64,000 bases of DNA, from sequence record NC_028927.1; one strand, given 5' to 3'. This DNA is from Escherichia phage slur02. Below are positions 1 to 64,000 of the stretch, piece after piece. The notes under the pieces are model-generated. The model worked only from the letters and a program-made list of their open reading frames with translations, was not told the DNA's origin and did not search any database. How positions within the stretch are numbered: position 1 is the first letter of the stretch; each line of letters opens with the position of its first letter. The position numbers and the translations under genes were made by a program.

Positions 1-137
1 AAAGATGTGAAAAAGATTCCTACTGTCGATTTTGACCCACGCATCAAGGCGATAAACCATGGAAGCATGTATATAATAATAGCCAACACACCTGAAACTA
101 AAACCATAAAAATTGAACCTGCTACTAAAGTTTCCAT
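1..137 (-). CDS. imm: superinfection-immunity (Imm)-like small membrane protein; N-terminal part only, gene runs off the window
   Basis: ATG at 135-137 with GAGGA RBS; N-terminus METLVAGSIFMVLVSGVLAIIIYMLPWFIALMRG is a TM helix plus LPWxIAxxR-type motif; sits beside gene 43 as imm does in T4. Confidence 0.45.
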   Translation of the reverse strand, partial: METLVAGSIFMVLVSGVLAIIIYMLPWFIALMRGSKSTVGIFFTS

Positions 138-144
138 GTTTTCC

Positions 145-525
145 TCACTTAGTCAAATTTTTTACACATGAATTATAAGAATTCACTACATACTCCATCG
201 GAGCATTTTTACCAGTACGCCATTGGTAATTATTAGCCCAATTAGCCCAAAGCTCGGCGCAGTAGTTTTCAATTTTTTCTTCGCGTGTAATTACATCCGA
301 ATTACGATATGCTTGAGCAGATTCATCTGGACGAATAGCTTCGTCAAAATTCGCCTGCATTTGTTCTACTGTTTGCTTTGGAGCTTCTTTATAACACTTG
401 ACATTAGGATTATAAAATTTGCTTGAACAGTTTACAATTTTTCCTACATCAGACTGATTTACTACCGGTCCTTGAGCTACACAACCAGTAAGACCTAATG
501 CAATAACCAAAATAGCGATTTTCAT
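145..525 (-). CDS. predicted lipoprotein (lipobox LTGC), function unknown
   Basis: 126-aa ORF; N-terminal MKIAILVIALGLTGC signal/lipobox; 4 further Cys. Confidence 0.6.
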   Translation of the reverse strand: MKIAILVIALGLTGCVAQGPVVNQSDVGKIVNCSSKFYNPNVKCYKEAPKQTVEQMQANFDEAIRPDESAQAYRNSDVITREEKIENYCAELWANWANNYQWRTGKNAPMEYVVNSYNSCVKNLTK

Positions 526-535
526 AATAATTTCC

Positions 536-772
536 TCAAATGCAAGTAGTAATTACTCCAGTAGTGCTTATGCAGGTATTACCCATTTGCACACCTAAAG
601 ATCCATTGGTATTCACATGAAGATTATCATCAATTTTAACTGATATTTTACCATTAGTGTGAATAACGGTGCTAGATTCAATCACAGGTTGAGTATCATT
701 TTCAACACTAACAAATGGAACTGCTGCTAATGCAACTAAACAAACTGCTAAGCATCCCATAACAATTTTCAT
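536..772 (-). CDS. small secreted protein with signal peptide, function unknown
   Basis: ORF 536-784; likely true start ATG at 770-772 (MKIVMGCLAVCLVALAAVPFVS) with GGAG RBS; directly downstream of an early promoter. Confidence 0.5.
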   Translation of the reverse strand: MKIVMGCLAVCLVALAAVPFVSVENDTQPVIESSTVIHTNGKISVKIDDNLHVNTNGSLGVQMGNTCISTTGVITTCI

Positions 773-799
773 TTTATTCTCCAAATCTGTATTAGTTGA

Positions 800-845
800 T
801 AGTTGTATAGTACCATGGAAGAACAGTCTTGTAAACAGTTTTGTG
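800..845 (-). promoter_or_regulatory. T4-type early promoter with conserved leader
   Basis: minus strand: A-rich upstream, GTTTAC (831-836), 17-18 bp spacer, TGGTACTATACAACTATCA extended -10. Confidence 0.6.
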
Positions 846-918
846 AAATTTTTTTAGGGAATCCAAAGGGTCCAGAATCATCTGTTTTTCATAAGTATAG
901 ATTTATATTACTTGTATG

Positions 919-939
919 AAAAAGGGACCCGGAGGTCCC
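919..939 (-). terminator. rho-independent terminator after gene 43
   Basis: minus strand GGGACC-UCCG-GGUCCC hairpin followed by UUUUU. Confidence 0.6.
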
Positions 940-952
940 TAGATTTATTCTA

Positions 953-3649
953 TCAGCCAAACAGGAAGTCTAACGAAGCTTTTTCTTCATAGTCCATACC
1001 AGCCGATTCACACATGCCCGCAAGCGGTTTAACAAACGATTTTTGGAACAAAGTTGAGTAGTCAATCCAAGACAGTACGTCAGAACGAATTTCTTTTGGA
1101 AGTTCTGTTCCCGACGGCCAAGCAATGCACTTGTCACCAAATGGATTTCCTTCACGCAATGGAAGAACCATTACCTTATTTCCATCCAAAATTGGAGCTA
1201 CACCTAAACCGCTAACAGCTCGACGATAAGTTAGCACACCACGAATATGGAACGGACATTTAAATCCTGGCCAACCTTTATCATCATATTTCGCTATATC
1301 GTTCGCAGTTTTTACTTCAGCAATAACTTTATAGTCAAGCTGACGATATTCTTTCTCGAAGTTTTTGTAATATTCTTGGACAGACTCTTCACCTTCCTGA
1401 AGAATACGACGAATACTTTCTTCGAGAGCTTCTTGCACTGCTTTTGGTGTTGAACTCTGCTGAGTTTCCATACCCATGATTTTTAGATGTGGTTCAGCAA
1501 ATCGCTTATCTTCCATATCATAAACGTTCAGAGCATAACGCTTTTTCGCTTTCCAAAATCCGCCAACGCCCTTTGAACCAAGTGGAGGGCAAGAAATAGC
1601 TTCACGGTCCATATGCATCAGATGCTCGCGGTTATTCATATAATCACATAACTCACGATATGCAACATCAATCATAGGTTCCATCTTTTTCTTACCGAAC
1701 TGATTCATGAATTCAACTAAATCATTTTGTTCTTTAAAGCGGTCAAGACCAACTTTTTCAATAACTTTATCTACGCAAACATATACCGAATCAGTATCAC
1801 CTGCCGCGATGAAATCTTCACCATTAGTTCCGCATACTTTATTCAGATATTCATTAATTTTACGAGCAATCCACTGAATACCAACTTGGCCGAAAATTGT
1901 GATAGCAGTAGCATTTCGCAAATCATAGTAACGGAAATGAATATTACCAAGAGCACCATAAAGACTGTTAATGAGAATTTTACGGTTCAGCTGATTTGTG
2001 TTAGCAAGTGTAGCTGCTTTTTCACATTCTTCAATCAGACTATTGAGAACAGATTCAGTATAATTCGATAGTTCATTTAAGAAATCATCACTGAACTTAA
2101 CATATCGTTCAACTTCTGGTTTAGTTGAACAGGACCCTGCGCCTTTCATAATAATCTTTTTAATAGCTTCGGCATTCATTTCTTCAGCGAACATTTTCTT
2201 TTTCCAATCTTTACGCTGGAAAAATACTTTAGCGATTTCCTTTGGAATGATACCTTCTTGATGCTTGTCATACATCCATCCATTCGGAGAACAAGAATAT
2301 TCATCACTCGGTTTAGGAGCTGTTCCTGCGATATATTCATGAATTGGATGAACTTTAAACTGCCCACGAATAGTCTCAGGACTAATGTTAACCTGACGAA
2401 TAATGCTCGGATACAGAGACGTCAAGTCAAAACTCATAATATATCGACGAGCAATTGGTTTAGGTTCAAACACAAATGCACCCGGAAAACTCTGTTTAAC
2501 GTGCGAACCTTGTTGAGGAATAACCTTATGTTCACTTTTCAGTGAGTTAAAAATAATAGCATCCCAAGTTTTAATAGGACTCATTACACCAGAAAAAGGC
2601 ATTTTAGCATAATAAGACATACTTAAAACTAGATCGATAAACCCACGAATTTTATCAATCGCTTGAACTGATTCTACGTCAATGATGTTATAACTAATGT
2701 ATCGTTGATGATTAGTCTCACGAAGTTTATTAATAGGACCGTCGTATGGTAATTTACCTTTTTTGGTTTCATGTTGAGCAACTGATTCCAAAGAGAATGA
2801 CGGCAAATTAGTAAATGCGAATTTCTTATACAAATCTAAATAATCAAGAATAGATACGCCATCAATAGAATAAATTTCTTTGCTGCCGTACATATTTTGA
2901 ATTAGTTTAGATTTTACTCGACCGATTGGAGAGAAGCGTTTCATACTGCGTTCACCGAGAATCATTTTAACACGATTCATAATATACGGAACGTCAAATC
3001 CCTCAATATTCCAACCAGTAAAAATAGCAGGTCGTTTCTGTTCCCAGAGATTGATATATTCCATGAGCATATCACGCTCATTATCGAATGGCATATAAAT
3101 TACTCGGTCAAGAATTTCTTGAGGAACTTCATCACCACCTTCACAGTCAAGCTTAGCAGCTAACTTTGCATCCCATTTTGATACTGAACCGTACATTGAA
3201 TTCAAAAGGTCGAAAACATAAAAACGATCATCAATTGAATCATAATGAGTGATAGCATCAATTTCATATTCTGCTTTCATTGGGTCAGGAAATTTATCGC
3301 CAGTAACCTCAATGTCACAGTTAGCTACACGAACAAATTTTCGGTCATAAACAATTTCTGAACCGTATGTATCACTGATATAAGCGAGTTTAAAATCGTT
3401 CATACCGAGAGCTTCGAGACCGATGTCTTCCATTCGTTTCATCCAATCTCGAGCATCTTTCATTGATGGAAATTTTTGAGGAGCGCAGTTTTTACCATAG
3501 ATGTCTTTGTACTTTGACTCTTCCTTACAATGCCTAAACATAGTTGGAAGATATTCTACTTCACGAGTACGTTCCTTTCCGTTTTCATCAATATAACGTT
3601 CAACAATGTTATTTCCGACTGTTTCGATAGAGATATAAAATTCTTTCAT
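953..3649 (-). CDS. 43: DNA polymerase (family B), gp43
   Basis: 898-aa ORF, near-identical to T4 gp43 as recalled (MKEFYISIETVGNNIVERY...); exonuclease and polymerase motifs. Confidence 0.97.
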   Translation of the reverse strand: MKEFYISIETVGNNIVERYIDENGKERTREVEYLPTMFRHCKEESKYKDIYGKNCAPQKFPSMKDARDWMKRMEDIGLEALGMNDFKLAYISDTYGSEIVYDRKFVRVANCDIEVTGDKFPDPMKAEYEIDAITHYDSIDDRFYVFDLLNSMYGSVSKWDAKLAAKLDCEGGDEVPQEILDRVIYMPFDNERDMLMEYINLWEQKRPAIFTGWNIEGFDVPYIMNRVKMILGERSMKRFSPIGRVKSKLIQNMYGSKEIYSIDGVSILDYLDLYKKFAFTNLPSFSLESVAQHETKKGKLPYDGPINKLRETNHQRYISYNIIDVESVQAIDKIRGFIDLVLSMSYYAKMPFSGVMSPIKTWDAIIFNSLKSEHKVIPQQGSHVKQSFPGAFVFEPKPIARRYIMSFDLTSLYPSIIRQVNISPETIRGQFKVHPIHEYIAGTAPKPSDEYSCSPNGWMYDKHQEGIIPKEIAKVFFQRKDWKKKMFAEEMNAEAIKKIIMKGAGSCSTKPEVERYVKFSDDFLNELSNYTESVLNSLIEECEKAATLANTNQLNRKILINSLYGALGNIHFRYYDLRNATAITIFGQVGIQWIARKINEYLNKVCGTNGEDFIAAGDTDSVYVCVDKVIEKVGLDRFKEQNDLVEFMNQFGKKKMEPMIDVAYRELCDYMNNREHLMHMDREAISCPPLGSKGVGGFWKAKKRYALNVYDMEDKRFAEPHLKIMGMETQQSSTPKAVQEALEESIRRILQEGEESVQEYYKNFEKEYRQLDYKVIAEVKTANDIAKYDDKGWPGFKCPFHIRGVLTYRRAVSGLGVAPILDGNKVMVLPLREGNPFGDKCIAWPSGTELPKEIRSDVLSWIDYSTLFQKSFVKPLAGMCESAGMDYEEKASLDFLFG

Positions 3650-3707
3650 AGATATTCCTTAGTTTATAGCCCGAGTTATTAGGCTCTTGATATATTATAC
3701 TCCAAAT

Positions 3708-3725
3708 AAGGGGCCGAAGCCCCTT
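3708..3725 (-). other. UUCG-tetraloop RNA hairpin between regA and gene 43
   Basis: minus strand AAGGGGC-UUCG-GCCCCUU; weak U-tract. Confidence 0.55.
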
Positions 3726-3727
3726 GC

Positions 3728-4096
3728 TTAATTACCAATCGTATATTTAGGAACGAGTTTCCATTCATGTTTTTGTTTAAAAGAAATAACTCGGAAGTTA
3801 TTAGTTAAATCTTTCATAAAAGTTCTTTGACCAGGAACGATTTCAATCAGTCCCCAATCTTCTAATAGCCATGCAATCGAATCACGACGAACTTCATCTT
3901 CTTCTGTCATTTCAACTTGACGACCATCCATACGAAGCATTTCTTTAAAATGAACGATATAGTATAGTCCTTTTTTCTGAAGAATATGACAGGACTGATA
4001 CAGAACTTTATCTTTATTATTAGCAATTCCCATACGAGTCAAAGTTTCTTTTACTTTCAGAAAATCTTCAGGTTTTTTAAGAGTAATTTCAATCAT
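3728..4096 (-). CDS. regA: translational repressor RegA
   Basis: 122 aa; T4 regA size and position between 62 and 43. Confidence 0.88.
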   Translation of the reverse strand: MIEITLKKPEDFLKVKETLTRMGIANNKDKVLYQSCHILQKKGLYYIVHFKEMLRMDGRQVEMTEEDEVRRDSIAWLLEDWGLIEIVPGQRTFMKDLTNNFRVISFKQKHEWKLVPKYTIGN

Positions 4097-4097
4097 T

Positions 4098-4661
4098 TTA
4101 CCATTCCAATGCTAGTTTTTTGAGTTGTTTCTGTTCTTTTACGTTCTTAGTCACTTCTTTCAAAAAATCATCCGTGACTAAACCTTTTAGTTCTTTTAAT
4201 ACTAAAGGAAGTTTTCCATTTTTAGTAAGAATTGATTTATAGTTAATTGCATCATTTGTATTAACTTGATACCGTTTAGCAAGTAACTTAATAATCAATA
4301 CTTCGGTGGAATCTTCAACCAGTTTTGCCCATTTACCATATCTTTTACCACGAGGAACTGCAGCCATTAGATAATTAAAATGAGCTTCATCACTTAAGCC
4401 TGATCCAATTAAATTCATAGCATATACAGCTGGCATGCACTCTGGAAATTGTGATAATGCATTTTCAACCATGAATTTTGAATAATCTTTTTGAGCAATA
4501 GAGCATTTAGTTTTATTATTAATAGCTCCAATTATTTCAAAAAACTCATTTTCAGCTTTTTCTTTAAAAGAATCAGCAGCGGATTGGACAGCTGTCCAAT
4601 CTTTTGAATACCAAGCAATTTGATGCTCGTTTAATTGAATATCATCTTCAAATAAGCTCAT
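4098..4661 (-). CDS. 62: clamp-loader subunit gp62
   Basis: 187 aa from internal ATG (MSLFEDD...); abuts gp44 stop; T4 synteny. Confidence 0.88.
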
Positions 4662-4662
4662 A

Positions 4663-5622
4663 TCACTTCCACTGCATTTCACATGCTAATTGAATGAAAA
4701 GATAAGCTAAATGTAATTCAGTGTTAGCTGCAATACCATGATACTGATTATTTTCACCAACAATTTCGTACATACGAATAATACTTTGTGGAGTTACACG
4801 TGAATAGATTTCTTCGGCAAGTTTACCCACGAACCACGAATAATCAGCTGCATATTTTGGTGCTAAAGCTCTGAGTTGTTTAACATCTTTATTTTTGAGA
4901 GACTCAAGAACATCATCAATAGCACCACGATCGTTAGTAACCAGTGATAAAATACCAGCATCCAAAACACCTTTAGATGAATAACTATCGAGCTCGCCAA
5001 TAGTTTTACGAAAATCAGGAAAATTCTTTTTAACCAAAGCTGCTACAACTTTCATATCAGCTATAGCAATTCCTTCATGCTTGCAGATTTCAGTCAATCG
5101 ACGAATCATCTGCTTCATCATTTCAATTTTATCTTCATCGGTCGGTTGACCGAATGTAATAACTCGGCAGCGTGACTGAAGCGGTTTAATAATACCATCA
5201 ATATTGTTAGCAGTAATAATAATACTACAGTTTGAACTATAAGCTTCCATAAAGGAACGAAGATGTCGCTGAGACTCTGCTAACCCTGAGCGGTCAAATT
5301 CATCAATAACGATTACTTTTTGACGACCATCAAATGAAGCTGCACTGGCAAAATTAGTCAAAGGACCACGAACGAAATCAATTTTACAATCTGACCCATT
5401 CACAAACATCATATCAGCATTTACATCATGACACAATGCTTTCGCTACAGTTGTTTTACCTGTTCCTGGAGAAGGAGAATGAAGAATAATATGTGGAATC
5501 TTACCTTTACTTGTAATAGATTTAAAGGTTTCTTTATCAAAGGCGGGAAGAATACATTCATCGATAGTAGATGGACGATATTTCTGTTCAAGAATGTGTT
5601 CTTTTTCATTTACGGTAATCAT
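4663..5622 (-). CDS. 44: clamp-loader ATPase gp44
   Basis: 319 aa from MITVNEKEH with GAGGA RBS; Walker A SPGTGKTT; T4 synteny. Confidence 0.93.
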
Positions 5623-5656
5623 AATTTCCTCATTCAAGTTTTAGTGTAAATTATAA

Positions 5657-5670
5657 AGGGCCGAAGCCCT
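5657..5670 (-). other. UUCG-tetraloop RNA hairpin between genes 45 and 44
   Basis: minus strand GGGC-UUCG-GCCC. Confidence 0.55.
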
Positions 5671-5673
5671 CTA

Positions 5674-6360
5674 TTAAAAATCGTGGGTAGAATCAGCTTC
5701 AAGAGCTACTACATAATTCGCGTGTTCACCTTCAAATTTAGCAGCACCTTGTTTACCTTTTGCCCAGAGCAGAAGTTTATAATTTCCTGGTTGCATTTTC
5801 ATATTTGCCATATTGATAATGAAATTAAATGTATTTTCACCATCATAATCACCAAGAGTCAAAGAATATTTAACACGAGTCAAAGCAGAATCTTCTACTT
5901 TATTAAAACCGTTAATTACGATTTTACCTTCTTTTACTGTGATAGCAATTGTATCAATCTGCAGACCACGAGATACACGCAACAGCTGTTGAAGGTCTTC
6001 AGCTTTAATTTCAGTAACAACAGATGCTACCGGGAATGGAATTGGTTTATTAGGAGCAACTACTGTACTCGGATCGGCTGCTGGCCAAAAAATTGTTGAA
6101 CGGGCATCAGCAATTTTAATATTACCATCTTCTGACTGGGAAATTTCTGCATCGTCATTAACTAGAGACAGAATACCGAGAAAACCGTTCAAATCGTAAA
6201 TTGCTACATCAAAATCAATAGTGTCAGAAATATTTGCTTCTGCATAAGTTGTACCATTAACTGCGCGAGTCATAATAAATTGACCGGATTTAAGCATAAT
6301 ACCAGAGTTAATAGTAGCGAAATTTTTAAGCAGAGCAGTAGTATCTTTAGACAGTTTCAT
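5674..6360 (-). CDS. 45: sliding clamp gp45
   Basis: 228 aa; T4 gp45 size and position. Confidence 0.93.
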   Translation of the reverse strand: MKLSKDTTALLKNFATINSGIMLKSGQFIMTRAVNGTTYAEANISDTIDFDVAIYDLNGFLGILSLVNDDAEISQSEDGNIKIADARSTIFWPAADPSTVVAPNKPIPFPVASVVTEIKAEDLQQLLRVSRGLQIDTIAITVKEGKIVINGFNKVEDSALTRVKYSLTLGDYDGENTFNFIINMANMKMQPGNYKLLLWAKGKQGAAKFEGEHANYVVALEADSTHDF

Positions 6361-6415
6361 GTAATTTCCTTCAATTCAAATGAGATTTAATTTTATAACT
6401 AATTTAATAAAGCAA

Positions 6416-6805
6416 TTAACGATTAAAATCAGCAGCAATTGTTTCAGCAACAATTTGAGCAGCAACAATTAGACGTTCATCTGCATTACCGCAATAATCA
6501 TCTTCAAGGCGTTCACCACATGAAGTCATAATAAATTTGGCACCAGCGTTTAGAGATTCTGCCGTATGTTTGCGCATCAGTTCAATCCATTTATCACTCA
6601 CTTCACGATCGATAGCTTCATAATACGCATGACGAGCAGGTGCAGATTTAATTTTATTCTGAATAACTTCCATTGCGTTATCAGAAAGAGACAAAACCCA
6701 TGCTCGACGAATTTTATTTTGGTTTTGTGGATTTGATTCAGAACGCACGTGTTTTGGCTGAATATCTTTTACGTCAACAGTATAATTCACAGTAATTTTA
6801 GTCAT
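6416..6805 (-). CDS. rpbA: RNA polymerase-binding protein RpbA
   Basis: 129 aa; positional ortholog between 45 and 46. Confidence 0.7.
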
Positions 6806-6814
6806 AATACACCT

Positions 6815-7015
6815 TTAGTCATAATAATCAGTAACAGTCCAAGCTTCATTTCTATTGGACATTATTTTTGTATATTCTGATTTAAATGCATTCCTAAGCA
6901 TAGATTCAGTAACTATATGCTCTTCATTAGAAAAATTATTTCTCAGAATATATCGTTTTATTTCAGGAATAGTTAATAGATGCTGTCCAGTTGAATATTC
7001 CATGTTTTCCTCCAT
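6815..7015 (-). CDS. hypothetical protein (45.2-like)
   Basis: 66-aa ORF in the 45-46 interval. Confidence 0.5.
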   Translation of the reverse strand: MEENMEYSTGQHLLTIPEIKRYILRNNFSNEEHIVTESMLRNAFKSEYTKIMSNRNEAWTVTDYYD

Positions 7016-7057
7016 AGAGATTATACTCTAATAAATTAAAGCATAATCTCTTATAAA

Positions 7058-8740
7058 TTAAACCATTACAGTAAATCGACCAACTTTCTTCATTTGAAGA
7101 TGCTGACCATATTCTTGTGGGTCGTGGTCTTTATGCGAAATTATAAAAACATTAGTATTTTTCATTGAATTTATAATATTAGCTACACCTTTAATACCTT
7201 CAGCATCAAATGACCCATCAAACACTTCATCAAGAATTAATGTACTAATACTAACACCAGATACGATAGAAGCAATATCACGCCAAGTAAATAAAAGAGC
7301 AATATCGATTCGTGCTTTTTCACCTTCACTGAATGAAGCATAACTAAAATCTTCACGACCACGGGATTTAATTGTCTCATTAAATTCTTCATCTAATGTA
7401 AACACATAATCCGCTTCCATTATTTTAAGATAATGGTTAATCTGCTTATTAAATAATGGAATGTACTTTTTAATAATAGCACCTTTAATACCAGAATCTT
7501 TGAGCATATCAGTCAAAATTCCTCGGTGGTATTTTTCCATTACTAAATTAGTTTTTGTCTTAACAATTTTATCAAGTTCTTCTTGAAGCAGTGCTATTTC
7601 ATCAGCATGGTCAATAAACTCAGAAGATGCTTTTTCTATAGCCGCTTTAACTTTTTTAGCTTTATCTACTGCTGCGATCAGAGATTGCTTTTTATTGCGA
7701 ATATCATTTGCCAACGACTGCTGAGTTTTAATATTATCTCGGTATTCATCAACAAGAACTTTTAAATTATCACGATGTGTTAAAAGCTGTTCAAACGAAT
7801 GCGTACATTCAGAAACTTTATCTTTAATTTTAGAAACAACTTTATCACCTGAACTTAATTGTGACAAGCAGGTTGGACATAATCCGCCTTCGTGATACAT
7901 ATTAATGACTTTATTATACGAGTCAATTTTTGATTTAATTAAAACTGCTTCTTGACCGATTTTATTAAATGCATCAGTCGGGTCTTCATCTAAAACAATA
8001 TTAACTAATCTTTCATTAGCTTCTTCTATTTCCGATTTTAGCGTTCTAGCTTCTTTTGCCAAATCATCATACATATTTTGCAGACGAGTAAGGTTGTCAC
8101 CAGTTAATTTTTTCTGGCGTTCAACGTTATCATTATATATTTTAATTTGTTGGATAATACTATCTTTTTTAACATCAAGCACTTGGTTCTGCGAATTTAA
8201 TTCGCGTATTAGTGCTTTATTAAGCTTATCCATTTCAGCTAATGTTCCTACCTCAAGCAGGTCTTCCACAAGCTTTCTTCGCGCAGGGGTCGACAAACCC
8301 ATGAAAGGGGTATACCCTGCTGTACCAAGGACAACAATCTGCTTGAAACTGGCATATGACATTCCGATAAGCTGTTCAAATTCTGCTTGGAAATCTTTAC
8401 TGCTGGCAGATTCATTAAGACGTGTACCGTTAACGGTGATTTCGAAAACGTTCGGTTTTTGTCCTCTTTTGATATAGTACTTTTTCTCATCATATTCCAT
8501 CCACAGTTCAACTAAAAGTTCTTTCTTATTTGTGCTGTTTATTAATTGACCTTTCTTTACATCGCGAAATGGCTTACCAAAAAGCCCAAATGTGATGGCT
8601 TCTAACATAGTAGACTTACCACCGCCATTTCGTCCAGTAATAAGAGTTTTTTGAACCTTATCTAGTTGAATGTCAATAGGATTTCCACCTACTGACATTA
8701 TATTTTGATACCTAACTCGGTTTAGTTTAAAATTCTTCAC
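7058..8740 (-). CDS. 46: recombination endonuclease subunit gp46 (Rad50/SbcC-like ATPase)
   Basis: 560 aa; Walker A GRNGGGKST; coiled-coil middle; T4 synteny. Confidence 0.93.
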   Translation of the reverse strand: MKNFKLNRVRYQNIMSVGGNPIDIQLDKVQKTLITGRNGGGKSTMLEAITFGLFGKPFRDVKKGQLINSTNKKELLVELWMEYDEKKYYIKRGQKPNVFEITVNGTRLNESASSKDFQAEFEQLIGMSYASFKQIVVLGTAGYTPFMGLSTPARRKLVEDLLEVGTLAEMDKLNKALIRELNSQNQVLDVKKDSIIQQIKIYNDNVERQKKLTGDNLTRLQNMYDDLAKEARTLKSEIEEANERLVNIVLDEDPTDAFNKIGQEAVLIKSKIDSYNKVINMYHEGGLCPTCLSQLSSGDKVVSKIKDKVSECTHSFEQLLTHRDNLKVLVDEYRDNIKTQQSLANDIRNKKQSLIAAVDKAKKVKAAIEKASSEFIDHADEIALLQEELDKIVKTKTNLVMEKYHRGILTDMLKDSGIKGAIIKKYIPLFNKQINHYLKIMEADYVFTLDEEFNETIKSRGREDFSYASFSEGEKARIDIALLFTWRDIASIVSGVSISTLILDEVFDGSFDAEGIKGVANIINSMKNTNVFIISHKDHDPQEYGQHLQMKKVGRFTVMV

Positions 8741-8952
8741 AAAAGATTCCTTTTAATGTATCTTTTAGACCATTCTATCATATCATCATAATCTAAAAAG
8801 TATTCATCAAATTCAGCCATGCAAACAACGCCTTGTGCTGCTTTTGATGTGATATAAATTATTCCAACATATCTAGAATCTTCTTCGGTGTAATCAATAT
8901 TTGCTATGAATTCATCATTAATGTCAAATGTCGAAAACTTCACAGTATGCAT
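8737..8952 (-). CDS. hypothetical protein (46.1-like)
   Basis: ORF 8737-9000, probably starting at internal Met. Confidence 0.45.
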   Translation of the reverse strand: MHTVKFSTFDINDEFIANIDYTEEDSRYVGIIYITSKAAQGVVCMAEFDEYFLDYDDMIEWSKRYIKRNLL

Positions 8953-9187
8953 CCTTAATACAAGATACAGCCATATCTTGTAATGATTTAGGTGTGTCAT
9001 TATCTAAAATGTTGAAGTTAAAAGATACAGCCCAGTCAGTGCAGACTGTAACCTTTTTAATACAATTATCTTCAACCTCTAACGGTTCAAACCAATATTC
9101 AATAATTTCTTTATGCCCAATATCATCTTTTACTTCGCATTCAAAATGCTGACTCATCATAACATTTTTAAATTCATCAAAAGTCAT
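8924..9187 (-). CDS. hypothetical protein (46.2-like)
   Basis: 87-aa ORF between 46 and 47. Confidence 0.45.
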   Translation of the reverse strand: MTFDEFKNVMMSQHFECEVKDDIGHKEIIEYWFEPLEVEDNCIKKVTVCTDWAVSFNFNILDNDTPKSLQDMAVSCIKDAYCEVFDI

Positions 9188-10203
9188 TGTGTTGCCTCTA
9201 CATATAACTGATTTGCATATTGAATAAGTGCTTCACGGTCAGAATCAGTGATGTCTGGAATTGCATTAATGTATTCTTCCATCAACGTCTGAAGAGATTG
9301 AACTTCAACTTCTTCACTGTCATCTGACTCGACAGAGTTATCAATTTTTGACACAACTCGTAATGAATGCACAACTTTTTCTAGTTCAGATTCGAACTTC
9401 GTTAGATTTTTGTCTACTTCAGTTACTATAACACGTACTGATAGATTTGTAAAATCTTTATAGTCAATTTTTCCTTTAAATGGATAATGAATTCTACGAT
9501 GCCAGGTAGTGTTGTTTGGAATAAATTCCATTCGTTCTGTTTCTGTATCAAACATCCAGAACCCACGAGGGTCATTCTCGTCACCTGCGGTTAGTGTCCA
9601 TGGTGTCCCAATATATCTGACGTTAGCAGCCTCAGAGATAGTATGGAAGTGACCAGACCACACTTCTTTATAAGTCTTAAGGAAATCAGGTTCAAGACCA
9701 TGAGATTTCATTCCTTTATAAAAATAAAATCCGTTCAGTTCCCAGTGACCAACGCAAAAAGAAGCAGATGAAGTTTTGATGTGTTCAAGAATTTCACCAG
9801 TATTTTCTTCACACATCCAAGGAATTAAATCAATTAAACATCCGTCAAAATCTACTGTAGTAGGCTTATCATACACTTTAACATTAGGATATTTAGCCAA
9901 AAGCTCAGTAGAAGCATTTGGAGTTAAAGTATTTTTAAAGTGCATATCATGGTTTCCTACAACAGTATGCAGTGTAATACCAGCATCATCAAGCATTTGA
10001 ACTATTTCACGAGCGAACTCCATAGTTTTATGCGTGATTGCTTTTCGCACATCAAAAATATCGCCGTATTGAATCCATGTAGTAATTCCATTTTTCTTAG
10101 AATATTCTATTGCTTGTTTAATTCCATCCAACTGAATGGATTGAATCCACTCATCATCGGCTTTAACACCTAAATGCCAATCACCTAAATTTAAAATTTT
10201 CAT
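9184..10203 (-). CDS. 47: recombination endonuclease subunit gp47 (Mre11/SbcD-like)
   Basis: 339 aa; phosphoesterase motifs GDWHLG and GNHD; T4 synteny. Confidence 0.93.
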   Translation of the reverse strand: MKILNLGDWHLGVKADDEWIQSIQLDGIKQAIEYSKKNGITTWIQYGDIFDVRKAITHKTMEFAREIVQMLDDAGITLHTVVGNHDMHFKNTLTPNASTELLAKYPNVKVYDKPTTVDFDGCLIDLIPWMCEENTGEILEHIKTSSASFCVGHWELNGFYFYKGMKSHGLEPDFLKTYKEVWSGHFHTISEAANVRYIGTPWTLTAGDENDPRGFWMFDTETERMEFIPNNTTWHRRIHYPFKGKIDYKDFTNLSVRVIVTEVDKNLTKFESELEKVVHSLRVVSKIDNSVESDDSEEVEVQSLQTLMEEYINAIPDITDSDREALIQYANQLYVEATQ

Positions 10204-10340
10204 ATATCAAGAACCGTCATTGAAATGCAAAATAAAATTATTGAAATAAATCCATCTGGAGTGCTAAAGAACCCAATCCAACATGCTCTAGTGAATAGAT
10301 AAAATGCAAGAAAAAGTATCACATATCCAAGAAATATCAT
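10200..10340 (-). CDS. small hydrophobic ORF (46 aa), putative membrane peptide
   Basis: ATG with GGAG RBS; stop overlaps gp47 start (ATGA); not in ORF track (below 60 aa). Confidence 0.3.
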   Translation of the reverse strand: MIFLGYVILFLAFYLFTRACWIGFFSTPDGFISIILFCISMTVLDI

Positions 10341-10364
10341 TATATCAAACTCCGTATAAAGCTA

Positions 10365-10380
10365 AAGGGCCGAAGCCCTT
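10365..10380 (-). other. UUCG-tetraloop RNA hairpin after agt
   Basis: minus strand AAGGGC-UUCG-GCCCUU. Confidence 0.5.
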
Positions 10381-11582
10381 TATTTTGTAATAATGTCAAA
10401 CTGTTCTTTAAAGCAGAAGCTTGAATCTTGATGCTGATACAAAAATTCATACGCTTTTTCTCGCTCACGGTCATAAAGAGCTCGGTCAGATGACAGTTCT
10501 TTAATACGTTCAAACGTTGATTCCATATCATTTTCATCAAACCAAACGATACCGCTATCATGCGAGGTCAAAGGAGTATTATCAACACGGAATTTTAAAT
10601 TTTCGCCAGTAGATTTCCAAAATACCGGAATTGTTCCACATGCACCAAGCTCGAGGTGAGTATATTCTAAAGAGCGCTGTAAATATTTTTTGTCCAACTT
10701 ACTCAACTGATAACCAAATCCGGATTTACTCATACGTTCAAGCATTTCGCTATTTACATAACGGTCAAGAATTTGCGTTGGCAAATTAGGAGCAATTTTA
10801 ATTTGGTCTACTTGATGAAGACGATAATACTCGTATGGAATTCCTTTTTCTTTAATAGGAATGAACGCTGGAGAACGTTCCAGACCTTCCATAATAGTAC
10901 TTAGTCCTGCAGGTTTAAGATGTTTTTCGTGAAAATCAAACATCTGATAAAAACCTTTCCATGTAGTCGTACGACCAATCCAGCGGTTGATATTCATATT
11001 AATTTCAGAAACATCTTTCCAGTAGGTTGACCGAACCTTCGCAATATCCATAGGAGGCTGAAAGTTATATACTGTCGGCGCTTCTTCAATATCATCAAAC
11101 AAAGAAACTGTTTCAGGATACCATTCTTTCATCAGAACTTTATTAAAATCACCATTATCAGAATGGCTAAAAATAACATCAGCTCGACGAACAGTTTCTT
11201 CTAATCCCAAATTTCGACGCAAAGAAAGAGAAGAATGGTCATGCTGATAAACTACAACACGAACAGAAGGTTTAATGTTATCAATAATTTTTTTATAGTT
11301 ATTAATAGTGTCTTCTTCAACCGAAGTAGCAGGAACTGAATTGATAATTAGAATATCACAATCATTTACCAGCTTAAGTGTTTTATCGTATTCTTTTGAC
11401 AATAAAACCGGAATTGAAAATGATTTATAATCATGTGCACAGTTACGAGTAAATGATTTATCTTTAGCATAAACCAAAGTTACTTCATGACCATTTTTAA
11501 TAAACCAATCACGTTGCTCAAGAGAAAATTTAGTTACACCACAACCTTCAAGACCTCGAGCCATAAAAATACATACTTTCAT
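10380..11582 (-). CDS. agt: DNA alpha-glucosyltransferase
   Basis: 400 aa; T4 agt size and position after gene 47. Confidence 0.88.
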   Translation of the reverse strand: MKVCIFMARGLEGCGVTKFSLEQRDWFIKNGHEVTLVYAKDKSFTRNCAHDYKSFSIPVLLSKEYDKTLKLVNDCDILIINSVPATSVEEDTINNYKKIIDNIKPSVRVVVYQHDHSSLSLRRNLGLEETVRRADVIFSHSDNGDFNKVLMKEWYPETVSLFDDIEEAPTVYNFQPPMDIAKVRSTYWKDVSEINMNINRWIGRTTTWKGFYQMFDFHEKHLKPAGLSTIMEGLERSPAFIPIKEKGIPYEYYRLHQVDQIKIAPNLPTQILDRYVNSEMLERMSKSGFGYQLSKLDKKYLQRSLEYTHLELGACGTIPVFWKSTGENLKFRVDNTPLTSHDSGIVWFDENDMESTFERIKELSSDRALYDREREKAYEFLYQHQDSSFCFKEQFDIITK

Positions 11583-11635
11583 TTAATATCCTCTTTGTTT
11601 TGGTTTATTTTACCAAAATTTTATAAAGCAATATA

Positions 11636-11649
11636 GGAGCCGAAGCTCC
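11636..11649 (-). other. UUCG-tetraloop RNA hairpin upstream of agt
   Basis: minus strand GGAGC-UUCG-GCUCC. Confidence 0.5.
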
Positions 11650-11825
11650 TATCCACATAATACGCCATACAGAGGCTCATTAGAACTTTTAAATTTTATG
11701 CGCTTATATTTTATAGTTCCTTCTGCTTTAGCTTTATCATGAGACTCTTTAAAGAGTCTCATCATTTCCTCTTTAGAGGAACGAATTTTATTATAATCTA
11801 TTTCAGAAGTCTGGGTGTTCATCTT

Positions 11826-12032
11826 TCATAACTGCCACCATTTTTTGACTTGATAAGAATCAACCCACACTTTCATATTAGGGTCTGCTCTTACAATAGG
11901 AGGATTAACTTCTTTAATTGAACTATCATGGTATTCTTTTTCAGAAATTTTCACACAAAGATGACCATTCAAAGATTCAGTAAATCCTGCATTAATTTTA
12001 AGACGCTTGAATTTTACGTGTGTAAGCATCAA
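11826..12032 (-). CDS. hypothetical protein
   Basis: 68-aa ORF; overlaps next ORF by 35 nt. Confidence 0.35.
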   Translation of the reverse strand: MMLTHVKFKRLKINAGFTESLNGHLCVKISEKEYHDSSIKEVNPPIVRADPNMKVWVDSYQVKKWWQL

Positions 12033-12315
12033 TCATATCCTCAATTTGCGATCTAGTAGTCTTCCAAAGAATACTGATGAGTTCATCGTTATATGGCTGT
12101 TTTAGAATATCCCGACTTTTCTTGATAGCATATTCGTATTGAGCAAAATTATTGTTTTCAGCTGCAATCTGAGCGTGCTTATAAAGACGATTCAGTTCGC
12201 GTTTGTTTTTAGACAATAACTTATTTGCTTTTCTTTCTGCTTCAAGACGGTTCTTTTCTTCAATAGAAGAAATAAGCTTTTCCACTTCATCATTAATTTC
12301 GGGTTTATCAGTCAT
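11998..12315 (-). CDS. hypothetical coiled-coil protein (47.1-like)
   Basis: 105-aa ORF, charged helical. Confidence 0.45.
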   Translation of the reverse strand: MTDKPEINDEVEKLISSIEEKNRLEAERKANKLLSKNKRELNRLYKHAQIAAENNNFAQYEYAIKKSRDILKQPYNDELISILWKTTRSQIEDMIDAYTRKIQAS

Positions 12316-12316
12316 A

Positions 12317-12535
12317 TTATTTCTCTAATATAAAATAAAAATCATCATCTGTTAAATGATACCTGTAATTTAATTCTACACCATTAGATTTAAAAGCGGT
12401 ATCATACGGATTTTCTGGATCAATATCAATGTCAAGAGCTAAAACTTCCCTGAGATACATTTTAAGTAAATAGGGAATAGCTTCAACTTCAGGTATTTCT
12501 TCCAAGAATCCGGAGAGGTTAATCGTTAGCCTCAT
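12317..12535 (-). CDS. hypothetical protein
   Basis: 72-aa ORF immediately downstream of gene 55. Confidence 0.4.
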
Positions 12536-13076
12536 ATAAAAAATCCAAACTAGGAGAATCGTCTACAACACTTTTCTTTTCAGCCCCCGGTGTTCTATAG
12601 GTTGATTCTTCGTAATGCGTCATTTTATCGTAGATGTCTTGAATAAAAGTTTCATCTACTAACGCAACCATATCGTCGTCACGGCTGTCATAGACATTGT
12701 GAACGAAGTAACTATATTTCTTTGCAACTTCCTTACGTTCTTTTTTAATACGTTGGACGAATGCATTAAAACAAGCTTGAGTTATATATGCATGTGGGTT
12801 TTTATATTTCGTTTCATCAAAATTATGAAGCCCCTTAATAGAAGCTTCTATACCATCTGCAATCATTTCTTGTTTCCAAGACTGGGTGTATCCTGAAAAG
12901 TTGAAACGTTTAGATAAGCCTTCTGCAATAAGCATAATGGCTAATCCGATAGTATCATTCTGACGAACTACTTTATTTGGGTCTTTATTATTTGCTAATT
13001 CTGTTTTCCAATCAATAATAGCTTGTAAAAGCTCTTTATTGTTTACGTAATTATATTTAGGCTTAGTTTCTGACAT
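12519..13076 (-). CDS. 55: late-transcription sigma factor gp55
   Basis: 185 aa from [13 protein letters not shown]; T4 gp55 as recalled. Confidence 0.9.
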
Positions 13077-13099
13077 TTTCACCTCTTAGCTCAATTCAT

Positions 13100-13145
13100 A
13101 GATCTATTATATCATAATATTTGAAGATCTATCTTAAAGCATAGA
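13100..13145 (-). promoter_or_regulatory. putative middle promoter upstream of gene 55
   Basis: TGCTTTA MotA-box-like followed by AT-rich -10 candidates; spacing ambiguous (15 vs 12 bp). Confidence 0.3.
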
Positions 13146-13154
13146 GGATATCAG

Positions 13155-13424
13155 TTATCTAAGTAAACAGTATGCTTGGAATACTTTTTCCATCATCTTT
13201 TTAAATTCATGAATATCTATATAATGACTAGTTAGATCAGCATGATATAAAAAGTCTAAAAACTTTTCATGTGTGCTAACATATTCGCTTTCATTTAATT
13301 CAGAAACATGGCTTTCCCAATATCCAACACCAGTCTTATTTGGGAAAAATGAAATTTTCATGCATTGATCAACATAGAAAATGCCATAATTTTCAATAGT
13401 AATAGAAATATTAATAAATTTCAT
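13155..13424 (-). CDS. hypothetical protein
   Basis: 89-aa ORF. Confidence 0.4.
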   Translation of the reverse strand: MKFINISITIENYGIFYVDQCMKISFFPNKTGVGYWESHVSELNESEYVSTHEKFLDFLYHADLTSHYIDIHEFKKMMEKVFQAYCLLR

Positions 13425-13636
13425 ACATTCATCAGCTTAGCCGCTCCAAGAGCTGCATCTAGTGAATCAAATTGGTCAACATATTCAATCAATTCGCCGT
13501 AATTGGCATATAACCACCATTGGCTAAATTCATACTCAAGGATGAATCCATTTCCTTCAATTTGAGTTAAACCAATGTCATTTGTATTTACTTCATACCC
13601 AGCGAGACGTAAATCGTTAATAAGAGCTTCGTTCAT
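13421..13636 (-). CDS. hypothetical protein
   Basis: 71-aa ORF, translationally coupled. Confidence 0.4.
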   Translation of the reverse strand: MNEALINDLRLAGYEVNTNDIGLTQIEGNGFILEYEFSQWWLYANYGELIEYVDQFDSLDAALGAAKLMNV

Positions 13637-13638
13637 AA

Positions 13639-13965
13639 TTATACCTTAGTAATTTTCAGGTCTGCAAATTTTTTCTTGCGTTGATTTTTCATGCGACGAA
13701 TAGTTTTATCGGAAATTTCATGCTTTTGATAAGCTTTAGATTCTACACCAAAAGCTTTAACATCAAATTCTGACAAGATATATTGAACCAACAATTCACG
13801 GATAGTATTACGTCCAATCTTCTGATCATTCTGTTTCATCGTCTGATGAAGCTCTTTTTCCCATTTATCCAAAATTTGAGGAGTTACAATATCGCCTTTT
13901 TCTAGCAAAGAAACTACTTTATCATATGCGTAAGAATTGATGGCGTTTTTAATTTGAATAGTCAT
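13639..13965 (-). CDS. hypothetical basic protein
   Basis: 108-aa ORF, Lys/Arg-rich C-terminus. Confidence 0.45.
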   Translation of the reverse strand: MTIQIKNAINSYAYDKVVSLLEKGDIVTPQILDKWEKELHQTMKQNDQKIGRNTIRELLVQYILSEFDVKAFGVESKAYQKHEISDKTIRRMKNQRKKKFADLKITKV

Positions 13966-14003
13966 ACATTATCCTCAATTACGTTAAAATTTTATTATCC
14001 AAA

Positions 14004-14019
14004 AAGGGCCGAAGCCCTT
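14004..14019 (-). terminator. UUCG-tetraloop hairpin with U-tract (terminator-like)
   Basis: minus strand AAGGGC-UUCG-GCCCUU then UUUUGG. Confidence 0.5.
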
Positions 14020-14218
14020 AGCTAAACTTTTTGGCACCCTTCCAGCCTTCATACATCATTGCGGCTGATATTAATATTGCTCCTGAGCAACTTGAATATT
14101 TGTGATTCCAAAACCAGTTTAGAAAAACTTCGTCATCAATACCTTGGGCTATCATATTTTCAAAGAACTGACGACGAGCTTCGGCAATTCGCTGCGATAA
14201 TTTAGATTCAGGATTCAT
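14018..14218 (-). CDS. hypothetical protein
   Basis: 66-aa ORF. Confidence 0.4.
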   Translation of the reverse strand: MNPESKLSQRIAEARRQFFENMIAQGIDDEVFLNWFWNHKYSSCSGAILISAAMMYEGWKGAKKFS

Positions 14219-14434
14219 TTAAATTTTCCAATTACCATTTTCATCAATAAATTTAATCCAGTCATTTACTGACCACTTAGTTGTATCACCTTTTGGAGTA
14301 ACATTTAAAGTGTATAACCCCTGCTTAAAAAGCATTCGTTTGATATTCATATTTTCCTCAGCTGTAACGATAACACTCGTTTGATTTACGTTTAGCAACT
14401 CGTTGAGAAGTATTATAATCAAAATCATCGTCAA
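14219..14434 (-). CDS. hypothetical protein
   Basis: 71-aa ORF. Confidence 0.4.
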   Translation of the reverse strand: MTMILIIILLNELLNVNQTSVIVTAEENMNIKRMLFKQGLYTLNVTPKGDTTKWSVNDWIKFIDENGNWKI

Positions 14435-14651
14435 TGTAAACTGATTTTTTCAACTTTCTTACTTCACCGCGTAATTGACGATTTAGCTCATCTTTAACTT
14501 CTGAATCAATACCTTTCATTCTACGCCATTTATCTGAGCGAAAAATGTTTTCAACCATATCTTTATGACTTACACCATCAGGAGCTTTACGCTTTCCGAA
14601 ATAGTCATAATCACGTACTTTTAAATCTTTACGACGATACGTTTTACCCAT
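14358..14651 (-). CDS. hypothetical highly basic protein
   Basis: ORF 14358-14696; likely start ATG 14649-14651 (MGKTYRRKDLK...) overlapping the upstream stop. Confidence 0.45.
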   Translation of the reverse strand: MGKTYRRKDLKVRDYDYFGKRKAPDGVSHKDMVENIFRSDKWRRMKGIDSEVKDELNRQLRGEVRKLKKSVYIDDDFDYNTSQRVAKRKSNECYRYS

Positions 14652-14820
14652 GGAGTTTAATTTCCTTAGCAACTGAACTAAATACAGCACGATCACAAAC
14701 CATGCGTTTGTTCCATTTAATCACAGTATAATGAACATCTAGATCATCGACTGCTGTAACAATAACGATATGTCCGTTAACACGATAGTACTGGTCAATT
14801 TTAATCTCTTTATCAACCAT
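14644..14820 (-). CDS. small hypothetical protein (58 aa)
   Basis: ATG with GAGGAA RBS directly downstream of an early promoter; below track cutoff. Confidence 0.35.
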   Translation of the reverse strand: MVDKEIKIDQYYRVNGHIVIVTAVDDLDVHYTVIKWNKRMVCDRAVFSSVAKEIKLHG

Positions 14821-14847
14821 ATCAATTCCTCAAAGGTAATTCATATG

Positions 14848-14884
14848 TTAATAATACCACGGTTTGAACCTGTTGTAAACAACT
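14848..14884 (-). promoter_or_regulatory. T4-type early promoter
   Basis: GTTTAC (14875-14880), spacer, GTGGTATTATT -10. Confidence 0.55.
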
Positions 14885-14961
14885 TTGTGAAAAATATTTT
14901 AGGGAATGATAAGAAAGGAACGATAGCTTAGAATGGTAATATACAGAATGTGAGAAAGAAA

Positions 14962-14975
14962 GGCCCAGAGGGCCC
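14962..14975 (-). terminator. hairpin with U-rich tail after nrdH
   Basis: minus strand GGGCC-CUCU-GGGCC then UUUCUUUCUC. Confidence 0.45.
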
Positions 14976-14978
14976 GTC

Positions 14979-15431
14979 TTAATCTTCTATGATATCTCTA
15001 TCATATCCAAGTGAAATGAGAGTTTCTTTGAAGTGTTTAATGTTCTTTTGTCTAGAATCATTAATGAAAATGACTGGATAACGAATGTTAAGAGATGTGA
15101 ATCCAGCGCGTTTAGCAAGAGATACAATCAGTGGACGATCATACTCAATCTTACCGTTATTTGTAAGAACTTTATAGAAAGTAAAAGGAGCATTGAGCTC
15201 CTTTAGAAGTTTTGTAACTGATTGACATCCAGGACAACGACCTACTTCATCTGGAATTCCATAGACTTCAATCTTATTCTTTAAGTTCGAGTTTTGTTCC
15301 ACGAGAAATAATTCCTTGGTAAGCCCAATAAGGAGGATTAACAGAATCCTCACCAGAGTTTTCTTCAGGAAAATAAACCTGGATAACAAATCCAGACGCA
15401 TCAAAGGTAAAATAAACCGTAGGTAGTTCAC
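14979..15431 (-). CDS. nrdH: glutaredoxin-like NrdH (true N-terminus uncertain; probably only the last ~95 codons)
   Basis: CPGC redox motif in KIEVYGIPDEVGRCPGCQ; adjacent to nrdG/nrdD; track ORF overlaps upstream ORF, no canonical in-frame start found after 15274. Confidence 0.55.
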   Translation of the reverse strand: MNYLRFILPLMRLDLLSRFIFLKKTLVRILLILLIGLTKELFLVEQNSNLKNKIEVYGIPDEVGRCPGCQSVTKLLKELNAPFTFYKVLTNNGKIEYDRPLIVSLAKRAGFTSLNIRYPVIFINDSRQKNIKHFKETLISLGYDRDIIED

Positions 15432-15585
15432 CTAACAATTCGGCACGAGTATTAATTTCTTCGAGATCTCGTTCACGTCCAGCCCAAAAACTAGGATTTA
15501 GACTACATTCGTAAAAATAATAGTCATTACCGAACATATCAAAACCCTTCCAACTCTCTACCACATACCGCTCAAAACTAATCAT
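15274..15585 (-). CDS. hypothetical protein
   Basis: 103-aa ORF. Confidence 0.45.
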   Translation of the reverse strand: MISFERYVVESWKGFDMFGNDYYFYECSLNPSFWAGRERDLEEINTRAELLGELPTVYFTFDASGFVIQVYFPEENSGEDSVNPPYWAYQGIISRGTKLELKE

Positions 15586-15587
15586 AA

Positions 15588-15803
15588 TTAAGCCTTTTTA
15601 TCAAGAACAGAATTCAGCTTGTTAGTAATTTTATCCAGACGCTCATTAAACTCACTAGAAGATAAGCCCTTTTCTGGAGAAATTAAACTAATAACGAAAA
15701 ATATAGCAATAAAAGGAATAAGGAAAATAGCTCCAACTGCCATAAACAGAAAGAATGTTACAGTTGTAAGAAAATCAGCTAAACCTTTACGAAATTTATA
15801 CAT
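15588..15803 (-). CDS. small membrane protein
   Basis: 71 aa with a long hydrophobic segment. Confidence 0.45.
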   Translation of the reverse strand: MYKFRKGLADFLTTVTFFLFMAVGAIFLIPFIAIFFVISLISPEKGLSSSEFNERLDKITNKLNSVLDKKA

Positions 15804-15918
15804 ATTTTACCCTTAATTAATTAACAAAGCATTGATAAGTACTAAACTATATTGGGAATAAAATTCTGGACCAAAATGAAAAATCATATCATTTATAGTA
15901 TCCATAATGCAATTCAAT

Positions 15919-16389
15919 TTAATCATGTTTCCACACCCCATCGGTATTTGACCAAAGTCGCTGATTATCTGATCCTCGCCACAGCTTTTTAGTCGGAAGA
16001 TTTTTCTCATACTTCCCATCAATAATAACATCAACATATTTAAGCATTTCTAGTTGTTTAATATCTTCAAACTTATATCCTGTCCACAACCAAATGCTTT
16101 TATTGGGATAAAGATTTTTTACTGTTTGAACCACAGAGTGAATCACATCTCTGTTATCAGGATAAAGAGGGTCACCCCCAGTTATAGTTAATCCTTCTAT
16201 ATAATCATTATTCAAACATTCAATTAATTGTTCTAGTGTTTCACCAGTGAATGGAACACCATTTCTAGCATTCCATGTTGATTTATTATAACACCCTTCG
16301 CATTTATGCAAACAACCCGTAACGAAAAGAACGACCCTGCAACCAGGGCCATTCACAAAATCGCAAGGATAAAATCTATCATAATTCAT
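15919..16389 (-). CDS. nrdG: anaerobic ribonucleotide reductase activase NrdG
   Basis: 156 aa; radical-SAM CxxxCxxC (CLHKCEGC); overlaps nrdD stop. Confidence 0.9.
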   Translation of the reverse strand: MNYDRFYPCDFVNGPGCRVVLFVTGCLHKCEGCYNKSTWNARNGVPFTGETLEQLIECLNNDYIEGLTITGGDPLYPDNRDVIHSVVQTVKNLYPNKSIWLWTGYKFEDIKQLEMLKYVDVIIDGKYEKNLPTKKLWRGSDNQRLWSNTDGVWKHD

Positions 16390-18203
16390 TGGTGTTTAAC
16401 CCTATGCATGATTTCTTTATTTTTACCGAGATTAAATCCGCGTTCGTTCGGATTTCCCAAATAACCACATGTTCTTCTTATTGTGTTCATCTTTTTAGGA
16501 TCAGTTTCTCCACAGATAGAACAAACAAATCCGTTTTCAGTAGGAGTCATTTCATGGGTACTTCCGCATGTAAAACATTTATCTACTGGCATATTAACAC
16601 CAAAATAATCTAAATGTTGTGCAGCATAATCCCAGACGGCCTCAAGCCCCTTTAAATTGTTTTTCATATCAGGAAGTTCAACATAAGAAATGTGACCACC
16701 TGTCGCAATGAAATGATATGGCGCTTCACGAGAAATCTTTTCAAACGGAGTAATATTTTCTTCTACTGAAACATGGAAACTGTTAGTGTACCAGCCTTTA
16801 TCGGTAACATCCTTTACATTTCCGTATTTTTCTGTATCGAGTTTACAGAAGCGATAACAAAGGTTTTCAGCAGGAGTAGAATATAAACTAAAAGCAAATC
16901 CGGTTCTTTCAGTCCACTGTTTAAGATGAGCATTCATTTTAGTTAAAATTTCTCGTCCAATATCACGACCGACAAGAATATTCAATTCGTGAATACCAAT
17001 GTATCCTAAAGACACTGAACTTCTACCGTTTTTAAATAACTCAATTATGTCGTCATCAGGTTTAAGACGAACCCCGAATGCACCTTCTTGGTAAAGAATA
17101 GGAGCAACAGTTGCTTTAACTCCTTTTAAGGAACTAATTCTACACATCAAAGCTTCAAAACATAAATCCATTCGTTCATTGAACAATTCGATAAATTTCT
17201 GTTCATTGAACTGTGTTCCAATATAAGAATCTAATGCGATACGAGGAAGATTCAGTGTTACAACACCGAGATTATTACGTCCATCAAGAATTTCATTGCC
17301 AGTCGAATCTTTCCATACGCCCAAGAAACTACGGCAACCCATTGGAGAAACAGGAACAGATGAACCAGTGATAGCTTTATTATTCTTAGCTGAAATAATA
17401 TCAGGATACATCCTTTTGCTTGCGCACTCTAGAGCAAGTTGCTTAATGTCGTAATTCGGATCGTCTTTATAAAGATTAACGCCTTCTTCAACGAACATAA
17501 CAAGCTTAGGGAAAATAGGAGTTATTCCATCACGACCAAGACCTTTAATACGATTTTTCAGAATTGCTTTCTGAATCATTCGTTCAGTCCAGTCAGTTCC
17601 CGTACCAAATGTAATTGTTACAAAAGGAGTTTGTCCGTTTGAACTAAAGAGAGTATTTACTTCATATTCATAAGCTTGGAATGCATCGTATACGTCTTTT
17701 TCTGTTTTAGATTGAGCATAATTCAGTGCATCGGCGATTTGCCATTTTTCTGCATCCTCAATATGTTTTGCATAGGTGCGTTTAACATAAGGAGAAAGTA
17801 CTTTATCTACATTCGCAAAAGTCGTTCCGCCGTATTGGTGAGAAGCAACCTGTGCAGTAATTTGTGCCATAATTGCAGTAGCAACTCCAATTGATTTAGG
17901 AGTTTCAATCTGTGCATTACCAAGCTTAAATCCGTTCTCAAGCATTCCTTTTAAATCTACTAAACAGCAATTAGTAAATGGAAGAGCAGGGGAATAATCA
18001 ATATCATGGAAATGAATAATTCCGCTTTCATGCGCTTTCATAATAAAAGACGGGACCATATTTTTGGCAATGTGTTTAGACACAATACCAGCCATAAGGT
18101 CCCGTTGAGTTGGAAAAACACGAGAATCTTTATTAGCATTCTCGTTTAAAAGGTCTTTATTAGTTTTATGAATCAATCCTTCAATTTCTTTTTCAATTGT
18201 CAT
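16386..18203 (-). CDS. nrdD: anaerobic ribonucleotide reductase NrdD, uninterrupted
   Basis: 605 aa contiguous; glycyl-radical motif RTCGYLG near C-terminus; C-terminal Cys cluster. Confidence 0.95.
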   Translation of the reverse strand: MTIEKEIEGLIHKTNKDLLNENANKDSRVFPTQRDLMAGIVSKHIAKNMVPSFIMKAHESGIIHFHDIDYSPALPFTNCCLVDLKGMLENGFKLGNAQIETPKSIGVATAIMAQITAQVASHQYGGTTFANVDKVLSPYVKRTYAKHIEDAEKWQIADALNYAQSKTEKDVYDAFQAYEYEVNTLFSSNGQTPFVTITFGTGTDWTERMIQKAILKNRIKGLGRDGITPIFPKLVMFVEEGVNLYKDDPNYDIKQLALECASKRMYPDIISAKNNKAITGSSVPVSPMGCRSFLGVWKDSTGNEILDGRNNLGVVTLNLPRIALDSYIGTQFNEQKFIELFNERMDLCFEALMCRISSLKGVKATVAPILYQEGAFGVRLKPDDDIIELFKNGRSSVSLGYIGIHELNILVGRDIGREILTKMNAHLKQWTERTGFAFSLYSTPAENLCYRFCKLDTEKYGNVKDVTDKGWYTNSFHVSVEENITPFEKISREAPYHFIATGGHISYVELPDMKNNLKGLEAVWDYAAQHLDYFGVNMPVDKCFTCGSTHEMTPTENGFVCSICGETDPKKMNTIRRTCGYLGNPNERGFNLGKNKEIMHRVKHQ

Positions 18204-18673
18204 TTTAAACTCTTTCTAAGCTGCTTCTTAAATGAAGCTATTAACTGTGTTTTAGTGTCAGATTCATTATATTCAAATCCTCTTTGAAGCATCTCGGCCA
18301 TCATTTCCTCTTTTCCTAAACGAGAAAATTCCTTTGATTTATCTCCAACAAAGTTAGGGTGAATATTATTTTGGGTGTAATCGGATTTTAAATAAGTAAG
18401 TAAATTTTCTAACCATTCAAGATAATCAACACCCTGTCCCTTTAAGCCAGAACGATTAAATTTATGCTTCATTTGACCTTCTGCGGCATTGCAGAGATTA
18501 CAAAGCAATCCACGTACTTTTCCTGCTTTTGGTCCATTTAATTCATGGTCATGGTCAAGGTGATTAGCTTGAACATCAGGATTTAGTTCTCGTTGGCAAA
18601 TTAAGCATTTACCATTTTGTGCATCATAAAATTTCTGTTTTTCTTCTTTATATAATTTGCCAGTCAATAACAT
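18200..18673 (-). CDS. 49: endonuclease VII (Holliday junction resolvase) gp49
   Basis: 157 aa; matches T4 endo VII as recalled (MLLTGKLYKEEKQKFYDAQNGKCLICQ...). Confidence 0.95.
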   Translation of the reverse strand: MLLTGKLYKEEKQKFYDAQNGKCLICQRELNPDVQANHLDHDHELNGPKAGKVRGLLCNLCNAAEGQMKHKFNRSGLKGQGVDYLEWLENLLTYLKSDYTQNNIHPNFVGDKSKEFSRLGKEEMMAEMLQRGFEYNESDTKTQLIASFKKQLRKSLK

Positions 18674-18714
18674 AATAAACCCTTACCTTAAATAGATAAG
18701 GGTATTTATTATTT

Positions 18715-19200
18715 TCAAGTATTGTAAAACATTTGATTCAATCGCTTATATTGCCGAATCTTTTGGTCAGAAAAAGAAATTTGGGTTTCAAGCCATTCAA
18801 TATATTCTGCCGCAGCTTGCATTAAATTTCCTTCATAGCCATCGTTATTTTCTTGTGCAGCTAATTTAGCTAATGCGTATGAAATACGTTCACCTTGAAA
18901 ATCGGCTTTAGACTTCTGAACAGCTTGATTAGTTCGCTCTACAACTTCTTCAATTTCGCCATTTTCGACTGATTCAGTATTCCACAAGCACCAATACGTA
19001 ATTGGCTTATCATAGATGTTAATAATCTTTCCATCAGAAAGTTCAATTTCAATAATTCCAGTATCAGGTTCTATATCATCTTCACATTCTTTTGCAAGTT
19101 CACGAACTTTAAAGACAGTACCTGCACTAAGTTCCGGCCAGTAATTACATAGCCCTGTATCAGCACGATTAATTCTAAACCACTTATCTACTGTAATCAT
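18715..19200 (-). CDS. pin: Pin-like protein (inhibitor of host Lon protease)
   Basis: positional ortholog downstream of 49; ~161 aa from internal Met. Confidence 0.6.
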   Translation of the reverse strand: MITVDKWFRINRADTGLCNYWPELSAGTVFKVRELAKECEDDIEPDTGIIEIELSDGKIINIYDKPITYWCLWNTESVENGEIEEVVERTNQAVQKSKADFQGERISYALAKLAAQENNDGYEGNLMQAAAEYIEWLETQISFSDQKIRQYKRLNQMFYNT

Positions 19201-19322
19201 GTCCCATCTCCATATCAATTAAGTCATTTATCGTTGGTTCATTATACACCGTTTCTTCATCAGTGTAAACCGGTTCTTCCGGCTCTGGCTCTACAGTTTC
19301 CCATCTAGCCGCCCACCAAGGT

Positions 19323-19532
19323 TTAACCCCGAAGCTTATTAAGTTCTTCATAATCAATCCAGGATTCTAATCCTGATGGCAAATCAGATTCAATTTCCCA
19401 AAGAAGTTCTTCAATTTTCTGAAGACGATCTAGTTCTTCGGCTGGAATAGTAACCATTGACGGAGCTCGTGATACACTAATATCGTAAATCATATTTACC
19501 CCAGTTTGACCATGCAATCGCCGTATTTCCAC
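19323..19532 (-). CDS. hypothetical protein (49.x)
   Basis: 69-aa ORF. Confidence 0.4.
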   Translation of the reverse strand: MEIRRLHGQTGVNMIYDISVSRAPSMVTIPAEELDRLQKIEELLWEIESDLPSGLESWIDYEELNKLRG

Positions 19533-19711
19533 TTAGAAATAGACTTTTCACCGTTAGAATAATAAACTTCGAGTTTAGCACGATTATTTTTAATTTGAAT
19601 AACCTTGGCTGTCATCAAAGTTCCATACCCATAGTAAACTGCAACTTCATCACCTACATATACCGCGCTTCCGCGGTAATCGTGAATATAGTCAGTTCCT
19701 TCGAGCATCAT
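19496..19711 (-). CDS. hypothetical protein (49.x)
   Basis: 71-aa ORF. Confidence 0.4.
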   Translation of the reverse strand: MMLEGTDYIHDYRGSAVYVGDEVAVYYGYGTLMTAKVIQIKNNRAKLEVYYSNGEKSISKWKYGDCMVKLG

Positions 19712-19971
19712 TTAAAATATTCTCGCAGTTGGTCAAATCCACCAATATGACTTCCATCAGGAGCAAATACCTGAGGCATTGTCAAGCCGATTTGAGTATC
19801 ACGACCTAGTTTCGTTAGAAGCTCAGCGATTTTCTCATCATCAAAAACACCTTTTTCCGGCATAATGTTGATAAATTCAAACGGCTGTTTCTTCACGGTC
19901 AAAAGACGTTTTGCATTATCGCAATACACACATTTGTGGATGTTGCTATCATAACCATATACTTTAAACAT
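19708..19971 (-). CDS. nrdC: thioredoxin/glutaredoxin NrdC
   Basis: 87 aa; CVYC active site; matches T4 NrdC as recalled. Confidence 0.92.
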   Translation of the reverse strand: MFKVYGYDSNIHKCVYCDNAKRLLTVKKQPFEFINIMPEKGVFDDEKIAELLTKLGRDTQIGLTMPQVFAPDGSHIGGFDQLREYFK

Positions 19972-19972
19972 A

Positions 19973-20215
19973 TTATTCCTTAATTCCTAGTACTTGTTTA
20001 AAAGTCTCGTCGTAATCAAGACTTTGGCCCGTTTGTTCTTTATGTTTGTATATAATATCACTTACTTCTGATAGCATATTTTTATATGAACGAGTTAAAG
20101 CAGATTTAAGCACACTGTATCTATCAGGAAATTTACCATGTTCATTATAATAAGCTATTGCTAATTCACGGACTGCCTTTTCAGCAGCCTCCATATATTC
20201 TTTACGCTTGGTCAT
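19973..20215 (-). CDS. hypothetical protein (nrdC.1 position)
   Basis: ORF 19973-20374, likely starting at internal Met (MTKRKEY...). Confidence 0.4.
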
Positions 20216-20519
20216 TTTCTTCTCGGTCAAATCGGTGTTTACAATGGCGGCATTTATAACGAAGATTACTAGTCTGCCAATGGACCAATTGCACCTGTTC
20301 AGTTCCACATTCAGGGCAATTAGGAACGTTTTTAGAAGCCCTTTCGCGACGTTTAACCATAGCCATAATGGCATCCCATGCTGGAGGTTTAAAATCTAAA
20401 TCGTCACAACCATGAATCTTTCCACGCATTTCCATATCATCTTCCTCACCAGCCATAATAATTTTAATTAAACTGGAATTACTTGAAGCTGCAATGTCTT
20501 CTAATAGACGCTTTTTCAT
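20202..20519 (-). CDS. zinc-ribbon protein
   Basis: 105 aa; C-terminal CPECG...CRHCKH four-Cys ribbon. Confidence 0.5.
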
Positions 20520-21445
20520 TTCAATACCTCAATAGCATTACGTAAACCATTTGCTTTTGCATTAAGAGCTTTTAACAATTTGGTGTGTTCTGCAATTTGG
20601 GCTTCAACTTCAATCAAACGAGCATTGAGATATTCGCGTTCTTCACTCAGATTATCAACCTTTTCTACTTTAGGCTCTTTTACAACTGTCTTATATGTAT
20701 TAGGGTTCTTCAGTTTAATTAGAATGCGTGAACTGTATAACATTGAACCATTATCTTCGGTTTCGTCATACATTTCTACTACATCCATAATTTTTAACAT
20801 CATGCGGAGTTTATAAGACAACGAACGAATAGTTTTGTTGTGCTTATTAATTTCTTTAGCTGTCATGGTGCCGAGATTACGTGAGTAATAATAAGGAACC
20901 TGGATATTAATTAATACTGATGAACCACCTGGCTTGTGTGTTACTTCATCAGCAATAACCCAATCCTTAACATGAACTGTATTTGTACGGTCATCGCCCG
21001 CGGTAAATAGTTTGCGAGCATGCTTAAAAAGCATATTCACTTGGTCATTGAATTGACAAGCAAATTTATCAGCAAATTTAGTTTCAGGAATGGTAGATAA
21101 CCAATCAGCCAAATGGGTCTTTTTAACATCGTTAACAATAGTAAATTCAACCAAATCAGTTATAGATGTCTCAGATTTAATAAAGCTCGGCTTCATAAAG
21201 TTTTTAATGTTATCGCGAGCTACAGTAGAAGATAACATACGAGAACGTTTAAACCATTGAAGCAAATTGCCCAACGAATGAGAATAAGCGTTTTGAGTAT
21301 CTTTACAGATATGATTTTCCTGGCCAACATATTGAAGGAAATCACGAAGAATATTATTGATTACTGCTCTGTGTCCGATCTGATAATTACGGTGTTTAGT
21401 AATAAGACTGTCAAAATAATCAATATAATGTTTACGAGTTTTCAT
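20516..21445 (-). CDS. hypothetical protein with C-terminal coiled coil (paralog family member 1)
   Basis: 309 aa; N-terminus MKTRKHYIDY; C-terminal heptad-rich segment. Confidence 0.55.
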   Translation of the reverse strand: MKTRKHYIDYFDSLITKHRNYQIGHRAVINNILRDFLQYVGQENHICKDTQNAYSHSLGNLLQWFKRSRMLSSTVARDNIKNFMKPSFIKSETSITDLVEFTIVNDVKKTHLADWLSTIPETKFADKFACQFNDQVNMLFKHARKLFTAGDDRTNTVHVKDWVIADEVTHKPGGSSVLINIQVPYYYSRNLGTMTAKEINKHNKTIRSLSYKLRMMLKIMDVVEMYDETEDNGSMLYSSRILIKLKNPNTYKTVVKEPKVEKVDNLSEEREYLNARLIEVEAQIAEHTKLLKALNAKANGLRNAIEVLK

Positions 21446-21497
21446 ATTCTTCTCACTTGGTTAATGATTTATACTCCGAGCCATCCTTGGCTTTAAA

Positions 21498-22499
21498 TTA
21501 CTTAATTAACTGTAAAGCTTGTTCAAGACGATCAAGACGATTAACGGATTCTTCCCAAATCTTTTTAGCCTGCTCATATTCTTTCTGCGCTTTATTAGAA
21601 ATTTCTAGAACTTCTTTATAAGCTTTTTCTAGTGCAATAACTTCTGGACGAATTTCTACCGGTTCAGGAGAATCATCAAGATTATCCATTAGTTCCTCAA
21701 GGGTAGTTTCTTCTTTAGGAGTATTCACAATTTCATCACATTTTTGTTGGTAAATTTCTTTATCAGTCGGTGAGTACGCACACTTTACTTCACGAAGACT
21801 AACTACAATTTTATATCCTTCCCAACCGCATATATTCTTAAAAGGATATGTATGAATATTTTCTACTGTTTCCATACAAAGTAATGCGGTCTCTAATTGA
21901 CGAGTTATAGTGCTAGCAATTGAGAAAAATTTATTAATGTTCTTTTGGTTAGTTTCTGGTGTAAAAAATCCATAATTCACAAAAATAGCTACTTTATTTT
22001 TATCAAGTTCATATTCTTTTATGATAATCATATCAGAAGCCAAAGGATGAATTTGACGATAATCACCATAACATAATTTAGAAGCTGATTTTAGAATTTG
22101 CTTCTTAAAAAGTCTGAAATTACTAATCCAACGACGAGTAAAAATATTCTCAGGGTCTTCTTTATTATTAAGATGATAAGAATTAACATCACCGAACCAA
22201 TTATATCCTACTACATCTTTGGTTCGTTTAATTTCTTTCCCAAAATTACCAAGAATATCCCGATTAACCAAATATGAAAGAAGACGAGACTCTTTAAAGG
22301 TTTTCTTGATAACATCTTTATCTACACGGCTAGAAATTTTACGAATTTCATGAATAAATTTAGTAGAAGAAACAATACTTGCATCAACACTATTGAGCCA
22401 TTGATTGATAATAGAAAGAACGATATTTTGACCAAACATCGGTATAGCTTTATCATCAATAACGCTATTGAATGATTTGATATATTCGTTACGAGTCAT
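21498..22499 (-). CDS. hypothetical protein with C-terminal coiled coil (paralog family member 2)
   Basis: ORF 21498-22529; start moved to ATG 22497-22499 (MTRNEYIKSF, GAGGAG RBS) because the track start lies inside the promoter -10. Confidence 0.55.
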   Translation of the reverse strand: MTRNEYIKSFNSVIDDKAIPMFGQNIVLSIINQWLNSVDASIVSSTKFIHEIRKISSRVDKDVIKKTFKESRLLSYLVNRDILGNFGKEIKRTKDVVGYNWFGDVNSYHLNNKEDPENIFTRRWISNFRLFKKQILKSASKLCYGDYRQIHPLASDMIIIKEYELDKNKVAIFVNYGFFTPETNQKNINKFFSIASTITRQLETALLCMETVENIHTYPFKNICGWEGYKIVVSLREVKCAYSPTDKEIYQQKCDEIVNTPKEETTLEELMDNLDDSPEPVEIRPEVIALEKAYKEVLEISNKAQKEYEQAKKIWEESVNRLDRLEQALQLIK

Positions 22500-22524
22500 A
22501 TTAATCTCCTCATTAGAAAGTAAG

Positions 22525-22560
22525 AACATTATACCACATCTTTGTGGCGAAGTAAACTAG
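22525..22560 (-). promoter_or_regulatory. T4-type early promoter
   Basis: GTTTAC (22552-22557), 18 bp spacer, TGGTATAATG. Confidence 0.6.
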
Positions 22561-23582
22561 TTTAGTGCATTTAGTGCATTGTTCAGTTTAGAACGTTGCT
22601 TTGTCAGATTTTGAACCCTTGACTGAGCTTGTTCTAACACCTTTTCAGCTTCTAGCACTTCATTGGTCGCTTTAACGAGTTCATCATCTACTGCCTTAAG
22701 AGACTTCTCAATCGCGTCAGCGTGCCATTTTTCTACAGGTTTAAGACTCGGATTTTCAACAGGAAGAAAATTCACTTTATTGAATTTCCATGCATCATTA
22801 TTACCTGAACTATACATCCAAAATTTAGAATCGTTTGATGAGTAATTGGATAAATTTAAATTTAAGTTATCTTGCACTTCTTGCTTTTTCTCTTGCGGGA
22901 CTTCGTCCTTTCTCAAAAAATCGTATTTAAATGAAACGATCATATCAAGTTCATATGTTGTCGTATCTAACTTAAATCGTTCAAAACGAGGTAAAATCTT
23001 AGATTGAACAGCAGCAACAACATCCATATACTTAAATGCTTCTGTCAACTGTGATTTAAGGCATTCACAAATTGAAAGAGAATTTTTTGTATTAGGTTTA
23101 AAGCTAATTCGTGCAGTTCTATTATTTTCTTTTAACGGTCTTACTTCCATCTGAAGAGTATAACCATCAAATTTCAGATTCTTTAAGTTAATATCAGAAC
23201 CTTTTAATCGACTAGCCGTAGACAAAATTTGCTTTAATTGTTTACGGAATAGAGCAATAAATCTCCATTCAAGACGATAATGATTTGGATTAAAAAATCC
23301 TGTTGATAAATCAACCTTACTCTGACCAACGCCTTGAACAAATAGAGGATTTTTATAATCAATAGTTTTACAGAAATCGGTGAGCTGCTCACGAGCAGTC
23401 ATTTGTGTAATATATCCCGCTTTACTAAAATGACGTAACCATTCACTGCTATTCATATATTTAAAGTGAATGGAACTATTAACTCTATCAGGGTCTAAAT
23501 TATTTTGGCACAAAAATGTCATAACATTACGGGTATAGCTAGCATTACGAACCATATCTTCAATTTGAGAACGAGTTTTCAT
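22557..23582 (-). CDS. hypothetical protein with C-terminal coiled coil (paralog family member 3)
   Basis: 341 aa; N-terminus MKTRSQIEDM; C-terminal coiled coil. Confidence 0.55.
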   Translation of the reverse strand: MKTRSQIEDMVRNASYTRNVMTFLCQNNLDPDRVNSSIHFKYMNSSEWLRHFSKAGYITQMTAREQLTDFCKTIDYKNPLFVQGVGQSKVDLSTGFFNPNHYRLEWRFIALFRKQLKQILSTASRLKGSDINLKNLKFDGYTLQMEVRPLKENNRTARISFKPNTKNSLSICECLKSQLTEAFKYMDVVAAVQSKILPRFERFKLDTTTYELDMIVSFKYDFLRKDEVPQEKKQEVQDNLNLNLSNYSSNDSKFWMYSSGNNDAWKFNKVNFLPVENPSLKPVEKWHADAIEKSLKAVDDELVKATNEVLEAEKVLEQAQSRVQNLTKQRSKLNNALNALN

Positions 23583-23590
23583 GGTGTTCC

Positions 23591-24499
23591 TTAAGATTTA
23601 AGTAAATCAACAATTTTAATTAATTTTTCACGCTCAGATTTAGCTTTACTACTCAGTCCAGATAGTCTGAAAATTTCATCGTCATATTGTTGAATAGAAA
23701 TATTCAGCTCTTCAATCTGCTTATTAAAATAATCAATTTGTTCAGAATGTTTTTCGTTACTACGAACTGGTACAGGTTTTGTAGGCAATTTAGTTGAACT
23801 GGATTCATCCGGGCGATAAATTAAAATACAACTTGAACCAATAGGGCATTTAGCACCAGATGAATATTCTAATGTTCCGGCTTCTTTTAAAACTTCAAAA
23901 GCTAAACAGAGATGATGCCCCATATTAACATAATCTGTAGAGTGAGCTCTGATATAATAATCATCGCCGCGAATACTAAATTTAAAGCATTTAAGGTCTT
24001 CTGTATTATTGGTCTTAAAAATCATTTGTTTATCTAGACCTTTAGCTAATCGAGCGCCTAATGCTAATAATCGTCGTTGATTTTCCCACAAATCCGTAAT
24101 CATTTGATCGAATGATAATTTAGGCATTAGTCGACCATAAAGGTCATATCCTTTATTATAATTGCGAAGGATTTCACTCGCATTAATACGAGACAACGCT
24201 CCAATTTTATTAAGGGCTTTCATGATGCGATCAGATAAACTCATTCCAGACCCGTTTGTTCGCTGTAAATGTTTATCTAATCCAAACCCAATATCAACTT
24301 TAAACTTATCTAAAATTTCTGCATGAACATCTCTGTCAATAACATTCAAATCCAAAGTTGGGTTAAATCTATGAAAAAATTTATCTGGCTCTCCACGACG
24401 AAGTACAGTCCATTCATTCAATTTTTTATTAACTAAAGATTTAATTACTGCATTGACATTATTAATTACTACTGACATATTTTCCTCACTCAATTTCAA
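23591..24499 (-). CDS. hypothetical protein with C-terminal coiled coil (paralog family member 4)
   Basis: 302 aa; C-terminal coiled coil. Confidence 0.5.
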   Translation of the reverse strand: MKLSEENMSVVINNVNAVIKSLVNKKLNEWTVLRRGEPDKFFHRFNPTLDLNVIDRDVHAEILDKFKVDIGFGLDKHLQRTNGSGMSLSDRIMKALNKIGALSRINASEILRNYNKGYDLYGRLMPKLSFDQMITDLWENQRRLLALGARLAKGLDKQMIFKTNNTEDLKCFKFSIRGDDYYIRAHSTDYVNMGHHLCLAFEVLKEAGTLEYSSGAKCPIGSSCILIYRPDESSSTKLPTKPVPVRSNEKHSEQIDYFNKQIEELNISIQQYDDEIFRLSGLSSKAKSEREKLIKIVDLLKS

Positions 24500-24893
24500 T
24501 TTTACTAAATACGCAGAATATGATGGAAAAGACTATATAAGCACCGCATACAGATTGAACTAATACCATTCCAAAGAACCAAACAATATTATCAAACAAT
24601 GTCTGTTTTACGTCGAAAGGACGTAAACTTACAGTAATATTATCGCCTTTTTCTATTGATGAATACATCTCTGGGGAAATATATTCACTAAATCTATAAC
24701 CGTCTTTGAGTTCATATACGGCAATAAACGATAAACTAGACCCCTTTCCTTGAGTTCCTGTAAGGGTATTAACTACAGTAACATCATAATCTTTATAATG
24801 CATATAATCATTAATTGCGTAATAACCATATGCAATTACTATACATAAACAACATATCAATAAATTCAATCTTTTAATTATCAACTGTTTCAT
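24486..24893 (-). CDS. membrane protein (two TM segments)
   Basis: 135 aa; N- and C-terminal hydrophobic helices; MotA-type promoter upstream. Confidence 0.5.
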   Translation of the reverse strand: MKQLIIKRLNLLICCLCIVIAYGYYAINDYMHYKDYDVTVVNTLTGTQGKGSSLSFIAVYELKDGYRFSEYISPEMYSSIEKGDNITVSLRPFDVKQTLFDNIVWFFGMVLVQSVCGAYIVFSIIFCVFSKIEIE

Positions 24894-24920
24894 AATAATC
24901 TCAATTAAAAGGGCTTAGAA

Positions 24921-24950
24921 CCATTATACCATCCTTGGTATAAAGCGGTT
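24921..24950 (-). promoter_or_regulatory. MotA-dependent middle promoter (putative)
   Basis: MotA-box-like CCGCTTTA, 12 bp spacer, TATAAT preceded by TGG. Confidence 0.45.
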
Positions 24951-25476
24951 ATGCGAGTACCGTCTTTAACCGTTCTTCAAACTTCCGAAGAGTATTCTGG
25001 CGTTCAGCTCTTTGCTTTTTGTAAGTTTCAATACGCTCTGAAATGAGAGTGTATCGTTCATTTACTGATTCTTTCATAAAATCAGGAATTTCACGAGAAG
25101 CTTTAATCTCGTCAAATTTATCAATAACAGCTTGCTCTTCAGCAATTAAGTTATCATACATCAAAATATCTTTCTTGATGAACTCAATATCTTCTTGAGT
25201 TACACGAGATAATTTAGATGCTTTATCCTTTTTGTACTGTTCGTTAGTATCACGAGACCAGTGTAATGTACGATTTTTATTCGTATTTTTGTAAATTTCT
25301 ACAATACCAATCTCATCAATAATAACGATCCAATTCCAACGAGATTTGTAAATTTGCCCTCCATCAACTGTGATTTCACCTCCGATTGAGATGTCATTAA
25401 AGAACTTGCTTTGTGCTTCTGATTTAAATTTACCATCATTGTAATTTACCAGGTTGAAAATATCTTTAGCGTTCAT
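24949..25476 (-). CDS. hypothetical protein
   Basis: 175 aa; GGAGG RBS; early promoter directly upstream. Confidence 0.55.
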   Translation of the reverse strand: MNAKDIFNLVNYNDGKFKSEAQSKFFNDISIGGEITVDGGQIYKSRWNWIVIIDEIGIVEIYKNTNKNRTLHWSRDTNEQYKKDKASKLSRVTQEDIEFIKKDILMYDNLIAEEQAVIDKFDEIKASREIPDFMKESVNERYTLISERIETYKKQRAERQNTLRKFEERLKTVLA

Positions 25477-25499
25477 TTTCTGTTCCTCCGTAGTTGATA

Positions 25500-25540
25500 G
25501 TTGTATAGTACCACAGAGGAACAGTCTTGTAAACCACTAA
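25500..25540 (-). promoter_or_regulatory. T4-type early promoter with conserved leader
   Basis: GTTTAC (25529-25534), GGTACTATACAACTATCAACT, then GGAGG RBS. Confidence 0.6.
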
Positions 25541-25851
25541 AAGAAACTTCTTTCACAATTTTTTCCACTGAACCACGCGCTCACTGCTTTCTTAGTCTCA
25601 GGAGCAGTGTTATCCATAAACCATTCAAAGGCAGCCTTTTTATGATTCTGGAGGGCTTCTCGGGCTTTAATCTGCTCACGGTCTATTAACACTAACATAT
25701 GAGCCTTTCTTGTCACCAAGGGCTTCTTATGATTTTTTGAATACTCCCAGTCATTTGTCCATCGCATTGTCGTTGCGAATTGAAATACAGCTTCTTTAAT
25801 TTTAGTTTCGTAAATTTCACGAGCCTTTGAGTATAACATCATTACCTCCAT
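25537..25851 (-). CDS. hypothetical protein
   Basis: 104-aa ORF. Confidence 0.45.
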   Translation of the reverse strand: MEVMMLYSKAREIYETKIKEAVFQFATTMRWTNDWEYSKNHKKPLVTRKAHMLVLIDREQIKAREALQNHKKAAFEWFMDNTAPETKKAVSAWFSGKNCERSFF

Positions 25852-25940
25852 TTACCAGTTTAATTCTAGTCATCTTTTTGATGGCAGTCCATATAATCTA
25901 TTTCTGAACTGCCTTTTTATCTTAGAAGTCCTCTTATGAA

Positions 25941-26909
25941 TTATTTCAGAAGAGTAACCTCAGCAATTTCTTCCCAACCGTTTTTGTCGGTCATAATAAA
26001 GTCAGCAAGATAAAGAGCAGTACGCAGTGAAACATTGCGTAAACGATTAACATTGACTTTCATCCATGATAATGCTTTATAAGTTTCTTCATCAGAAAGA
26101 CCGCGCTTTTGCATCATGTCGGTTGAAAGAATAACATCTTCAACCCTGACCATAATTTCTTCATTAGTGTGAACACCCAAATCCAAATAAACTGAGCGGG
26201 ACACTAATGCTTGTAAATGTGGAGCAAGTTTAGTACCACGGTCTAATTCGCGGTCAATGTCAACGTTTGTGATAAAAACAATCGTTCCTTTAAATTCAAA
26301 CTCACGCTCAATGCCTTTTTCTTCTAAGTAAGAAGATGCAGTGCTCCAGCAGACTTTACGGGTCTCTCCAGTGTCCAGAGCAGCTTTCAGAAGATTAAGA
26401 ATGTCCATATCAGAGAAAACATCCACATCATCAATCAAAAGGACAGAATTCTCTTCACGATTATTCCAAAGCTGTTCATAAAGACCGATACCGGAGATTT
26501 TACCGTTAATGCTTTTATATTCAATGTATCCAATATCATTTGCTTTATTTAAAGCTTTATCTAAAGAATACGTTTTACCAATACCTGCCGCACCAGAGAT
26601 AATTAATGAACGAATGTTTCCGTTAATAATACCATTCGTCATCATTCCCATAACATTAAATCTTTTATTAATGCGGGTTTTCATATCTTCATACGATTCT
26701 TTAACTTCTTCAACTTTTACACCATCATATGAAATGTCTGATTTGTAAACCCAAACACCGCGACGTTTACCGTCAATTTCAACAAAAACTTTACCATCTC
26801 CTTGCGCATCTACCGGAGCATTATCTGGGAACCATTCGCCTAAGAGCTCAAAAGTTCCAGAGATTTCTTTACCGAAGTAGATACCCTTATTGATAGTTAC
26901 AGTTTTCAT
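25941..26909 (-). CDS. P-loop NTPase (AAA-like ATPase)
   Basis: ORF 25941-27053; true start ATG 26907-26909 (MKTVTINKG, GGAG RBS) downstream of promoter and terminator; Walker A GAAGIGKT, Walker B LLIDDVD. Confidence 0.6.
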   Translation of the reverse strand: MKTVTINKGIYFGKEISGTFELLGEWFPDNAPVDAQGDGKVFVEIDGKRRGVWVYKSDISYDGVKVEEVKESYEDMKTRINKRFNVMGMMTNGIINGNIRSLIISGAAGIGKTYSLDKALNKANDIGYIEYKSINGKISGIGLYEQLWNNREENSVLLIDDVDVFSDMDILNLLKAALDTGETRKVCWSTASSYLEEKGIEREFEFKGTIVFITNVDIDRELDRGTKLAPHLQALVSRSVYLDLGVHTNEEIMVRVEDVILSTDMMQKRGLSDEETYKALSWMKVNVNRLRNVSLRTALYLADFIMTDKNGWEEIAEVTLLK

Positions 26910-26939
26910 TTTATTCTCCAAATCCGTATCAGTTGATAG

Positions 26940-26980
26940 TTGTATAGTACCATAAAGCTTTATGCTTGTAAACAACTTTG
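26940..26980 (-). promoter_or_regulatory. T4-type early promoter with conserved leader
   Basis: GTTTAC (26968-26973), GGTACTATACAACTATCAACTGATAC, leader near-identical to the 800-845 copy. Confidence 0.6.
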
Positions 26981-26995
26981 TGAAAAATTTTTGAA

Positions 26996-27022
26996 ATAAA
27001 AAAAGGGAGCCCGAAGGCTCCC
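26996..27022 (-). terminator. rho-independent terminator after the nucleotidyltransferase gene
   Basis: minus strand GGGAGCC-UUCG-GGCUCCC then UUUUUUU. Confidence 0.65.
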
Positions 27023-27024
27023 TA

Positions 27025-28038
27025 TCATTTATAATAACTTCGGTGGTTTTCAAGATAAACCTGTTCGAGGAAATTATTCCAAAAGCTCATATCTACTGTT
27101 TTAGGCATACCATTCTTAGAAGCTTCAGTAGATGCTGCTTCTACTTGATCGACCACATCTTCCAAAAACTCTTGAACCGTTTTAAATGGATGTTTACCCA
27201 ACTTCACGTCGAGAATAAATGGAGCGTCTTGAAGTGGATAAACCAAGTCACCAGTTTTGTAAATTTCCAATAGTTGAAGTCCACCACGACAAGCATGGCT
27301 CAGAGCTTTCCAGTCAATGCCTTCATTGGCTTCGGCCTTTCGAGCGCGTTCACCATATTCAGCATCTAATTTGTTCAGTGACTGCTTAAGCTCAATAAGA
27401 GAAAGCGTTGTCTGATATTTACGACCCAACACTGTGTAAAACGTCTGTGGGCCTGTTTTCTCATGATTATGGAACACCCATTCACAGAATTCGTTTTCTG
27501 GAAGACGATGCTTAATATCTTCAACTTTAGTACGACGCTGCTTAATGGAACCGTCTTCTTGGTAATCAACCCATTGCTCAGGGATTTGATTAACTACTTT
27601 CAATACATCACGTAATGCAGCCAAACGAGAACCCTTGACACCGTATTTAGAAGCTTGCTTGCGGACATATCCTAAATAGGATTTCATGTTAGTCGTATAA
27701 AAACGAGAACGGTTGTCTTGAATAAACTTCCACACATCAGGCAAATCTGATTTAACTACTAGCTCAGGTGGAGTGTGAAGCATATCCAATGCTACGGTTT
27801 CACCATCTGCTGCTAATTTAAAGAAATATTTAAGACTGTATAGTTCATGGTCAATATCATCTTTAGTGTTTTTAGATGATGTATTGTTAGTATTTTTACT
27901 CATATGCTCTTTAACATTTCCGATAAGAATATCGCGAGCAGGAGGAACAAAGATTTCTTTAAAATCTACATCAGATTCTGGGGTAGAAGTTCCATAAAGA
28001 TGACTACCAAAATAGCTTTTCATTACTGTTTTCATCAT
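27025..28038 (-). CDS. predicted nucleotidyltransferase (Pol-beta-like fold)
   Basis: 337 aa; N-terminal GSHLYGTSTPESDVD matches the hG[GS]...D.D NTase signature. Confidence 0.5.
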   Translation of the reverse strand: MMKTVMKSYFGSHLYGTSTPESDVDFKEIFVPPARDILIGNVKEHMSKNTNNTSSKNTKDDIDHELYSLKYFFKLAADGETVALDMLHTPPELVVKSDLPDVWKFIQDNRSRFYTTNMKSYLGYVRKQASKYGVKGSRLAALRDVLKVVNQIPEQWVDYQEDGSIKQRRTKVEDIKHRLPENEFCEWVFHNHEKTGPQTFYTVLGRKYQTTLSLIELKQSLNKLDAEYGERARKAEANEGIDWKALSHACRGGLQLLEIYKTGDLVYPLQDAPFILDVKLGKHPFKTVQEFLEDVVDQVEAASTEASKNGMPKTVDMSFWNNFLEQVYLENHRSYYK

Positions 28039-28496
28039 TCAGCCTTATATTCAATAACAGGACATACTTTAGCTTTACGAGCTTTTAAAAATTCGACGAT
28101 AATCGATTTCTTGGGTTGAATAGGAGGTAAACCTTTATACGCTCTATCAATATTTTCTACGTGTAAAGCATAATCCTTTTTCCATTTATAATCTTTATAT
28201 TTTTCACGCAAATGTGCAGGAATAACAAATGAACCGATAATAAGTAAAACAACCAAAAGCGCAAGTATAAATGCTGATGGAAGCAAAGTCCATAAACTAC
28301 CGAAAATAAGCCAACGTTGTAGGCTTTCTGCACAAATAATTGTTAACCCTACGAGTATAGCACACCCAAAAATAGAAACGAAAAATGTAGGAATGGCAAT
28401 AGACCAAAAATATGCGCATAATGTCTTAGGTCGTTGCCATTCATCGTTAAACAATTTGAATAATTTATAGTGCCAAGAGTTTTCATTAATAATCAT
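28035..28496 (-). CDS. integral membrane protein
   Basis: 153 aa; three or four hydrophobic helices. Confidence 0.5.
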   Translation of the reverse strand: MIINENSWHYKLFKLFNDEWQRPKTLCAYFWSIAIPTFFVSIFGCAILVGLTIICAESLQRWLIFGSLWTLLPSAFILALLVVLLIIGSFVIPAHLREKYKDYKWKKDYALHVENIDRAYKGLPPIQPKKSIIVEFLKARKAKVCPVIEYKAE

Positions 28497-28498
28497 AA

Positions 28499-29020
28499 TT
28501 ATCCTTTCATTGAAGGCGTAATGGTTGTTAAATACTTAATCATAGCTTCAGCTTCTGATTTTGATAATGAAATTTCTCCATTGTTTTGACGAATAGAAAT
28601 AAAATCCGGATGACGGTCACCACCAGCTTTTAAAACACACATATAAGTATCAACTTCACCTTCAATATTTGAAATGATTGAAGCAGTTCCACATGAATGT
28701 GGTTTTTGATAAATCAATGCAGCTTTTCTTCCACCATTTGACTGTTCATAGGCTTTTAATACATCAAACAAATCAGTTCTTTTATCAATAGCTAAAATGT
28801 TATTTTCATCTTCAATGTTAAATCCTTCGGATACTTCATAAAGCGTTACCCATAAATCACCGATGTCAATAACAGCATTTACTTTTCCACGGCTTTCAAG
28901 AGTATGACAAATTTTCTTGATTTCGTCATAACTCATTTTAATAATATCATCTCCTTGACTAAGGAAGATGTCATTTTTAAATTCAACACGAATTAAACCA
29001 CTTTCACTTGAAATAAACAT
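28499..29020 (-). CDS. hypothetical protein (tandem paralog A)
   Basis: 173 aa; C-terminus resembles next ORF (EAEAMIKYLTTITPSMKG vs EAIALKTYLDSVIPTMISK). Confidence 0.5.
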   Translation of the reverse strand: MFISSESGLIRVEFKNDIFLSQGDDIIKMSYDEIKKICHTLESRGKVNAVIDIGDLWVTLYEVSEGFNIEDENNILAIDKRTDLFDVLKAYEQSNGGRKAALIYQKPHSCGTASIISNIEGEVDTYMCVLKAGGDRHPDFISIRQNNGEISLSKSEAEAMIKYLTTITPSMKG

Positions 29021-29026
29021 ATTTCC

Positions 29027-29572
29027 TCACTTTGAAATCATAGTTGGAATAACAGAATCAAGATAAGTCTTTAGTGCAATAGCTTCGTCTTTGGTAAATG
29101 TGACAATATGTGCTCGAAAATCATCAATTTGACGAATAGTTAAGACATCTCCATCTTCATAACATTTTGATACGTTTAAAACAGTTTCATCATTCTGATT
29201 GCAAGCGTTAGTAATAATAGCATTGCAATTTTTAAACCATTTTAAACTATGTTTTCTTTCATTAGAATAATAAAAATATTTAATCTTATCTATAAAACTA
29301 TCCCAATGGATAACTGATAAGCATATTGACTCGCTTTCAATATTAAATCCTGGGCATGAAGAATAAAAATGAATTTTATGCTTATCATTAATGCTTACAA
29401 TTTTATCAGTATAAGGATTTTCAATTTTGGTTAAATGAATGATTTCACTAGGCGTAAAATACAGCATATCGTCTTCTTGTGTCAAACGATACATATTATT
29501 TACTTTTTCTATAGCCAATTCACCAAAAAGTGAACTAACTTCTAATACTAATCGTTTCGCCGCTACCGTCAT
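29027..29572 (-). CDS. hypothetical protein (tandem paralog B)
   Basis: 181-aa ORF. Confidence 0.5.
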   Translation of the reverse strand: MTVAAKRLVLEVSSLFGELAIEKVNNMYRLTQEDDMLYFTPSEIIHLTKIENPYTDKIVSINDKHKIHFYSSCPGFNIESESICLSVIHWDSFIDKIKYFYYSNERKHSLKWFKNCNAIITNACNQNDETVLNVSKCYEDGDVLTIRQIDDFRAHIVTFTKDEAIALKTYLDSVIPTMISK

Positions 29573-29699
29573 TACATACTCCTCTGAATCATATCAATAA
29601 TGTTGTTTACCAGATTATAAGTAAACATTGGGTAATTATATTGAATCATCACATACACAACAAACAAAACTTTCATTCTCTTCTCCTTGGCAGTTGACA

Positions 29700-29738
29700 A
29701 GATTACTATACCATAACCTTGCCAACTTGTAAACCATT
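29700..29738 (-). promoter_or_regulatory. T4-type early promoter
   Basis: GTTTAC (29729-29734), spacer, ATGGTATAGTAAT. Confidence 0.55.
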
Positions 29739-29899
29739 AAATGACGTTTTCAATAAAATTCTGAAGCTTTGTATGAGCATCAACCATGATTTTCATTTCT
29801 TCTTTGGCGAAAGCTATACCTCTTTCCCGAGAAGAACACTCATAGTCAGAAACTGCATTAGCATATTCTTCAATTAACTTCATTAAAAACATCTGCTTT

Positions 29900-30094
29900 T
29901 CAGTTTTCATTATTCCACCTAATCATTTCAAGATATTGAACTAACTTAGCTTTAGATTTATCCAAATCCTTTTTAGCTGCTTCTATACCGTCGTATGAAT
30001 ATCCTTCACAATGCTCAACTGCTAATTGATATGAATCTATTTCAATATCACGTGCTAATTTAATGATTTTTTCAAACTGTTCGCGTGTTAGCAT
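29900..30094 (-). CDS. hypothetical protein
   Basis: 64-aa ORF. Confidence 0.4.
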   Translation of the reverse strand: MLTREQFEKIIKLARDIEIDSYQLAVEHCEGYSYDGIEAAKKDLDKSKAKLVQYLEMIRWNNEN

Positions 30095-30096
30095 AC

Positions 30097-30336
30097 TTAA
30101 ACTCTCGTATTATGATCGATAATTTCATCAAGAAACATATCTAACGCTTCTACAGCATTATTAACTTTATCTTCAAGTTCTTCAATACTTTTATTTGCAA
30201 TGCCTGACGAAAACCAAGCAAAGTCACTAAGTTCCTCATCTGCTTTACGAATTAAAGCTACCAATTCCTTAATTTTATCCGCTTGTTCGATACTAATCAT
30301 TATTCCACCACATATGAAAGAGAGAATATTGCACAC
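30097..30336 (-). CDS. hypothetical protein (start possibly at 30300)
   Basis: 79-aa ORF overlapping the next gene. Confidence 0.4.
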
Positions 30337-30488
30337 GCCATGTGAGTTGCAACTTCATCACACATATTATAACGTTTCTTAAGAAATTCTACAAGTTCTT
30401 CACTAGTAACTTCATCCATGTCGACGAAAAAATCACCATTAATGATGACGTAGATATTTCCTTCTTGATTAAGTGCTTCAATTTTCAT
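30300..30488 (-). CDS. hypothetical protein
   Basis: ORF 30300-30533; true start ATG 30486-30488 ([17 protein letters not shown]) downstream of an early promoter. Confidence 0.45.
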
Positions 30489-30511
30489 GATGTTCTCCTC
30501 TTTATCCGATA

Positions 30512-30550
30512 GTTGTATAGTACCACAGCTCAAACGGAAAGTAAACCGGT
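30512..30550 (-). promoter_or_regulatory. T4-type early promoter with conserved leader
   Basis: GTTTAC (30541-30546), TGTGGTACTATACAACTATCGGA. Confidence 0.6.
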
Positions 30551-30554
30551 AAAA

Positions 30555-30579
30555 TGAAAAAAGTCTCCCGAAGGAGACT
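30555..30579 (-). terminator. rho-independent terminator after the rI.-1 ORF
   Basis: minus strand AGUCUCC-UUCG-GGAGACU then UUUUUU. Confidence 0.65.
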
Positions 30580-30583
30580 AATG

Positions 30584-30970
30584 TTATTCGAGGGAAAGAA
30601 GATACTTACTCTGGTAAAACATTCCAGTAATATCATCTATCGTGCTTTGGATGGCTGGAGGCATTTCTTTATAAATGCTGTTAGATTGGTCTAGTATGTG
30701 ATCAATCATTTTAATTGTGTCGGTAGGAAGTTTACTGGCATCTGGAATTGAAGGTGTGTATTTTCTACCAGAATACCCCAAATATTGCTCACCAAATTTA
30801 TCAATCAAATCTGGCAACTCGGAGAAAATAAAATCGTATGCTTTGTGTCTAGCATAACTTTTAGTTTCAAAATGTGCAGAATGAAAATAAGCTTGTGCAG
30901 CCATTAATAAACCTAAGTATTCATCTGCCTTTGAAGGTTTTCCACTTTGTGAAAAGTCGCTGAATTTCAT
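30584..30970 (-). CDS. hypothetical protein (rI.-1 position)
   Basis: 128 aa; immediately downstream of rI. Confidence 0.5.
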
Positions 30971-31260
30971 TCAGTCTCCAATTTAATGTTCATAATTCTA
31001 GCGTATGATTGTGCCATCTCCGCGCCTCGCTCTATACATTCAAAATCAGAAGAGCACGGGTCATTTTTATAGGTCGTTCTCATAAAACTATAGAATTGTT
31101 CAGACGATTCTACGCTTTTATTTTCAAAAAGCATATAAACGTGCCTAATACCAGATTCCATAAATTTATCAAAATGAGGATCGACATTCGCTTCAATCGG
31201 TGGAGATAAAACAAATGACAATCCTAGCATGGCAAATAGTGCCGTTGCTTTTAAGGCCAT
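30967..31260 (-). CDS. rI: lysis-inhibition regulator RI
   Basis: 97 aa with signal-anchor N-terminus; matches T4 RI as recalled. Confidence 0.85.
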   Translation of the reverse strand: MALKATALFAMLGLSFVLSPPIEANVDPHFDKFMESGIRHVYMLFENKSVESSEQFYSFMRTTYKNDPCSSDFECIERGAEMAQSYARIMNIKLETE

Positions 31261-31272
31261 AAAGGCCTCCTA

Positions 31273-31485
31273 TCATTTTTGTCCTGTATTTACTTTATGC
31301 CGATGCACGGCCTTAACTTTATCAAGGTATTTTTCAAAATTTCGCAATCTAGTATAGTCTGCCGGAGATTGGTTGAGTGATACTTCTCGACGCAAAGCTG
31401 AAATGATATTTCCAACTTCCCTACGAATTTCATCTAATTGAAGCACAGTAAGATTGCGAAGTTGCTTTTCAGTTAATTGTAGCAT
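31273..31485 (-). CDS. hypothetical protein (rI.1 position)
   Basis: 70-aa ORF. Confidence 0.45.
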
Positions 31486-31527
31486 ATATACCCCTTTAGT
31501 TAGATAAACCTATTTATAACTTTTGCA

Positions 31528-32109
31528 CTAACCGAGCTTTTTAGTTAATTCATTCCAATGTTTTCTACACAAAGAAACATAAATTTCATCACCAATACAG
31601 ATTTGATTACCTTCTTTAACTGGTGTTCCATCTTCCATTAATCGAGCTGTCATAATCGCTTTTTTACCACAATGACAAACTGCTTTTAATTCAATAAGTT
31701 TATCTGCAATCGCTAAAAGTTCTTTAGAACCTTCAAATAATTTTCCAGCGAAATCAGTCCTTAATCCATAAGCCATAACAGGAACATTATATGTATCAAC
31801 AATTCGGCTCAATTGATGCACTTGTTCAGTTTTTAAAAACTGAGCTTCATCTACAAATACGCAATGAATATCTTTTTGTGCTTCAGCCCATTTATAGAAC
31901 TCGAAAATATCCATATCATCTGTAATAATATTCGCTTCCTGTTTAATTCCAATGCGAGAAACAACTTCACAGACAGAATCGCGAGTATCAATAGCAGGCT
32001 TAAGAACTAATACACTCATTCCACGTTCTTTATAATTATGTGCAGCAGTCAAAAGAGAAGCAGATTTTCCAGCATTCATTGCTGCATAAGTAAAAATTAA
32101 ACTCGCCAT
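31528..32109 (-). CDS. tk: thymidine kinase
   Basis: 193 aa; P-loop NAGKSAS; C-terminal Zn-binding Cys; matches T4 Tk as recalled. Confidence 0.93.
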   Translation of the reverse strand: MASLIFTYAAMNAGKSASLLTAAHNYKERGMSVLVLKPAIDTRDSVCEVVSRIGIKQEANIITDDMDIFEFYKWAEAQKDIHCVFVDEAQFLKTEQVHQLSRIVDTYNVPVMAYGLRTDFAGKLFEGSKELLAIADKLIELKAVCHCGKKAIMTARLMEDGTPVKEGNQICIGDEIYVSLCRKHWNELTKKLG

Positions 32110-32118
32110 ATCACCTTC

Positions 32119-32304
32119 TTAAAGCGTATTCACATAAGCTATTAATTCATTTTCTTTCTTATCAAACCGATCAGCAAATTCTTCCTGCTGTTCGGGAGAT
32201 AGCGGGCCGTATTCATCATAAAAGGTGTTTGCTTCTGTATGCTCATCTAGAAGTTCATGGATAAGCTCAAACAATTTATCTTTTTGTTCTTTACTCAGAC
32301 TCAT
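32119..32304 (-). CDS. hypothetical acidic protein (tk.1 position)
   Basis: 61-aa ORF. Confidence 0.45.
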   Translation of the reverse strand: MSLSKEQKDKLFELIHELLDEHTEANTFYDEYGPLSPEQQEEFADRFDKKENELIAYVNTL

Positions 32305-32470
32305 ATATTAATTTCCAGGAGTTTTAAGATAATTCGCTTTTGCTTAAATATTTCCATCGTTAAATGATCAATATCTTTTTGACCAATTCCAATAGCAAAA
32401 CCCTTATTTACGGCAAGTTCAATTAAATTATCAATATTGCGTAAAACTTCATAACGTAACTCAAAATTAT

Positions 32471-32683
32471 TCATTTTGGTTCACCTTCTTTAACGAAATC
32501 AGGATAAGGATAAAATCCTGAATAAAATCCTTCACCTTTATGATTGATGCATCCTTTATTAGAACAATAGCACCAATAATCGAAATCACAAGCCATTTCA
32601 TCGTTGCATAAAGCAAAAACAACCGGCCACTTACACTTTTCACAGTGGGCATTTTTAAGAATACTAGTTTGGCTCATAACCAT
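32471..32683 (-). CDS. Cys-rich small protein (tk.2 position)
   Basis: ORF 32471-32698, start likely internal Met; about 10 Cys. Confidence 0.45.
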   Translation of the reverse strand: MVMSQTSILKNAHCEKCKWPVVFALCNDEMACDFDYWCYCSNKGCINHKGEGFYSGFYPYPDFVKEGEPK

Positions 32684-32886
32684 GTAACCTTTAAGCAATA
32701 TTCTTCTACATGTTGTTTACGACCTTTCTTATCAATAAAGGTATATTCAACGAATGTTCCAATGTAGTCTTTATCTACATCATGTGGACTATTAATTGGA
32801 CATTTAGTACGGCAAATGCGTTCCCATTGACGAATAATTACTGCTTTGTTTTTAGGATCAAACGGATGTGGGTAATGCACTTTCAT
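32674..32886 (-). CDS. hypothetical protein (tk.3 position)
   Basis: 70-aa ORF. Confidence 0.45.
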   Translation of the reverse strand: MKVHYPHPFDPKNKAVIIRQWERICRTKCPINSPHDVDKDYIGTFVEYTFIDKKGRKQHVEEYCLKVTWL

Positions 32887-33337
32887 AATCCACCACTATT
32901 AAATCAATATCAGGAGTAAACATGTCGATTAATTTAGAAACCTTATCCCAATCGCCGCCAGCAATACCACAACCTATGCGTGGAATGTAAATTACCGGTT
33001 TAAACAAAAGGGTTTCTGCCTGTAGATTTAATTCTATCATGCAGTTTACTAAAGCACCATAATCAAGATTAGGACCTGGTTCGTATTGCGTATACAGGTT
33101 ATAGCATATACCAAAACCATTAGGTTTATGTTTAAAAACAATAGACATATCGCCTAATTTATCACGAGAACCGTACTCAGTAGTGGTTTTATCTATTTCT
33201 AAAATTTTGGGATAGGCTCTTGCTAATTGACCAGCTACACCTGAACCCATAGTATGAAAACAATTGCACCCGTGCGCAATAATATTACCTTGAAGAAATA
33301 GGGCGACAATATCGCCCTTGATATATTTTACAATCAT
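32858..33337 (-). CDS. macro-domain protein (ADP-ribose binding/processing)
   Basis: 159 aa; GDIVA...IIAHGCNCFHTMGSGVAGQLA resembles macro-domain Gly-rich loops. Confidence 0.55.
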   Translation of the reverse strand: MIVKYIKGDIVALFLQGNIIAHGCNCFHTMGSGVAGQLARAYPKILEIDKTTTEYGSRDKLGDMSIVFKHKPNGFGICYNLYTQYEPGPNLDYGALVNCMIELNLQAETLLFKPVIYIPRIGCGIAGGDWDKVSKLIDMFTPDIDLIVVDYESALPTSV

Positions 33338-33675
33338 CTAGTACTCAATCCTCGATTATAAGAATCTACCAAACGGTCAACCATTGAATGACAAGCGGCT
33401 TTATCTTTCTCCTCCGCAACTGAACATTCTAAGGTATTCCACTTTTTAGCATATCGTTTTAACAATGTATCATTTTTGTATCTGCTTGATTTATCTCTTT
33501 CTCCGTCTTTATATGCATATATTAATTTCTGCGCAAATTCAGCTTGGCATGCTTTATTTTTCCCGCAATAATCCGCTGCAGTACGGTTTACATACTCTCT
33601 AATTTCAGTATATGATGTATCTGCTAACGCAGAAAATGAAATTAATCCTATACATAAAACCAAAATTTTAGTCAT
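33334..33675 (-). CDS. secreted protein with signal peptide (vs position)
   Basis: 113 aa; N-terminal MTKILVLCIGLISFSALA. Confidence 0.45.
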   Translation of the reverse strand: MTKILVLCIGLISFSALADTSYTEIREYVNRTAADYCGKNKACQAEFAQKLIYAYKDGERDKSSRYKNDTLLKRYAKKWNTLECSVAEEKDKAACHSMVDRLVDSYNRGLSTR

Positions 33676-34213
33676 TTACTATTTCCAAAAGTTTATTATT
33701 TTTAAGGTAATTAGCCTTTTCTAGGACTTCAGAAGCATATTTAGAACCTGCTTTAACATTCCATCCCGAATTATAAGAGGATATTGCTTTTCTTATATCG
33801 CCCTTATGTATATTTAACCAATAAGAAAGTTCAATGTACGCCCAGGAAGCTGAATTGGACCGTTTATTCAACATTCTTTTTATTTCAGCATCGGTCATAT
33901 TATAACCAAGTTCCTTAACTCTTGCTCGCATAGTAGGCAAATAATTTTGGAACATTCCGTAGGCGTGATGCTTTGCTTTAGATTTTAAATTAACTCCGCC
34001 AGAGCTTTCTTGCCATAAAATAGCAGCCATTATATGACCCAATCCGCTCTTGTGGATATTTTTGTGTGTTTTATATTTTCCATCCTTAGAAAATTGTTCC
34101 CCGAATTGATACGCGTAACGCATGTTATCGAGTTGGACATTACTGAAAGTATGCTCGGAGCTATGTGCCATCATTGAAATGGCCAATAGACCAGCGAGTA
34201 GTGCTTTTCTCAT
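33668..34213 (-). CDS. soluble lytic transglycosylase-like periplasmic protein (vs.1 position)
   Basis: 181 aa; signal peptide; SLT motifs QESSGG and AYGMFQ. Confidence 0.55.
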   Translation of the reverse strand: MRKALLAGLLAISMMAHSSEHTFSNVQLDNMRYAYQFGEQFSKDGKYKTHKNIHKSGLGHIMAAILWQESSGGVNLKSKAKHHAYGMFQNYLPTMRARVKELGYNMTDAEIKRMLNKRSNSASWAYIELSYWLNIHKGDIRKAISSYNSGWNVKAGSKYASEVLEKANYLKNNKLLEIVND

Positions 34214-34220
34214 GCTTACC

Positions 34221-34682
34221 TCATTGAGTTTTAATTACTGCTTTAGAAGCCTTTCCTGGTAAACGACGACTGTTGATAATTGCCATCCTGCATTGAAGTG
34301 ACGGGTCTTTGAACTTCTCATTAGGCTTACAAACCGTAAATCCAAGCCAAAGATTTCCATCTGTGATTTCTAAACGTCCAGGACGATATTCAACCCCATC
34401 AATAAAATCCTCGTCAATGTCAGGACGCGGAGGCATACTCAGGAATTCATTAACTTCTAAAACATGGTCTTTTATTTTATGGAATAATTCAAAAACATAT
34501 GTCTCATCAATCTCCCGTTGAATTGCACGATCAAGAAGATGTTGAGAATATTTTAGATGAAACGATGAGACTCCTGCTGCTTTTGATGCCTCACGAATCT
34601 CATTGTTAATTTGACGAAACTCCGACTCAAAGTGACGACGAAGCTTATTTCGACGGATAAAAACTTCTGTATTGATAGTCAT
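34221..34682 (-). CDS. regB: endoribonuclease RegB
   Basis: 153 aa; T4 regB size/position; early promoter upstream. Confidence 0.85.
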   Translation of the reverse strand: MTINTEVFIRRNKLRRHFESEFRQINNEIREASKAAGVSSFHLKYSQHLLDRAIQREIDETYVFELFHKIKDHVLEVNEFLSMPPRPDIDEDFIDGVEYRPGRLEITDGNLWLGFTVCKPNEKFKDPSLQCRMAIINSRRLPGKASKAVIKTQ

Positions 34683-34707
34683 GTTGTTCTCCTCTTAACT
34701 GATAGAA

Positions 34708-34742
34708 AAATTATACCACAGTCAAGAGGAAAAGTAAACAGT
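34708..34742 (-). promoter_or_regulatory. T4-type early promoter (regB)
   Basis: GTTTAC (34734-34739), spacer, TGTGGTATAATT. Confidence 0.6.
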
Positions 34743-35020
34743 TATTCTTTAAATCTAATCAATTTATTCATAGACTTTGAAACTTCTGCACGAACCTCAT
34801 GTAAGTTTTTAAGCTGTTCAAGACGCTGCTCATAGTAAGCAATTTCATCTTCTTCGAGACAGTCCTGTGAATCTTCTTTAAGATAGCGTGCATAGTCCTG
34901 GAAAGCTTTACGGACTACTTCCTGGAAGTCATCAAGACTTTGAATTTTCTTAGGAGCGGCAGATACACGACGAGGGGCAGTATAATACTCATAACCAAAC
35001 CCTGCACTTAATTGAGCCAT
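34742..35020 (-). CDS. hypothetical protein (vs.3 position)
   Basis: ORF 34742-35062, start likely internal Met. Confidence 0.45.
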
Positions 35021-35322
35021 TAGTATTTTTCCTCTGGTTGGAACACAGCACGGCAAGCCCACATACTTGCTTCTTTGAGTTTCGTTTTAGCAATAGTTAA
35101 CTGATCGAGGCTTTCGGCGTAATTCTTCGCGAGTTCATCATCTTCACAGCTATCAAATGCTTCCCAGAATTCATCGTATAAAGCGTCAAAGATAAGTCCT
35201 AAACGAACTTCAGCGTCTTTGATAGCATTCACTTTACCGATTTTCTCTTCAGTATGCGGCTTATAACCTTTAATGTCTTCAATCATATTTGACTTCCTCA
35301 CCAGTACATAAATCGTATTCAA
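35020..35322 (-). CDS. hypothetical protein (vs.4 position; candidate Acb2-like nucleotide sponge)
   Basis: 100-aa ORF at the position of T4 vs.4; sequence identity to Acb2 not verified. Confidence 0.4.
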
Positions 35323-35500
35323 CTAAACGAATAGGTTCATGAATGCCATATCCCTGAACAGAAATTTCTGTAGTAGGATAAATTCCATCAATATCACCCA
35401 TATTCCAGGCTTCGTTAAATTGCTGTTCGCCTGAATTACTAAACCACTCGGCGAAAGCATTTAGCACATCTTTAGAACCTTCAATAATTATCTTTGCCAT
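35279..35500 (-). CDS. hypothetical protein (vs.5 position)
   Basis: 73-aa ORF. Confidence 0.45.
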   Translation of the reverse strand: MAKIIIEGSKDVLNAFAEWFSNSGEQQFNEAWNMGDIDGIYPTTEISVQGYGIHEPIRLVEYDLCTGEEVKYD

Positions 35501-35862
35501 TATAAGCTCTCAGTAAAGGTACGAGCAATAACGTCGCGCTGCTGTTCCGGAGTCAGAGAGTTAAAGCGAACTGCATAACCGGATACACGGATGGTCAGCT
35601 GCGGATATTTTTCCGGATGCTTAACTGCATCTTCCAGAGTTTCACGACGCAGAACGTTAACGTTCAGGTGTTGACCACCTTCAATTTTAACTGTAGGCTG
35701 TGGCTCAATTTCAATTTCACGAGCATGCAAACCGTAGAAAATTTCTGGGTCTACAAAAGAGTCCTCTTTAAAGGTTTTAGAGACAATAATTCGTGCTTGA
35801 ATACCATCTTCAAAATAAATAGTACCTTTATGTGTGCCTTCAAGAATTTGATATGCTTTCAT
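35500..35862 (-). CDS. GrcA/YfiD-like glycyl-radical spare-part protein
   Basis: 120 aa; C-terminal [25 protein letters not shown] resembles the glycyl-radical motif of E. coli GrcA. Confidence 0.65.
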
Positions 35863-35869
35863 ATAAACC

Positions 35870-36196
35870 TCAATTAGAAAATAAATTTATCCAAGATTGT
35901 TCTTTAATTAAAAATGGCTCAGAATCATATGCCATTAAACTTTGGGTGATTAGTCCTTTAAAAGGTCCATCAATAAATTCCATGGTAAAATATGGAATTT
36001 TATTCATTAACTGTGCGTTAGGAGCAGTGCACAAAACTCTGCATCCTTTGAATACACCTTTTTGTAATTTGTATTGCTTGGGATAAAATTCGCTTAAAAT
36101 GTTGTTATTTGCCAAAATTTCAAAATGATTTACCAATTTATTTTTAATAGTTTTTGGCGAAAAATAGAGATATTCGAAAAGCTGTGTGTCTGTCAT
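35870..36196 (-). CDS. hypothetical protein (vs.7 position)
   Basis: ORF 35870-36250, start likely internal Met. Confidence 0.45.
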
Positions 36197-36735
36197 TATT
36201 GCATTCCGATTACGAAAAACTGTGGACGAGTAATACCACCAATGCAACATTTACTATTACAGCAGTAGTGTACAGTGTCAATATGGACGCTATAAATCTT
36301 ATCCATATCAGGAGATTTGACAGGCTCATCAATTATATACAAAATTCGCGAAAGCGATAAACCTCTGAACTTGCTTCCTTTATTACCAATAAAACTGCGT
36401 ACAGAATCAGTAAATAAACGAAAACGTATATCATCATTAGAATAACGCGAAAATTCCTTTTTAATGTTATTTGCAGAAATTTTAGCGTAAGCTGAAGTAT
36501 TAGAAAGAACAATAACTGTTCCGCCATCATACAGCCAATTAGCAGCAAAGTTAGTCACAGCAATTGATTTACCAGATTGACGTCCACCATCTATACGAAG
36601 TGTGCAGTACTGTTTAAGTAATTCTTCAAATGGCGGGATATATTCGTTTTTACAAATTTCTTCTACTCTAGCATCAGAATGGTGTGTAAAAGCATTCATC
36701 AGGGATAGATACGGGCCAGTTAAAAATGTTCTCAT
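36196..36735 (-). CDS. hypothetical protein (vs.8 position)
   Basis: ORF 36196-36792, start likely ATG 36733-36735. Confidence 0.45.
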   Translation of the reverse strand: MRTFLTGPYLSLMNAFTHHSDARVEEICKNEYIPPFEELLKQYCTLRIDGGRQSGKSIAVTNFAANWLYDGGTVIVLSNTSAYAKISANNIKKEFSRYSNDDIRFRLFTDSVRSFIGNKGSKFRGLSLSRILYIIDEPVKSPDMDKIYSVHIDTVHYCCNSKCCIGGITRPQFFVIGMQ

Positions 36736-36870
36736 ATTTTCTCTCTTAATTTTTGGGCCATTCCATGGCACATGAGTTGTCCATTCCTGCATTACCCATT
36801 ACCGCGCTTTGGCTCGACCTTATCACAGGTTGGCGGGAATACCTCAAATGAGGTCCAGGCTGTTCCCATA

Positions 36871-37344
36871 TTATTTGAACGATTTAACGTACTGAATAGA
36901 ACCTTTACTATTTACAAAGGCAATTTTACCATTTTTATTATACATGGTAGCAGTACGTTGATAACCATAAGTTTGTTTACCAGATTGATAACCAACTAAT
37001 GCGAAATTATCTTCGCCCATTTTATTCTGTTTAGCGCGAATGCGTTCATGACCATGTGCCATAAGAACCTTAGCATCACCGGTTGCAATGGATCGACGAG
37101 TTTTTTCATCTTCAACTGTATTAACAAAGTCGTCAAATGAATCAAATTTAGCATGAGATTTATTATACAGTTTTCCATCTACTGCATAATTATATCCCTG
37201 TACATCCATCTCAACTTCTGTACCATCATCCAATACAGCAGTGATTTTTTGACCTTTTTTAAATTTCAAAAGATCAGTAAAAGATTCAGCAATAATTTGA
37301 GAATTAATAGCTGCTTCAGTGATAAATTCTTGATATGTTTTCAT
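36871..37344 (-). CDS. internal-protein-like packaged protein with capsid-targeting N-terminus
   Basis: 157 aa; N-terminus MKTYQEFITEAA matches the CTS recalled for T4 internal proteins (MKTYQEFIAE); AGGAA RBS. Confidence 0.55.
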   Translation of the reverse strand: MKTYQEFITEAAINSQIIAESFTDLLKFKKGQKITAVLDDGTEVEMDVQGYNYAVDGKLYNKSHAKFDSFDDFVNTVEDEKTRRSIATGDAKVLMAHGHERIRAKQNKMGEDNFALVGYQSGKQTYGYQRTATMYNKNGKIAFVNSKGSIQYVKSFK

Positions 37345-37360
37345 ATGATTCCTTTAATTT

Positions 37361-37678
37361 TTATTCTTTAGGAAAATTTTTAGAATATGCGTCGTAAAGC
37401 TTATTTCCAATACGACGAAAAACTCTAGCTGCAAAACGATTTTCTGGGTTTTTAATCATAATTTGCATCATATAAGTACCCGCGTCTGAAAGAGCTTCTT
37501 CATAGTACCCGTTAATTTCTTTAAGAGTCCTACGTTTACCACCAGGACCATCAACAGTGATTTTCCATTTACCTGTAGAAGTGCGACTCGGCGGCTCAAC
37601 TTGTTCAATCCAAATATAACCGCCTTCTACACGTTGTCCTGCAGCAGATTCTGCAATAAATTCTTGATATGTTTTCAT
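37361..37678 (-). CDS. internal-protein-like packaged protein with capsid-targeting N-terminus
   Basis: 105 aa; N-terminus MKTYQEFIAESA; basic; directly downstream of denV. Confidence 0.55.
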   Translation of the reverse strand: MKTYQEFIAESAAGQRVEGGYIWIEQVEPPSRTSTGKWKITVDGPGGKRRTLKEINGYYEEALSDAGTYMMQIMIKNPENRFAARVFRRIGNKLYDAYSKNFPKE

Positions 37679-37687
37679 ATGTTTCCT

Positions 37688-38104
37688 TTAAATGTAAATA
37701 TTTTTACCGTAATACTTATACCAATGTGGTTTCATTAAAATTTTTTCATCAAGTCGTTGTTGACTCAATTTAATAGCTGATTTGCATGGATTATAATCAT
37801 TTTTCCATTCTACTGGAATATCGCTGATGTCAGGAACTTCAGTATCTTTTATACTGAACCCTCGTTTTAAGCATTCCGTTATAATGTCTAATTGACGCTT
37901 TCGCAAAAATTCTAACTTATCGTAAAAGAACGTAACATGACCAGAACCTAAAATAAACTCGGAAGATATTTTAAAATCTTTAACGCGCTTACCGTTTGCC
38001 ACATGCTTACGAACTATACCAAAAACACGTGGCAATTCACGGTATTCTGCGATTAAATGTTGATCAGCAAGTTCAGATACTAAAGTCAAATTAATACGAG
38101 TCAT
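37688..38104 (-). CDS. denV: endonuclease V (pyrimidine-dimer DNA glycosylase)
   Basis: 138 aa; matches T4 DenV as recalled ([17 protein letters not shown]...). Confidence 0.93.
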
Positions 38105-38121
38105 TTTATCCCTCCAAGTAA

Positions 38122-38162
38122 CTGTGAATATACTATCACAATTCTAGGAGAAAGTAAACAAC
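38122..38162 (-). promoter_or_regulatory. T4-type early promoter (denV operon)
   Basis: GTTTAC (38154-38159), spacer, TGTGATAGTATATTC. Confidence 0.55.
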
Positions 38163-38163
38163 T

Positions 38164-39132
<969 letters not shown>

Positions 39133-39151
<19 letters not shown>

Positions 39152-39621
39152 TCAGTGATAAAGCTATTTAAATTTTGGGTATATTTCTTTTCATCAAAAA
39201 TCTTTTGTTGTCTGCGTAAACGCCATGGCATTTCAATGAACGTGTACCATATCCCAGATAATATTGCTGCTGTAAAAATATTAACAAGTATGGTTAAAAT
39301 AATCCAATCTCCCGTTCTGTCTACTGGACTTTCTCCAAAGAAGCAAAATACAAATGATGTCACAGGAAAACTAATAATGTACCACAGAATCATAATTTTA
39401 TCTGTGAACCAATCAGCATTTGTTAACTTAGCACGACCATTATGAATACACACGAATTTATCATCTGTTATAATAGATGGCTTAGCTGCTTGATATCCCA
39501 TTCTAAACTCCCTAATCAACAAATTTTTCATATCTTCGGAACAACCATTCCAGTCAACTCTATTAACTGAAATGCCATCATCCCCATCATCTAAATCATA
39601 CCAGCGAGTTTTTAAAATCAT
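39133..39621 (-). CDS. membrane protein (e.2 position)
   Basis: 162 aa; TM helices in C-terminal half; C-terminal ECRKLK. Confidence 0.45.
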
Positions 39622-39980
39622 TTAATTTTCCTACAATCACTCACAAACTCTTCCATTGATTCTTTTTCAATATAAGACATGTAGCTATTATATTCCTTTA
39701 ATTGTATTTTGTAATCCTTTTTTCTTTGCCAATTTATTTTAAAATTATCATAATGAAAATATAACATGGTACCAAAGAATGAAAATAATGAAATAATTTT
39801 AGTATAGTGAAGTTCACTCCAAACTTCTATTATATTTACTGTGCCGTCAATGTTTAAAATAAGACAGTCAATTAACAATCCAAAAAGACTACCCGCAAGA
39901 GCTGCAGCCAACGCTACAGCAAAAATTAAAAATGACTCAGGAAGAGAATATTTGACTTTATTTAGTTTTGGCTTTTGCAT
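39618..39980 (-). CDS. membrane protein (e.3 position)
   Basis: 120 aa; two TM helices; C-terminal DCRKIK. Confidence 0.45.
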   Translation of the reverse strand: MQKPKLNKVKYSLPESFLIFAVALAAALAGSLFGLLIDCLILNIDGTVNIIEVWSELHYTKIISLFSFFGTMLYFHYDNFKINWQRKKDYKIQLKEYNSYMSYIEKESMEEFVSDCRKIK

Positions 39981-40375
39981 CGTGATTCCTTAACAAATTT
40001 CATAATTTCATCAAATTCATGCGCAGCAAGTTTAAGCTGATGTTCCTTTTTAATCTTTTTACACTGAGCTTTCCAATCACGTACACGTTTACGATAGTGT
40101 CTTCCTTGATACCAGTATCCTATCCAATTTATAGGTACTAATAAAAGCGGAACTACCAATGGAAGAATTAGTGTTGCTCCAAATATTGCACCAGATTCAA
40201 TATCAGTCATAACGTCTATAACTATTCCAGCAATCAGCAGAATCACAAATGATACGGCTACCACAGGACCTATTAACACATCAGTAGAAATTATCTGACG
40301 CTTTAATTCATACTTCAACGGTTTACTTGGAAGGTATAGTGATGGCTTTGACATATTCTCTACATTCCTTAACAA
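39962..40375 (-). CDS. membrane protein (e.4 position)
   Basis: 137 aa; two TM helices; C-terminal ESRCKSQN. Confidence 0.45.
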   Translation of the reverse strand: MLRNVENMSKPSLYLPSKPLKYELKRQIISTDVLIGPVVAVSFVILLIAGIVIDVMTDIESGAIFGATLILPLVVPLLLVPINWIGYWYQGRHYRKRVRDWKAQCKKIKKEHQLKLAAHEFDEIMKFVKESRCKSQN

Positions 40376-40928
40376 ATTTTTCTAATAATAAATCGCTTTC
40401 AAAATTGGGATTTTCTACGAATTTATCAAAAAGATCATCAACAATAGTTAAGATATTCTTTTTACTAAGAATACGTTTATTTTCATGCTTCGTTTCAGAA
40501 TCAACTATAAGAGTAAAGAAATATTTCTTGCCCTGAAATTTTACAGTAGTATCAATATAGAATAAATTTGACTTTTGTAAATTACGTTTAAACCATGCAT
40601 CACTTAAACTATAAACACCAAGATAATCATAATCGTCGTTTAAATAACATACTGTCCATTCAGGAGAAATGAAATCAGTAAATTCAACATCAAAATCACA
40701 TGTTAATGAATGAATTGATTCAATACTGTTAATAAGTATTCCAGGACGTATTAAAGACTTTTTACCTTTATAAAATCCAGAAAGACTTTCATCAGTTTCA
40801 TATGAAGAACCCCAATAATAATTACGTCCTTCTGCCATACGTTTAAGAGCATTTAATAATTGGTCTGGAACATCAACCTGTCTTTGGAACTCTTCAAACA
40901 TTGAATTGAAATCACTTTGCATTTTCAT
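40323..40928 (-). CDS. hypothetical protein (e.5 position)
   Basis: 201-aa ORF. Confidence 0.5.
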   Translation of the reverse strand: MKMQSDFNSMFEEFQRQVDVPDQLLNALKRMAEGRNYYWGSSYETDESLSGFYKGKKSLIRPGILINSIESIHSLTCDFDVEFTDFISPEWTVCYLNDDYDYLGVYSLSDAWFKRNLQKSNLFYIDTTVKFQGKKYFFTLIVDSETKHENKRILSKKNILTIVDDLFDKFVENPNFESDLLLEKFVKECREYVKAITIPSK

Positions 40929-40948
40929 TCCTACTTACTCCAAGTAAT

Positions 40949-40964
40949 AGGGGCCGAAGCCCCT
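40949..40964 (-). other. UUCG-tetraloop RNA hairpin between e.6 and e.5
   Basis: minus strand AGGGGC-UUCG-GCCCCU. Confidence 0.5.
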
Positions 40965-40969
40965 TATCA

Positions 40970-41563
40970 TTATTTCAGAGAATTAATGTATTCCTGAACA
41001 TCGGCAGAGGTAGTTTCAACCCCAGAAATATTGCCATTAAAGGTTTCAACTCGAGCAAGAGTATCTTCAATATCAACCTTAGTCAGTGCTGCAATTTCAA
41101 CTACATCATCAGCAGTACTAATTCCAAGGGCATTTGCTGCACGAGTTTCACGGATATATTCCAATTTAACTGCAAGTTCTTGGCGAGCATCATCCAATTC
41201 AACTACTTTCTTGGCGATTTCAATTCGCATTTCAGCATAACCATCAGCTTTAGTAGTCAACTGTTCAGCTGTTCGACGATATAGCAAGCCGAGTTTAGCA
41301 TGCATTGTTACATCTTGACCTTCAGAAAGAAGCTTGCGAATTTCACGCTCTTTTGATTCGGCCTGTCGATTCTTTTCGACAATAAGTTCACGAATACGTT
41401 TTTCTTCATTAATAGATTTAACAGAAGCAGTTTTTAGATCTTTAATCTTATCAAGTAGTTTTGCTGCCGCAGCAGTATACTGTTCTTCAACAGATAGATT
41501 TTTAGCCATAGCAGAACCAAGTTTAGTGCGAATAAACTCAACAATTTTCTTCAGTGTGTTCAT
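40970..41563 (-). CDS. coiled-coil protein, possibly PspA/IM30-like (e.6 position)
   Basis: 197 aa, predominantly helical charged heptads; family assignment from sequence character only. Confidence 0.35.
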
Positions 41564-41620
41564 AGTATTTCCTTAGGTTGGTATAATTAGATAATATCAC
41601 GTTTCTAATAGATTGTAAAC

Positions 41621-41956
41621 TTATTCTTCGTCTAGCTCGTCGATAAAGGCGTCGATGGCCTCGACAACGGCATCATTGATAGCCAATAAAATAAAATCAT
41701 CGTCAGTACCTTTAGAAGATTTTAAAGCATTGATATATGCTTGGTTGGCGAGTTCCCAAGCCTTTTTAAAATAAGGAGCTTCATCATCGGGGCCAACGAA
41801 ACGTACGCCTTCAAAGATACGGTTAGCATAATCCAATACCCACTGTACAGGCATGTTTTGAGAACGTTCGTTAAACTCTTTAAATTCCTTAGATTCAAAA
41901 AGCTCTTCAGGATAATCATTTCTATTACAAAAAGCTTTACTAAAGTTACGTTTCAT
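41621..41956 (-). CDS. hypothetical acidic protein (e.7 position)
   Basis: 111 aa; early promoter upstream. Confidence 0.45.
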   Translation of the reverse strand: MKRNFSKAFCNRNDYPEELFESKEFKEFNERSQNMPVQWVLDYANRIFEGVRFVGPDDEAPYFKKAWELANQAYINALKSSKGTDDDFILLAINDAVVEAIDAFIDELDEE

Positions 41957-41977
41957 AATGTTTTCCTTGTGATGATA

Positions 41978-42015
41978 AGTCTATAGTAACGCCTTCATAC
42001 TTAGATGTAAACTAT
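41978..42015 (-). promoter_or_regulatory. T4-type early promoter
   Basis: GTTTAC (42007-42012), spacer, GTTACTATAGACT. Confidence 0.5.
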
Positions 42016-42165
42016 TTCAACATCGCCTTTTGCTGTTTTATAACCTTCAGCCCAAGATACAACCGAGTTTTTATCTGAAGATTCAAATTCTGGCATTGGG
42101 CTTTCGCCAATGTTCACGCAGTATGTTTCTTCATTTTCGTCGAACCAAATAATTAAAGTAGTCAT
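42001..42165 (-). CDS. small hypothetical protein (54 aa)
   Basis: ATG with GGAG RBS; promoter-like sequence upstream; below track cutoff. Confidence 0.3.
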   Translation of the reverse strand: MTTLIIWFDENEETYCVNIGESPMPEFESSDKNSVVSWAEGYKTAKGDVEIVYI

Positions 42166-42233
42166 TTATTTCTCCGTTTCTGTATTTGTTTTGATAAGTC
42201 TATAATAACACCATCCTTGGTGTTTGTACACAA

Positions 42234-42497
42234 TTATTTCATATTATTGAAATATTCTTCTGCGATTTCGTCGTTATCATGGTAAACTTTAGAAGACAGT
42301 TTAACATAACCTTCAGCAGTGAACATGTTAATCACAACCTTTACAGTATACCACTGACCATCTTCATTACCCATTACTGCGTAAGTTTCAAACATCGGAT
42401 GGTCAGGACCGATAACTTTAATATCATTCACTGTACGACCGAAATCTTCTGAAACACATTTCATAAAGAAGTTGAACAGCTCACCGTAATTATCCAT
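42234..42497 (-). CDS. hypothetical protein (e.8 position)
   Basis: ORF 42234-42560; true start ATG 42495-42497 (MDNYGELF, GGAG RBS) downstream of an early promoter. Confidence 0.45.
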   Translation of the reverse strand: MDNYGELFNFFMKCVSEDFGRTVNDIKVIGPDHPMFETYAVMGNEDGQWYTVKVVINMFTAEGYVKLSSKVYHDNDEIAEEYFNNMK

Positions 42498-42535
42498 TTC
42501 ATTCTCCAAGTTGTTTTCTGTATCAGTAGTTGATA

Positions 42536-42575
42536 GTTGTATAGTACCATGGAAGGGCAAGGATGTAAACCGTTT
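42536..42575 (-). promoter_or_regulatory. T4-type early promoter with conserved leader
   Basis: GTTTAC (42565-42570), ATGGTACTATACAACTATCAACTACTGATACAGA. Confidence 0.6.
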
Positions 42576-42696
42576 TGTGAAAAAATTTTTAAAAAGTTTT
42601 GGGGAATTCTAGGGCAGGAAGGGGAAATCAAAGGATAGGATAATATATTATAAAGGGTAGAAACTAAATGATGTCTAGAGAGGCCTGGAAAGGCCT

Positions 42697-42734
42697 AGAT
42701 ACCAAAAAGCCCCAACCTTTCGGTCGGGGCTAAG
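42697..42734. repeat. direct repeat copy 1 (34 bp, terminator-containing)
   Basis: ACCAAAAAGCCCCAACCTTTCGGTCGGGGCTAAG identical at 42701-42734 and 43260-43293. Confidence 0.75.
42704..42731 (-). terminator. rho-independent terminator (copy 1 of repeat), downstream of the internal-protein-like gene
   Basis: minus strand GCCCCGACC-GAAA-GGUUGGGGC then UUUUU; identical to copy at 43263-43290. Confidence 0.7.
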
Positions 42735-42738
42735 AATG

Positions 42739-43212
42739 TTATTTGATTTGTTTAGCAGACCAAATGCGATCTTTAATAATTTTTTGGATGTCTTCAACAT
42801 ACTCTAGGTCATGAGCATGTGGATTATCTTTGAAACTATAAGCACGAGCTAGTTTTTGGCCTTCAGTTTTGATTACTAAAAGCTCTTTAAGGATAGCTTC
42901 ATATTTGGAGATAATTCCTTTAACAATATTTTTTTCTTGTGCAGCTTTAGGATCTGCTTTAGGAGCAGGTTTACCCGAAGCCTTTGCAAAAGCAGCGCCA
43001 GTAGCAACTAAACTTTTCCAGGCCATACTAACTGCATTTCCCGTAAATCCTTCCGCTTTCATGTCGCGTGCGAACTGGAATCGCGATTCATCAGAAGCAT
43101 CTTTATAGGAATATTTACCCGCTGTAATGGCTGCTTTTGCGACAGCTTGAATTTCGGTGCTAGATGCTTCATTTAACACCGCTTCATTTAAAAATTGAGT
43201 ATATGATTTCAT
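42739..43212 (-). CDS. internal-protein-like late protein with CTS-like N-terminus
   Basis: 157 aa; N-terminus MKSYTQFLNEAV resembles the capsid-targeting sequence; TATAAATA late promoter upstream; flanked by identical terminators. Confidence 0.55.
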   Translation of the reverse strand: MKSYTQFLNEAVLNEASSTEIQAVAKAAITAGKYSYKDASDESRFQFARDMKAEGFTGNAVSMAWKSLVATGAAFAKASGKPAPKADPKAAQEKNIVKGIISKYEAILKELLVIKTEGQKLARAYSFKDNPHAHDLEYVEDIQKIIKDRIWSAKQIK

Positions 43213-43252
43213 CTTATTTCCTGTTTTAATTCGTGGATTTAATATACTACTA

Positions 43253-43260
43253 TATTTATA
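43253..43260 (-). promoter_or_regulatory. late promoter for the internal-protein-like gene
   Basis: TATAAATA on minus strand about 40 bp upstream of ATG 43212. Confidence 0.6.
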
Positions 43261-43293
43261 CCAAAAAGCCCCAACCTTTCGGTCGGGGCTAAG
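43258..43293. repeat. direct repeat copy 2 (34 bp, terminator-containing)
   Basis: identical to copy 1; the two copies bracket the late promoter and internal-protein-like gene. Confidence 0.75.
43263..43290 (-). terminator. rho-independent terminator (copy 2 of repeat), ending the tRNA/stable-RNA transcription unit
   Basis: same 9-bp stem, GAAA loop and U5 tail; 34/34 nt identical to copy 1. Confidence 0.7.
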
Positions 43294-43599
43294 CCTTGCG
43301 GCAACCTTGTCGGGGTTCCACCTGCTAAGGCAAGTGTTTGTACGAAACGCCGGGATTCGAACCCGGTTATTAAGCAGTTGACGCTACTCAATATTTTTAA
43401 AAGGCCATATCTCGACCATATCCGAACGTTCCGTCAAAAACGCTACTCGGCTTACGGCAAAGATATTTCCTCGAATCGATAATTCGGTGCGCCGTTTCTG
43501 CTGTGATGTAAGAGGGCATCAATAAACGCAAAGATTATTAACGCAATTCCTTACTCAGGGAACATCAGTCCGACGACTTACCGGTAGCGACCCGGTTTC
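43292..43599 (-). ncRNA. non-coding region with a tRNA-like element (about 43342-43433); probable counterpart of the T4 stable RNAs (species 1/2)
   Basis: no ORF; acceptor-like stem CGGAACG/CGTTTCG plus canonical T-arm CCGGG-TTCGAAT-CCCGG, but no canonical anticodon arm; ends at a strong terminator. Confidence 0.4.
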
Positions 43600-43950
43600 T
43601 TAATATTCTTTTAAAGCATCAATCTGTTTACGGCGTTCACGCCATAAATCAATTGCTTCATACGCGGATTCAACATTTCGAATTGGACGGCATTTATATA
43701 AAGATTTGTGATTTTGATATTGCGTAGATAACGGAATTTTATCTAAAAGGTCTTTACGTTCAAAGTATTCGTAACCATCTAAGCCAAATGAACGATTTTT
43801 GAGAAATTGCCAATGACCAAATTCGTTTTGAATATAAATATAATCCGCATGTTGATAAAGTAAATTAATTTCACGAAATGAGATATGTTTTTCATATTCA
43901 TTGAAGTAAAATGTTAAATCATGAACTACTAAATAAACATTACCTTTCAT
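43600..43950 (-). CDS. hypothetical protein inside the tRNA/stable-RNA region
   Basis: 116 aa; GAGGAA RBS; between tRNA-Arg and the stable-RNA region, where T4 carries segB. Confidence 0.45.
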   Translation of the reverse strand: MKGNVYLVVHDLTFYFNEYEKHISFREINLLYQHADYIYIQNEFGHWQFLKNRSFGLDGYEYFERKDLLDKIPLSTQYQNHKSLYKCRPIRNVESAYEAIDLWRERRKQIDALKEY

Positions 43951-43968
43951 ATTTTCCTCACTTATAAT

Positions 43969-44044
43969 TGGTCGAGGCAGTAGGGATCGAACCTACGACC
44001 TAGGACTTAGAAGGTCCTTGCTCTTCCTTCTGAGCTATGCCCCG
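43969..44044 (-). tRNA. tRNA-Arg (anticodon UCU), CCA encoded
   Basis: manual cloverleaf: acceptor CGGGGCA/TGCCTCG, anticodon loop CTTCTAA, T-arm GTAGG-TTCGATC-CCTAC. Confidence 0.85.
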
Positions 44045-44048
44045 TAAT

Positions 44049-44124
44049 TGGGGTGACCGATGGGAGTCGAACCCATGACTACGAGAATCACAATCTCGAG
44101 TTCTACCAACTGAACTACGGCCAC
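44049..44124 (-). tRNA. tRNA-His (anticodon GUG), CCA encoded, no G-1 encoded
   Basis: manual cloverleaf: acceptor GTGGCCG/CGGTCAC, discriminator C, anticodon loop TTGTGAT; resembles E. coli tRNA-His as recalled. Confidence 0.8.
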
Positions 44125-44238
44125 ATTAATACCTACTCCAACAATCAAGATGTCTTCACACGAAATTAAGAGAAGAGTGATCAGTTCAACCCCTATAATC
44201 GCGTCAAGTAGATATTAATGTGACAGTTGTCACAAATT

Positions 44239-44313
44239 TGGCGGACGTGATAGGATTCGAACCTATAACCAATCGCTTAACAGGCGATCGCTCTACCATT
44301 GAGCTACACATCC
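44239..44313 (-). tRNA. tRNA-Asn (anticodon GUU), CCA encoded
   Basis: manual cloverleaf: acceptor GGATGTG/CACGTCC, anticodon stem ATCGC/GCGAT, loop CTGTTAA. Confidence 0.8.
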
Positions 44314-44317
44314 AAAT

Positions 44318-44404
44318 TGGTGGGGAGTGGTGGAGTCGAACCACCCGAGTCGCAATGACAATGAATTTACAGTCCACACCGCTACCTCTACGGGATAACT
44401 CCCC
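44318..44404 (-). tRNA. tRNA-Tyr (anticodon GUA), type II, CCA encoded
   Basis: acceptor GGGGAGT/ACTCCCC, anticodon loop CTGTAAA, long variable arm, T-arm GGTGG-TTCGACT-CCACC; anticodon stem has two G-U pairs. Confidence 0.7.
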
Positions 44405-44417
44405 TAATTCATAATTT

Positions 44418-44491
44418 GGTGGCCCTGGGTGGAATTGAACCACCATCTGGCGATTATGAGTCGCTTGCTTGAACCTTCCAGCTACAGGGCC
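44418..44491 (-). tRNA. tRNA with CAU anticodon (T4 tRNA-Ile-like, or Met), CCA encoded
   Basis: acceptor GGCCCTG/CAGGGCC, anticodon loop CTCATAA; occupies the Ile position of the T4 cluster order. Confidence 0.7.
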
Positions 44492-44492
44492 T

Positions 44493-44568
44493 TGGTGCTG
44501 ATTGACGGAATCGAACCGCCGACGTCCTCATTACAAGTGAGTTGCTCTACCTACTGAGCTAAATCAGC
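44493..44568 (-). tRNA. tRNA-Thr (anticodon UGU), CCA encoded
   Basis: acceptor GCTGATT/AATCAGC, anticodon loop CTTGTAA. Confidence 0.85.
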
Positions 44569-44574
44569 AAAAAC

Positions 44575-44664
44575 TGGCGGAGGCGATAGGATTTGAACCT
44601 ATGAGTCGCCGGAGCGACTGCCGGTTTTCAAGACCGGTGCATTAAACCACTCTGCCACGCCTCC
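44575..44664 (-). tRNA. tRNA-Ser (anticodon UGA), type II, CCA encoded
   Basis: acceptor GGAGGCG/CGCCTCC, anticodon stem CCGGT/ACCGG, loop CTTGAAA, long variable arm. Confidence 0.85.
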
Positions 44665-44666
44665 AG

Positions 44667-44740
44667 TCTCCATACAAGGATTTGAACCTTGGACCTCCTG
44701 ATCCCAAATCAGGCGCTCTACCAAACTGAGCTACACGGAG
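44667..44740 (-). tRNA. tRNA-Pro (anticodon UGG), CCA not encoded
   Basis: acceptor CTCCGTG/TATGGAG, anticodon loop TTTGGGA; 2 nt from tRNA-Ser. Confidence 0.8.
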
Positions 44741-44750
44741 TAAATTAAAT

Positions 44751-44824
<74 letters not shown>

Positions 44825-44829
44825 AAATT

Positions 44830-44916
44830 TGGTGCGAGAAGTGGGACTCGAACCCACAAGGAAATCATTCCGCAGCATTTTAAGTGCTGTGCCTTTACCA
44901 ATTTGACCATTCTCGC
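44830..44916 (-). tRNA. tRNA-Leu (anticodon UAA), type II, CCA encoded
   Basis: acceptor GCGAGAA/TTCTCGC, anticodon stem CAGCA/TGCTG, loop CTTAAAA, long variable arm. Confidence 0.85.
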
Positions 44917-44917
44917 G

Positions 44918-44990
44918 CTGGGAATAAAGGACTCGAACCTTTGCATCCTGGAATCAAAATCCAGTGCCTTACCAACTTGGCTAATTCCCA
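44918..44990 (-). tRNA. tRNA-Gln (anticodon UUG), CCA not encoded
   Basis: acceptor TGGGAAT/ATTCCCA, anticodon loop TTTTGAT; 1 nt from tRNA-Leu. Confidence 0.8.
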
Positions 44991-45059
44991 ATTATTAACA
45001 AAGGCTCTTTAGCAAGAACCCTTGATGATAGAGGGTATTAATCAGTGCGGTATGAGTTA

Positions 45060-45085
45060 ATAATAACAAATAATTCTTAAAGCAT
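45060..45085 (-). promoter_or_regulatory. MotA-dependent middle promoter for the tRNA cluster (putative)
   Basis: MotA box ATGCTTTA (45078-45084), 12 bp spacer, -10 TATTAT (45060-45065); 70 bp upstream of tRNA-Gln. Confidence 0.5.
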
Positions 45086-45087
45086 AT

Positions 45088-45381
45088 TTACCATTTATGA
45101 TAATACATATTTACGATGCATTCAAGACCCAAAGGATTCTTGAAAATATCATATTCAAGAGGACCTTTTTCTGTTTCAATAAAGAAATCAAAATTTACTG
45201 TATTAAATTTACGGTCTTCCTTCACTAATTTAACTTGAGAAGATGAACGGTCAACATAAACCTTTTCAACTTCAAAACATGTTAAAATGCCATAATCATC
45301 AATCAAGGCTTTAGCTGCTTCTTGATCATATTTATATCCATTTTCAATGGATGATACTTTAGCATAAAGAATCATTATCAA
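45088..45381 (-). CDS. hypothetical protein
   Basis: 97-aa ORF upstream of the tRNA cluster; no CTS. Confidence 0.45.
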   Translation of the reverse strand: MIMILYAKVSSIENGYKYDQEAAKALIDDYGILTCFEVEKVYVDRSSSQVKLVKEDRKFNTVNFDFFIETEKGPLEYDIFKNPLGLECIVNMYYHKW

Positions 45382-45761
45382 CCTTCATCAACAATAGTAT
45401 GAGTATGGGCATTTACAATTTGCCACCAATCAAAGCGATTAGAACCATACATCGGTTTGTTTTCATTTTCTTTGATAATATCACGAAGTTCATCTTCAGT
45501 AGCGGCTTTCGCGATTAAATCAGCATATCCACCACGAGGATAATAATTATCACCTGCAAAAAGTAAAAAGTTTGGTTTAATGTTATTGAACTCTTCAAGA
45601 GTAATAACTGTTCCTGATGGTAGTTGAACAATCTCTACATATTTATATCCTAATTTTTGAGCAGCATCTACTGCTTCAAGCAAAGTATCATGAGCCCATC
45701 CAATTTGACAACCTGGCTTTTCAGATGGATTAGCCTGATAATCCGCGTACACTTTATACAT
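45378..45761 (-). CDS. hypothetical protein
   Basis: ORF 45378-45800, start likely internal Met (MYKVYADYQ). Confidence 0.45.
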   Translation of the reverse strand: MYKVYADYQANPSEKPGCQIGWAHDTLLEAVDAAQKLGYKYVEIVQLPSGTVITLEEFNNIKPNFLLFAGDNYYPRGGYADLIAKAATEDELRDIIKENENKPMYGSNRFDWWQIVNAHTHTIVDEG

Positions 45762-45762
45762 T

Positions 45763-45948
45763 CTATTCACCTTTAGAAATTTTATCCGTAACGACAGCAA
45801 TTAAACCAATTAAAAATGCTACTACAAGTGAAAAAACATTTTCTGCTGTAGTTAATAATCCGCATATAAATCCAACAAACATTGAAAAACTAAAAGCAGA
45901 AGCAGAAATTGCAATAGCAACATTTCGAATTAATTCACAGCGTTTCAT
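45763..45948 (-). CDS. small membrane protein
   Basis: 61 aa, hydrophobic; early promoter upstream. Confidence 0.45.
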   Translation of the reverse strand: MKRCELIRNVAIAISASAFSFSMFVGFICGLLTTAENVFSLVVAFLIGLIAVVTDKISKGE

Positions 45949-45971
45949 TTTATTCTCCTCAGTAGTTGATA

Positions 45972-46010
45972 GGGTAATAGTATCACTACTAAAACCCTAT
46001 GTAAACAACT
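45972..46010 (-). promoter_or_regulatory. T4-type early promoter
   Basis: GTTTAC (46001-46006), spacer, GTGATACTATTACC. Confidence 0.5.
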
Positions 46011-46018
46011 TTGTGAAA

Positions 46019-46715
<697 letters not shown>

Positions 46716-46716
<1 letters not shown>

Positions 46717-47441
46717 TATAGTACCTTTAGTGTATTTTTAATTTTAGAAAAAAGTTCTTCAAGAGAACCATCGTTTGTAATTACTAAATCGCCATCACGA
46801 ATTGGCAATCCAGCTTCTGTAATATGTGTATCATTGGATTTTTGACCAGGACGAACTACATGAATTACTGTAGCACCCATCGCCCTAGCCGCATCCATTT
46901 CATGATCTTGACGAGTATCAGGAACGATATAATAATCATAACCTGAGTTAAATTTATCAAGATAATCTAAAGCAAATAATTTTACCCAGTACATGCGGTC
47001 GAAGTTATTAACAATCAAATCCGTACCTAGGGCTTGCATCAGACGACGGACTGACCATTGATCTTCAATATTATTTATAACGTCAATAATCTTGTTAATT
47101 GCTACAGAATTAACTGATTCTTGTCCTTCGTCATCAAAAACAAACACACCCTTAATTGGGCTTTTACCGTTAAGATAGCAAAATGCTTGTTCCATAATCG
47201 TGATTACTTCTGATTTAGTCAGATTTAAATTAGTCTCACGATCATAGTCAATTCCTTCAAACTCTTTACGAGTTAAGCAAGGATAGTCAGTGTTTTCTGC
47301 AAATACGCCCCATGCATAAGCCAATGCATCCTTAATAGGACCAGCAAGTTGGTATTTAACTGCAGAATAATTGCTCATGATAAAATCAGCAGTAGTATCT
47401 TTTCCACTACGCTTTACACCGCTTAAAAAGATTAGTTTCAT
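46716..47441 (-). CDS. 1: deoxynucleoside monophosphate kinase gp1
   Basis: 241 aa from MKLIFLSGVKRSGKDTT (P-loop); GAGGAG RBS. Confidence 0.9.
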
Positions 47442-47490
47442 GTGTTTCTCCTCAAATTTAATTAAGATTATAACACACAAAACTGAAGCA

Positions 47491-48021
47491 TTAAACTTCT
47501 GCTATAATTTTTCCATCTTTTTCTACTTGAAAATATGTGTAAGGAATCGTTGCAGTACATACTAAAGCCGGGTCTGAATCTTCTGTGTAGCTAAATTCTA
47601 CTTCAGATAGGTCAGAAACCCAAGGCTTATAAAAATTTATTGACATCACGATTTCAGTTTTGCTATTATCTAAGATGTAAAGCGTAATGTACTCAGGACC
47701 TGTTTTTTGGGCAGTATTTTCACCTGTAAGATAGTTGCTAGTTCCTAGCATCCATTCATACATTCCTATCCACGACTTAAGTTCTTCATCAACTATAAAT
47801 CTCACAATGAGTGGATCATACTCAAATGTAACACCTGGACGTTGTGCTCGGCCCAGTCCAAACGGCCCAGTCACGGTATCAGTAACAGGTATTCTAATTC
47901 CTGGAATAGGAACTGACTGAGCATTTAAAGTAAAAGCAGATGTAGTATTACTATGTGGTATTGATACTACAAAGTTAGTTGTATTTGCTTGGTTAAAAAT
48001 TTGTTGCAGAGCTTGCGACAT
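47491..48021 (-). CDS. 3: tail completion / sheath stabiliser gp3
   Basis: 176 aa from internal Met with GAGGAA RBS; T4 synteny. Confidence 0.8.
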   Translation of the reverse strand: MSQALQQIFNQANTTNFVVSIPHSNTTSAFTLNAQSVPIPGIRIPVTDTVTGPFGLGRAQRPGVTFEYDPLIVRFIVDEELKSWIGMYEWMLGTSNYLTGENTAQKTGPEYITLYILDNSKTEIVMSINFYKPWVSDLSEVEFSYTEDSDPALVCTATIPYTYFQVEKDGKIIAEV

Positions 48022-48127
48022 ATATTCCTCATAATGCTTTATAACTGTTGGTGGTATAATGGGTCTAAGTCCCTTCCATTCAATTCCATTTAGAACAAAC
48101 AACAGAAAAGAATGGAAGATAATAGAA

Positions 48128-48952
48128 TTAAATATTTGACCAGACTTTGTTTGCAGAGAAACGTTTTCCTTTTGAAACGAACTGCTGAAGTGGCATCAAC
48201 ACAACGTTCGCCCAGTCTTTCGGGGCGATTTCAACAAGGCTACCCATAATATTACCAGGTATATATGCCTTAATCATTTGGTCTGCGCCCCTAAATCCTT
48301 TCACTTGACTCCAATCAATTTTTAATTTCGTTTTATTAGTAATAGTAGGTGTATTTGCATATTGCTTTAAAAGCTCTTCTAGGAATTGCTGACGAGCTTT
48401 AGGTGGAATATAGTGCAAGTTTAATCCGTACATTAAGTTATGCTTACCTAAACCAAGATAAATTATCAAAGGAAATTTATCCCAGTAAGGAAGAGTTTCC
48501 TTGTGTTTAGCATCATAAGCAAAAGCATATATTCGTCCCGGCTGCGGGCGAACAACTTTATGTCCTTTTACTTGCTTAATAGTTTCAGCAAACCATTTTC
48601 TGGTTTTATTATTAATTGCTGCGCCTTCATTACGAATTTTATCACGCAATGTTTGTCTGAATGAATTTATCATAAGCAGTTGTCTTTCTTGCTTATTGAG
48701 CTTATTCATTGGTTTTGATTCAAGCTTTTGAATCTTTTCAGCCGTTTTAATTCCCGAAGCATATTTTGACATTGCCGAAGTAAACGTAGAGTATTTGATT
48801 CCTCTTTCTTCAGCAAATTGCTTTCCTGTCATTCCTTTTGCTTTGGCCTTTTTATATTCAAGACCTATTTGAATCCATTTCTTTTCGTTTAATGATTGCT
48901 TAACCTTTGGAACTTGGGGAGTGCTTTCATTAATTATTTGAAAAATAGCCAT
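48128..48952 (-). CDS. 2: DNA end-protector protein gp2
   Basis: 274 aa; T4 synteny. Confidence 0.85.
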
Positions 48953-49404
48953 TATGCCCCCTTAAAGCCAAGAGCTCGTAATCCATCTTCTGTTAGAATT
49001 CTAAATTTTATTCCACGCTTTTCAGCTAAAGATTGTGCTGCTTTCCATTTGTCGGTATTAACGGAATATGTATAAATTTCATTCATAAATCTTTTCTTCG
49101 CTGCAGTTGTTAGATGTGCTGGTTTAACTGGTGGTTGTGTTTCTTTTTTAGGTTTTATTTCAATAAAAAATTCTTGTCCAGAAGAATCTTTCATCCAAAT
49201 ATCCATGAAGTATCTACGTTTTTTCCCTTCGGCATTACAAAAATAAGGAATTACTGCTGTTTCACTACCCCATGCAATAATTTCTGGATTTTTATCTAAC
49301 CATTCAAAAAAGAATTTTTCCCAATTTGATCTATACGTAATTTTTTTAGGGTCACCTCTATACTTTGATATATTTTTAGGAACCCATTTTCCAGAATATG
49401 CCAT
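48952..49404 (-). CDS. 4: head completion protein gp4
   Basis: 150 aa; T4 synteny; late promoter upstream. Confidence 0.85.
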
Positions 49405-49415
49405 TGGATTCTCCT

Positions 49416-49423
49416 TATAAATA
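49416..49423 (+). promoter_or_regulatory. late promoter for gene 53
   Basis: TATAAATA on plus strand, followed by AGGAGGG RBS and ATG 49452. Confidence 0.65.
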
Positions 49424-49430
49424 GATAATA

Positions 49431-49438
49431 TATTTATA
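49431..49438 (-). promoter_or_regulatory. late promoter for gene 4
   Basis: TATAAATA on minus strand, 27 bp upstream of gp4 ATG. Confidence 0.6.
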
Positions 49439-49451
49439 AACAGGAGGGCCC

Positions 49452-50042
49452 ATGCTCTTTACATTTTTTGATCCGATTGAATATGCGGCCAAAACGGTGA
49501 ATAAAAACGCGCCGACTATTCCTATGACAGATATTTTTAGAAACTATAAAGACTATTTCAAACGTGCTCTTGCGGGATACCGCTTACGTACTTATTATAT
49601 TAAAGGTTCACCTCGTCCCGAAGAATTAGCAAATACTATATATGGAAATCCACAGTTGTATTGGGTTTTATTGATGTGTAATGATAATTATGACCCGTAT
49701 TATGGATGGATTACTTCGCAAGAAGCTGCTTATCAAGCATCTATACAAAAATACAAAAATGTAGGTGGAGACCAAATAGTATATCATGTGAATGAGAATG
49801 GTGAAAAATTTTATAATTTAATATCATACGATGATAATCCATATGTTTGGTATGATAAAGGCGATAAAGCTAGAAAATATCCTCAATACGAAGGAGCACT
49901 TGCTGCGGTCGATACGTATGAAGCTGCTGTTCTTGAAAATGAAAAACTTCGTCAAATAAAAATAATAGCAAAATCAGACATTAATTCATTTATGAACGAC
50001 CTTATACGTATAATGGAGAAATCTTATGGAAATGATAAGTAA
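49452..50042 (+). CDS. 53: baseplate wedge protein gp53
   Basis: 196 aa; TATAAATA late promoter and GGAGG RBS upstream. Confidence 0.9.
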   Translation: MLFTFFDPIEYAAKTVNKNAPTIPMTDIFRNYKDYFKRALAGYRLRTYYIKGSPRPEELANTIYGNPQLYWVLLMCNDNYDPYYGWITSQEAAYQASIQKYKNVGGDQIVYHVNENGEKFYNLISYDDNPYVWYDKGDKARKYPQYEGALAAVDTYEAAVLENEKLRQIKIIAKSDINSFMNDLIRIMEKSYGNDK

Positions 50043-51753
50043 TAACCTTAATTGGTTTGTTGGTGTTGTTGAAGATAGAATGGACCCATTAAAATTAGGT
50101 CGTGTTCGTGTTCGTGTTGTTGGTCTGCATCCACCTCAAAGAGCACAAGGTGATGTAATGGGTATTCCAACTGAAAAATTACCATGGATGTCAGTTATTC
50201 AACCTATAACTTCTGCAGCAATGTCTGGAATTGGAGGCTCCGTTACTGGACCGGTAGAAGGAACTAGAGTTTATGGTCATTTTTTAGACAAATGGAAAAC
50301 TAACGGAATTGTCCTTGGCACGTATGGTGGAATAGTTCGCGAAAAACCGAATAGACTTGAAGGATTTTCTGACCCAACTGGGCAATATCCTAGACGTTTA
50401 GGAAATGATACTAACGTACTAAACCAAGGCGGAGAAGTAGGATATGATTCGTCTTCTAACGTTATCCAAGATAGTAACTTAGACACCGCAATAAATCCCG
50501 ATGATAGACCACTATCAGAGATTCCAACTGATGATAATCCAAACATGTCAATGGCTGAAATGCTTCGCCGTGATGAAGGATTAAGACTAAAAGTTTATTG
50601 GGATACCGAAGGATATCCCACAATTGGTATTGGTCATCTTATCATGAAGCAGCCAGTTCGTGATATGGCTCAAATTAATAAAGTTTTATCAAAACAAGTT
50701 GGTCGTGAAATTACTGGAAACCCAGGTTCTATTACAATGGAAGAAGCGACGACTTTATTTGAGCGTGATTTGGCTGATATGCAACGTGACATTAAATCAC
50801 ATTCTAAAGTAGGACCAGTCTGGCAAGCTGTCAACCGTTCTCGTCAAATGGCATTAGAAAATATGGCATTTCAGATGGGTGTTGGCGGTGTAGCTAAATT
50901 TAACACAATGTTAACTGCCATGTTAGCAGGAGATTGGGAAAAAGCATATAAAGCCGGTCGTGATTCATTGTGGTATCAACAAACAAAAGGCCGTGCATCC
51001 CGTGTTACCATGATTATTCTTACGGGGAATTTGGAATCATATGGTGTTGAAGTGAAAACTCCAGCTAGGTCTTTATCGGCAATGGCTGCGACTGTAGCTA
51101 AATCTTCTGACCCTGCTGACCCTCCTATTCCAAATGACTCGAGAATTTTATTCAAAGAACCAGTTTCTTCATATAAAGGCGAATATCCTTATGTGCATAC
51201 AATGGAAACTGAAAGCGGACATATTCAGGAATTTGATGATACCCCTGGGCAAGAACGATACAGATTAGTTCATCCAACTGGAACTTATGAAGAAGTATCA
51301 CCGTCAGGAAGAAGAACAAGAAAAACTGTTGATAATTTGTATGATATAACCAACGCTGATGGTAATTTTTTGGTAGCCGGTGATAAAAAGACTAACGTCG
51401 GTGGATCAGAAATTTATTACAACATGGATAATCGTCTTCACCAAATAGATGGAAGCAATACGATATTTGTTCGAGGCGATGAAACTAAGACGGTTGAAGG
51501 TAATGGAACTATCCTAGTTAAAGGTAATGTTACTATTGTAGTTGAAGGTAATGCTGACATTACAGTTAAAGGAGATGCTACCACTTTAGTTGAAGGTAAT
51601 CAAACTAATACAGTAAATGGAAATCTTTCTTGGAAAGTTGCTGGGACAGTTGATTGGGACGTTGGTGGTGATTGGACAGAAAAAATGGCATCTATGAGTT
51701 CTATTTCATCTGGTCAATACACAATTGATGGATCGAGGATTGACATTGGCTAA
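50026..51753 (+). CDS. 5: baseplate hub / cell-puncturing protein gp5 with lysozyme domain
   Basis: 575 aa; N-terminal OB domain, lysozyme domain similar to gpe, C-terminal VxGxxxxx beta-helix repeats. Confidence 0.95.
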   Translation: MEMISNNLNWFVGVVEDRMDPLKLGRVRVRVVGLHPPQRAQGDVMGIPTEKLPWMSVIQPITSAAMSGIGGSVTGPVEGTRVYGHFLDKWKTNGIVLGTYGGIVREKPNRLEGFSDPTGQYPRRLGNDTNVLNQGGEVGYDSSSNVIQDSNLDTAINPDDRPLSEIPTDDNPNMSMAEMLRRDEGLRLKVYWDTEGYPTIGIGHLIMKQPVRDMAQINKVLSKQVGREITGNPGSITMEEATTLFERDLADMQRDIKSHSKVGPVWQAVNRSRQMALENMAFQMGVGGVAKFNTMLTAMLAGDWEKAYKAGRDSLWYQQTKGRASRVTMIILTGNLESYGVEVKTPARSLSAMAATVAKSSDPADPPIPNDSRILFKEPVSSYKGEYPYVHTMETESGHIQEFDDTPGQERYRLVHPTGTYEEVSPSGRRTRKTVDNLYDITNADGNFLVAGDKKTNVGGSEIYYNMDNRLHQIDGSNTIFVRGDETKTVEGNGTILVKGNVTIVVEGNADITVKGDATTLVEGNQTNTVNGNLSWKVAGTVDWDVGGDWTEKMASMSSISSGQYTIDGSRIDIG

Positions 51754-51787
51754 TATACTTCCAATGAGCGCTGATTTAGGAGAATCC

Positions 51788-52282
51788 ATGGAAGGTTCTT
51801 CTATCGACGTCACCTTTACCGCTCAATTAGAAACAGGTGAAACGTTAGTATCTATAAATATAACTAGTTACGAAGAAACTCCTGGGGTTTTAGTAGAAGA
51901 AAATCGCTTATACGGAACATATGAATCTGTGTTTGGATTTGGAAATGACGCGTTGAAATATCGTTTAGGTGATGAATTTAAAACTGCTGCTTCATGGGAA
52001 GAACTTCCTACTGATTCTGACACTCAGTTGTATTTGTGGAAAGCTCCTAAAAACCTCCAGAAGACATTCACTTACGAAGTAACATTAATATATGACTACC
52101 AAGAACAAAGTGAATCTGGAGGTTCTGGCAGTAATTCTAGGTCATCTTCTGATACTACTGAACCAACGGATCCTCCTGCTCCAATAAGAAAAACTCTCGT
52201 TAAAAATTATACTAAAACTATAGTTGGAAATTGGAGTCGTTGGGCTAATAAACTGAGAAGCTATGTGTATGAGAGGCCATAA
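51788..52282 (+). CDS. hypothetical protein gp5.1
   Basis: ORF 51725-52282; start likely ATG 51788 with AGGAG RBS. Confidence 0.6.
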
Positions 52283-52576
52283 ATGTCAGGATTAAGTTAT
52301 GATAAGTGTGTTACTGCTGGCCATGAAGCGTGGCCTCCAACAGTTGTGAATGCTACACAAAGTAAAGTATTCACTGGAGGAATTGCTGTTCTAGTAGCAG
52401 GCGATCCAATTACAGAACATACAGAAATTAAAAAGCCATATGAAACACATGGCGGAGTGACACAACCTAGAACTTCTAAGGTATATGTCACAGGAAAGAA
52501 AGCTGTTCAAATGGCTGATCCAATATCATGCGGTGATACTGTGGCTCAGGCATCATCTAAAGTATTCATTAAATAG
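52283..52576 (+). CDS. 5.4: PAAR-repeat spike-tip protein gp5.4
   Basis: 97 aa; matches T4 gp5.4 as recalled. Confidence 0.85.
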
Positions 52577-52584
52577 GATTTAAA

Positions 52585-54567
52585 ATGGCAAATACCCCTG
52601 TAAATTATCAATTAACAAGAACAGCAAATGCTATTCCCGAGATATTCGTCGGGGGTACGTTTGCTGAAATAAAACAAAACCTCATTGAATGGCTTAATGG
52701 CCAAAATGAATTTTTGGATTATGATTTTGAAGGCTCAAGATTAAACGTTCTGTGTGACCTTTTGGCTTATAATACGCTGTACATTCAACAGTTTGGTAAT
52801 GCTGCTGTGTATGAAAGCTTTATGCGTACTGCTAACTTACGAAGTTCAGTTGTTCAAGCTGCACAAGATAACGGATATTTACCTACTTCAAAATCCGCTG
52901 CGCAGACCGAAATTATGTTAACATGCACCGACGCATTGAATAGGAATTACATTACTATTCCTCGCGGAACTCGCTTTTTAGCATATGCAAAAGATACTTC
53001 TGTTAATCCATATAACTTCGTTTCTACCGAAGACGTTATTGCCATTCGTGATAAAAATAACCAATATTTTCCGCGTTTAAAATTGGCCCAGGGACGTATA
53101 GTAAGAACTGAAATCATTTATGATAAATTAACACCTATTATCATTTATGATAAAAATATTGATAGAAACCAGGTTAAATTATATGTTGATGGAGCGGAAT
53201 GGATTAACTGGACGAGAAAGTCAATGGTTCATGCTGGTTCAACATCAACGATTTACTATATGCGTGAAACTATTGATGGAAACACTGAATTCTATTTTGG
53301 CGAAGGTGAAATTTCTGTTAATGCTTCTGAAGGAGCTTTGACCGCTAATTATATCGGAGGTCTTAAACCTACCCAGAACTCTACGATTGTTATTGAGTAC
53401 ATCAGTACTAACGGTGCAGATGCGAATGGCGCAGTCGGATTTTCATATGCAGATACATTAACAAATATAACTGTCATCAATATTAATGAAAATCCAAACG
53501 ACGACCCAGATTTTGTCGGAGCAGATGGCGGCGGTGATCCAGAAGATATTGAGCGTATTCGCGAATTGGGTACTATTAAACGCGAAACTCAGCAACGATG
53601 CGTAACTGCGACTGACTACGATACATTCGTTTCAGAGAGATTTGGTTCTATTATTCAAGCTGTTCAGACTTTCACTGATTCTACTAAACCTGGGTATGCA
53701 TTTATTGCTGCTAAACCTAAATCAGGATTGTATTTAACTACTGTGCAACGTGAAGATATTAAAAATTATCTCAAAGACTATAATTTAGCTCCTATTACGC
53801 CATCAATTATTTCTCCTAATTATCTTTTTATTAAGACTAATTTAAAAGTCACATATGCTTTAAATAAACTACAAGAATCCGAGCAGTGGCTTGAAGGTCA
53901 AATAATTGATAAAATTGATCGTTATTATACCGAAGATGTAGAAATTTTTAACTCGTCTTTCGCTAAATCTAAGATGTTAACTTATGTAGATGATGCAGAT
54001 CATTCTGTCATTGGTTCATCAGCGACTATTCAAATGGTTCGTGAAGTACAAAACTTCTATAAAACACCTGAAGCAGGTATTAAATACAATAATCAAATAA
54101 AAGATCGTTCTATGGAATCTAATACGTTTTCATTTAATTCTGGACAAAAGGTTGTAAATCCTGATACTGGTTTAGAAGAAGATGTATTATATGACGTTCG
54201 TATAGTATCAACAGACCGAGATTCTAAAGGAATTGGTAAAGTTATTATTGGTCCATTTGCTTCTGGCGATGTTACAGAAAATGAAAACATTCAGCCATAT
54301 ACAGGCAATGATTTTAATAAATTAGCAAATTCTGATGGACGCGACAAATACTATGTTATCGGTGAAATAAATTATCCGGCTGACATGATTTATTGGAATA
54401 TCGCTAAAATTAATTTAACATCTGAAAAATTTGAAGTTCAGACTATTGAATTATATTCTGACCCAACCGATGATGTTATCTTTACTCGCGATGGTTCACT
54501 GATTGTATTTGAAAATGACTTACGTCCACAATACTTAACTATCGATTTGGAGCCTATATCACAATGA
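52585..54567 (+). CDS. 6: baseplate wedge protein gp6
   Basis: 660 aa; T4 synteny. Confidence 0.92.
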   Translation: MANTPVNYQLTRTANAIPEIFVGGTFAEIKQNLIEWLNGQNEFLDYDFEGSRLNVLCDLLAYNTLYIQQFGNAAVYESFMRTANLRSSVVQAAQDNGYLPTSKSAAQTEIMLTCTDALNRNYITIPRGTRFLAYAKDTSVNPYNFVSTEDVIAIRDKNNQYFPRLKLAQGRIVRTEIIYDKLTPIIIYDKNIDRNQVKLYVDGAEWINWTRKSMVHAGSTSTIYYMRETIDGNTEFYFGEGEISVNASEGALTANYIGGLKPTQNSTIVIEYISTNGADANGAVGFSYADTLTNITVININENPNDDPDFVGADGGGDPEDIERIRELGTIKRETQQRCVTATDYDTFVSERFGSIIQAVQTFTDSTKPGYAFIAAKPKSGLYLTTVQREDIKNYLKDYNLAPITPSIISPNYLFIKTNLKVTYALNKLQESEQWLEGQIIDKIDRYYTEDVEIFNSSFAKSKMLTYVDDADHSVIGSSATIQMVREVQNFYKTPEAGIKYNNQIKDRSMESNTFSFNSGQKVVNPDTGLEEDVLYDVRIVSTDRDSKGIGKVIIGPFASGDVTENENIQPYTGNDFNKLANSDGRDKYYVIGEINYPADMIYWNIAKINLTSEKFEVQTIELYSDPTDDVIFTRDGSLIVFENDLRPQYLTIDLEPISQ

Positions 54568-57500
54568 CAGTAAAAGCACCTTCAGTCACTAGTCTCAGAA
54601 TTTCCAAGTTATCCGCAAATCAGGTGCAAGTACGCTGGGATGACGTTGGTGCTAATTTCTACTATTTTGTAGAAATCGCTGAGACAAAAACAGACTCGGG
54701 GGAAAATCTCCCGAGTAATCAATACAGATGGATTAACTTAGGATATACTGCAAATAACAGCTTCTTTTTTGATGATGCTGATCCATTGACATCATACATT
54801 ATCAGAGTAGCTACAGCTGCGCAAGATTTTGAGCAGTCTGATTGGATTTATACCGAAGAGTTTGAAACTTTTGCTACAAATGCTTATACATTTCAAAACA
54901 TGATTGAAATGCAATTAGCCAATAAATTCATTCAGGAAAAATTTACTCTTAATAATTCTGATTATGTTAATTTTAATAATGACACTATAATGGCTGCATT
55001 GATGAATGAATCATTTCAATTCAGCCCATCGTATGTTGATGTTTCATCAATAAGTAATTTTATTATTGGTGAAAATGAGTATCATGAAATACAAGGTTCC
55101 ATTCAGCAAGTATGTAAGGATATTAACCGAGTTTATTTGATGGAATCAGAAGGGATTCTATATCTTTTTGAGCGTTATCAACCCGTGGTTAAAGTATCTA
55201 ATGATAAAGGACAAACCTGGAAAGCTGTAAAGCTCTTCAATGACCGTGTAGGATATCCTTTATCTAAGACAGTATATTACCAATCTGCGAACACTACATA
55301 CGTTCTAGGATACGACAAGATTTTCTATGGCCGCAAATCTACTGATGTTAGATGGTCAGCCGATGATGTCAGATTTAGTTCTCAGGATATAACATTTGCT
55401 AAACTTGGCGACCAACTTCATTTAGGATTTGATGTAGAAATTTTTGCCACTTACGCGACTTTGCCAGCGAATGTATACCGCATTGCAGAAGCTATTACTT
55501 GCACCGATGATTACATTTACGTTGTCGCCAGAGACAAAGTTAGATACATAAAAACGAGTAATGCACCTATAGATTCTGATCCATTATCTCCAACATATTC
55601 GGAAAGACTTTTTGAACCTGATACTATGACTATAACCGGAAATCCTAAAGCGGTATGCTATAAAATGGATTCTATCGGTGATAAAGTTTTTGCTCTTATT
55701 ATTGGTGAAGTTGAAACATTAAATGCTAATCCTAGAACATCAAAAATAATTGATTCCGCTGATAAAGGAATATATGTTTTAAATCATGACGAAAAAACAT
55801 GGAAAAGAGTTTTTGGTAATACCGAAGAAGAAAGAAGACGTATTCAACCCGGATATGCGAATATGTCAACTGACGGTAAATTAGTTTCTCTGTCTTCGAG
55901 TAATTTTAAATTTTTAAGTGATAATGTTGTTAATGACACTGAAACTGCAGCAAAATATCAGTTAATTGGTGCTGTCAAATATGAATTTCCTCGTGAATGG
56001 CTAGCTGATAAGCATTATCATATGATGGCATTTATAGCGGATGAAAAATCTGATTGGGAGACTTTTACTCCTCAACCAATGAAATACTACGCAGAACCGT
56101 TCTTTAACTGGTCTAAAAAATCTAACACACGCTGTTGGATAAACAACTCCGATAGGGTTGTAGTAGTTTATGCTGATTTAAAATACACTAAAGTTATAGA
56201 AAATATTCCGGAAACATCACCAGATAGATTAGTTCATGAATACTGGGATGATGGCGATTGTACTATAGTAATGCCAAATGTTAAATTCACTGGATTTAAA
56301 AAATATGCATCTGGGATGCTTTTCTATAAAGCCTCTGGTGAAATAATTTCTTACTATGATTTTAACTATCGTGTGAGAGATACAGTAGAAATTATTTGGA
56401 AGCCAACTGAAGTATTTTTAAAAGCATTTTTACAAAACCAAGAGCATGAAACTCCTTGGTCGCCTGAAGAAGAGCGTGGATTGGCTGACCCTGATTTAAG
56501 ACCATTGATTGGCACAATGATGCCTGATTCTTATTTGTTGCAGGATTCGAATTTTGAGGCATTTTGCGAAGCATATATTCAGTATCTTTCTGATGGATAT
56601 GGAACTCAGTATAACAATTTACGAAATTTAATTCGTAACAAATATCCACGAGAAGAGCATGCATGGGAATATTTGTGGTCAGAGATATATAAAAGAAACA
56701 TTTATTTAAATGCTGACAAACGTGATGCTGTTGCAAGATTTTTCGAATCACGTAGCTATGATTTTTATTCTACTAAAGGAATTGAAGCATCATACAAGTT
56801 TCTTTTTAAAGTTCTTTATAATGAAGAAGTTGAAATTGAAATTGAATCTGGGGCTGGTACTGAATATGACATAATCGTTCAATCTGATTCTTTGACTGAA
56901 GATTTAGTAGGACAAACGATTTATACAGCCACAGGAAGATGTAATGTTACTTATATAGAAAGAAGTTATTCTAATGGTAAATTGCAATGGACCGTAACTA
57001 TTCATAATCTTTTGGGAAGATTAATTGCTGGTCAAGAAGTTAAAGCAGAAAGACTCCCTAGTTTTGAAGGCGAAATTATTCGTGGAGTTAAAGGAAAGGA
57101 TTTGCTTCAAAACAATATAGACTATATTAATAGAAGTCGATCATATTATGTAATGAAAATTAAATCCAATTTACCTTCTTCCCGTTGGAAATCTGACGTT
57201 ATTCGTTTTGTTCATCCAGTAGGATTTGGATTTATAGCAATTACACTTTTAACAATGTTTATTAATGTTGGTTTAACTCTTAAACATACAGAGACTATAA
57301 TTAATAAATACAAAAACTATAAATGGGATTCTGGATTGCCTACTGAATATGCTGATAGAGTAGCTAAATTAACTCCAGCTGGTGAAATTGAGCATGATTC
57401 AGTAACAGGCGAAGCAATTTATGAGCCTGGCCCAATGGCTGGTGTAGAATATCCTCTTCCTGATGACTATAATGCTGAAAATAATAATTCAATATTTCAA

Positions 57501-57662
57501 GGTCAATTGCCGTCTGAACGACGTAAATTAATGAGTCCTTTATTTGATGCATCTGGAACAACATTTGCGCAATTTAGAGATTTAGTTAATAAACGTCTAA
57601 AAGACAATATAGGAAATCCAAGAGACCCTGAAAATCCAACACAGGTTAAAATAGATGAATGA
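54564..57662 (+). CDS. 7: baseplate wedge protein gp7
   Basis: 1032 aa; T4 synteny. Confidence 0.92.
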   Translation: MTVKAPSVTSLRISKLSANQVQVRWDDVGANFYYFVEIAETKTDSGENLPSNQYRWINLGYTANNSFFFDDADPLTSYIIRVATAAQDFEQSDWIYTEEFETFATNAYTFQNMIEMQLANKFIQEKFTLNNSDYVNFNNDTIMAALMNESFQFSPSYVDVSSISNFIIGENEYHEIQGSIQQVCKDINRVYLMESEGILYLFERYQPVVKVSNDKGQTWKAVKLFNDRVGYPLSKTVYYQSANTTYVLGYDKIFYGRKSTDVRWSADDVRFSSQDITFAKLGDQLHLGFDVEIFATYATLPANVYRIAEAITCTDDYIYVVARDKVRYIKTSNAPIDSDPLSPTYSERLFEPDTMTITGNPKAVCYKMDSIGDKVFALIIGEVETLNANPRTSKIIDSADKGIYVLNHDEKTWKRVFGNTEEERRRIQPGYANMSTDGKLVSLSSSNFKFLSDNVVNDTETAAKYQLIGAVKYEFPREWLADKHYHMMAFIADEKSDWETFTPQPMKYYAEPFFNWSKKSNTRCWINNSDRVVVVYADLKYTKVIENIPETSPDRLVHEYWDDGDCTIVMPNVKFTGFKKYASGMLFYKASGEIISYYDFNYRVRDTVEIIWKPTEVFLKAFLQNQEHETPWSPEEERGLADPDLRPLIGTMMPDSYLLQDSNFEAFCEAYIQYLSDGYGTQYNNLRNLIRNKYPREEHAWEYLWSEIYKRNIYLNADKRDAVARFFESRSYDFYSTKGIEASYKFLFKVLYNEEVEIEIESGAGTEYDIIVQSDSLTEDLVGQTIYTATGRCNVTYIERSYSNGKLQWTVTIHNLLGRLIAGQEVKAERLPSFEGEIIRGVKGKDLLQNNIDYINRSRSYYVMKIKSNLPSSRWKSDVIRFVHPVGFGFIAITLLTMFINVGLTLKHTETIINKYKNYKWDSGLPTEYADRVAKLTPAGEIEHDSVTGEAIYEPGPMAGVEYPLPDDYNAENNNSIFQGQLPSERRKLMSPLFDASGTTFAQFRDLVNKRLKDNIGNPRDPENPTQVKIDE

Positions 57663-58659
57663 TTCAAGTGTTATCTATCGTGCGATAGTTACTTCAAAAT
57701 TTAGAACAGAAAAAATGTTGAATTTTTATAATTCAATTGGAAGTGGTCCGGATAAAAACACTATCTTTATCACATTTGGAAGATCAGAACCGTGGTCATC
57801 AAATGAAAATGAGGTGGGCTTTGCCCCACCTTATCCAACCGATTCTGTATTAGGCGTAACTGACATGTGGACGCATATGATGGGAACAGTAAAGGTTCTT
57901 CCATCAATGCTTGATGCTGTTATTCCTCGCAGAGATTGGGGAGATACTAGATATCCGGATCCATACACATTTAGAATTAACGATATTGTAGTGTGTAACT
58001 CAGCTCCTTACAACGCTACTGAATCTGGCGCGGGTTGGTTAGTGTATCGTTGTTTAGATGTTCCTGATACCGGAATGTGTTCAATAGCATCTTTAACTGA
58101 TAAGGATGAATGCCTTAAATTAGGCGGAAAATGGACACCTTCTGTTAGGTCAATGACTCCTCCTGAAGGTCGAGGAGATGCTGAAGGAACAATTGAACCT
58201 GGGGACGGATATGTTTGGGAATATCTTTTTGAGATTCCGCCTGATGTATCTATAAATAGATGCACGAATGAATATATCGTGGTTCCTTGGCCTGAGGAAT
58301 TAAAAGAAGACCCGACTAGATGGGGATATGAAGATAATCTCACTTGGCAACAAGATGATTTTGGATTAATTTACCGTGTTAAGGCAAATACTATCCGTTT
58401 TAAAGCATATTTAGATTCAGTTTATTTTCCTGAAGCTGCATTGCCAGGAAATAAAGGATTTAGACAAATATCAATAATCACGAATCCTCTTGAAGCTAAA
58501 GCTCATCCAAATGACCCAAACGTTAAAGCTGAAAAGGATTATTATGACCCAGAAGATTTAATGAGGCATTCGGGTGAAATGATTTATATGGAAAATAGGC
58601 CACCTATTATTATGGCAATGGATCAGACAGAAGAAATCAATATTCTGTTTACATTTTAA
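57655..58659 (+). CDS. 8: baseplate wedge protein gp8
   Basis: 334 aa; T4 synteny. Confidence 0.92.
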   Translation: MNDSSVIYRAIVTSKFRTEKMLNFYNSIGSGPDKNTIFITFGRSEPWSSNENEVGFAPPYPTDSVLGVTDMWTHMMGTVKVLPSMLDAVIPRRDWGDTRYPDPYTFRINDIVVCNSAPYNATESGAGWLVYRCLDVPDTGMCSIASLTDKDECLKLGGKWTPSVRSMTPPEGRGDAEGTIEPGDGYVWEYLFEIPPDVSINRCTNEYIVVPWPEELKEDPTRWGYEDNLTWQQDDFGLIYRVKANTIRFKAYLDSVYFPEAALPGNKGFRQISIITNPLEAKAHPNDPNVKAEKDYYDPEDLMRHSGEMIYMENRPPIIMAMDQTEEINILFTF

Positions 58660-58664
58660 ATTAA

Positions 58665-58688
58665 GGGAGCCCATGGGCTCCCTTTTTC
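58665..58688 (+). terminator. rho-independent terminator after gene 8
   Basis: plus strand GGGAGCCC-AU-GGGCUCCC then UUUUUC. Confidence 0.65.
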
Positions 58689-58690
58689 TT

Positions 58691-58698
58691 TATAAATA
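58691..58698 (+). promoter_or_regulatory. late promoter for gene 9
   Basis: TATAAATA immediately after the gp8 terminator; ATG at 58723. Confidence 0.65.
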
Positions 58699-58722
58699 CT
58701 ATAAACTCATAAGGAAACCGCT

Positions 58723-59589
58723 ATGTTCATTCAAGAACCAAAGAAATTGATTGATACCGGCGAAATTGGTAACGCTTCTACTGGTGATATCTTATTCGAC
58801 GGTGGTAATAAAATTAATAGTGATTTTAATGCAATTTATAATGCGTTTGGCGATCAACGTAAAATGGCAGTAGCAAATGGCACCGGAGCAGATGGTCAAA
58901 TTATCCATGCTACTGGATATTATCAAAAACACTCTATTGCTGAGTATGCAACTCCAGTAAAAGTTGGCACTAGACATGATATTGATACCTCTACTGTAGG
59001 TGTTAAAGTTATCATTGAAAGAGGAGAACTTGGCGATTGTGTTGAATTCATTAATTCTAATGGATCAATATCAGTTACTAATCCTTTAACGATTCAGGCT
59101 ATTGATTCAATTAAAGGTGTTTCAGGTAATTTGGTAGTAACTACTCCATATAGTAAAGTTACTTTACGCTGTATTTCATCTGATAATTCTACGTCGGTTT
59201 GGAATTATTCTATTGAAAGCATGTTTGGTCAAAAGGAATCACCAGTTGAAGGTACGTGGAATATTTCTACATCTGGATCAGTTGACATTCCATTGTTTCA
59301 TCGCACTGAATATAACATGGCTAAATTGTTAGTTACATGCCAGTCAGCAGATGGAAGAAAAATTAAAACAGCAGAAATAAATATTCTTGTGGATATTGTT
59401 AATTCAGAGGTCATTTCTTCTGAATATGCTGTCATGCGAGTTGGGAATGAAACCGAAGAAGACGAAATCGCTAATATTGCATTTAGTATTAAAGAAAATT
59501 ATGTAACGGCGACTATAAGTTCTTCAACTGTCGGTATGAGAGCAGCAGTTAAAGTTATCGCTACGCAGAAAATCGGGGTGGCTCAATAA
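58723..59589 (+). CDS. 9: baseplate protein gp9 (long tail-fibre socket)
   Basis: 288 aa; late promoter and RBS upstream. Confidence 0.92.
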   Translation: MFIQEPKKLIDTGEIGNASTGDILFDGGNKINSDFNAIYNAFGDQRKMAVANGTGADGQIIHATGYYQKHSIAEYATPVKVGTRHDIDTSTVGVKVIIERGELGDCVEFINSNGSISVTNPLTIQAIDSIKGVSGNLVVTTPYSKVTLRCISSDNSTSVWNYSIESMFGQKESPVEGTWNISTSGSVDIPLFHRTEYNMAKLLVTCQSADGRKIKTAEINILVDIVNSEVISSEYAVMRVGNETEEDEIANIAFSIKENYVTATISSSTVGMRAAVKVIATQKIGVAQ

Positions 59590-61397
59590 TGAAACAAAAT
59601 ATTAATATCGGTAATGTTGTAGATGATGGTACCGGTGACTACCTGCGTAAAGGTGGTATAAAAATAAATGAAAACTTTGATGAGCTTTATTACGAGCTTG
59701 GTGACGGTGATGTTCCATATTCAGCTGGTGCCTGGAAAACTTATAATGCTTCATCAGGACAAACATTAACAGCAGAATGGGGAAAATCATACGCTATTAA
59801 TACATCTTCTGGAAGAGTGACTATAAATCTTCCAAAGGGTACAGTTAATGATTACAACAAGGTAATTAGAGCTAGAGACGTATTTGCTACATGGAACGTC
59901 AACCCAGTTACACTAGTAGCTGCTTCCGGCGATACGATTAAAGGGTCTGCAGTACCAGTTGAAATTAATGTTCAATTCAGCGATTTAGAACTAGTGTATT
60001 GTGCCCCAGGACGTTGGGAATATGTCAAAAATAAACAAATTGACAAAATTACCAGTTCAGACATTAGTAATGTAGCTCGTAAAGAATTTTTAGTCGAAGT
60101 CCAAGGACAAACGGACTTTTTAGATGTTTTCCGTGGAACTAGTTATAATGTAAATAACATCAGAGTAAAACATCGCGGTAACGAATTGTATTACGGTGAC
60201 GTGTTTAGCGAAAACAGCGATTTTGGCTCTCCAGGTGAAAATGAAGGAGAACTGGTTCCTCTTGATGGATTTAATATTCGATTAAGACAGCCTTGTAATA
60301 TTGGTGACACTGTTCAAATTGAAACATTTATGGATGGTGTATCGCAGTGGAGAAGTTCATATACAAGACGTCAAATTAGATTGTTAGATTCAAAATTAAC
60401 GTCAAAAACTTCTTTAGAAGGAAGCATTTACGTTACTGATTTATCAACAATGAAATCAATTCCATTTTCTGCTTTTGGATTAATTCCAGGAGAACCTATT
60501 AATCCCAACTCTCTTGAGGTTCGTTTTAATGGGATTTTGCAGGAATTGGCTGGAACAGTTGGAATGCCATTATTTCATTGTGTTGGTGCCGATTCAGACG
60601 ATGAAGTAGAATGCTCTGTTTTAGGTGGAACTTGGGAACAATCTCATACCGATTATTCAGTTGAAACTGATGAAAACGGCATACCGGAAATTTTACATTT
60701 CGATAGAGTATTTGAGCATGGTGACATTATCAATATCACCTGGTTTAATAATGATTTGGGTACATTATTAACGAAAGATGAGATTATTGATGAAACTGAT
60801 AATCTCTATGTATCGCAAGGACCAGGGGTAGATATTTCAGGTGATGTAAATTTAACAGACTTCGATAAAATTGGTTGGCCAAATGTAGAAGCAGTTCAAT
60901 CTTATCAACGCGAATTTAATGCTGTTTCAAATATCTTTGATACGATTTATCCTATTGGAACTATATATGAAAACGCTGTTAATCCAAACAACCCTGTTAC
61001 ATATATGGGATTCGGCTCATGGAAATTATTTGGGCAAGGAAAAGTTTTAGTTGGATGGAATGAAGATATTTCGGACCCTAACTTTGCTCTAAATAACAAC
61101 GATTTAGATTCGGGTGGAAATCCTTCACATACTGCAGGTGGAACAGGCGGTTCTACTTCTGTTACATTGGAAAATGCTAATCTTCCTGCAACTGAAACAG
61201 ATGAAGAAGTTCTAATAGTTGATGAAAATGGATCAGTCATTGTTGGTGGGTGTCAATACGATCCAGATGAATCCGGTCCAATTTACACTAAATACCGTGA
61301 AGCTAAAGCATCTACTAACTCTACTCACACTCCGCCAACATCAATAACTAACATTCAACCATATATTACAGTTTATCGTTGGATAAGGATTGCATAA
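59589..61397 (+). CDS. 10: baseplate protein gp10
   Basis: 602 aa; T4 synteny. Confidence 0.92.
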
Positions 61398-62056
61398 TGA
61401 GTTTACTTAATAATAAAGCGGGAGTTATTTCCCGCTTAGCCGATTTTCTTGGTTTTAGACCTAAAGCTGGTAATATAGATGTAATGAATCGTCAATCAGT
61501 TGGGTCAGTGACAATTTCTCAATTAGCGAAAGGATTTTATGAACCAAACGTAGAATCAGCTATTAATGACGTTCATAATTTTTCTATAAAAGACGTTGGT
61601 ACAATTATTACTAATAAAACTGGTGTTTCTCCTGAAGGTGTTTCTCAAACTGATTATTGGGCATTTTCTGGAACTGTAACAGACGATTCTCTTCCTCCTG
61701 GTTCGCCTGTTACGGTATTAGTATTTGGTCTTCCAGTTTCAGCAACAACTGGAATGACGGCAATTGAGTTTGTTGCAAAAGTTCGTGTTGCCCTTCAAGA
61801 AGCTATTGCGTCATTTACTGCTATCAACTCATATAAAGACCATCCAACAGATGGTAGTAAATTAGAAGTTACTTATTTAGATAATCAAAAACATGTATTA
61901 AGCACATATTCTACATATGGAATAACTATTTCGCAGGAAATTATTTCTGAGTCTAAACCTGGCTACGGTACATGGAATTTATTAGGCGCACAAACTGTAA
62001 CTTTAGATAATCAGCAGACTCCTACAGTATTTTATCATTTTGAGAGAACAGCATGA
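61397..62056 (+). CDS. 11: baseplate protein gp11 (short tail-fibre attachment)
   Basis: 219 aa from ATG overlapping the gp10 stop (TAATG). Confidence 0.9.
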
Positions 62057-63636
62057 GTAATAATACATATCAACACGTTTCTAATGAATCTCGTTATGTA
62101 AAATTTGATCCAACTGGTACAAATTTTCCGGAAGAGATTACTGATGTTCAGGCTGCTATAGCAGCCATTTCTCCTGCTGGCGTAAATGGAGTTCCTGATG
62201 CATCGTCAACAACAAAGGGAATTTTATTTCTTGCCACTGAACAGGAAGTTATAGATGGAACTAATAATACCAAAGCAGTTACACCAGCAACGTTGGCAAC
62301 AAGATTATCATATCCAAACGCAACTGAAACTGTTTACGGATTAACAAGATATTCAACCAATGATGAAGCCATTGCCGGAGTTAATAACGAATCTTCTATA
62401 ACTCCGGCTAAATTTACTACAGCAATTAATCACATTTTTGATACACGAATTTCTTCTGAAAGTTCACTTGGCGTTATTAAGTTATCATCTCTACCGCAAG
62501 CATTAGCTGGTGCAGATGATACTACTGCAATGACTCCATTAAAAACGCAGCAGTTAGCTATTAAATTAATTGCGCAAATTGCTCCTTCTGAAACCACAGC
62601 TACCGAATCGGACCAAGGTGTTGTTCAATTAGCAACAGTAGCGCAGGTTCGTCAGGGAACTTTAAGAGAAGGCTATGCAATTTCTCCTTATACGTTTATG
62701 AATTCATCTGCTACTGAAGAATATAAAGGCGTAATTAAATTAGGAACACAGTCAGAAGTTAACTCGAATAATGCTTCTGTTGCTGTTACTGGTGCAACTC
62801 TTAATGGTCGTGGTTCTACAACGTCAATGAGAGGCGTAGTTAAATTAACTACAACTGCCGGCTCACAGAGTGGAGGTGATGCTTCATCAGCACTAGCTTG
62901 GAATGCTGACGTTATCCATCAAAGAGGCGGTCAAACTATTAATGGAACACTCCGCATTAATAACACGCTTACAATAGCTTCAGGTGGAGCAAATATTACC
63001 GGAACAGTTAACATGACCGGTGGTTATATTCAAGGTAAGCGTGTCGTAACACAAAATGAAATTGATAGAACTATTCCTGTCGGAGCTATTATGATGTGGG
63101 CCGCTGATAGTCTTCCTAGTGATGCTTGGCGTTTTTGCCACGGTGGAACTGTTTCAGCATCAGATTGTCCATTATATGCTTCTAGAATTGGAACAAGATA
63201 CGGCGGAAGTTCATCAAATCCTGGATTACCTGATATGCGTGGTCTTTTTGTTCGCGGCTCTGGTCGTGGCTCTCACTTAACAAATCCAAATGTTAATGGT
63301 AATGACCAGTTTGGTAAGCCTAGATTAGGTGTAGGTTGTACTGGTGGATATGTTGGTGAAGTACAAAAACAGCAGATGTCTTATCATAAACATGCTGGTG
63401 GATTTGGTGAGCATGATGATTCTGGAGCATTCGGTAATACCCGTAGATCAAATTTTGTTGGTACACGTAAAGGACTTGACTGGGATAACCGTTCATACTT
63501 CACCAATGACGGATATGAAATTGACCCGGCATCACAACGAAATTCCAAATATACATTAAATCGTCCTGAATTAATTGGAAATGAAACACGTCCATGGAAC
63601 ATTTCTTTAAACTACATAATTAAGGTAAAAGAATGA
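62053..63636 (+). CDS. 12: short tail fibre gp12
   Basis: 527 aa; T4 synteny. Confidence 0.92.
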
Positions 63637-64000
63637 CAGATATTGTACTGAATGACTTACCATTCGTTGACGGCCCTCCTACAGAGGGCCAGAGCCGCAT
63701 TTCCTGGATTAAAAACGGCGAAGAAATATTAGGAGCTGACACACAGTATGGAAGCGAAGGTTCAATGAATAGACCTACAGTTTCTGTACTAAGAAATGTT
63801 GAAGTTCTTGATAAAAACATTGGAATACTTAAAACATCTTTAGAAACCGCAAATAGTGATATTAAAACCATCCAGGGCATCTTAGATGTATCTGGTGATA
63901 TAGAAGCTTTAGCACAAATAAGTATCAATAAAAAGGATATTTCTGATCTCAAAACGCTAACCAGTGAACATACAGAAATATTAAATGGAACTAATAGTAC
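63633..64000 (+). CDS. wac: fibritin (whisker) Wac, N-terminal part; gene runs off the window
   Basis: [43 protein letters not shown] matches the T4 fibritin N-terminus as recalled. Confidence 0.9.
   Translation, partial: MTDIVLNDLPFVDGPPTEGQSRISWIKNGEEILGADTQYGSEGSMNRPTVSVLRNVEVLDKNIGILKTSLETANSDIKTIQGILDVSGDIEALAQISINKKDISDLKTLTSEHTEILNGTNS

Follow-up and report, generated by a model that had tools for sequence, protein, structure and literature searches.

A conserved pseudoknotted RNA element, outside the curated RNA families, borders the internal-protein cassettes of a T4-like phage

The gap that separates two internal-protein (Ip) genes from vs.8 in a T4-like Escherichia phage appears to specify a conserved, pseudoknotted RNA, which lies outside the curated RNA families and looks new. 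The window – the whole stretch of DNA that was analysed, 64,000 nucleotides of Escherichia phage slur02 (NC_028927.1) – matches slur04, an Escherichia phage of the genus Tequatrovirus, at 100% identity, and carries the genes of interest on the minus strand in the order e-denV-IPa-IPb-gap-vs.8 (Table 1). Our reading, held with good confidence, is that two Ip cassettes here stand beside a structured RNA that is probably stable or processed and binds a conserved factor. Its fold, as supported by compensatory changes in homologous phage sequences, combines a hairpin with a pseudoknot and a three-way junction.

Table 1. Positions of genes, promoters, repeats and RNA features at the locus, in coordinates of the window.
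Feature	Position	Strand	Description	Basis
Two T4-type late promoters	38672-38679 and 38685-38692 (within 38668..38695)	-	TATAAATA; upstream of e	
e	38164..38658	-	T4 lysozyme; context only	
Early-type promoter	38130..38159	-	GTTTAC ... TAGTAT, between e and denV	homologous to the promoter preceding ipIII in T4
denV	37688..38104	-	endonuclease V	annotation
61-nt direct repeat	37309..37369 and 37643-37703	.	82% identity between copies	
IPa	37361..37678	-	105 aa, Ip10-like family internal protein	phrog_3966, 2.7e-34
IPb	36871..37344	-	157 aa, internal protein Ip4	Pfam DUF7412, 5.7e-96; phrog_3155
RNA element	36754..36868	-	conserved and structured; 115 nt, 53% GC	covariance model, T4 homology, conservation
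Hairpin H0	36835..36867	-	GGGAA (36863-36867) pairs with UUCCC (36835-36839)	covariation
Three-way junction	36796..36833	-		H2 covariation, core invariance
Pseudoknot H1, 3' strand	36786..36789	-	CAGG, pairs with CCUG (36856-36859)	by eye; 3' strand misaligned in this phage's row
3' hairpin	36757..36769	-	GCCAU-GGA-AUGGC; in a 3' domain specific to Tevenvirinae, shortly before the next RBS	
vs.8	36196..36735	-	179 aa, P-loop protein	start most likely MRTF at 36735

The gap was first flagged, in the original prediction, as GC-rich and non-coding, and closer analysis agrees: positions 36736-36870 (135 bp) contain no annotated gene in RefSeq slur04, and their GC content is 47%, compared to a mean of 35% (sd 4.9) for the window, a value reached by only 1.3% of 135-nt segments. 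The element fills the space from the Ip4 stop codon to the vs.8 ribosome-binding site. T4 has a homologous stretch (NC_000866 64818-64939, minus strand) of about 90% identity, directly upstream of vs.8.

Within H0 lie a further hairpin, P2 (36842-36853), and the first (5') strand of pseudoknot H1; double substitutions across phages are found at all five real pairs of H0 (e.g. GC 47, AU 14, UA 9, CG 1). H1 is absent from the model behind the alignment, yet its pairs covary: the corresponding columns in other Tevenvirinae read CG 23, UA 17, AU 6, GC 4 and GC 38, CG 10, AU 3. The three-way junction is closed by helix H2 (CCA 36831-36833 paired with UGG 36796-36798), which covaries (at one pair, AU 38, UA 17, UG 10, CG 8, GC 1). 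Inside H2 lies a near-invariant core of 32 nt (36799-36830; ACCUGUNANAAGGUCGAGC...GGUAA). It holds hairpins P3 (ACCU-GUGAUA-AGGU, 36817-36830) and P4 (GC...GC, 36804-36813) as well as the junction strands CGA and GGUAA; P3 and P4 provide one compensatory case each, in second copies of the element. The 3' hairpin shows little covariation because its sequence is nearly invariant, and the whole 3' domain is missing from the rV5-like and Pseudomonas-type versions, the rV5-type version being about 160 nt long. In the folded molecule the loop of H0 pairs with a downstream segment to form H1, and the junction of H2, P3 and P4 lies between the two.

Pairing was assessed on a MAFFT alignment of Tevenvirinae other than Tequatrovirus, in which 93.2% of cells pair, compared to 20-45% when the partners are slid; the covariation score (0.188 vs. 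0.055) was reached by none of 500 shuffles, which ignore phylogeny. Among 76 distinct sequences double substitutions occur at 17 pairs, pseudoknot H1 included, and double-change cells number 229 against an expected 66 in an alignment (A4) that was fitted to the model structure and thus favours it. A covariance model (R1) built without sequences of the Tequatrovirus, rV5-like or Pseudomonas types scored 77.4 bits at the element (E about 1e-22), the sole match in the window; the same model gave 86 bits for T4 and found all of the rV5-like and Pseudomonas-type versions (27-50 bits). Since the folding energy of three of the four versions does not differ from that of shuffled sequences (z about 0 for the T4-type, JS10 and rV5-type; -2.7 for the Pseudomonas-type), minimum free energy is not useful evidence here. 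An automatic pseudoknot search, run sequence by sequence, gave nothing significant against shuffles: the statistical support for H1 is confined to the Tevenvirinae, and its rV5-like and Pseudomonas-type equivalents are candidates picked by eye. A test for the functional strand, which compares G-U with A-C, gave a modest 37 vs. 27 overall and a clear result only in H2 (32 vs. 7).

Altogether 1033 phage records match the element, and the 32-nt core hardly varies among them. Outside the T4-like phages it occurs in rV5-like phages, in one 151-kb Pseudomonas phage and in siphoviruses of about 46 kb; 41 viral contigs contain the exact core motif, as do 35 from metagenomes. A host origin was considered and rejected: none of 5,426 E. 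coli genomes contains a match, and 185,579 bacterial species yielded one doubtful contig, a core-only match (model E 0.006) in a Dehalococcoidales MAG that we treat as chance or as mis-binned phage. A linked protein partner was likewise rejected, there being no homologue of vs.8, vs.7, vs.6, denV or the Ip genes near the non-T4 copies. What these copies do have beside them is tRNA genes. At every one of the non-T4-like loci with tRNAs (16/16) the element lies on the tRNA strand, usually no more than about 0.6 kb away and at most about 1.2 kb.

Two aspects of this distribution bear on function. That the core stays almost unchanged in phage groups whose neighboring genes have nothing in common, while compensation has rebuilt the helices around it, implies strong selection on a function that operates at the level of RNA and is tied to something their hosts share. 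The company of tRNA genes that the element keeps in phages other than the T4-likes points, moreover, to RNA or tRNA biology. The element lies on the transcribed strand of the early operon, and the RNA is probably either cut from the polycistronic transcript or persists within it as a stable species, in the manner of small RNAs encoded alongside the tRNA genes of phages. Through its invariant junction and loops it probably binds a factor that gammaproteobacterial hosts have in common, one with a part in RNA or tRNA metabolism, in translation or in RNA-targeting defence.

We also raise, tentatively and as a possibility that we ourselves regard as rather doubtful, that the RNA acts in trans, either as a decoy or sponge for a conserved host factor or for an RNA-targeting defence, or as a new catalytic RNA. 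If true, a trans-acting RNA would be common to at least four unrelated virulent lineages of Enterobacterales and Pseudomonas phages, and would be the first such RNA in T4 – the most intensively studied phage – where it was missed for decades inside a mis-annotated ORF. RNA and tRNA biology is at present one of the chief arenas in which phages confront the defences of bacteria, and the element, being short, single-copy and present in the genetically tractable T4, lends itself to mutants, probing and pull-downs.

Comparison with known RNA classes gave no assignment. Rfam 15 (4227 models) returned no match at E values up to 10 for a 151-nt stretch and the surrounding 3 kb, tRNAs only for the whole window at gathering thresholds, and nothing but tRNAs and noise for the rV5-type and Pseudomonas-type loci. 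ARAGORN placed 11 tRNAs at 43969-44990 and no tRNA or tmRNA at 36754-36868: with neither a cloverleaf nor a match to the Rfam tRNA clan at the element, identity as a tRNA or tmRNA was rejected. Mimicry of an anticodon loop was also dismissed, the CUGUAA shared with the anticodon loop of the phage tRNA-Tyr being too short to mean anything, as was a second copy in the window, for which the candidate was a 20-nt chance BLAST match inside a coding region (42362-42381).

Several partial likenesses deserve mention. T4 encodes two small stable RNAs, RNA C and RNA D, whose roles are unknown, and no riboswitch or trans-acting RNA of T4 had been functionally characterised when the subject was reviewed (Uzan & Miller 2010, PMC3014915). 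RNA C and RNA D resemble the element in being phage-encoded non-tRNAs and in their linkage to tRNA genes (which the element shows outside the T4-likes); they differ in lying within the tRNA cluster, whereas the element in T4-likes is about 7 kb from it. There is no detectable homology with the RNA C/D region, because R1 gives a single match in the 64-kb window, tRNA cluster included. The GTPase-associated centre of 23S rRNA (helices 42-44, the L11/thiostrepton site) is likewise built from a closing helix and two hairpins, one of them capped by the hexaloop GUAAUA (checked in the E. coli sequence), a loop that P3 also has in most copies; however, the order of the hairpins is reversed, the second hairpin is unrelated and the P3 loop in the window is GUGAUA. 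An identity of six bases could easily be chance. Evidence of the same type as ours – conserved intergenic sequence plus covariation in IMG/VR contigs – underlies the catalogue of 10,006 viral csRNAs of Fremin and co-workers (2023, PMC10690425): its main text does not mention the element, which could be one of the unnamed entries. We found no description of the element in the literature on the vs.8/denV region, the core sequence, or T4 small or structured RNAs.

In the Tevenvirinae the element always lies between the stop codon of the upstream gene and the RBS of the next, with the end of the 3' hairpin 15-45 nt ahead of the start codon. This is exactly the 5' UTR, and ligand-binding aptamers typically combine, as the element does, a highly conserved junction core with helices that vary and are compensated. 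The element might thus be a cis-acting device – a riboswitch, a translational operator or an mRNA stabiliser – that controls the next gene, here vs.8. We consider this unlikely. A riboswitch should stand consistently ahead of one functional class of genes, and the placement does not bear this out: vs.8 follows in most Tevenvirinae, but KPV15 and STP4-a have an Ip gene there, and elsewhere the place is taken by tRNAs or by a small unrelated ORF with a promoter of its own. The rV5-like phages have a strong promoter of the sigma-70 type (TTGACA-17-TGnTAAAAT) separating the element from the ORF that follows; elsewhere the element is found amid tRNA genes, and no homologue of vs.8 is close by. Nor was an expression platform found, either as a terminator or as a structure sequestering the SD sequence. 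A scan of 36500-38800 for intrinsic terminators, which are marked by a GC-rich stem-loop ahead of a run of U, gave none on the minus strand; the element ends ...GGCCCAAAAAUUAAG, and a terminator was rejected. The 3' hairpin comes close to the RBS without overlapping it; this RBS-proximal domain is specific to the Tevenvirinae and could be a separate cis module.

The architecture of the element also recalls pseudoknotted classes of small ribozymes and riboswitches, such as pistol, twister-sister and preQ1-II-type aptamers, with which it shares a hairpin-loop pseudoknot, a compact invariant junction and compensated helices. A new self-cleaving ribozyme, or an RNase processing signal, would cut polycistronic transcripts: in T4-likes the Ip mRNA would be parted from that of vs.8, and in other phages the transcripts of tRNA clusters would be set free. 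The roughly 30 invariant nucleotides, set among freely covarying helices, are in keeping with this, as is a position that is always intercistronic or tRNA-adjacent and on the transcribed strand. However, the likeness to these RNAs is one of style and not of membership: neither sequence nor covariance model shows similarity to them, the Rfam ribozyme families show none either, and the argument is from analogy. We judge a ribozyme or processing signal to be quite unlikely.

The variable array of Ip cassettes ends on the right, throughout the Tevenvirinae, at the element as its constant border. ORFs that bear the capsid-targeting sequence (CTS) abut its 5' side at most loci. Some phages repeat the element, in full or in part, beyond an Ip gene (the second copy in STP4-a and KPV15 is diverged or partial), and tandem copies occur in some. 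The original prediction took the stretch for a recombination junction, and a DNA-level junction or hotspot, left by or used for rearrangement of the Ip/denV region and devoid of RNA function, would be consistent with its place at the edge of a hypervariable array and with the extra copies. As the whole explanation this is very unlikely. T4, with its different gene order, has the element in the same place; phage groups with no Ip genes or denV nearby conserve it; and a scar of rearrangement would not maintain helices by compensatory double substitutions around invariant loops. The part of the earlier claim that survives is the border itself. The RNA would, in T4-likes, also form the fixed right-hand edge of the Ip array, for which it provides a landmark, and – given this position and the second copies that flank Ip genes – may serve in addition as homology for cassette exchange.

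That the stretch instead codes for protein, as an N-terminal extension of vs.8 like that of T4 (where RefSeq begins the 219-aa protein at an ATG inside the element, one forward frame being open across it in T4-type sequences) or as a small reverse-strand ORF (open in 43 of 56 distinct instances), is extremely improbable: indels of 6, 1 and 7 nt relative to T4 break the T4 frame here, which stops before vs.8; in 40 of the 56 a stop interrupts every one of the three forward frames; the vs.8 family profile (phrog_1488) begins at the MRTF methionine, aligning from residue 3; changes in the helices are paired substitutions and do not follow a codon-like pattern; and all neighboring genes lie on the strand opposite to the reverse ORF. 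From these comparisons the 40-codon extension of T4 vs.8 is probably spurious, in which case the T4 reference annotation of this gene would be corrected.

The order of genes departs from the T4 map (e-ipIII-ipII-denV-vs.8), as had been supposed: the Ip genes in the window are swapped to the other side of denV. Since e-denV-Ip-Ip is shared by most of the Tevenvirinae loci sampled, it is T4 that is the exception. Also borne out was the reported lack of a late promoter immediately upstream of the Ip genes, there being no TATAAATA between e and these genes. The nearest two are both upstream of e, in the same arrangement as in T4, and are the sole late promoters from which transcription could run through e and denV into the Ip genes. 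The sequence between e and denV, which we take to be an early promoter on the basis of the T4 consensus, is likely, judging from its sequence, to drive denV, IPa, IPb, the RNA and vs.8 early in infection. Transcription of the Ip genes would most probably start there, with late expression arising by read-through from the promoters upstream of e.

The two Ip genes themselves were predicted from the T4 CTS at their N-termini, and both are present on the minus strand, IPa opening with MKTYQEFIAE and IPb with MKTYQEFITE. This decapeptide, MKTYQEFI[A/T]E, is that of T4 IpII and IpIII; of its ten columns, nine are invariant in an alignment with the two T4 proteins. The predicted divergence beyond the decapeptide also held: identity to IpII and IpIII is 23-28%, mostly N-terminal, and the remainder does not align; past residue 10, similarity to T4 IpI-III is undetectable. 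Less apt was the view that these genes are unusual. By sequence both are already-named T4-type internal proteins: the Ip4 family is annotated in 469 phage records, and the Ip10-like one in 188. IPb matches the 'internal virion protein' profile (phrog_3155) at 6e-102 and is 100% identical to the Ip4 of AR1, with equally identical copies in numerous other phages; IPa shares 72% identity with the Ip10 of VR7 and 95% with RB69ORF124c.

In T4 head maturation the prohead protease gp21 recognises I/L-x-E at the end of the CTS. IPa and IPb both have I-x-E at residues 8-10 (I8-x-E10), with further cleavage motifs at E54 in IPa and at E20 in IPb (here a possible second I-x-E site). Cleavage after Glu10 would leave mature proteins of 95 aa (10.8 kDa, pI 9.6) and 147 aa (16.5 kDa, pI 9.1) respectively, basic like IpII (pI 9.6) and IpIII (pI 9.7). 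By analogy with T4 IpI-III, the decapeptide would target each protein to the prohead core, gp21 would remove it, and the mature protein would be injected with the DNA; packaging and injection are thus suggested by family membership. Characterised members of the family block type IV restriction enzymes of the GmrSD type: T4 Ip1-3 inhibit distinct GmrSD variants, inhibition has been demonstrated for these three only, and at least ten Ips are known (PMC12373910). IPa and IPb share with T4 IpI-III, and with Ip4-Ip10 and beyond of the T-even phages, the CTS, the I-x-E motif, a small basic mature protein and a location at the e/denV locus. They add nothing new in themselves: the phage carries Ip4 and Ip10-like cassettes of a known anti-restriction arsenal. 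No fold was assigned, single-sequence AlphaFold models being poor (pLDDT 68 and 48) and their best Foldseek match in the PDB having an E value of 0.29; no solved structure was found among sequence relatives.

The 61-nt direct repeat spans the RBS and the CTS-coding 5' end of each Ip gene, and forms the left-hand end that the Ip cassettes conserve; ipII of T4 has this 5' flank as well.

The GC-rich gap that follows the two internal protein (Ip) genes contains a conserved, strand-specific, non-coding sequence, the helices of which are maintained by compensatory change around a near-invariant junction core. GC content of the gap is 47% compared to 35% for the window, a value reached by 1.3% of stretches of equal length. 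The original prediction had described this gap together with two ORFs encoding an N-terminal capsid-targeting decapeptide (CTS) and a gene order differing from that of T4: every detail, coordinates included, was confirmed, and the T4 map given there (e-ipIII-ipII-denV-vs.8) was correct. Identity of the surrounding 2.6 kb to Escherichia phage slur04 and its siblings (Tequatrovirus) is 100%, and 714 phage records match this region.

Positions of features in the window and in other phage loci (L-numbers denote the phage loci compared).
Feature	Position	Strand	Remark
nudE	38696-39151	minus	
e	38164-38658	minus	
denV	37688-38104	minus	
105-aa ORF	37361-37678	minus	Ip10-like
157-aa ORF	36871-37344	minus	Ip4
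Gap, 135 nt	36736-36870	minus-strand reading	
RNA element	36754-36868	minus	
Hairpin P3	36817-36830		
vs.8, then vs.7, then vs.6/grcA	after gap	minus	
Genes labelled RegB (vs.8, vs.7, vs.3)	36196-36735, 35870-36196, about 35020-35300		submitter annotations
regB	34221-34682		real regB
tRNA genes	43969-44990	minus	
T4 vs.8 extension / element	L003 3819-3940	minus	T4 NC_000866 about 64818-64939
Sigma-70-type promoters, phage FFH2	L004 1824-1852 and 2123-2151		
Multiple-copy loci	L014 5190-5304 and 5050-5169; L060 8967-9081 and 9102-9221; L109; L039 2093-2192; L038 1600-1688		

Both Ip genes are ordinary members of named families and are already known, a placement based on the CTS, family matches, a protease motif and the small, basic mature proteins. 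Each protein begins MKTYQEFI[A/T]E, as do T4 IpII and IpIII, and alignment with these two shows the complete divergence thereafter that had been predicted; an I-x-E protease motif lies at residues 8-10, and the mature proteins have a pI of 9.6 (105-aa) and 9.1 (157-aa), IpII and IpIII being similar. The 157-aa protein matches Pfam DUF7412 (5.7e-96) and phrog_3155 ('internal virion protein') over its full length, has identical copies named 'Ip4' in phage AR1, and is present in 469 phage records. The 105-aa protein belongs to phrog_3966 (188 records) and is 72% identical to phage VR7 'Ip10' and 95% identical to RB69ORF124c. Neither could be assigned a fold, the single-sequence models being poor and without significant neighbors in structure or sequence. 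At least ten Ip families have been described, and GmrSD-type type IV restriction enzymes are inhibited by T4 Ip1, Ip2 and Ip3, each acting on a different one (PMC12373910): by analogy, it is reasonable to suppose an anti-restriction role for the two proteins of the window.

The Ip genes behave as cassettes, since their left end is conserved: in each of the two, a 61-nt direct repeat (82%) takes in the ribosome-binding site and the start of the CTS-coding region, and the same 5' flank precedes T4 ipII. A search of 46 Tevenvirinae loci for CTS-bearing ORFs showed that loci having any contain one to four, highly varied in length and sequence and usually terminating no more than 40 nt from the start of the GC-rich element. 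Just three loci resemble T4 in having denV separate the Ip genes from the element; the arrangement in the window is therefore the common one and T4 the variant. As predicted, no late promoter directly precedes the Ip genes: the only nearby TATAAATA boxes are the two before e, and the boxes in T4 likewise lie in front of e. An early-type promoter after e is predicted to drive ipIII in T4 and denV in the window, and from e to vs.8 the minus strand showed no terminator-like site. From this placement of promoters and lack of terminator-like sites, Ip mRNA is likely to come from early transcription from the post-e promoter and from late read-through from the e promoters.

In T4, DNA directly downstream of denV is approximately 90% identical to the gap; the T4 annotation assigns it to vs.8 (NP_049732, 219 aa) as 40 N-terminal codons, which precede the start position of relatives and lie inside the RNA element. 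This extension is most likely an annotation artefact, because T4 and the window phage differ by three indels (6, 1 and 7 nt) and the T4 frame reaches a stop in the window, because the frame is broken in other phages too, because the vs.8 family profile starts at the MRTF methionine, and because in 40 of 56 distinct element copies from many phages none of the three forward frames is free of stops. The reason for conservation of the gap is thus most likely non-coding. An in-frame ATG in the window at 36792 (36736-36792) would yield a similar spurious ORF of 198 aa.

A structure was proposed by inspection of a MAFFT alignment of 19 diverse copies from Tevenvirinae other than Tequatrovirus. Hairpin H0 joins the 5' end to five nucleotides ahead of the core (-9 to -5) and has a further hairpin, P2, within it; helix H2, formed by the 4 nt immediately preceding the core and the 4 nt that directly follow GGUAA, closes the short hairpins P3 (ACCU-GURANA-AGGU) and P4 (GC...GC); and the H0 loop pairs with a segment downstream of H2 to give pseudoknot H1. 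The predicted topology is that of an H-type pseudoknot (H0, H1), the last loop of which accommodates a three-way junction. In the 19-copy alignment 93% of cells pair, and sliding the partners by one to three columns lowers this figure to 20-45%. None of 500 shuffles, which ignore phylogeny, reached the covariation score (0.188 vs 0.055), and the H1 columns vary as CG/AU/GC/UA and GC/CG.

A covariance model, R1, was built from this alignment without Tequatrovirus, rV5-like or Pseudomonas-type sequences and with the pseudoknot left out. Its sole match in 64 kb is the element of the window (77 bits, E about 1e-22); T4 scores 86 bits and every other class was found at 27-50 bits. Among 76 distinct sequences, the alignment of which was fitted to R1 and so favors its structure, 17 pairs show double substitutions. 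The five real H0 pairs all alternate between AU, GC, UA and CG among phage groups (AAAGG/CCUUU, AAAGC/GCUUU, GGGAG/CUCCC, GGGG/CCCC, GAAUGU/ACAUUC; GGGAA/UUCCC in the window), and in H1, which is absent from R1, the first pair is CG in 23, UA in 17, AU in 6 and GC in 4 sequences, and the next GC in 38, CG in 10 and AU in 3 (the 3' strand of H1 in the window was assigned by eye). In Erwinia phage Cronus and one related group a P2 base pair is missing, both partners having been deleted. P3 and P4 are invariant save in second copies, which supply one compensatory change each. Excess of G-U over A-C is clear only in H2, single-sequence folding energies of the element are unremarkable, and candidate H1 equivalents in rV5-type (GCCAGCA/UGCUGGU) and Pseudomonas-type copies are not statistically supported on their own. 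The 32 invariant nucleotides are located in the junction strands (CGA, GGUAA) and hairpin loops.

The element is restricted to phages, is linked to tRNA genes outside the T4 group, and has no linked protein gene. Sensitive BLAST with a 146-nt query matched 1033 phage records. Within Tevenvirinae it occupies an unannotated gap after denV or Ip genes in Roskildevirus, Jiaodavirus, Gelderlandvirus and Dhakavirus; surprisingly, phages otherwise dissimilar to T4 share a 44-nt core at 86-95% identity, namely Vequintavirus (rV5-like; 119 records with the full rV5-type version), Pseudomonas phage PsgM04F, Klebsiella phage KpCHEMY26 and siphovirus contigs of about 46 kb. Scans with the core motif (ACCTGTNANAAGGTCGAGC-N6-10-GGTAA) found 41 viral and 35 metagenome contigs, and a single contig, matching the core alone, among bacterial and archaeal genomes (185,579 species); none was found in E. 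coli genomes. Non-T4-like loci containing tRNA genes number 16, and in every one the element shares the strand of the tRNAs, generally no more than about 0.6 kb from them and never beyond about 1.2 kb, often lying just upstream of tRNA-Arg(UCU); these loci encode no relatives of vs.8, vs.7, vs.6, denV or the Ip proteins. In rV5-like phages (positions given for FFH2) two strong sigma-70-type promoters flank the element, the first approximately 110 nt ahead of it and the second directly behind it, which suggests that the element is transcribed as a short unit by itself, ahead of a small ORF and the tRNA cluster. The rV5-type element also occurs, at 86-96% identity to coliphage FFH2, in 'Campylobacter phages' C2, A142 and A140 (MG065655, MG065662, MG065674; about 140 kb), the host labels of which look doubtful.

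We consider it very probable that the element is a functional structured RNA. In the most likely scheme, the element would be transcribed in the early operon and late via read-through, its transcript would adopt the pseudoknotted junction fold, the processed element would persist as a stable RNA or RNA domain like the T4 tRNAs and RNAs C and D, and the invariant surface would bind a factor common to gammaproteobacterial hosts. Given a functional RNA, and on very rough estimates, a trans-acting species that binds protein or RNA is a tentative reading, and regulation of the downstream gene in cis would be unlikely. A processing signal or ribozyme seems, by the same rough reckoning, improbable. 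The GTPase-associated center of 23S rRNA (E. coli 1051-1108, loop 1093-1098) also has a closing helix and two hairpins, and its H44 loop is identical to the P3 loop (GUAAUA) of most element copies; however, the order of hairpins differs and the window has GUGAUA, so the likeness is given little weight and may be coincidence.

No Rfam 15 family matches any version of the element (E up to 10), ARAGORN finds no tRNA or tmRNA there, and no description of the element was found in the papers searched, among them a review of T4 post-transcriptional control and a T4 transcriptome study; according to that review, no riboswitch or trans-acting small RNA had been functionally characterized in T4 (PMC3014915). 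The element may be an unnamed entry in a catalogue of 10,006 viral csRNAs (PMC10690425). What appears to be new is a family of phage structured RNA beside known Ip genes.

The original prediction had read the gap as a recombination junction. T4 has the homologous sequence despite its other gene order, which argues against such a junction; the part of the idea that survives is that the element borders the Ip array and is duplicated with cassettes, an idea that does not account for conservation in phages lacking Ip genes. In Tevenvirinae the last Ip gene (denV in T4) has its stop codon at the start of the element or a few nucleotides away; the element ends 15-45 nt ahead of the following start codon, and a hairpin peculiar to this group is formed by its final 40 nt (CAUGYGCCANGGAAYGGCCC). 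By this position, and by its second copies, the element is the constant right-hand border of a variable Ip array, duplicated when cassettes are added. Second copies occur beyond an additional Ip gene in STP4-a, where the copy is diverged, and beyond an Ip gene in KPV15-type phages, where only the 3' domain is present; one Tevenvirinae group has two copies in tandem. Second copies carry changes within the otherwise invariant core.

Downstream of the element, vs.8 carries a P-loop (GGRQSGKS) and is weakly similar to the ATPase domain of the large terminase subunit (phrog_2, 6e-6; Pfam AAA_14 and Terminase_6N below threshold). GenBank submitters label vs.8, vs.7 and vs.3 'Endoribonuclease RegB' (LN881729, MN895436), which looks like a propagated annotation error; RefSeq has vs.8 and vs.7 as hypothetical and retains the label on vs.3. 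The window has 11 tRNA genes (Gln, Leu, Gly, Pro, Ser, Thr, Met, Tyr, Asn, His, Arg) compared to eight in T4, with a 114-nt promoter-like spacer between tRNA-Asn and tRNA-His.

Follow-up and report, generated by a model that had tools for sequence, protein, structure and literature searches.

Do the small genes that immediately precede nudE and the lysozyme gene e in T4-type phages serve a common function at the membrane, and around which protein would such a function be built? The region at positions 39133–41563 of the 64-kb window (the whole stretch of DNA that was analysed) belongs to a Tequatrovirus, with 100% identity to Escherichia phage slur04, and its minus strand carries the counterparts of T4 e.2, e.3, e.4, e.5, and e.6. 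The first-pass annotation of this DNA had described three consecutive membrane proteins and a PspA-like coiled-coil protein further along the operon. The open reading frames were indeed found at those places on the minus strand, but their order has to be reversed, as e.6 is transcribed first, followed by e.5, e.4, e.3, and e.2; because e.6 heads the transcription order, the membrane-protein genes come after it. The features of the locus are as follows:

41591–41619, minus strand: promoter-like site immediately upstream of e.6 (TTTACA, 17 nt, TATTAT, with an upstream TG)
40970–41563, minus strand: e.6, 197 aa, divergent PspA/IM30 (ESCRT-III superfamily) protein
40949–40964, minus strand: hairpin GGGGC-UUCG-GCCCC between e.6 and e.5, from sequence and a stem-loop scan
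40323–40928, minus strand: e.5, 201 aa, soluble, without a TM helix
39962–40354, minus strand: e.4, membrane protein of 130 aa, with the start annotated in T4
39618–39980, minus strand: e.3, membrane protein of 120 aa
39133–39621, minus strand: e.2, membrane protein of 162 aa

The promoter-like site, with 10 of 12 consensus matches in a consensus scan, resembles the early promoters of T4. T4-type genomes are plastic here, with many small accessory genes, and a functional link therefore gains little from adjacency alone. Genes e.2 to e.6 of T4 still carry hypothetical labels, e.6 being wrongly named “host specificity protein” in many records, and literature searches for them under their gene names found nothing.

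The product of e.6, which is 99.5% identical to that of T4, is a divergent PspA/IM30 protein of the ESCRT-III superfamily, its homology to PspA/Vipp1 extending from helix alpha0 through alpha3. Its AF2 model is helical at residues 3–145 and mixed beyond, with an alpha0 helix at residues 3–22 (modelled with low confidence, pLDDT ~40) followed by a hairpin of two helices, 25–80 and 86–145 (pLDDT 83–95); the long alpha1-alpha2/3 hairpin characteristic of ESCRT-III proteins is thus present. The earlier description of the protein as almost entirely coiled coil was thus roughly right, given this long hairpin. In a Foldseek search of the PDB, the best eight matches of the model were Vipp1, then archaeal CdvB2, at a marginal E value (1.3e-3). 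Among viral models (BFVD), the matches after its own family were a Snf7 family protein of a giant virus (Megaviridae sample) and the annotated PspA/IM30 protein of Acinetobacter phage vB_AbaM_ME3, both of the same fold class as e.6 (E ~3e-3). These viral proteins are near enough to the cellular families to have been named automatically, whereas the e.6 family forms a separate and much more divergent clade.

At the sequence level, the relationship emerged only once distant family members had joined the profile. Single-sequence searches with e.6 (Pfam, PDB sequences, PADLOC, NCBIfam) yielded coiled-coil noise at best; the e.6 of this region showed no match to PF04012 at E <= 1 and lies below its gathering threshold, and 30 closer relatives gave no match at E <= 10. 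A profile built from closer relatives (A1) reached Vipp1 at E 1.4–3.4 only. In contrast, the profile including the distant members (A2) matched the Vipp1 proteins of two cyanobacteria in the PDB by hmmsearch at E 9.5e-5 to 4e-3, with alignments starting from residue 1: Synechocystis Vipp1 at E 9.5e-5, positions 1–146 against 1–147, and Nostoc Vipp1 at E 3.7e-3. The comparison by hhalign of the e.6 family with a template of two sequences only, E. coli PspA and Synechocystis Vipp1, gave 90% probability (E 1.6e-6, 136 columns). In addition, the Pfam family PspA_IM30 was matched by 5 of 38 diverse members of the e.6 family, and two of them, P0066 (39.0 bits) and P0065 (35.1 bits), passed the PF04012 gathering threshold of 33.9 bits, residues 6–146 aligning to profile positions 2–143 of 220. 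Both were recovered over their full length by the e.6 profile (P0065 at E 1.5e-21, P0066 at E 2.9e-20), and P0066 matched annotated T4-type e.6 genes by tblastn. The family is small and discrete, with 45 representatives among 1.8 billion proteins, and this profile search reached its own members only and not cellular PspA.

Scattered coiled-coil noise in the single-sequence Pfam scans and the marginal Foldseek value are what would be expected if e.6 were merely a generic coiled coil whose resemblance to PspA is compositional. We consider this very improbable, and essentially refuted by the alignments, collinear and starting from residue 1 in every method, by the family members above the curated Pfam threshold, and by the hhalign result. 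The PspA likeness put forward in the first-pass annotation was supported by independent tests: structure comparison, the family profile against the PDB, Pfam matches of relatives, and hhalign.

The shared part is the one that begins the PspA/Vipp1 (IM30)/LiaH family (PF04012), a putatively amphipathic N-terminal alpha0 followed by the alpha1-alpha2/3 hairpin, collinear from residue 1 and spanning ~143 of the 220 Pfam positions. The alignments end near residue 140–146 of e.6 (1–140 on the PspA side with hhalign), and the last ~50 residues are specific to the family and not demonstrably PspA-like, in the place where PspA has alpha4 and alpha5. The model shows short helices there (157–160, 165–175, and 186–196) of mixed confidence. 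As this part is not recognisably related to alpha4-alpha5, the assembly formed by e.6 may differ. The protein is also shorter, 197 aa compared with 222 in E. coli PspA and 258–277 in the solved Vipp1 chains. The hydrophobic moment of alpha0 was 0.42 in PspA, 0.57 in Vipp1, and 0.45 in e.6, the last a marginal value that 6.4% of shuffles reach, and distant e.6 relatives begin with MGI(L/F)SR, as PspA does.

A related assignment had already been published. e.6 matches phrog_1203 at E 1.1e-87, and a member of this PHROG family, Gp_125 of Kuttervirus SeF3a, was called a PspA homolog on HHpred evidence in a paper on an Ackermannviridae phage, where an anti-abortive-infection role was suggested for it (Gendre et al. 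2022, PMC9409062). In the passages of that paper reached by a term search, no mention was found of T4 e.6, of the neighbouring membrane proteins, or of the C-terminal motif described below (PMC9409062). The idea that the PHROG family is PspA-like is thus already in print; what is new is its assignment in T4, together with the partner genes and the motif of their tails.

The membrane character of e.2, e.3, and e.4 was analysed by Kyte-Doolittle hydropathy. e.2 showed a soluble N-terminal part of ~75 aa, TM helices at ~76–96 and ~105–127, and a basic tail, and e.4 showed TM helices at ~27–49 and ~55–76, also followed by a basic tail. In e.3, a strong first helix (17–40) is accompanied by a weak second hydrophobic segment (59–77, mean hydropathy 1.16). 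Since basic residues are found on the N-terminal side of the helices and after the last one in the three proteins, an N-in/C-in topology with cytoplasmic tails is predicted. The TM helices that the first-pass annotation had proposed to look for were therefore found, two clear ones in e.2 and e.4 and one strong plus one weak in e.3. Of its three protein lengths (162, 120, and 137 aa) the last one should be corrected: the most probable start of e.4 is the ATG at 40354 (MSKPS..., 130 aa, as in T4) and not the TTG of the 137-aa form.

These three proteins had also been regarded as paralogues, a relationship that is only weakly supported for the whole proteins. Pairwise BLAST detected similarity in the tail only (BLASTP of e.2 against e.3, E 0.007), and hhalign of ortholog profiles gave 76% probability over 87 columns for e.3 and e.4, 84% for e.2 and e.3 but confined to the last 21 residues, and 4% for e.2 and e.4. 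Iterated HMMs merged the three families, a merging that TM composition may drive. Pfam gave nothing for e.3 and e.4 and only two unrelated sub-threshold matches for e.2, whereas NCBIfam gave nothing for e.2 and e.3 and only unrelated sub-threshold matches for e.4. No match of the three was found to PspB/PspC/LiaI-type or other Psp/Lia families in Pfam and NCBIfam, or to holin families in Pfam, PHROGs, and NCBIfam. Laboratory T4 apparently carries a disrupted e.2, so this gene, at least, is dispensable.

What these proteins do share is the way in which they end, a C-terminal motif of the form hydrophobic-[E/D/N]-x-F-[I/V]-x-x-C-R, the criterion for the group being C-[RK] at no more than 25 residues from the end. 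In the locus, the motif is found at four positions:

40359–40376, minus strand: FVKECR, tail of e.5, residues 185–190
39980–39997, minus strand: FVKESR, variant tail of e.4 with Ser for Cys, residues 120–125 of the 130-aa form
39630–39647, minus strand: FVSDCR, tail of e.3, residues 112–117
39145–39162, minus strand: FITECR, tail of e.2, residues 154–159

The similarity of the C-termini of e.2, e.3, and e.4 noticed at first pass is thus real, strict in the first two and in a variant form in e.4; however, it cannot be taken as the mark of a membrane trio, as it also ends the soluble protein e.5, which had gone unnoticed. Among the 329 six-frame ORFs of the window, the strict form F[IV]..C[RK] occurred three times (shuffle mean 0.73), and the three occurrences are the C-termini of e.2, e.3, and e.5, a sharing beyond chance. 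A search of 40 related loci gave 119 strict matches, 113 of which share the strand of e.6 and stand no more than 25 residues from a C-terminus; 112 of these 113 lie downstream of e.6.

The codons of the motif overlap ribosome-binding sites (AAGGAA/AGGAAA) from which the next gene in the window is translated, as would be the case if the motif arose only from the Shine-Dalgarno sequence that an overlapping downstream gene requires. This is extremely improbable, since codon usage varies freely: 82 distinct DNA versions of the motif were found, with Cys encoded by TGT (60) or TGC (53) and Arg by CGT (32), CGA (11), CGC (10), CGG (2), AGA (26), or AGG (19). In addition, the distance from the motif to the stop codon ranges from 0 to 24 residues, and F and C are invariant in the divergent e.5 family. 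These codon data refute the ribosome-binding-site artefact. The motif is genuine, it is under selection as a protein sequence, and it is confined to genes that follow e.6.

A relative of e.5 was present in 39 of the 40 T4-like loci and was the first gene after e.6 wherever checked. Only three residues are invariant in the alignment of the e.5 family, which is otherwise 13–22% identical, and F185 and C189 of the tail are among them. The AF2 model of e.5 was poor (pLDDT 61), and no fold match was found with it.

Evidence for an association between PspA-like and tail-bearing genes was also found in a second phage family. In Kuttervirus, the PspA-like gene and two membrane-protein genes form a single three-gene presence/absence cassette, the indel at 3969–5378 of locus L044 consisting of exactly these genes, and the tails of the two membrane proteins read I-[IV]-x-x-A-R. 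In four Ackermannviridae-type loci, eight of the nine matches to [FI][IVL]..[CA]R lay just downstream of the PspA-like gene. The HMMs of the T4-like families scored no more than 11 bits against the Ackermannviridae downstream proteins; such tiny scores do not demonstrate that the two sets of membrane proteins are homologous, and their one established resemblance is the shape of the tail. The proposal of a membrane module made at first pass thus gains from the confinement of the motif downstream of e.6 in 40 loci and from the Kuttervirus cassette. It is limited by the weak paralogy of e.2, e.3, and e.4 as whole proteins, by the presence of the motif outside the trio, on soluble e.5, and by the sub-threshold Pfam score and the not demonstrably PspA-like last ~50 residues of e.6; taken as a whole, that interpretation is partly supported, a PspA-family match and TM helices both having been found.

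From these data, we propose that e.6 and the tail-motif proteins constitute a phage-carried module for membrane protection, an interpretation that we hold as evenly balanced between right and wrong. e.6, which appears to have its own early-type promoter, would polymerise on membranes, whereas the tails of e.5, e.4, e.3, and e.2, predicted to be cytoplasmic and amphipathic, would most likely act as docking peptides for one common partner, the best candidate being e.6 itself. In that case, the membrane proteins would tether the polymer to the inner membrane or control it there, as PspB and PspC do for PspA and LiaI for LiaH. Like those of PspB, PspC, and LiaI, the genes of e.2, e.3, and e.4 lie beside a PspA-family gene and seem to encode small inner-membrane proteins with cytoplasmic tails, although no sequence similarity to these families was found, and we know of no counterpart of the F-[IV]-x-x-C-R tail in the PspB/PspC/LiaI systems. 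In contrast to PspA systems, e.6 sits in a lytic phage, behind a promoter of apparently early type, and without PspF, PspB, or PspC. The proposed assembly would prevent leakage through the inner membrane and maintain the proton-motive force while infection proceeds, which could include the published idea of resistance to abortive-infection systems that depolarise the membrane. T4 shuts off host transcription, and the host psp operon is sigma-54-dependent; because of this shut-off, the operon is hardly induced in infection. Weak induction by T4 has indeed been described (PMC12795941).

The main alternative to this module is that e.6 is PspA-like but functionally unrelated to the tail proteins, the tail recognising some other target, for instance one of host origin, a protease or insertase, or a different protein of the phage, and the adjacency reflecting only the clustering of accessory genes. 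We regard this as a doubtful but serious possibility. Several loci bear an e.6 relative without any tail-motif gene nearby (the CfP1/RB43-type locus L046, and loci L049 and L053), those of Aeromonas (L036/L037) show only relaxed variants of the tail, and in many T4-like loci some of the tail-motif genes are 2–5.6 kb away, with unrelated genes in between. Against this independence speak the position of 112 of the 113 sense-strand C-terminal motifs downstream of e.6 and the recurrence of a similar tail beside a PspA-like gene in a second phage family, where the three genes are acquired or lost as one unit.

A different role for e.6 could be to counter the host Psp response, as a look-alike of the alpha1-alpha3 hairpin that binds PspF, keeping psp off, or poisons PspA polymers. 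The extent of the homology, PspA residues 1–140 with the alpha4-alpha5 region replaced, fits this idea: the E. coli PspA fragment reported to bind PspF and crystallised as 4WHE, a chain spanning PspA residues 1–145, presumably covers about the same range. The weak induction of host psp by T4 (PMC12795941) also fits a role against the host response. We nevertheless consider such a role unlikely, as T4 already shuts off host transcription, which would make a dedicated repressor redundant, and as alpha0, conserved and predicted to be amphipathic, and the membrane proteins linked to e.6 suggest an action at the membrane. It is quite unlikely, finally, that e.2, e.3, and e.4 act like holins or form channels under the restraint of e.6 and e.5, the module setting lysis timing or superinfection exclusion. 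Their small size, two TM helices (the second one weak in e.3), and charged tail recall the architecture of class II holins, and their genes adjoin nudE and the lysozyme gene e, but none of them matched a holin family in Pfam, PHROGs, or NCBIfam, holin T and antiholin RI already account for T4 lysis, and laboratory T4 apparently has a broken e.2.

A broader claim, which we put forward as possible while leaning against it, is that phages of the T4 type and of the Ackermannviridae have a complete viral ESCRT-III/PspA system of their own. In it, a short conserved cytoplasmic peptide, hydrophobic-E-x-[F/I]-[I/V]-x-x-[C/A]-R, at the tails of one soluble protein and several membrane proteins of the phage, would recruit the PspA-like polymer of the phage, or regulate it, at the inner membrane of the host. 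Were this true, the peptide would represent a new recruitment code for an ancient membrane-remodelling superfamily, controlling membrane integrity in infection. T4 is the best-studied lytic phage, and if e.6 acts as PspA, it would supply its own membrane-repair protein where the inducible Psp response is largely silenced, which is relevant to the upkeep of the proton-motive force in infected cells and bears on lysis timing, lysis inhibition, and resistance to membrane-depolarising defence systems. The tail motif offers a concrete, mutable handle on how partner proteins recruit a PspA/ESCRT-III polymer, and the presence or absence of the Kuttervirus cassette provides natural isogenic comparisons. 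In addition to these protein features, the hairpin between e.6 and e.5 may act as an mRNA stabiliser or as a partial terminator.

The window was assigned to Tequatrovirus. Over 38600-42200 it matches Escherichia phage slur04 with 100% identity and hundreds of T4-type phages with 90-99%. Transcription on the minus strand follows the order e.8, e.7, e.6, e.5, e.4, e.3, e.2, nudE and the lysozyme gene e, with the following features:

Just upstream of e.6, early-type promoter-like site, TTTACA-17-TATTAT
40970-41563, minus strand, e.6 (99.5% identity to T4 e.6)
40949-40964, between e.6 and e.5, perfect tetraloop hairpin GGGGC-UUCG-GCCCC
40323-40928, minus strand, e.5
39962-40354, minus strand, e.4 (130 aa from the ATG at 40354)
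39618-39980, minus strand, e.3
39133-39621, minus strand, e.2 (162 aa)

The start of e.4 is most likely this ATG (MSKPS...) and not the upstream TTG, which gives the 137 aa assigned in the first-pass annotation, since the T4 annotation and the start of the PHROG alignment and profile agree on it; an AAGGA ribosome-binding site precedes it. Overlaps of 4-32 nt among e.5, e.4, e.3, e.2 and nudE (39133-39151, 39618-39621, 39962-39980, and 40323-40354; e.3 and e.2, for instance, overlap in ATGA) suggest that the whole block is translationally coupled. The hairpin could be a stabiliser of the e.6 message or a partial terminator; a clear U-run was not found on its sense strand.

Pfam searches with e.2 to e.8 gave no significant matches and a few sub-threshold ones, for e.2 and e.6 only, and in PHROGs the e.2 family is a "membrane protein", the remaining e.2-e.8 genes being of "unknown function" or unlabelled. 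For e.5, no match was obtained in the local Pfam copy, despite the precomputed accession PF26876.1 on its homologs. Homologs of e.6 are named "host specificity protein" in many deposited GenBank genomes and "tail completion protein" in one BFVD entry; no support for either name was found in the present analysis, nor any paper naming T4 e.2 to e.6.

The proposed resemblance of e.6 to PspA held at the family level, but not in single-sequence searches, where no PspA link was found, nor over its last ~50 residues. A profile of 30 relatives matched solved Vipp1 with an E of ~1-3 only, though collinearly. When 1.8 billion representative proteins were searched in full with an HMM, the family turned out to be small, with 45 representatives that, with few exceptions, have ~200 aa; the distant members found there, with identities down to 18%, were added to an extended alignment. 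The profile of this alignment matched solved Vipp1 at E 9.5e-5 (1-146 aligned to 1-147), as well as further Vipp1/PspA chains, and hhalign against E. coli PspA plus Synechocystis Vipp1 gave 90% probability (E 1.6e-6; e.6 1-138 to PspA 1-140). Pfam PspA_IM30 matched 5 of 38 family members, with two of them, P0066 (39.0 bits) and P0065 (35.1 bits), above the 33.9-bit threshold. The AlphaFold model (pLDDT 75) shows a helix at the N-terminus and, after it, a long hairpin (25-80 and 86-145); its eight best Foldseek matches in the PDB were Vipp1, followed by the archaeal ESCRT-III protein CdvB2, and in a viral structure library its own family came first, and then a Snf7 protein of a giant virus and a phage protein annotated as PspA/IM30. 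The convergence of five independent results (profile, Pfam, hhalign, AlphaFold, and Foldseek) identifies e.6, at the family level, as a divergent member of PspA/IM30. The homology stops near residue 146, the rest being family-specific, and therefore the polymer-contact helices of canonical PspA are not recognisably present. For its PHROG, the assignment is not new: e.6 matches phrog_1203 at E 1.1e-87, a family that Gendre et al. 2022 (PMC9409062) identify by HHpred, in Kuttervirus SeF3a, as a PspA homolog and for which they propose an anti-abortive-infection role. PspA/ESCRT-III-type proteins had also been annotated in other viruses.

The similar C-terminal tails noticed on e.2, e.3, and e.4 proved real and stronger than first described. 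Among the 329 ORFs from all six frames of the 64-kb window, only e.2, e.3, and the soluble e.5 match the strict motif F[IV]..C[RK], each once and at the C-terminus, with FVKESR as the e.4 version; the full consensus is [LIFV]-[END]-x-F-[IV]-x-x-C-R-[KRG]. In 40 loci around e.6 relatives, fetched from viral contigs, 113 of 119 strict matches in six-frame ORFs shared the strand of e.6 and lay no more than 25 residues from the C-terminus, and 112 of these 113 were downstream of e.6. It occurs on soluble proteins of the e.5 type, on two-TM-helix proteins and, in some of the phages, on soluble proteins of ~95 aa. In the e.5 model the motif falls within the C-terminal helix (residues 180-195), a stretch of low confidence (pLDDT ~45-55). 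In the window, the codons of the motif share nucleotides with the ribosome-binding site of the overlapping gene that follows. An artefact of that DNA signal was ruled out by the 82 distinct 18-nt versions in the 40 loci, the varied codons for Cys (TGT 60, TGC 53) and Arg (six kinds), the distance to the stop of 0 to 24 residues, and the e.5 relatives, only 13-22% identical, in which the tail F and C are two of three invariant residues. Judged from these sequences, the tail is thus under selection at the protein level.

Whether e.2, e.3, and e.4 are a paralogous trio, as the first-pass annotation had it, received a mixed answer. Hydropathy analysis revealed two clear TM helices each in e.2 and e.4; of the two hydrophobic segments in e.3, one is strong and the other weak. 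Basic residues stand before the first helix and after the last, so the tails should be cytoplasmic. Pairwise BLAST detected no similarity outside the tail. With ortholog-only profiles, hhalign gave 76% probability for e.3 versus e.4 (E 2e-5; 87 columns that begin at the first TM helix, take in the second, and reach the tail), 84% for e.2 versus e.3, confined to the last 21 residues, and 4% for e.2 versus e.4 (25 columns), and aligned e.5 with each of them over 7-9 motif residues. Iterated HMMs merged the three families, which hydrophobic composition could drive. The trio has its architecture and tail in common; descent of the entire proteins from one ancestor is plausible for e.3 and e.4, and for e.2 it is unproven.

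An e.5 relative was present in 39 of the 40 T4-type loci, directly after e.6 wherever checked, with the remaining tail-motif genes 0.4-5.6 kb further on. The closest relatives of P0066 belong to Ackermannviridae, and in four such loci two kinds of protein gene follow the PspA-like gene:

Protein 1, ~180 aa, one N-terminal TM helix, ...ESI[LV]xRAR... ~20 residues from the C-terminus
Protein 2, 50-70 aa, single TM (a hydrophobic N-terminal stretch, under the hydropathy cut-off in one locus), C-terminus ...I[IV]xxAR...

A relaxed motif, [FI][IVL]..[CA]R, had eight of its nine six-frame ORF matches in these loci in genes downstream of the PspA-like gene. Between Kuttervirus GEC_vB_GOT and bering, the sole difference in the stretch is an indel that comprises the PspA-like gene, both TM-protein genes and nothing else, a three-gene cassette flanked by a conserved 113-aa gene and by DNA ligase (L044 3969-5378, compared with L048); its flanks meet 14 bp apart in bering, and the full stretch occurs in ~40 of 220 related records. 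Such an indel indicates that in a second phage family a PspA-like gene is gained or lost together with genes for membrane proteins whose tail has a similar shape.

The suggested membrane module is supported by comparative genomics, through the position of the motif downstream of e.6 and the Kuttervirus cassette, but not throughout, as no strict tail-motif gene was found near the e.6 relative in RB43-type phages, some Aeromonas phages, and two metagenomic lineages. The tail would dock e.5, e.4, e.3, and e.2 onto one partner, most plausibly e.6. On the model of PspB/PspC with PspA and of LiaI with LiaH, the membrane proteins would hold a polymer of e.6 at the inner membrane or regulate it there. 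The main rival is that the tail binds a different partner and its linkage to e.6 is merely positional. T4 shuts off host transcription. Induction of the host psp response by T4 is weak (PMC12795941). What appears to be new is the motif in the tails, the connection of this motif with e.6, and the cassette in Kuttervirus.

Other T4-like phages (L007-L015, L027-L032, L038, and L039) carry, ~0.8-3 kb downstream of e.6, arrays of 65-100-aa proteins with C-termini G-x-W-V-S-S-S-x-x-C or W-Y-P-S-S-C, a second small-protein family defined by a C-terminal motif, with none in the e.6-to-e stretch of the window. Finally, e.2 is annotated at only 102 aa in reference T4 (NC_000866, 7476-7961 of the fetched locus L043), where tblastn with the 162-aa e.2 of the window found a shifted frame and stop codons over the second TM helix (~residues 95-125). 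From its sequence, the e.2 of laboratory T4 seems disrupted, and the tail FITECRKLK is still kept downstream of the frame break.

Follow-up and report, generated by a model that had tools for sequence, protein, structure and literature searches.

A terminator-bounded, predicted late gene cassette between rnaC and e.8 as a candidate third internal-protein site of T-even phages

Genes and transcription signals between rnaC and e.8

We analysed a 64,000-nucleotide stretch of Escherichia phage slur02 (NC_028927.1), hereafter the window, with attention to a minus-strand ORF at 42739-43212 that a first-pass annotation, made from the sequence alone, had singled out as an internal-protein-like gene. 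The ORF is present as reported, begins with MKSYTQFLNEAV and encodes 157 amino acids. Across the queried interval 42200-43700 the sequence is 100% identical to that of slur04 (Escherichia phage, Tequatrovirus), with window positions equal to record positions minus 10513. The gene together with its adjoining signals is referred to below as cassette A. Its features and neighbours, all on the minus strand, are listed here in the order in which that strand is read.

43341..43604, minus strand: rnaC and rnaD homologs, the proximal neighbours; the coordinates are approximate, being carried over from the T4 annotation by alignment offset with Aplg8 and T4 as guides
43258..43293, minus strand: T1, upstream copy of a 36-bp repeat; hairpin at 43290..43267, then TTTTTGG
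43253..43260, minus strand: TATAAATA late-promoter motif, 40 nt upstream of the ATG and overlapping the last two bases of T1
43213..43252, minus strand: 5' untranslated region of cassette A, with an AGGAAA Shine-Dalgarno sequence at 43222..43217
42739..43212, minus strand: cassette A coding sequence, 157 aa, pI 9.4, PHROG 2280; labelled hypothetical protein YP_009625355.1 in slur04
43183..43212, minus strand: codons 1-10 of that gene, MKSYTQFLNE, a predicted capsid-targeting sequence (leader) with a predicted gp21 cut after Glu10, between LNE and A
42699..42734, minus strand: T1', downstream copy of the 36-bp repeat and cassette terminator; hairpin at 42731..42708
42682..42697, minus strand: small second hairpin, AGGCCT-TTCC-AGGCCT, directly after T1' in the e.8-side flank
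42541..42569, minus strand: early-type promoter-like site upstream of e.8 (TTTACA, a 17-nt spacer, TACTAT with TG)
42234..42497, minus strand: e.8 homolog, the distal neighbour of cassette A

The position first assigned to the gene, between e.8 and the tRNAs, holds: e.8 lies on the distal side, and on the minus-strand upstream side stand 11 tRNA genes, a 116-aa ORF and then the rnaD and rnaC homologs. No Rfam model exists for rnaC or rnaD, and an Rfam scan reported the tRNAs alone. Cassette A occupies an intergenic gap, with an operon terminator on one side and the next promoter on the other; the early-type promoter-like site (42569..42541) delimits this gap on the distal side. The AGGCCT-TTCC-AGGCCT hairpin of the e.8-side flank is shared with T2, G50 and RB69.

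T1 and T1' are 100% identical and are the sole two copies of the repeat within the window, and a 36-bp match of this kind cannot arise by chance in 64 kb. They bracket the ORF as identical terminator repeats, as had been proposed, at a length of 36 bp (42699-42734 and 43258-43293) in place of the 34 bp originally given. Read on the minus strand, each copy is AGCCCCGACC-GAAA-GGTTGGGGCT followed by TTTTTGG, so that the GAAA loop of the earlier description stands, while its 9-bp stem becomes one of 10 pairs, 7 of them G-C. Both copies scored as terminator-like, and the 56-nt stretches containing them gave folding energies of -22.5 and -24.9 kcal/mol, with z = -3.9 and -3.4, respectively. From its sequence, T1 is the predicted intrinsic terminator of the tRNA-rnaD-rnaC transcription unit.

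The 36/36 identity seen in slur04 is not universal. Aplg8 and one IMG/VR contig show 2-3 mismatches between their two copies; APCEc01 shows more, affecting loop and stem of its hairpins, although each is still predicted to form. Identity is therefore not demanded by function alone. Selection for termination could by itself keep the two terminators identical; the perfect match looks like conversion or recent exchange superimposed on functional constraint.

The late promoter had also been called at 43253-43260, and the motif is present there, 40 nt from the start codon and at a conserved position. In this AT-rich window, TATAAATA itself occurs at chance frequency (13 found versus 10.4 +/- 3.4 expected from shuffles), so the promoter call rests on position and on conservation in other genera and not on the motif alone. 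The junction of terminator and TATAAATA is kept in G50, Aplg8, AV119, OE5505 and Klebsiella phage KpV477; in APCEc01, which carries a Mosigvirus ortholog, and in a second cassette described below (cassette B), AATAAATA takes its place. The order of terminator, (T/A)ATAAATA and leader-bearing gene recurs at the matching place in Mosigvirus APCEc01 and in Jiaodavirus KpV477, the untranslated sequence of KpV477 being otherwise unrelated to that of the window. Together, these signals predict that cassette A is a self-contained late unit.

Allelic states of the site

Presence/absence polymorphism bounded by the repeat, compared across T-even genomes, had been set beforehand as a test of the cassette proposal, and such polymorphism was found: T4 and T2 carry one repeat copy and no gene. 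Four states of the site were distinguished by content and by length, measured from the 3' end of rnaC to the ATG of e.8.

Empty site with one terminator copy: T4 and T2; 263 nt
Cassette A alone: the window, Aplg8, AV119 and one IMG/VR contig; 808-822 nt
Cassette B alone: RB69; 949 nt
Cassette A, then cassette B: G50, OE5505 and two IMG/VR contigs; 1497-1510 nt

Cassette B encodes 187 aa starting with MKTYAEFLTE and ends in a distinct terminator of its own; its BLASTP similarity to cassette A is limited to the leader, and its gene is frameshifted in RB69. In T4 and T2 the lone repeat copy joins the e.8-side flank straight to rnaC, which is the exact arrangement that recombination between two terminator copies would leave. 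Past the terminator T-tract only three continuations occur, namely GTATAAATA (the start of A), AGTTTGAATCAC (the start of B) and GGTATCTAGGCC (the e.8 flank), which indicates that the modules are joined at their terminators.

The IMG/VR terminator scan yielded 4 loci, too few for a population survey, and even samples of the GenBank phage set were used instead. Of 60 records sampled evenly from the 687 that match the empty site of T4, 20 contained exactly one cassette, 7 contained none and the remainder were longer or diverged; two near-perfect copies of the 36-mer were found in about 96 of 420 records. Frameshifted copies of A or B occur in OE5505, RB69, PYps55T, T4_ev240 and G28, as expected for a dispensable accessory gene. 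Cassette A thus shows an established trait of internal-protein genes, namely that they are dispensable and polymorphic among close relatives: T4 and T2 are without it, about 510 records have it, and several copies are frameshifted.

The direction of change can be read from the distribution. Members of the cassette A family sit at the same position in Tequatrovirus, Mosigvirus and Jiaodavirus, with large divergence between the genera, and because of this, the simpler account is that T4 and T2 have lost the gene; on these sequence comparisons, their empty alleles are more likely losses than signs of a recent gain of A. Composition gave no support to a recent horizontal gain either, and we ruled that candidate out: the GC content of cassette A, 0.378 against 0.352 window-wide, is unremarkable. 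Most of the 165 records of cassette B show 95-99% identity, Mosigvirus members among them at 96%, whereas A differs by about 27% between those genera; the near-identity of B across genera implies that B moved between them recently.

The window offers a second empty site for comparison. According to the first-pass annotation, the T4 ipI site was occupied here by unrelated ORFs; this was mistaken. The site is empty, with nothing between the trna.4 homolog (45763-45948, 97% to T4) and 57B (46019-46474, 100% to T4), which stand just 70 nt apart. T4 ipI stands between two copies, 81% identical, of a 54-nt block containing a GTTTAC promoter and a stem-loop, and the empty site of the window keeps one copy of this block, as judged by comparing the sequences by eye rather than by alignment. 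GTTTAC early-promoter blocks are likewise seen upstream and downstream of T4 ipI, ipII and ipIII.

The cassette had originally been proposed as one gained or exchanged by recombination between terminator hairpins. The joints at the terminators and the states none, A, B and A plus B agree with this; the word gained probably gives the wrong direction. We consider terminator-mediated gain and loss of cassettes a probable process at this site. Modules A (157 aa) and B (187 aa), each with its own 5' region and 3' terminator, would be placed head to tail at the T-tracts, and homologous or microhomology recombination between terminator copies would add or remove them to produce the four states.

Alternatively, the identical hairpins may be two working terminators held alike by selection, the polymorphism having come from ordinary homologous exchange through the long, conserved flanks (rnaC and e.8) in mixed infection or from co-conversion by nearby homing endonucleases, SegB being one example. 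Across Tequatrovirus these flanks share 93-97% identity, amply sufficient for T4 recombination, a swap of whole alleles through them would give the same four states, and the tRNA cluster of T4 and AV119 holds homing endonuclease genes. As an account of how the alleles originated, however, flank exchange is unlikely: the edges of the modules coincide with terminator T-tracts in every case, and a single copy remains where the site is empty, as recombination between repeats predicts; the hairpins of APCEc01 have diverged in loop and stem and should still form; and the empty ipI site displays the same one-copy geometry with a different repeat. AV119, moreover, carries a homing endonuclease gene together with cassette A, and a link of cassette loss to segB was ruled out on this ground.

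The encoded protein, its family and its leader

Against six orthologs, the cassette A gene gave pairwise dN/dS values of 0.05-0.10 with dS up to 0.41, and it is under purifying selection. An antisense ORF of 79 aa (42869-43108, plus strand) was taken as spurious, since the purifying selection acts on the sense frame. Virion proteomics, which had been suggested as a check, is available for an ortholog: g140 of fD1, 98% identical to the cassette A protein, was detected at a strict threshold by LC-MS/MS of ultracentrifuged fD1 virions and scored as particle-associated; the products of the early genes next to it, g138 and g139 (e.8), went undetected at that threshold. The preparation was impure, containing 113-137 of the 277 phage proteins and 672 host proteins, with DenV, lysozyme and NudE among its contents. 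Because of this impurity, the detection proves translation and is weak support for a location in the head. Cassette A is almost certainly a real, expressed gene.

By tblastn, cassette A was found in 510 phage records, full length in 468 of them, at 95-99% identity in Tequatrovirus and about 73% in Mosigvirus-type phages; in Klebsiella T4-like phages the N-terminal domain alone was matched. The family is tiny. A word-indexed search returned 13 clusters, the named ones coming from T4-like phages, and a HMMER profile scan of 1.84 billion representatives likewise returned 13 matching clusters and no cellular homolog or domain donor. Cassettes A and B both match PHROG 2280, 'unknown function'. The names read in a 216-member A cluster (40 read), a 38-member second A cluster and a 151-member B cluster (40 read) were 'hypothetical' or 'uncharacterized' with one exception, a B-cluster entry called 'isopenicillin N synthase-like dioxygenase'.

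Searches beyond the family were similarly uninformative. Pfam returned sub-threshold noise alone for the cassette A protein (LAMB1, Shikimate_dh_N), and a sequence profile search of the PDB found no match. In an AlphaFold2 model (mean pLDDT 74), residues 17-75 form an N-terminal helical domain, which a disordered Pro/Ala/Lys linker connects to a helical hairpin at the C-terminus. Nothing in the PDB matched this model significantly (best E = 0.95), and in BFVD it retrieved its own family plus one weak T4-like match, from Serratia phage PS2. In sequence and fold the protein thus resembles neither IPI* nor anything else in the PDB; this lack of similarity carries little weight, because known inhibitors have no common fold. 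Fold and sequence yield no functional clue.

The N-terminus fits the rules described for IPIII, in which the first ten residues are enough for packaging, residues 4 and 7 are the main determinants of targeting, residues 8 and 10 govern processing, and the prohead protease gp21 cleaves after L/I-x-E (Kuhn and Thomas review, PMC9026906). The cassette A protein carries Y4, F7, L8 and E10 followed by Ala, and so has all four IPIII-critical positions. Compared with MKTYQEFIAE of IPII/IPIII, which is likewise followed by A, MKSYTQFLNE has identical Tyr4 and Phe7, and at position 8 Leu stands for Ile, a permitted replacement. The search for an LxE protease site that had been recommended located LNE before Ala at residues 8-10 and again at residues 13-15, with a second cut predicted after residue 15. 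When the loose pattern M[KE]x[YI]xx[FL][ILVM]xE was required at an ORF start, six-frame translation of the window gave, besides one 12-codon stretch, only three long ORFs of 105-157 aa, namely this ORF and two others.

The resemblance to T4 capsid-targeting sequences noticed at first sight also extends through the family. Relatives at 36-44% identity, or found through weaker profile matches, still open with xxx[YF]xxF[LV]xE, examples of distant family starts being MLKFNEFLAE, MINFSDFLNE, MKSFSSFLNE, MLEYSEFLKE and MKFKEFLAE. Retention of the leader in such distant members argues for selection on the leader itself. Judged by these sequence features, the cassette A protein is probably packaged through its leader.

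Relation to known internal proteins and predicted role

The GmrSD variants inhibited by T4 Ip1, Ip2 and Ip3 differ from one protein to the next, and the same study counts two Ip loci (Silas et al. 2025, PMC12373910). Bas37_0260, a leader-bearing protein encoded at the ipI locus, inhibits McrBC (preprint 10.1101/2025.11.20.689424). The cassette A protein shares with the T-even internal proteins its small size, non-essential nature and basic character (as in IPII and IPIII) and a 10-residue leader with an aromatic residue 4, Phe7 and L/I-x-E at 8-10; as with them, its presence is polymorphic, and there is no similarity between families beyond the leader. It differs in family, position and degree of characterisation: the known proteins belong to PHROG 4363, 7857 and 5341 and are encoded at 57B/trna.4 or denV/e, whereas cassette A belongs to PHROG 2280 and lies between rnaC and e.8; and Ip1-3 are shown inhibitors of GmrSD, whereas packaging, cleavage, injection and target of the cassette A protein are predictions. 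Bas37_0260 is the closer parallel in one respect, being a formerly unannotated T-even protein spotted by its N-terminal packaging leader; unlike cassette A, it comes from a classical ipI locus and has a demonstrated target, and the two are likened here by description and not by sequence.

The flanks differ as well. Classical internal-protein loci have a GTTTAC promoter and AT-rich stem-loops on their borders, in contrast to the GC-rich terminator and late promoter of cassette A. Such GTTTAC/AT-rich flanks are a feature of the known loci, not of the protein class. That internal-protein cassettes are bounded by repeated regulatory hairpins has been known since 1994. According to the account given in PMC2839356, Repoila et al. 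1994 (EMBO J 13:4181) described promoter/stem-loop elements flanking the ip genes in 'the two highly variable IP loci'. As related there, those loci parallel the rnaC/e.8 site in that ip genes are bracketed by repeated regulatory blocks with a stem-loop, phages differ in how many cassettes and which ones they carry, and an empty site retains one block; the blocks described in that account are GTTTAC early-type promoters with AT-rich stem-loops, whereas the block at rnaC/e.8 consists of a GC-rich intrinsic terminator with a predicted late promoter directly next to it.

PeSLs of RB49/phi1-type phages (Arbiol et al. 2010, PMC2839356) offer a further comparison. There too, short repeats bracket ORFan genes, and recombination has been proposed for their insertion, deletion or replacement. 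PeSLs consist of early sigma-70-like promoters and stem-loops and have been shown to give circular excision products, in contrast to the repeats of cassette A, which are terminators followed by a late promoter. Full-text searches returned no literature in which internal proteins are linked to e.8 or rnaC; an earlier mention may exist in Repoila 1994 or Comeau 2007. The apparent novelty lies in the third site, in the different kind of element at its boundaries and in two leader-bearing families that lack annotation. The widespread A and B families were overlooked because T4 and T2 are without them, and hundreds of records label them hypothetical.

On balance, we favour the reading that cassette A is the late unit of a new T-even internal-protein family, located at a third, modular, terminator-joined cassette site, and that its product may be an injected nuclease blocker. 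The terminator that closes the tRNA/rnaD/rnaC operon would bound this site on one side and the e.8 early promoter on the other. T1 would halt early and middle transcription arriving from the tRNA cluster, TATAAATA would drive late transcription of the 157-aa gene, and T1' would end the transcript before e.8. By the rules known for IPIII, MKSYTQFLNE would carry the protein into the prohead core, where gp21 would cut after LNE and leave a basic protein of about 16 kDa in the head. Injected with the DNA, the protein may then block a first-line host nuclease, the best guess by analogy being a type IV, modification-dependent restriction enzyme.

The later steps of this scheme are held with decreasing confidence. 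Drawn by analogy with Ip1-3 and Bas37_0260, an anti-defence role has in our estimate an even chance of being correct, and inhibition of a type IV restriction enzyme in particular is a possible but rather doubtful specification. A broader proposal can be offered tentatively: that rnaC/e.8 is a third, unrecognised, terminator-stitched internal-protein hotspot of Tevenvirinae, at which A (about 510 phages) and B (about 165) encode injected inhibitors of first-line defences, so that T4 and T2, lacking both cassettes, would be unable to counter those defences.

Strong purifying selection together with about 97% identity over hundreds of phages is not an arms-race signature; internal proteins appear to diversify by replacement and not by point mutation. 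The same conservation would better suit a housekeeping-like role, and it brings in a second explanation, namely that the cassette A protein is packaged without any anti-defence function, as a basic, lysine-rich head-filling or DNA-associated protein. Charge neutralisation and DNA packing are roles discussed for the abundant T4 internal proteins. With a pI of 9.4 and 25 K+R among 157 aa, the cassette A protein has a suitable composition, and lysines of internal proteins touch DNA phosphates (review PMC3012670). We nevertheless regard this explanation as improbable. The gene is missing in T4 and T2 and a pseudogene in several phages, so the protein is dispensable for head structure, and all four internal proteins of known function are restriction inhibitors.

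Slightly less probable still is a late cytoplasmic, unpackaged protein whose leader merely reflects common descent of gene 5' ends: the sole proteomic match does come from a preparation that also holds clearly non-structural proteins, and the 5' UTR and promoter are unlike those of classical ip genes, but residues 4, 7, 8 and 10 remain at 36-44% identity or less, as expected under selection on the leader itself, and a predicted late-only promoter with terminators on both sides suits a virion component.

If the favoured reading of cassette A as an internal-protein unit is correct, the A and B families would add to the candidates for injected anti-restriction proteins, and Bas37_0260 shows that unannotated leader-bearing ORFs can be true type IV restriction inhibitors. 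T4 and T2, as natural nulls, offer a background in which gain of function could be tested on wild hosts. The terminator-bounded design, with late promoter, leader and terminator ready-made, further suggests a safe insertion site for packaged cargo in therapeutic T4-like phages.

Elsewhere in the window, two further leader-bearing ORFs were observed at 37361-37678 and 36871-37344, adjoining denV and e.

Cassette B and the domain make-up of the cassette A family

At the rnaC/e.8 site, where the window carries cassette A (the candidate internal-protein gene), other phages harbor a second leader-bearing gene, cassette B. Its 187-aa product begins with MKTYAEFLTE, and the gene possesses its own terminator (CCCTATCTAAATGATAGGG).

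L002 3038-3601, cassette B of G50
L014 1851-2413, cassette B of RB69, with a frameshift
L013 1851-2413, cassette B of OE5505, with a frameshift

Cassette B was present in 165 phage records, and in most of these it is 95-99% identical across Tequatrovirus and Mosigvirus, although cassette A diverges by ~27% between the same genera. This disparity suggests that cassette B was transferred recently between genera.

Proteins of the cassette A family comprise two domains, with a conserved AWKS motif in the N-domain (P0009, P0010, P0058, P0060-P0062). This N-domain is joined to either of two unrelated C-terminal types, ending in DRIWSAKQIK or GDVGRHYKKL, and in Klebsiella phage KpV477 an in-frame stop after the N-domain yields a truncated protein (L010 2495-2731). 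Together, these sequence features point to shuffling of domains in this family.

The gene also contains an antisense frame:

42869-43108 (+), 79-aa ORF inside cassette A

This ORF is conserved in G50, OE5505, and AV119, solely because it shadows the cassette A sense frame, and is most likely spurious.

Internal-protein loci in the window and T4

The classical ipI site lies between trna.4 and 57B, and the ipI gene is absent from it in the window:

45763-45948, trna.4
45949-46018, 70-nt gap (ipI site)
46019-46474, 57B

In T4, ipI is flanked on either side by a block of ~54 nt comprising a GTTTAC promoter and a stem-loop (9533-9586 and 9900-9953 of the T4 ipI region, L003; 81% alike); by our reading of the sequences, the gap appears to retain a single copy of this block. 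The ipI site is the mirror image of the rnaC site: in T4 the ipI site is filled and the rnaC site empty, in the window the reverse.

Two further leader-bearing ORFs were located near denV (37688-38104):

36871-37344 (-), 157-aa ORF; PHROG 3155, internal virion protein
37361-37678 (-), 105-aa ORF; PHROG 3966, "unknown function"

The latter is annotated as hypothetical despite its perfect MKTYQEFIAE start. Relative to the T4 order denV-ipII-ipIII-e, both ORFs in the window are situated on the opposite side of denV.

tRNA region and early-promoter-like repeats

43600-43950 (-), 116-aa ORF between rnaD and tRNA-Arg
43969-44990 (-), 11 tRNA genes: Arg, His, Asn, Tyr, Met, Thr, Ser, Pro, Gly, Leu, Gln

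The 116-aa ORF is shared with T2, G50, OE5505, RB69, and APCEc01, whereas in T4 rnaD directly adjoins tRNA-Arg. The homing endonuclease segB is not present in the window's cluster, in contrast to the eight tRNAs plus segB of T4; the clusters of T2, OE5505, and AV119 are arranged differently again, some with inserted ORFs.

Upstream of two consecutive small ORFs lies a direct repeat:

41967-42016 and 42186-42235, 50-nt copies, 72% identical

On the minus strand, both copies contain GTTTACA followed farther on by a TATAGA/TATTAT-like hexamer, and they look like repeated T4 early promoters, a type proposed to mediate module shuffling.

Follow-up and report, generated by a model that had tools for sequence, protein, structure and literature searches.

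What does the tRNA operon of Escherichia phage slur02 encode between its last tRNA gene and its terminator? We addressed this question in a 64,000-nucleotide stretch of the genome (record NC_028927.1; hereafter the window), which is Tequatrovirus (T4-like phage) DNA and carries all parts of the finding on the minus strand. ARAGORN, with which Rfam agreed, identified 11 tRNA genes in a row at 43969-44990 (minus strand), tRNA-Arg(UCU) being the last of them. A first-pass annotation made from the sequence alone had placed a 116-aa ORF with a ribosome-binding site between tRNA-Arg and a terminator, followed by ~300 bp of non-coding DNA containing one tRNA-like element that might be a T4 stable RNA (species 1/2) or a degenerate tRNA. 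The ORF, with GAGG 5 nt ahead of its ATG, and the terminator, a stem followed by a T-run, were both confirmed; the latter was also found by a simple scan and is the 'pot. terminator' of X03016. The ~300 bp in between turned out to hold two RNAs, rnaD and then rnaC, with order and terminator as in T4.

A blastn search with 43230-43610 (minus strand) against 50,697 phage records gave matches in 804 records, nearly all of them Tequatrovirus; over this stretch, Escherichia phage slur04 was 100% identical and T4 98-99% identical. Matching records with careful annotation name 'species 2 RNA' and 'species 1 RNA' (T4, X03016) or rnaD and rnaC (RB27, RB3). Element coordinates were obtained by alignment to these three annotations and coordinate transfer (Table 1). 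The alignments run end to end, bearing out the proposed kinship with the T4 stable RNAs, and on sequence grounds they establish 43603..43339 (minus strand) as the slur02 copies of the T4 small stable RNAs rnaD and then rnaC, at the distal end of the tRNA operon. Since both genes are textbook T4 features, known since the 1970s, their presence in slur02 is a routine find; new here are a corrected and statistically supported rnaC structure, the complementarity of two of its loops and the modular distribution of both RNAs. In T4, the tRNA cluster and the species I/II RNAs form one primary transcript of ~1.75 kb ending after the species I gene (PMC2330249). A Northern blot confirmed RNAC, and both RNAs fall into the late class (PMC9697503).

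Table 1. Features at the distal end of the slur02 tRNA operon, in window coordinates
Feature	Position	Strand	Basis and remarks
tRNA-Arg(UCU)	43969..44044	-	ARAGORN; Rfam tRNA 66.1 bits; CCA encoded
116-aa ORF, phrog_3355	43600..43950	-	SD GAGG at 43959-43956
rnaD (species 2 RNA) homologue	43603..43485	-	alignment to T4, RB27 and RB3 annotations
AAUUAU spacer, 6 nt, between rnaD and rnaC	43479..43484	-	nucleotide at -1 of rnaC is U
rnaC (species 1 RNA) homologue, predicted 137-nt tRNA-like cloverleaf plus conserved ACA	43339..43478	-	CM R1; covariation
rnaC acceptor-like stem, 5' strand CGAUUCG	43472..43478	-	partner CGUUUCG, 43349-43343
rnaC long arm (helices 2-4), in D-arm position	43402..43471	-	covariation; apical UUGACG, 43437-43432
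rnaC 10-bp hairpin, in anticodon/variable-arm position	43368..43393	-	covariation; X03016 stem-loop; loop CGUCAA, 43383-43378
rnaC T-arm CCGGG-UUCGAAU-CCCGG	43350..43366	-	covariation
rnaC acceptor-like stem, 3' strand CGUUUCG	43343..43349	-	followed by U43342 (discriminator position) and ACA, 43341-43339; CCA not encoded
3' trailer, rnaC to terminator, conserved	43291..43338	-	alignment; present in Dhakavirus too
Intrinsic terminator of the tRNA/rnaD/rnaC unit	43262..43290	-	10-bp stem 43290-43267, GAAA loop, U-run

Positions 4741-4877 of X03016, the T4 species 1 RNA, map to slur02 43478..43342, and the limit annotated in RB3 extends to 43339. The annotated, experimentally derived T4 5' end thus falls on the first paired base of an acceptor-like stem and the 3' end on the discriminator position, which is what tRNA-type processing would produce. 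After this stem, all homologues conserve UACA (U43342 plus ACA), not NCCA. Direct sequencing in the 1970s reportedly gave species 1 RNA a length of about 140 nt, and its precursor, p2Sp1, is said to have served in studies of RNase P and of 'RNase F' or self-cleavage, with cleavage near nt 139-140; such a cleavage would fit the conserved UACA. Processing of species 1 RNA by RNase BN and RNase P, as well as its self-cleavage, form part of this background. Compared with the T4 RNA ('band C'), slur02 rnaC has the same length, the same internal stem-loop and the same place after rnaD and before the terminator, with nothing to distinguish it functionally, and the two differ by few substitutions, for example G for A at one pair of the 10-bp hairpin.

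To define the structure of rnaC, we assembled homologues from Tequatrovirus, Karamvirus (VIPECLOM01, KaAlpha, ZX13, KKP_3262 and UFV01), Kanagawavirus (IME523), IMG/VR and metagenomes. The covariance model derived from them (CM R1) yielded an alignment of 43 matches representing 24 distinct sequences, in which the slur02 copy scored 158.7 bits (E 1e-35, with positions 1-141 of 141 covered) and T4 159.7 bits. The slur02 RNA has a minimum free energy of -50.1 kcal/mol (z -4.4), and RNAalifold on plain MAFFT alignments gave an identical structure. Its 46 pairs are 98.8% paired, compared with 40-48% for slid-partner controls, and none of 500 shuffles reached any of the measures. Compensatory changes were present at 25 of these pairs among the 24 distinct homologues, and at 18 pairs in a seven-sequence, MAFFT-only alignment.

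The molecule is closed by a 7-bp terminal stem, nt 1-7 (43478-43472) pairing with nt 130-136 (43349-43343), in which pair 3 is A-U in 12 and G-C in 11 of 23 sequences and positions 4 and 5 form a conserved tandem U.U mismatch. An invariant 3-bp helix, AGG/CCU, comes next, leading into a long, interrupted arm whose helices 3 and 4 show compensatory changes at 16 of 23 pairs. The 10-bp hairpin, a stem-loop already annotated in X03016, has such changes at 7 of its 10 pairs. The T-arm (helix 6), which the first-pass annotation had recognized, lies immediately next to the 3' strand of the terminal stem, the arrangement seen in tRNAs, and at one of its pairs G-C is replaced by U-A or A-U in 9 of 23 sequences. 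Helices 1 and 6, which form the acceptor/T minihelix, are both 100% paired with one compensatory pair each. In the Kanagawavirus copies the T-loop reads UGCAUGC, not UUCGAAU, so that the canonical sequence is missing. Taken together, the comparative analysis establishes rnaC, as a predicted fold, as a cloverleaf-like tRNA mimic of 137-140 nt, with an acceptor-like stem made from its own ends, a stacked T-arm and two oversized arms (~27 and 10 bp) where a tRNA has its D and anticodon arms.

This fold differs from the one first proposed, in which a ~92-nt element (43342-43433) was closed by CGGAACG (43433-43427) and CGUUUCG. That stem can be drawn, but it shows no compensatory change among the 24 distinct homologues, is broken by an A.C at one pair in 9 of 23 sequences and is equalled by 500 of 500 shuffles. 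Since the 3' strand pairs instead with CGAUUCG at 43478-43472, the element is 137-140 nt long, and the ~92 nt correspond to its 3' two-thirds. The earlier reading was right in seeing a structured, tRNA-like element here, but its length was too short and it missed rnaD in the upstream half of the ~300 bp.

The resemblance of rnaC to a canonical tRNA (RF00005) consists of the 7-bp terminal stem abutting a 5-bp T-stem, the loop UUCGAAU, one unpaired 3' nucleotide, a four-way junction and a tRNA-like placing in the gene cluster. In contrast to a tRNA, rnaC lacks both a D-arm and a 7-nt anticodon loop, its arms measure ~27 and 10 bp, its acceptor stem contains the tandem U.U, and UACA is encoded instead of NCCA. 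ARAGORN called neither a tRNA at rnaC nor a tmRNA in the window, in keeping with the earlier remark that a canonical anticodon arm is lacking. The Rfam scan that had been proposed as a check (4227 families, gathering threshold and E<=10) assigned no family to rnaC or rnaD and gave chance-level matches only. RF00005 did not match rnaC at the gathering threshold or at E<=10, and the best match of its clan, tRNA-Sec, reached 16.6 bits against a gathering threshold of 47. This and the other sub-threshold matches, isrK and rli49 among them, were at chance level and were discarded. Other tRNA mimics include the tRNA-like domain of tmRNA, the bacterial Y-RNA-like YrlA RNAs and the TMERs of gammaherpesviruses, and in such mimics the acceptor/T minihelix gives the tRNA-processing enzymes of the host a grip on a non-decoding RNA. 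Between rnaC and tmRNA, YrlA or the TMERs there is no sequence or covariance-model relationship; rnaC has no tag ORF and its arms are laid out differently, and the tmRNA and YrlA families of Rfam gave no match.

An acceptor stem and a T-arm in a tRNA cluster, the weak tRNA-Sec match and the calls of some annotators, who place a 96-nt 'tRNA-Phe' or 'tRNA-OTHER' on rnaC, are all features that a degenerate tRNA pseudogene would have, that is, a functionless, decaying remnant transcribed only through its position in the operon. However, the compensatory changes include the arms that no tRNA has, and the loops are invariant. Moreover, rnaC is kept across three genera at an identity above that of neighbouring rnaD, and in T4 it accumulates in stable form (PMC9697503). 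Because of this strong structural and sequence constraint we regard a decaying pseudogene, the second identity that had been offered for the element, as very improbable.

The second RNA, rnaD, was found in 733 phage records. The slur02 copy is ~99% identical to T4 over 116 nt and equal to it in architecture; most relatives are 80-90% identical, and the sequence is more variable than that of rnaC. In 23 distinct sequences, a 5-bp hairpin, ACCGG-GUCGCUA-CCGGU (43596-43580), carries an invariant heptaloop, GUCGCUA, on a stem whose closing pair shows A-U/G-C compensation. It is followed by a long irregular hairpin whose base does not vary. The apical third of this second hairpin consists of unrelated sequences according to lineage, and a hairpin is still formed in all four tip variants. 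The consensus fold contains five compensatory pairs, A-U/G-C and U-A/A-U types among them. We also considered rnaD as a second tRNA-like RNA, given that it ends in ...ACCA in T4, and rejected this: the 3' end is ...CACCG in slur02 as opposed to ...CACCA in T4, the CCA is not conserved in relatives (CCG or CAG), and there is no T-arm. In an evolution experiment with the T4-like phage BW1, a convergent SNP arose in rnaD in all lines adapting to ECOR34, a semi-permissive host, which hints at a host-dependent function (PMC12685909).

The description of the ~300 bp as non-coding was also upheld. In 43292-43599 (~308 bp) we found no consistent ORF, only ORFs of 34-44 aa with TTG or GTG starts whose presence and start positions differ among relatives. 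That such small ORFs are real genes is nevertheless what many GenBank records imply: 'hypothetical protein' CDSs cover the rnaD/rnaC region in AR1, OE5505, fHoEco02 and others, and slur02 itself has ORFs of 44 and 34 aa. Against a protein-coding region stand the shifting starts, the differing length or absence of the ORFs in relatives, the length of rnaD, which ranges over 113-120 nt and not in multiples of 3, substitutions that track base-pairing and not codons, and the T4 RNA annotation at the same positions. Covariation and ORF analyses thus contradict this reading as they do the pseudogene, and we consider it hardly credible. Hundreds of phage entries in GenBank leave the region blank or fill it with spurious CDSs or odd tRNAs, and a curated covariance model would set them right.

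The apical loops of the two oversized rnaC arms, UUGACG and CGUCAA, do not vary in any of the 24 distinct sequences, even though compensatory changes have remodelled their stems in KaAlpha, L140 and UFV01. The two loops are exact reverse complements, and their complementarity ends at the loop borders, comprising exactly 6 bases; for loops of this size, the chance of such a match is ~6.5e-4. This suggests a 6-bp kissing contact between the loops, either within one molecule or between two. Covariation has no bearing on the contact because neither hexaloop varies, and the great difference in arm length (~27 versus 10 bp) makes its intramolecular geometry uncertain. CGUCAA contains GUC, the Asp anticodon, and UUGACG contains GAC, an Asp codon.

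Invariant single-stranded UUGACG, CGUCAA and GUCGCUA on covarying stems, in two RNAs that both accumulate late in T4 (PMC9697503), could also be expected of trans-acting base-pairing regulators, whose loops would seed kissing-type pairing with mRNAs or tRNAs of the host or the phage. The complementarity of the rnaC loops to each other, however, favours an internal or dimer contact, and 6 nt confer no target specificity, the hexaloop sequences occurring 16 and 24 times in the 64-kb window. In addition, T4 has no characterised functional sRNA that acts in trans (PMC3014915), and we judge a regulatory role of this kind to be quite unlikely.

We then asked which phages carry each of the RNAs. In the tRNA clusters of Karamvirus and Kanagawavirus, rnaC stands by itself among the tRNA genes and begins 6 nt downstream of the CCA of tRNA-Trp or tRNA-Met. 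These 6 nt again form an AAUUAU-type spacer, identical to that of slur02 where the preceding gene is the Karamvirus tRNA-Trp. Conversely, the Dhakavirus phages ESCO10 and JS10 have rnaD and the trailer without rnaC. The two RNAs are separable. No rnaC homologue was detected outside T4-group phages in IMG/VR, JGI metagenomes and 185,579 prokaryotic genomes. A 15-base rnaC pattern gave mostly chance matches in IMG/VR, and a T-arm/loop pattern run on viral, metagenome and genome collections retrieved T4-group phages only, plus one match in a Solibacteraceae MAG that was rejected by the covariance model as chance. A search with a loop/loop pattern added nothing new.

This distribution bears on whether rnaD, rnaC and the trailer act only in cis, as structured 3' ends or processing punctuation that shield the tRNA operon, and in slur02 also the ORF mRNA, against 3' exonucleases, with the excised RNAs as by-products. 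In Tequatrovirus, rnaD and rnaC do close the operon on its 3' side, with the terminator shortly after them, and the rnaD hairpin directly follows the stop codon of the ORF. T4 mutants lacking the tRNA region are reportedly viable on laboratory hosts, which we also counted in favour of this view. It is contradicted by the position of rnaC in Karamvirus, where, as in Kanagawavirus, the RNA is internal to the tRNA cluster and not 3'-terminal. Dhakavirus retains rnaD and the trailer without rnaC, and a plain exonuclease block needs no invariant loop sequences. A purely cis-acting role is therefore unlikely.

The 116-aa protein matched phrog_3355 (E 6.7e-52), for which the PHROG function label is unknown, and had no Pfam match above threshold. 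Members of its family, 29-100% identical, are present in 424 phage records, and in those examined the ORF lies between tRNA-Arg and rnaD. A distant relative is carried in the Karamvirus tRNA cluster. Searches of protein libraries of 5.8 billion and 1.8 billion sequences retrieved only close relatives, indicating a narrow family. The AF2 model of the protein was of low confidence (pLDDT 63), and a Foldseek comparison of it with the PDB returned nothing at E<=0.001. By alignment, the ORF is an insertion between tRNA-Arg and rnaD that T4, RB27 and RB3 lack; no repeat flanking it was found. Whereas rnaD ('band D', species 2 RNA, in T4) starts 1-4 nt after tRNA-Arg in T4, RB27 and RB3, and a single base after it in T4 itself, in slur02 it does not directly follow the tRNA, an arrangement shared with many relatives that leaves the identity of the gene unaffected. 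The ORF ends with its stop codon (43602-43600) against, or overlapping, the start of the conserved rnaD sequence. With the ORF inserted in this way, the slur02 rnaD 5' end must be made differently from that of T4; we placed it by alignment only, the T4 tRNA-Arg/rnaD junction being removed by the insertion. The best explanation for the ORF is an independent, widespread T4-group gene that shares a transcript with rnaD and rnaC.

In slur02, the host enzymes that process tRNAs would also release both RNAs from the polycistronic transcript of the tRNA operon. [quoted passage not shown] On the same grounds, cleavage or trimming at or just after U43342 would produce the 3' end, with any CCA added to it. 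The acceptor/T minihelix may supply the processing signals as well as metabolic stability, and the conserved loops would then be the working surface, most likely locked by the 6-bp loop-loop contact, intra- or intermolecular. We are confident that this account as a whole, comprising identity, anatomy, mechanism, a guess at function and an independent ORF, is the best explanation of the locus.

The function of the species 1 and 2 RNAs is listed as unknown in the open literature (PMC3014915; PMC9697503; PMC12685909). It is possible, if doubtful, that rnaC, through its tRNA-like shape, serves as ligand or decoy for a tRNA-binding factor of the host whose importance is confined to certain hosts; carrying an amino acid would be no part of this role. 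More specifically, a self-locked rnaC, with CGUCAA kissing UUGACG and perhaps together with rnaD, might act as a decoy or inhibitor of a host tRNA-directed factor and hence as a host-range determinant, a GUN-anticodon-type anticodon nuclease or another tRNA-sensing defence being the candidate factors. Although improbable, this narrower proposal is compatible with the invariant complementary loops, with the tRNA genes that ARAGORN identified in the window, which include tRNA-Asn(GUU), tRNA-Tyr(GUA) and tRNA-His(GUG) with tRNA-Asp absent, and with the convergent rnaD SNP (PMC12685909). The comparative model of rnaC and rnaD provides mutational targets for the question of species 1/2 function some 50 years on, namely the true acceptor stem, five covarying helices, the two complementary hexaloops and the separate occurrence of the two RNAs.

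The terminator of the unit occurs in two identical 36-nt copies, which flank the neighbouring 157-aa ORF. This ORF has its own promoter; the promoter beside the 36-nt repeat is of late type (TATAAATA), not early. 'Hyperplastic' regions of T4-type genomes contain ORF cassettes flanked by terminators and promoters, with modular shuffling of the PeSL type. The 157-aa ORF with its terminator repeats and promoter resembles such cassettes, as does the presence or absence of the 116-aa ORF between collinear genomes; they differ in that the promoter at the repeat is late-type and the 116-aa ORF has no flanking repeat.

The T-arm of slur02 rnaC (species 1 RNA) carries the loop UUCGAAU, but UGCAUGC takes its place in rnaC of the Kanagawavirus type (relatives L006, L042, L143, L145 and L158), with the T-stem and all else retained. 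Because these RNAs carry UGCAUGC instead, a canonical T-loop is not required in every rnaC. Neither rnaD (species 2 RNA) nor rnaC is represented by a family in Rfam 15. In many GenBank relatives the two genes are overlaid by hypothetical-protein CDSs or aberrant tRNAs, or the region is left unannotated (examples in the table).

Between rnaC and the terminator lies a trailer that is nearly invariant in Tequatrovirus; Dhakavirus ESCO10, a phage lacking rnaC, retains it too. Trailer and terminator together fold with z = -4.0, and excision of rnaC could free the trailer as a separate 3'-end fragment RNA.

The 559-bp unit containing the 157-aa ORF is absent from T4 and RB3, and a related ORF is present in RB27. 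This unit looks like a cassette acquired or lost through recombination between the terminator copies. The ORF itself is flanked on both sides by these identical 36-nt copies.

Features in slur02 and annotations laid over rnaD/rnaC in relatives (L-numbers, collected sequences)
Feature	Sequence	Position	Strand	Details
Terminator copies	slur02	42699-42734 and 43258-43293		identical, 36 nt each
157-aa ORF	slur02	42739..43212	(-)	phrog_2280
T4 late-promoter consensus TATAAATA	slur02	43260..43253	(-)	of 157-aa ORF
Trailer, rnaC to terminator	slur02	43291-43338	(-)	
Spacer, tRNA-Asn to tRNA-His	slur02	44125-44238		113 nt
Perfect palindrome TGTGACA-GT-TGTCACA	slur02	44219-44234		inside spacer
MotA-box-like sequence ATGCTTTAA	slur02	45078-45086	(-)	upstream of first tRNA, tRNA-Gln (44990)
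CDSs	AR1			ar1_138/139
CDS	L160	577-705		OE5505_00140
CDSs	L163	564-874		HE2_135/134
Aberrant 'tRNA-Phe'	L129	379-474		KKP_3262; 96 nt
Aberrant 'tRNA-OTHER'	NC_054920			

The MotA-box-like sequence agrees in position with the T4 middle promoter PM2 as annotated in X03016. Within the tRNA cluster, tRNA-Asn is followed directly by tRNA-Arg in RB27 and RB3, whereas slur02 has tRNA-His and the spacer there instead. A further UUGACG lies in this spacer on the transcribed strand. Members of the phrog_3355 ORF family occur in or beside the tRNA cluster in two genera, at 43600-43950 in slur02 and at 3337-3711 of L004 in Karamvirus VIPECLOM01, although over 50 residues the two proteins are only ~44% identical. 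The family's link with tRNA clusters may be more than coincidence.
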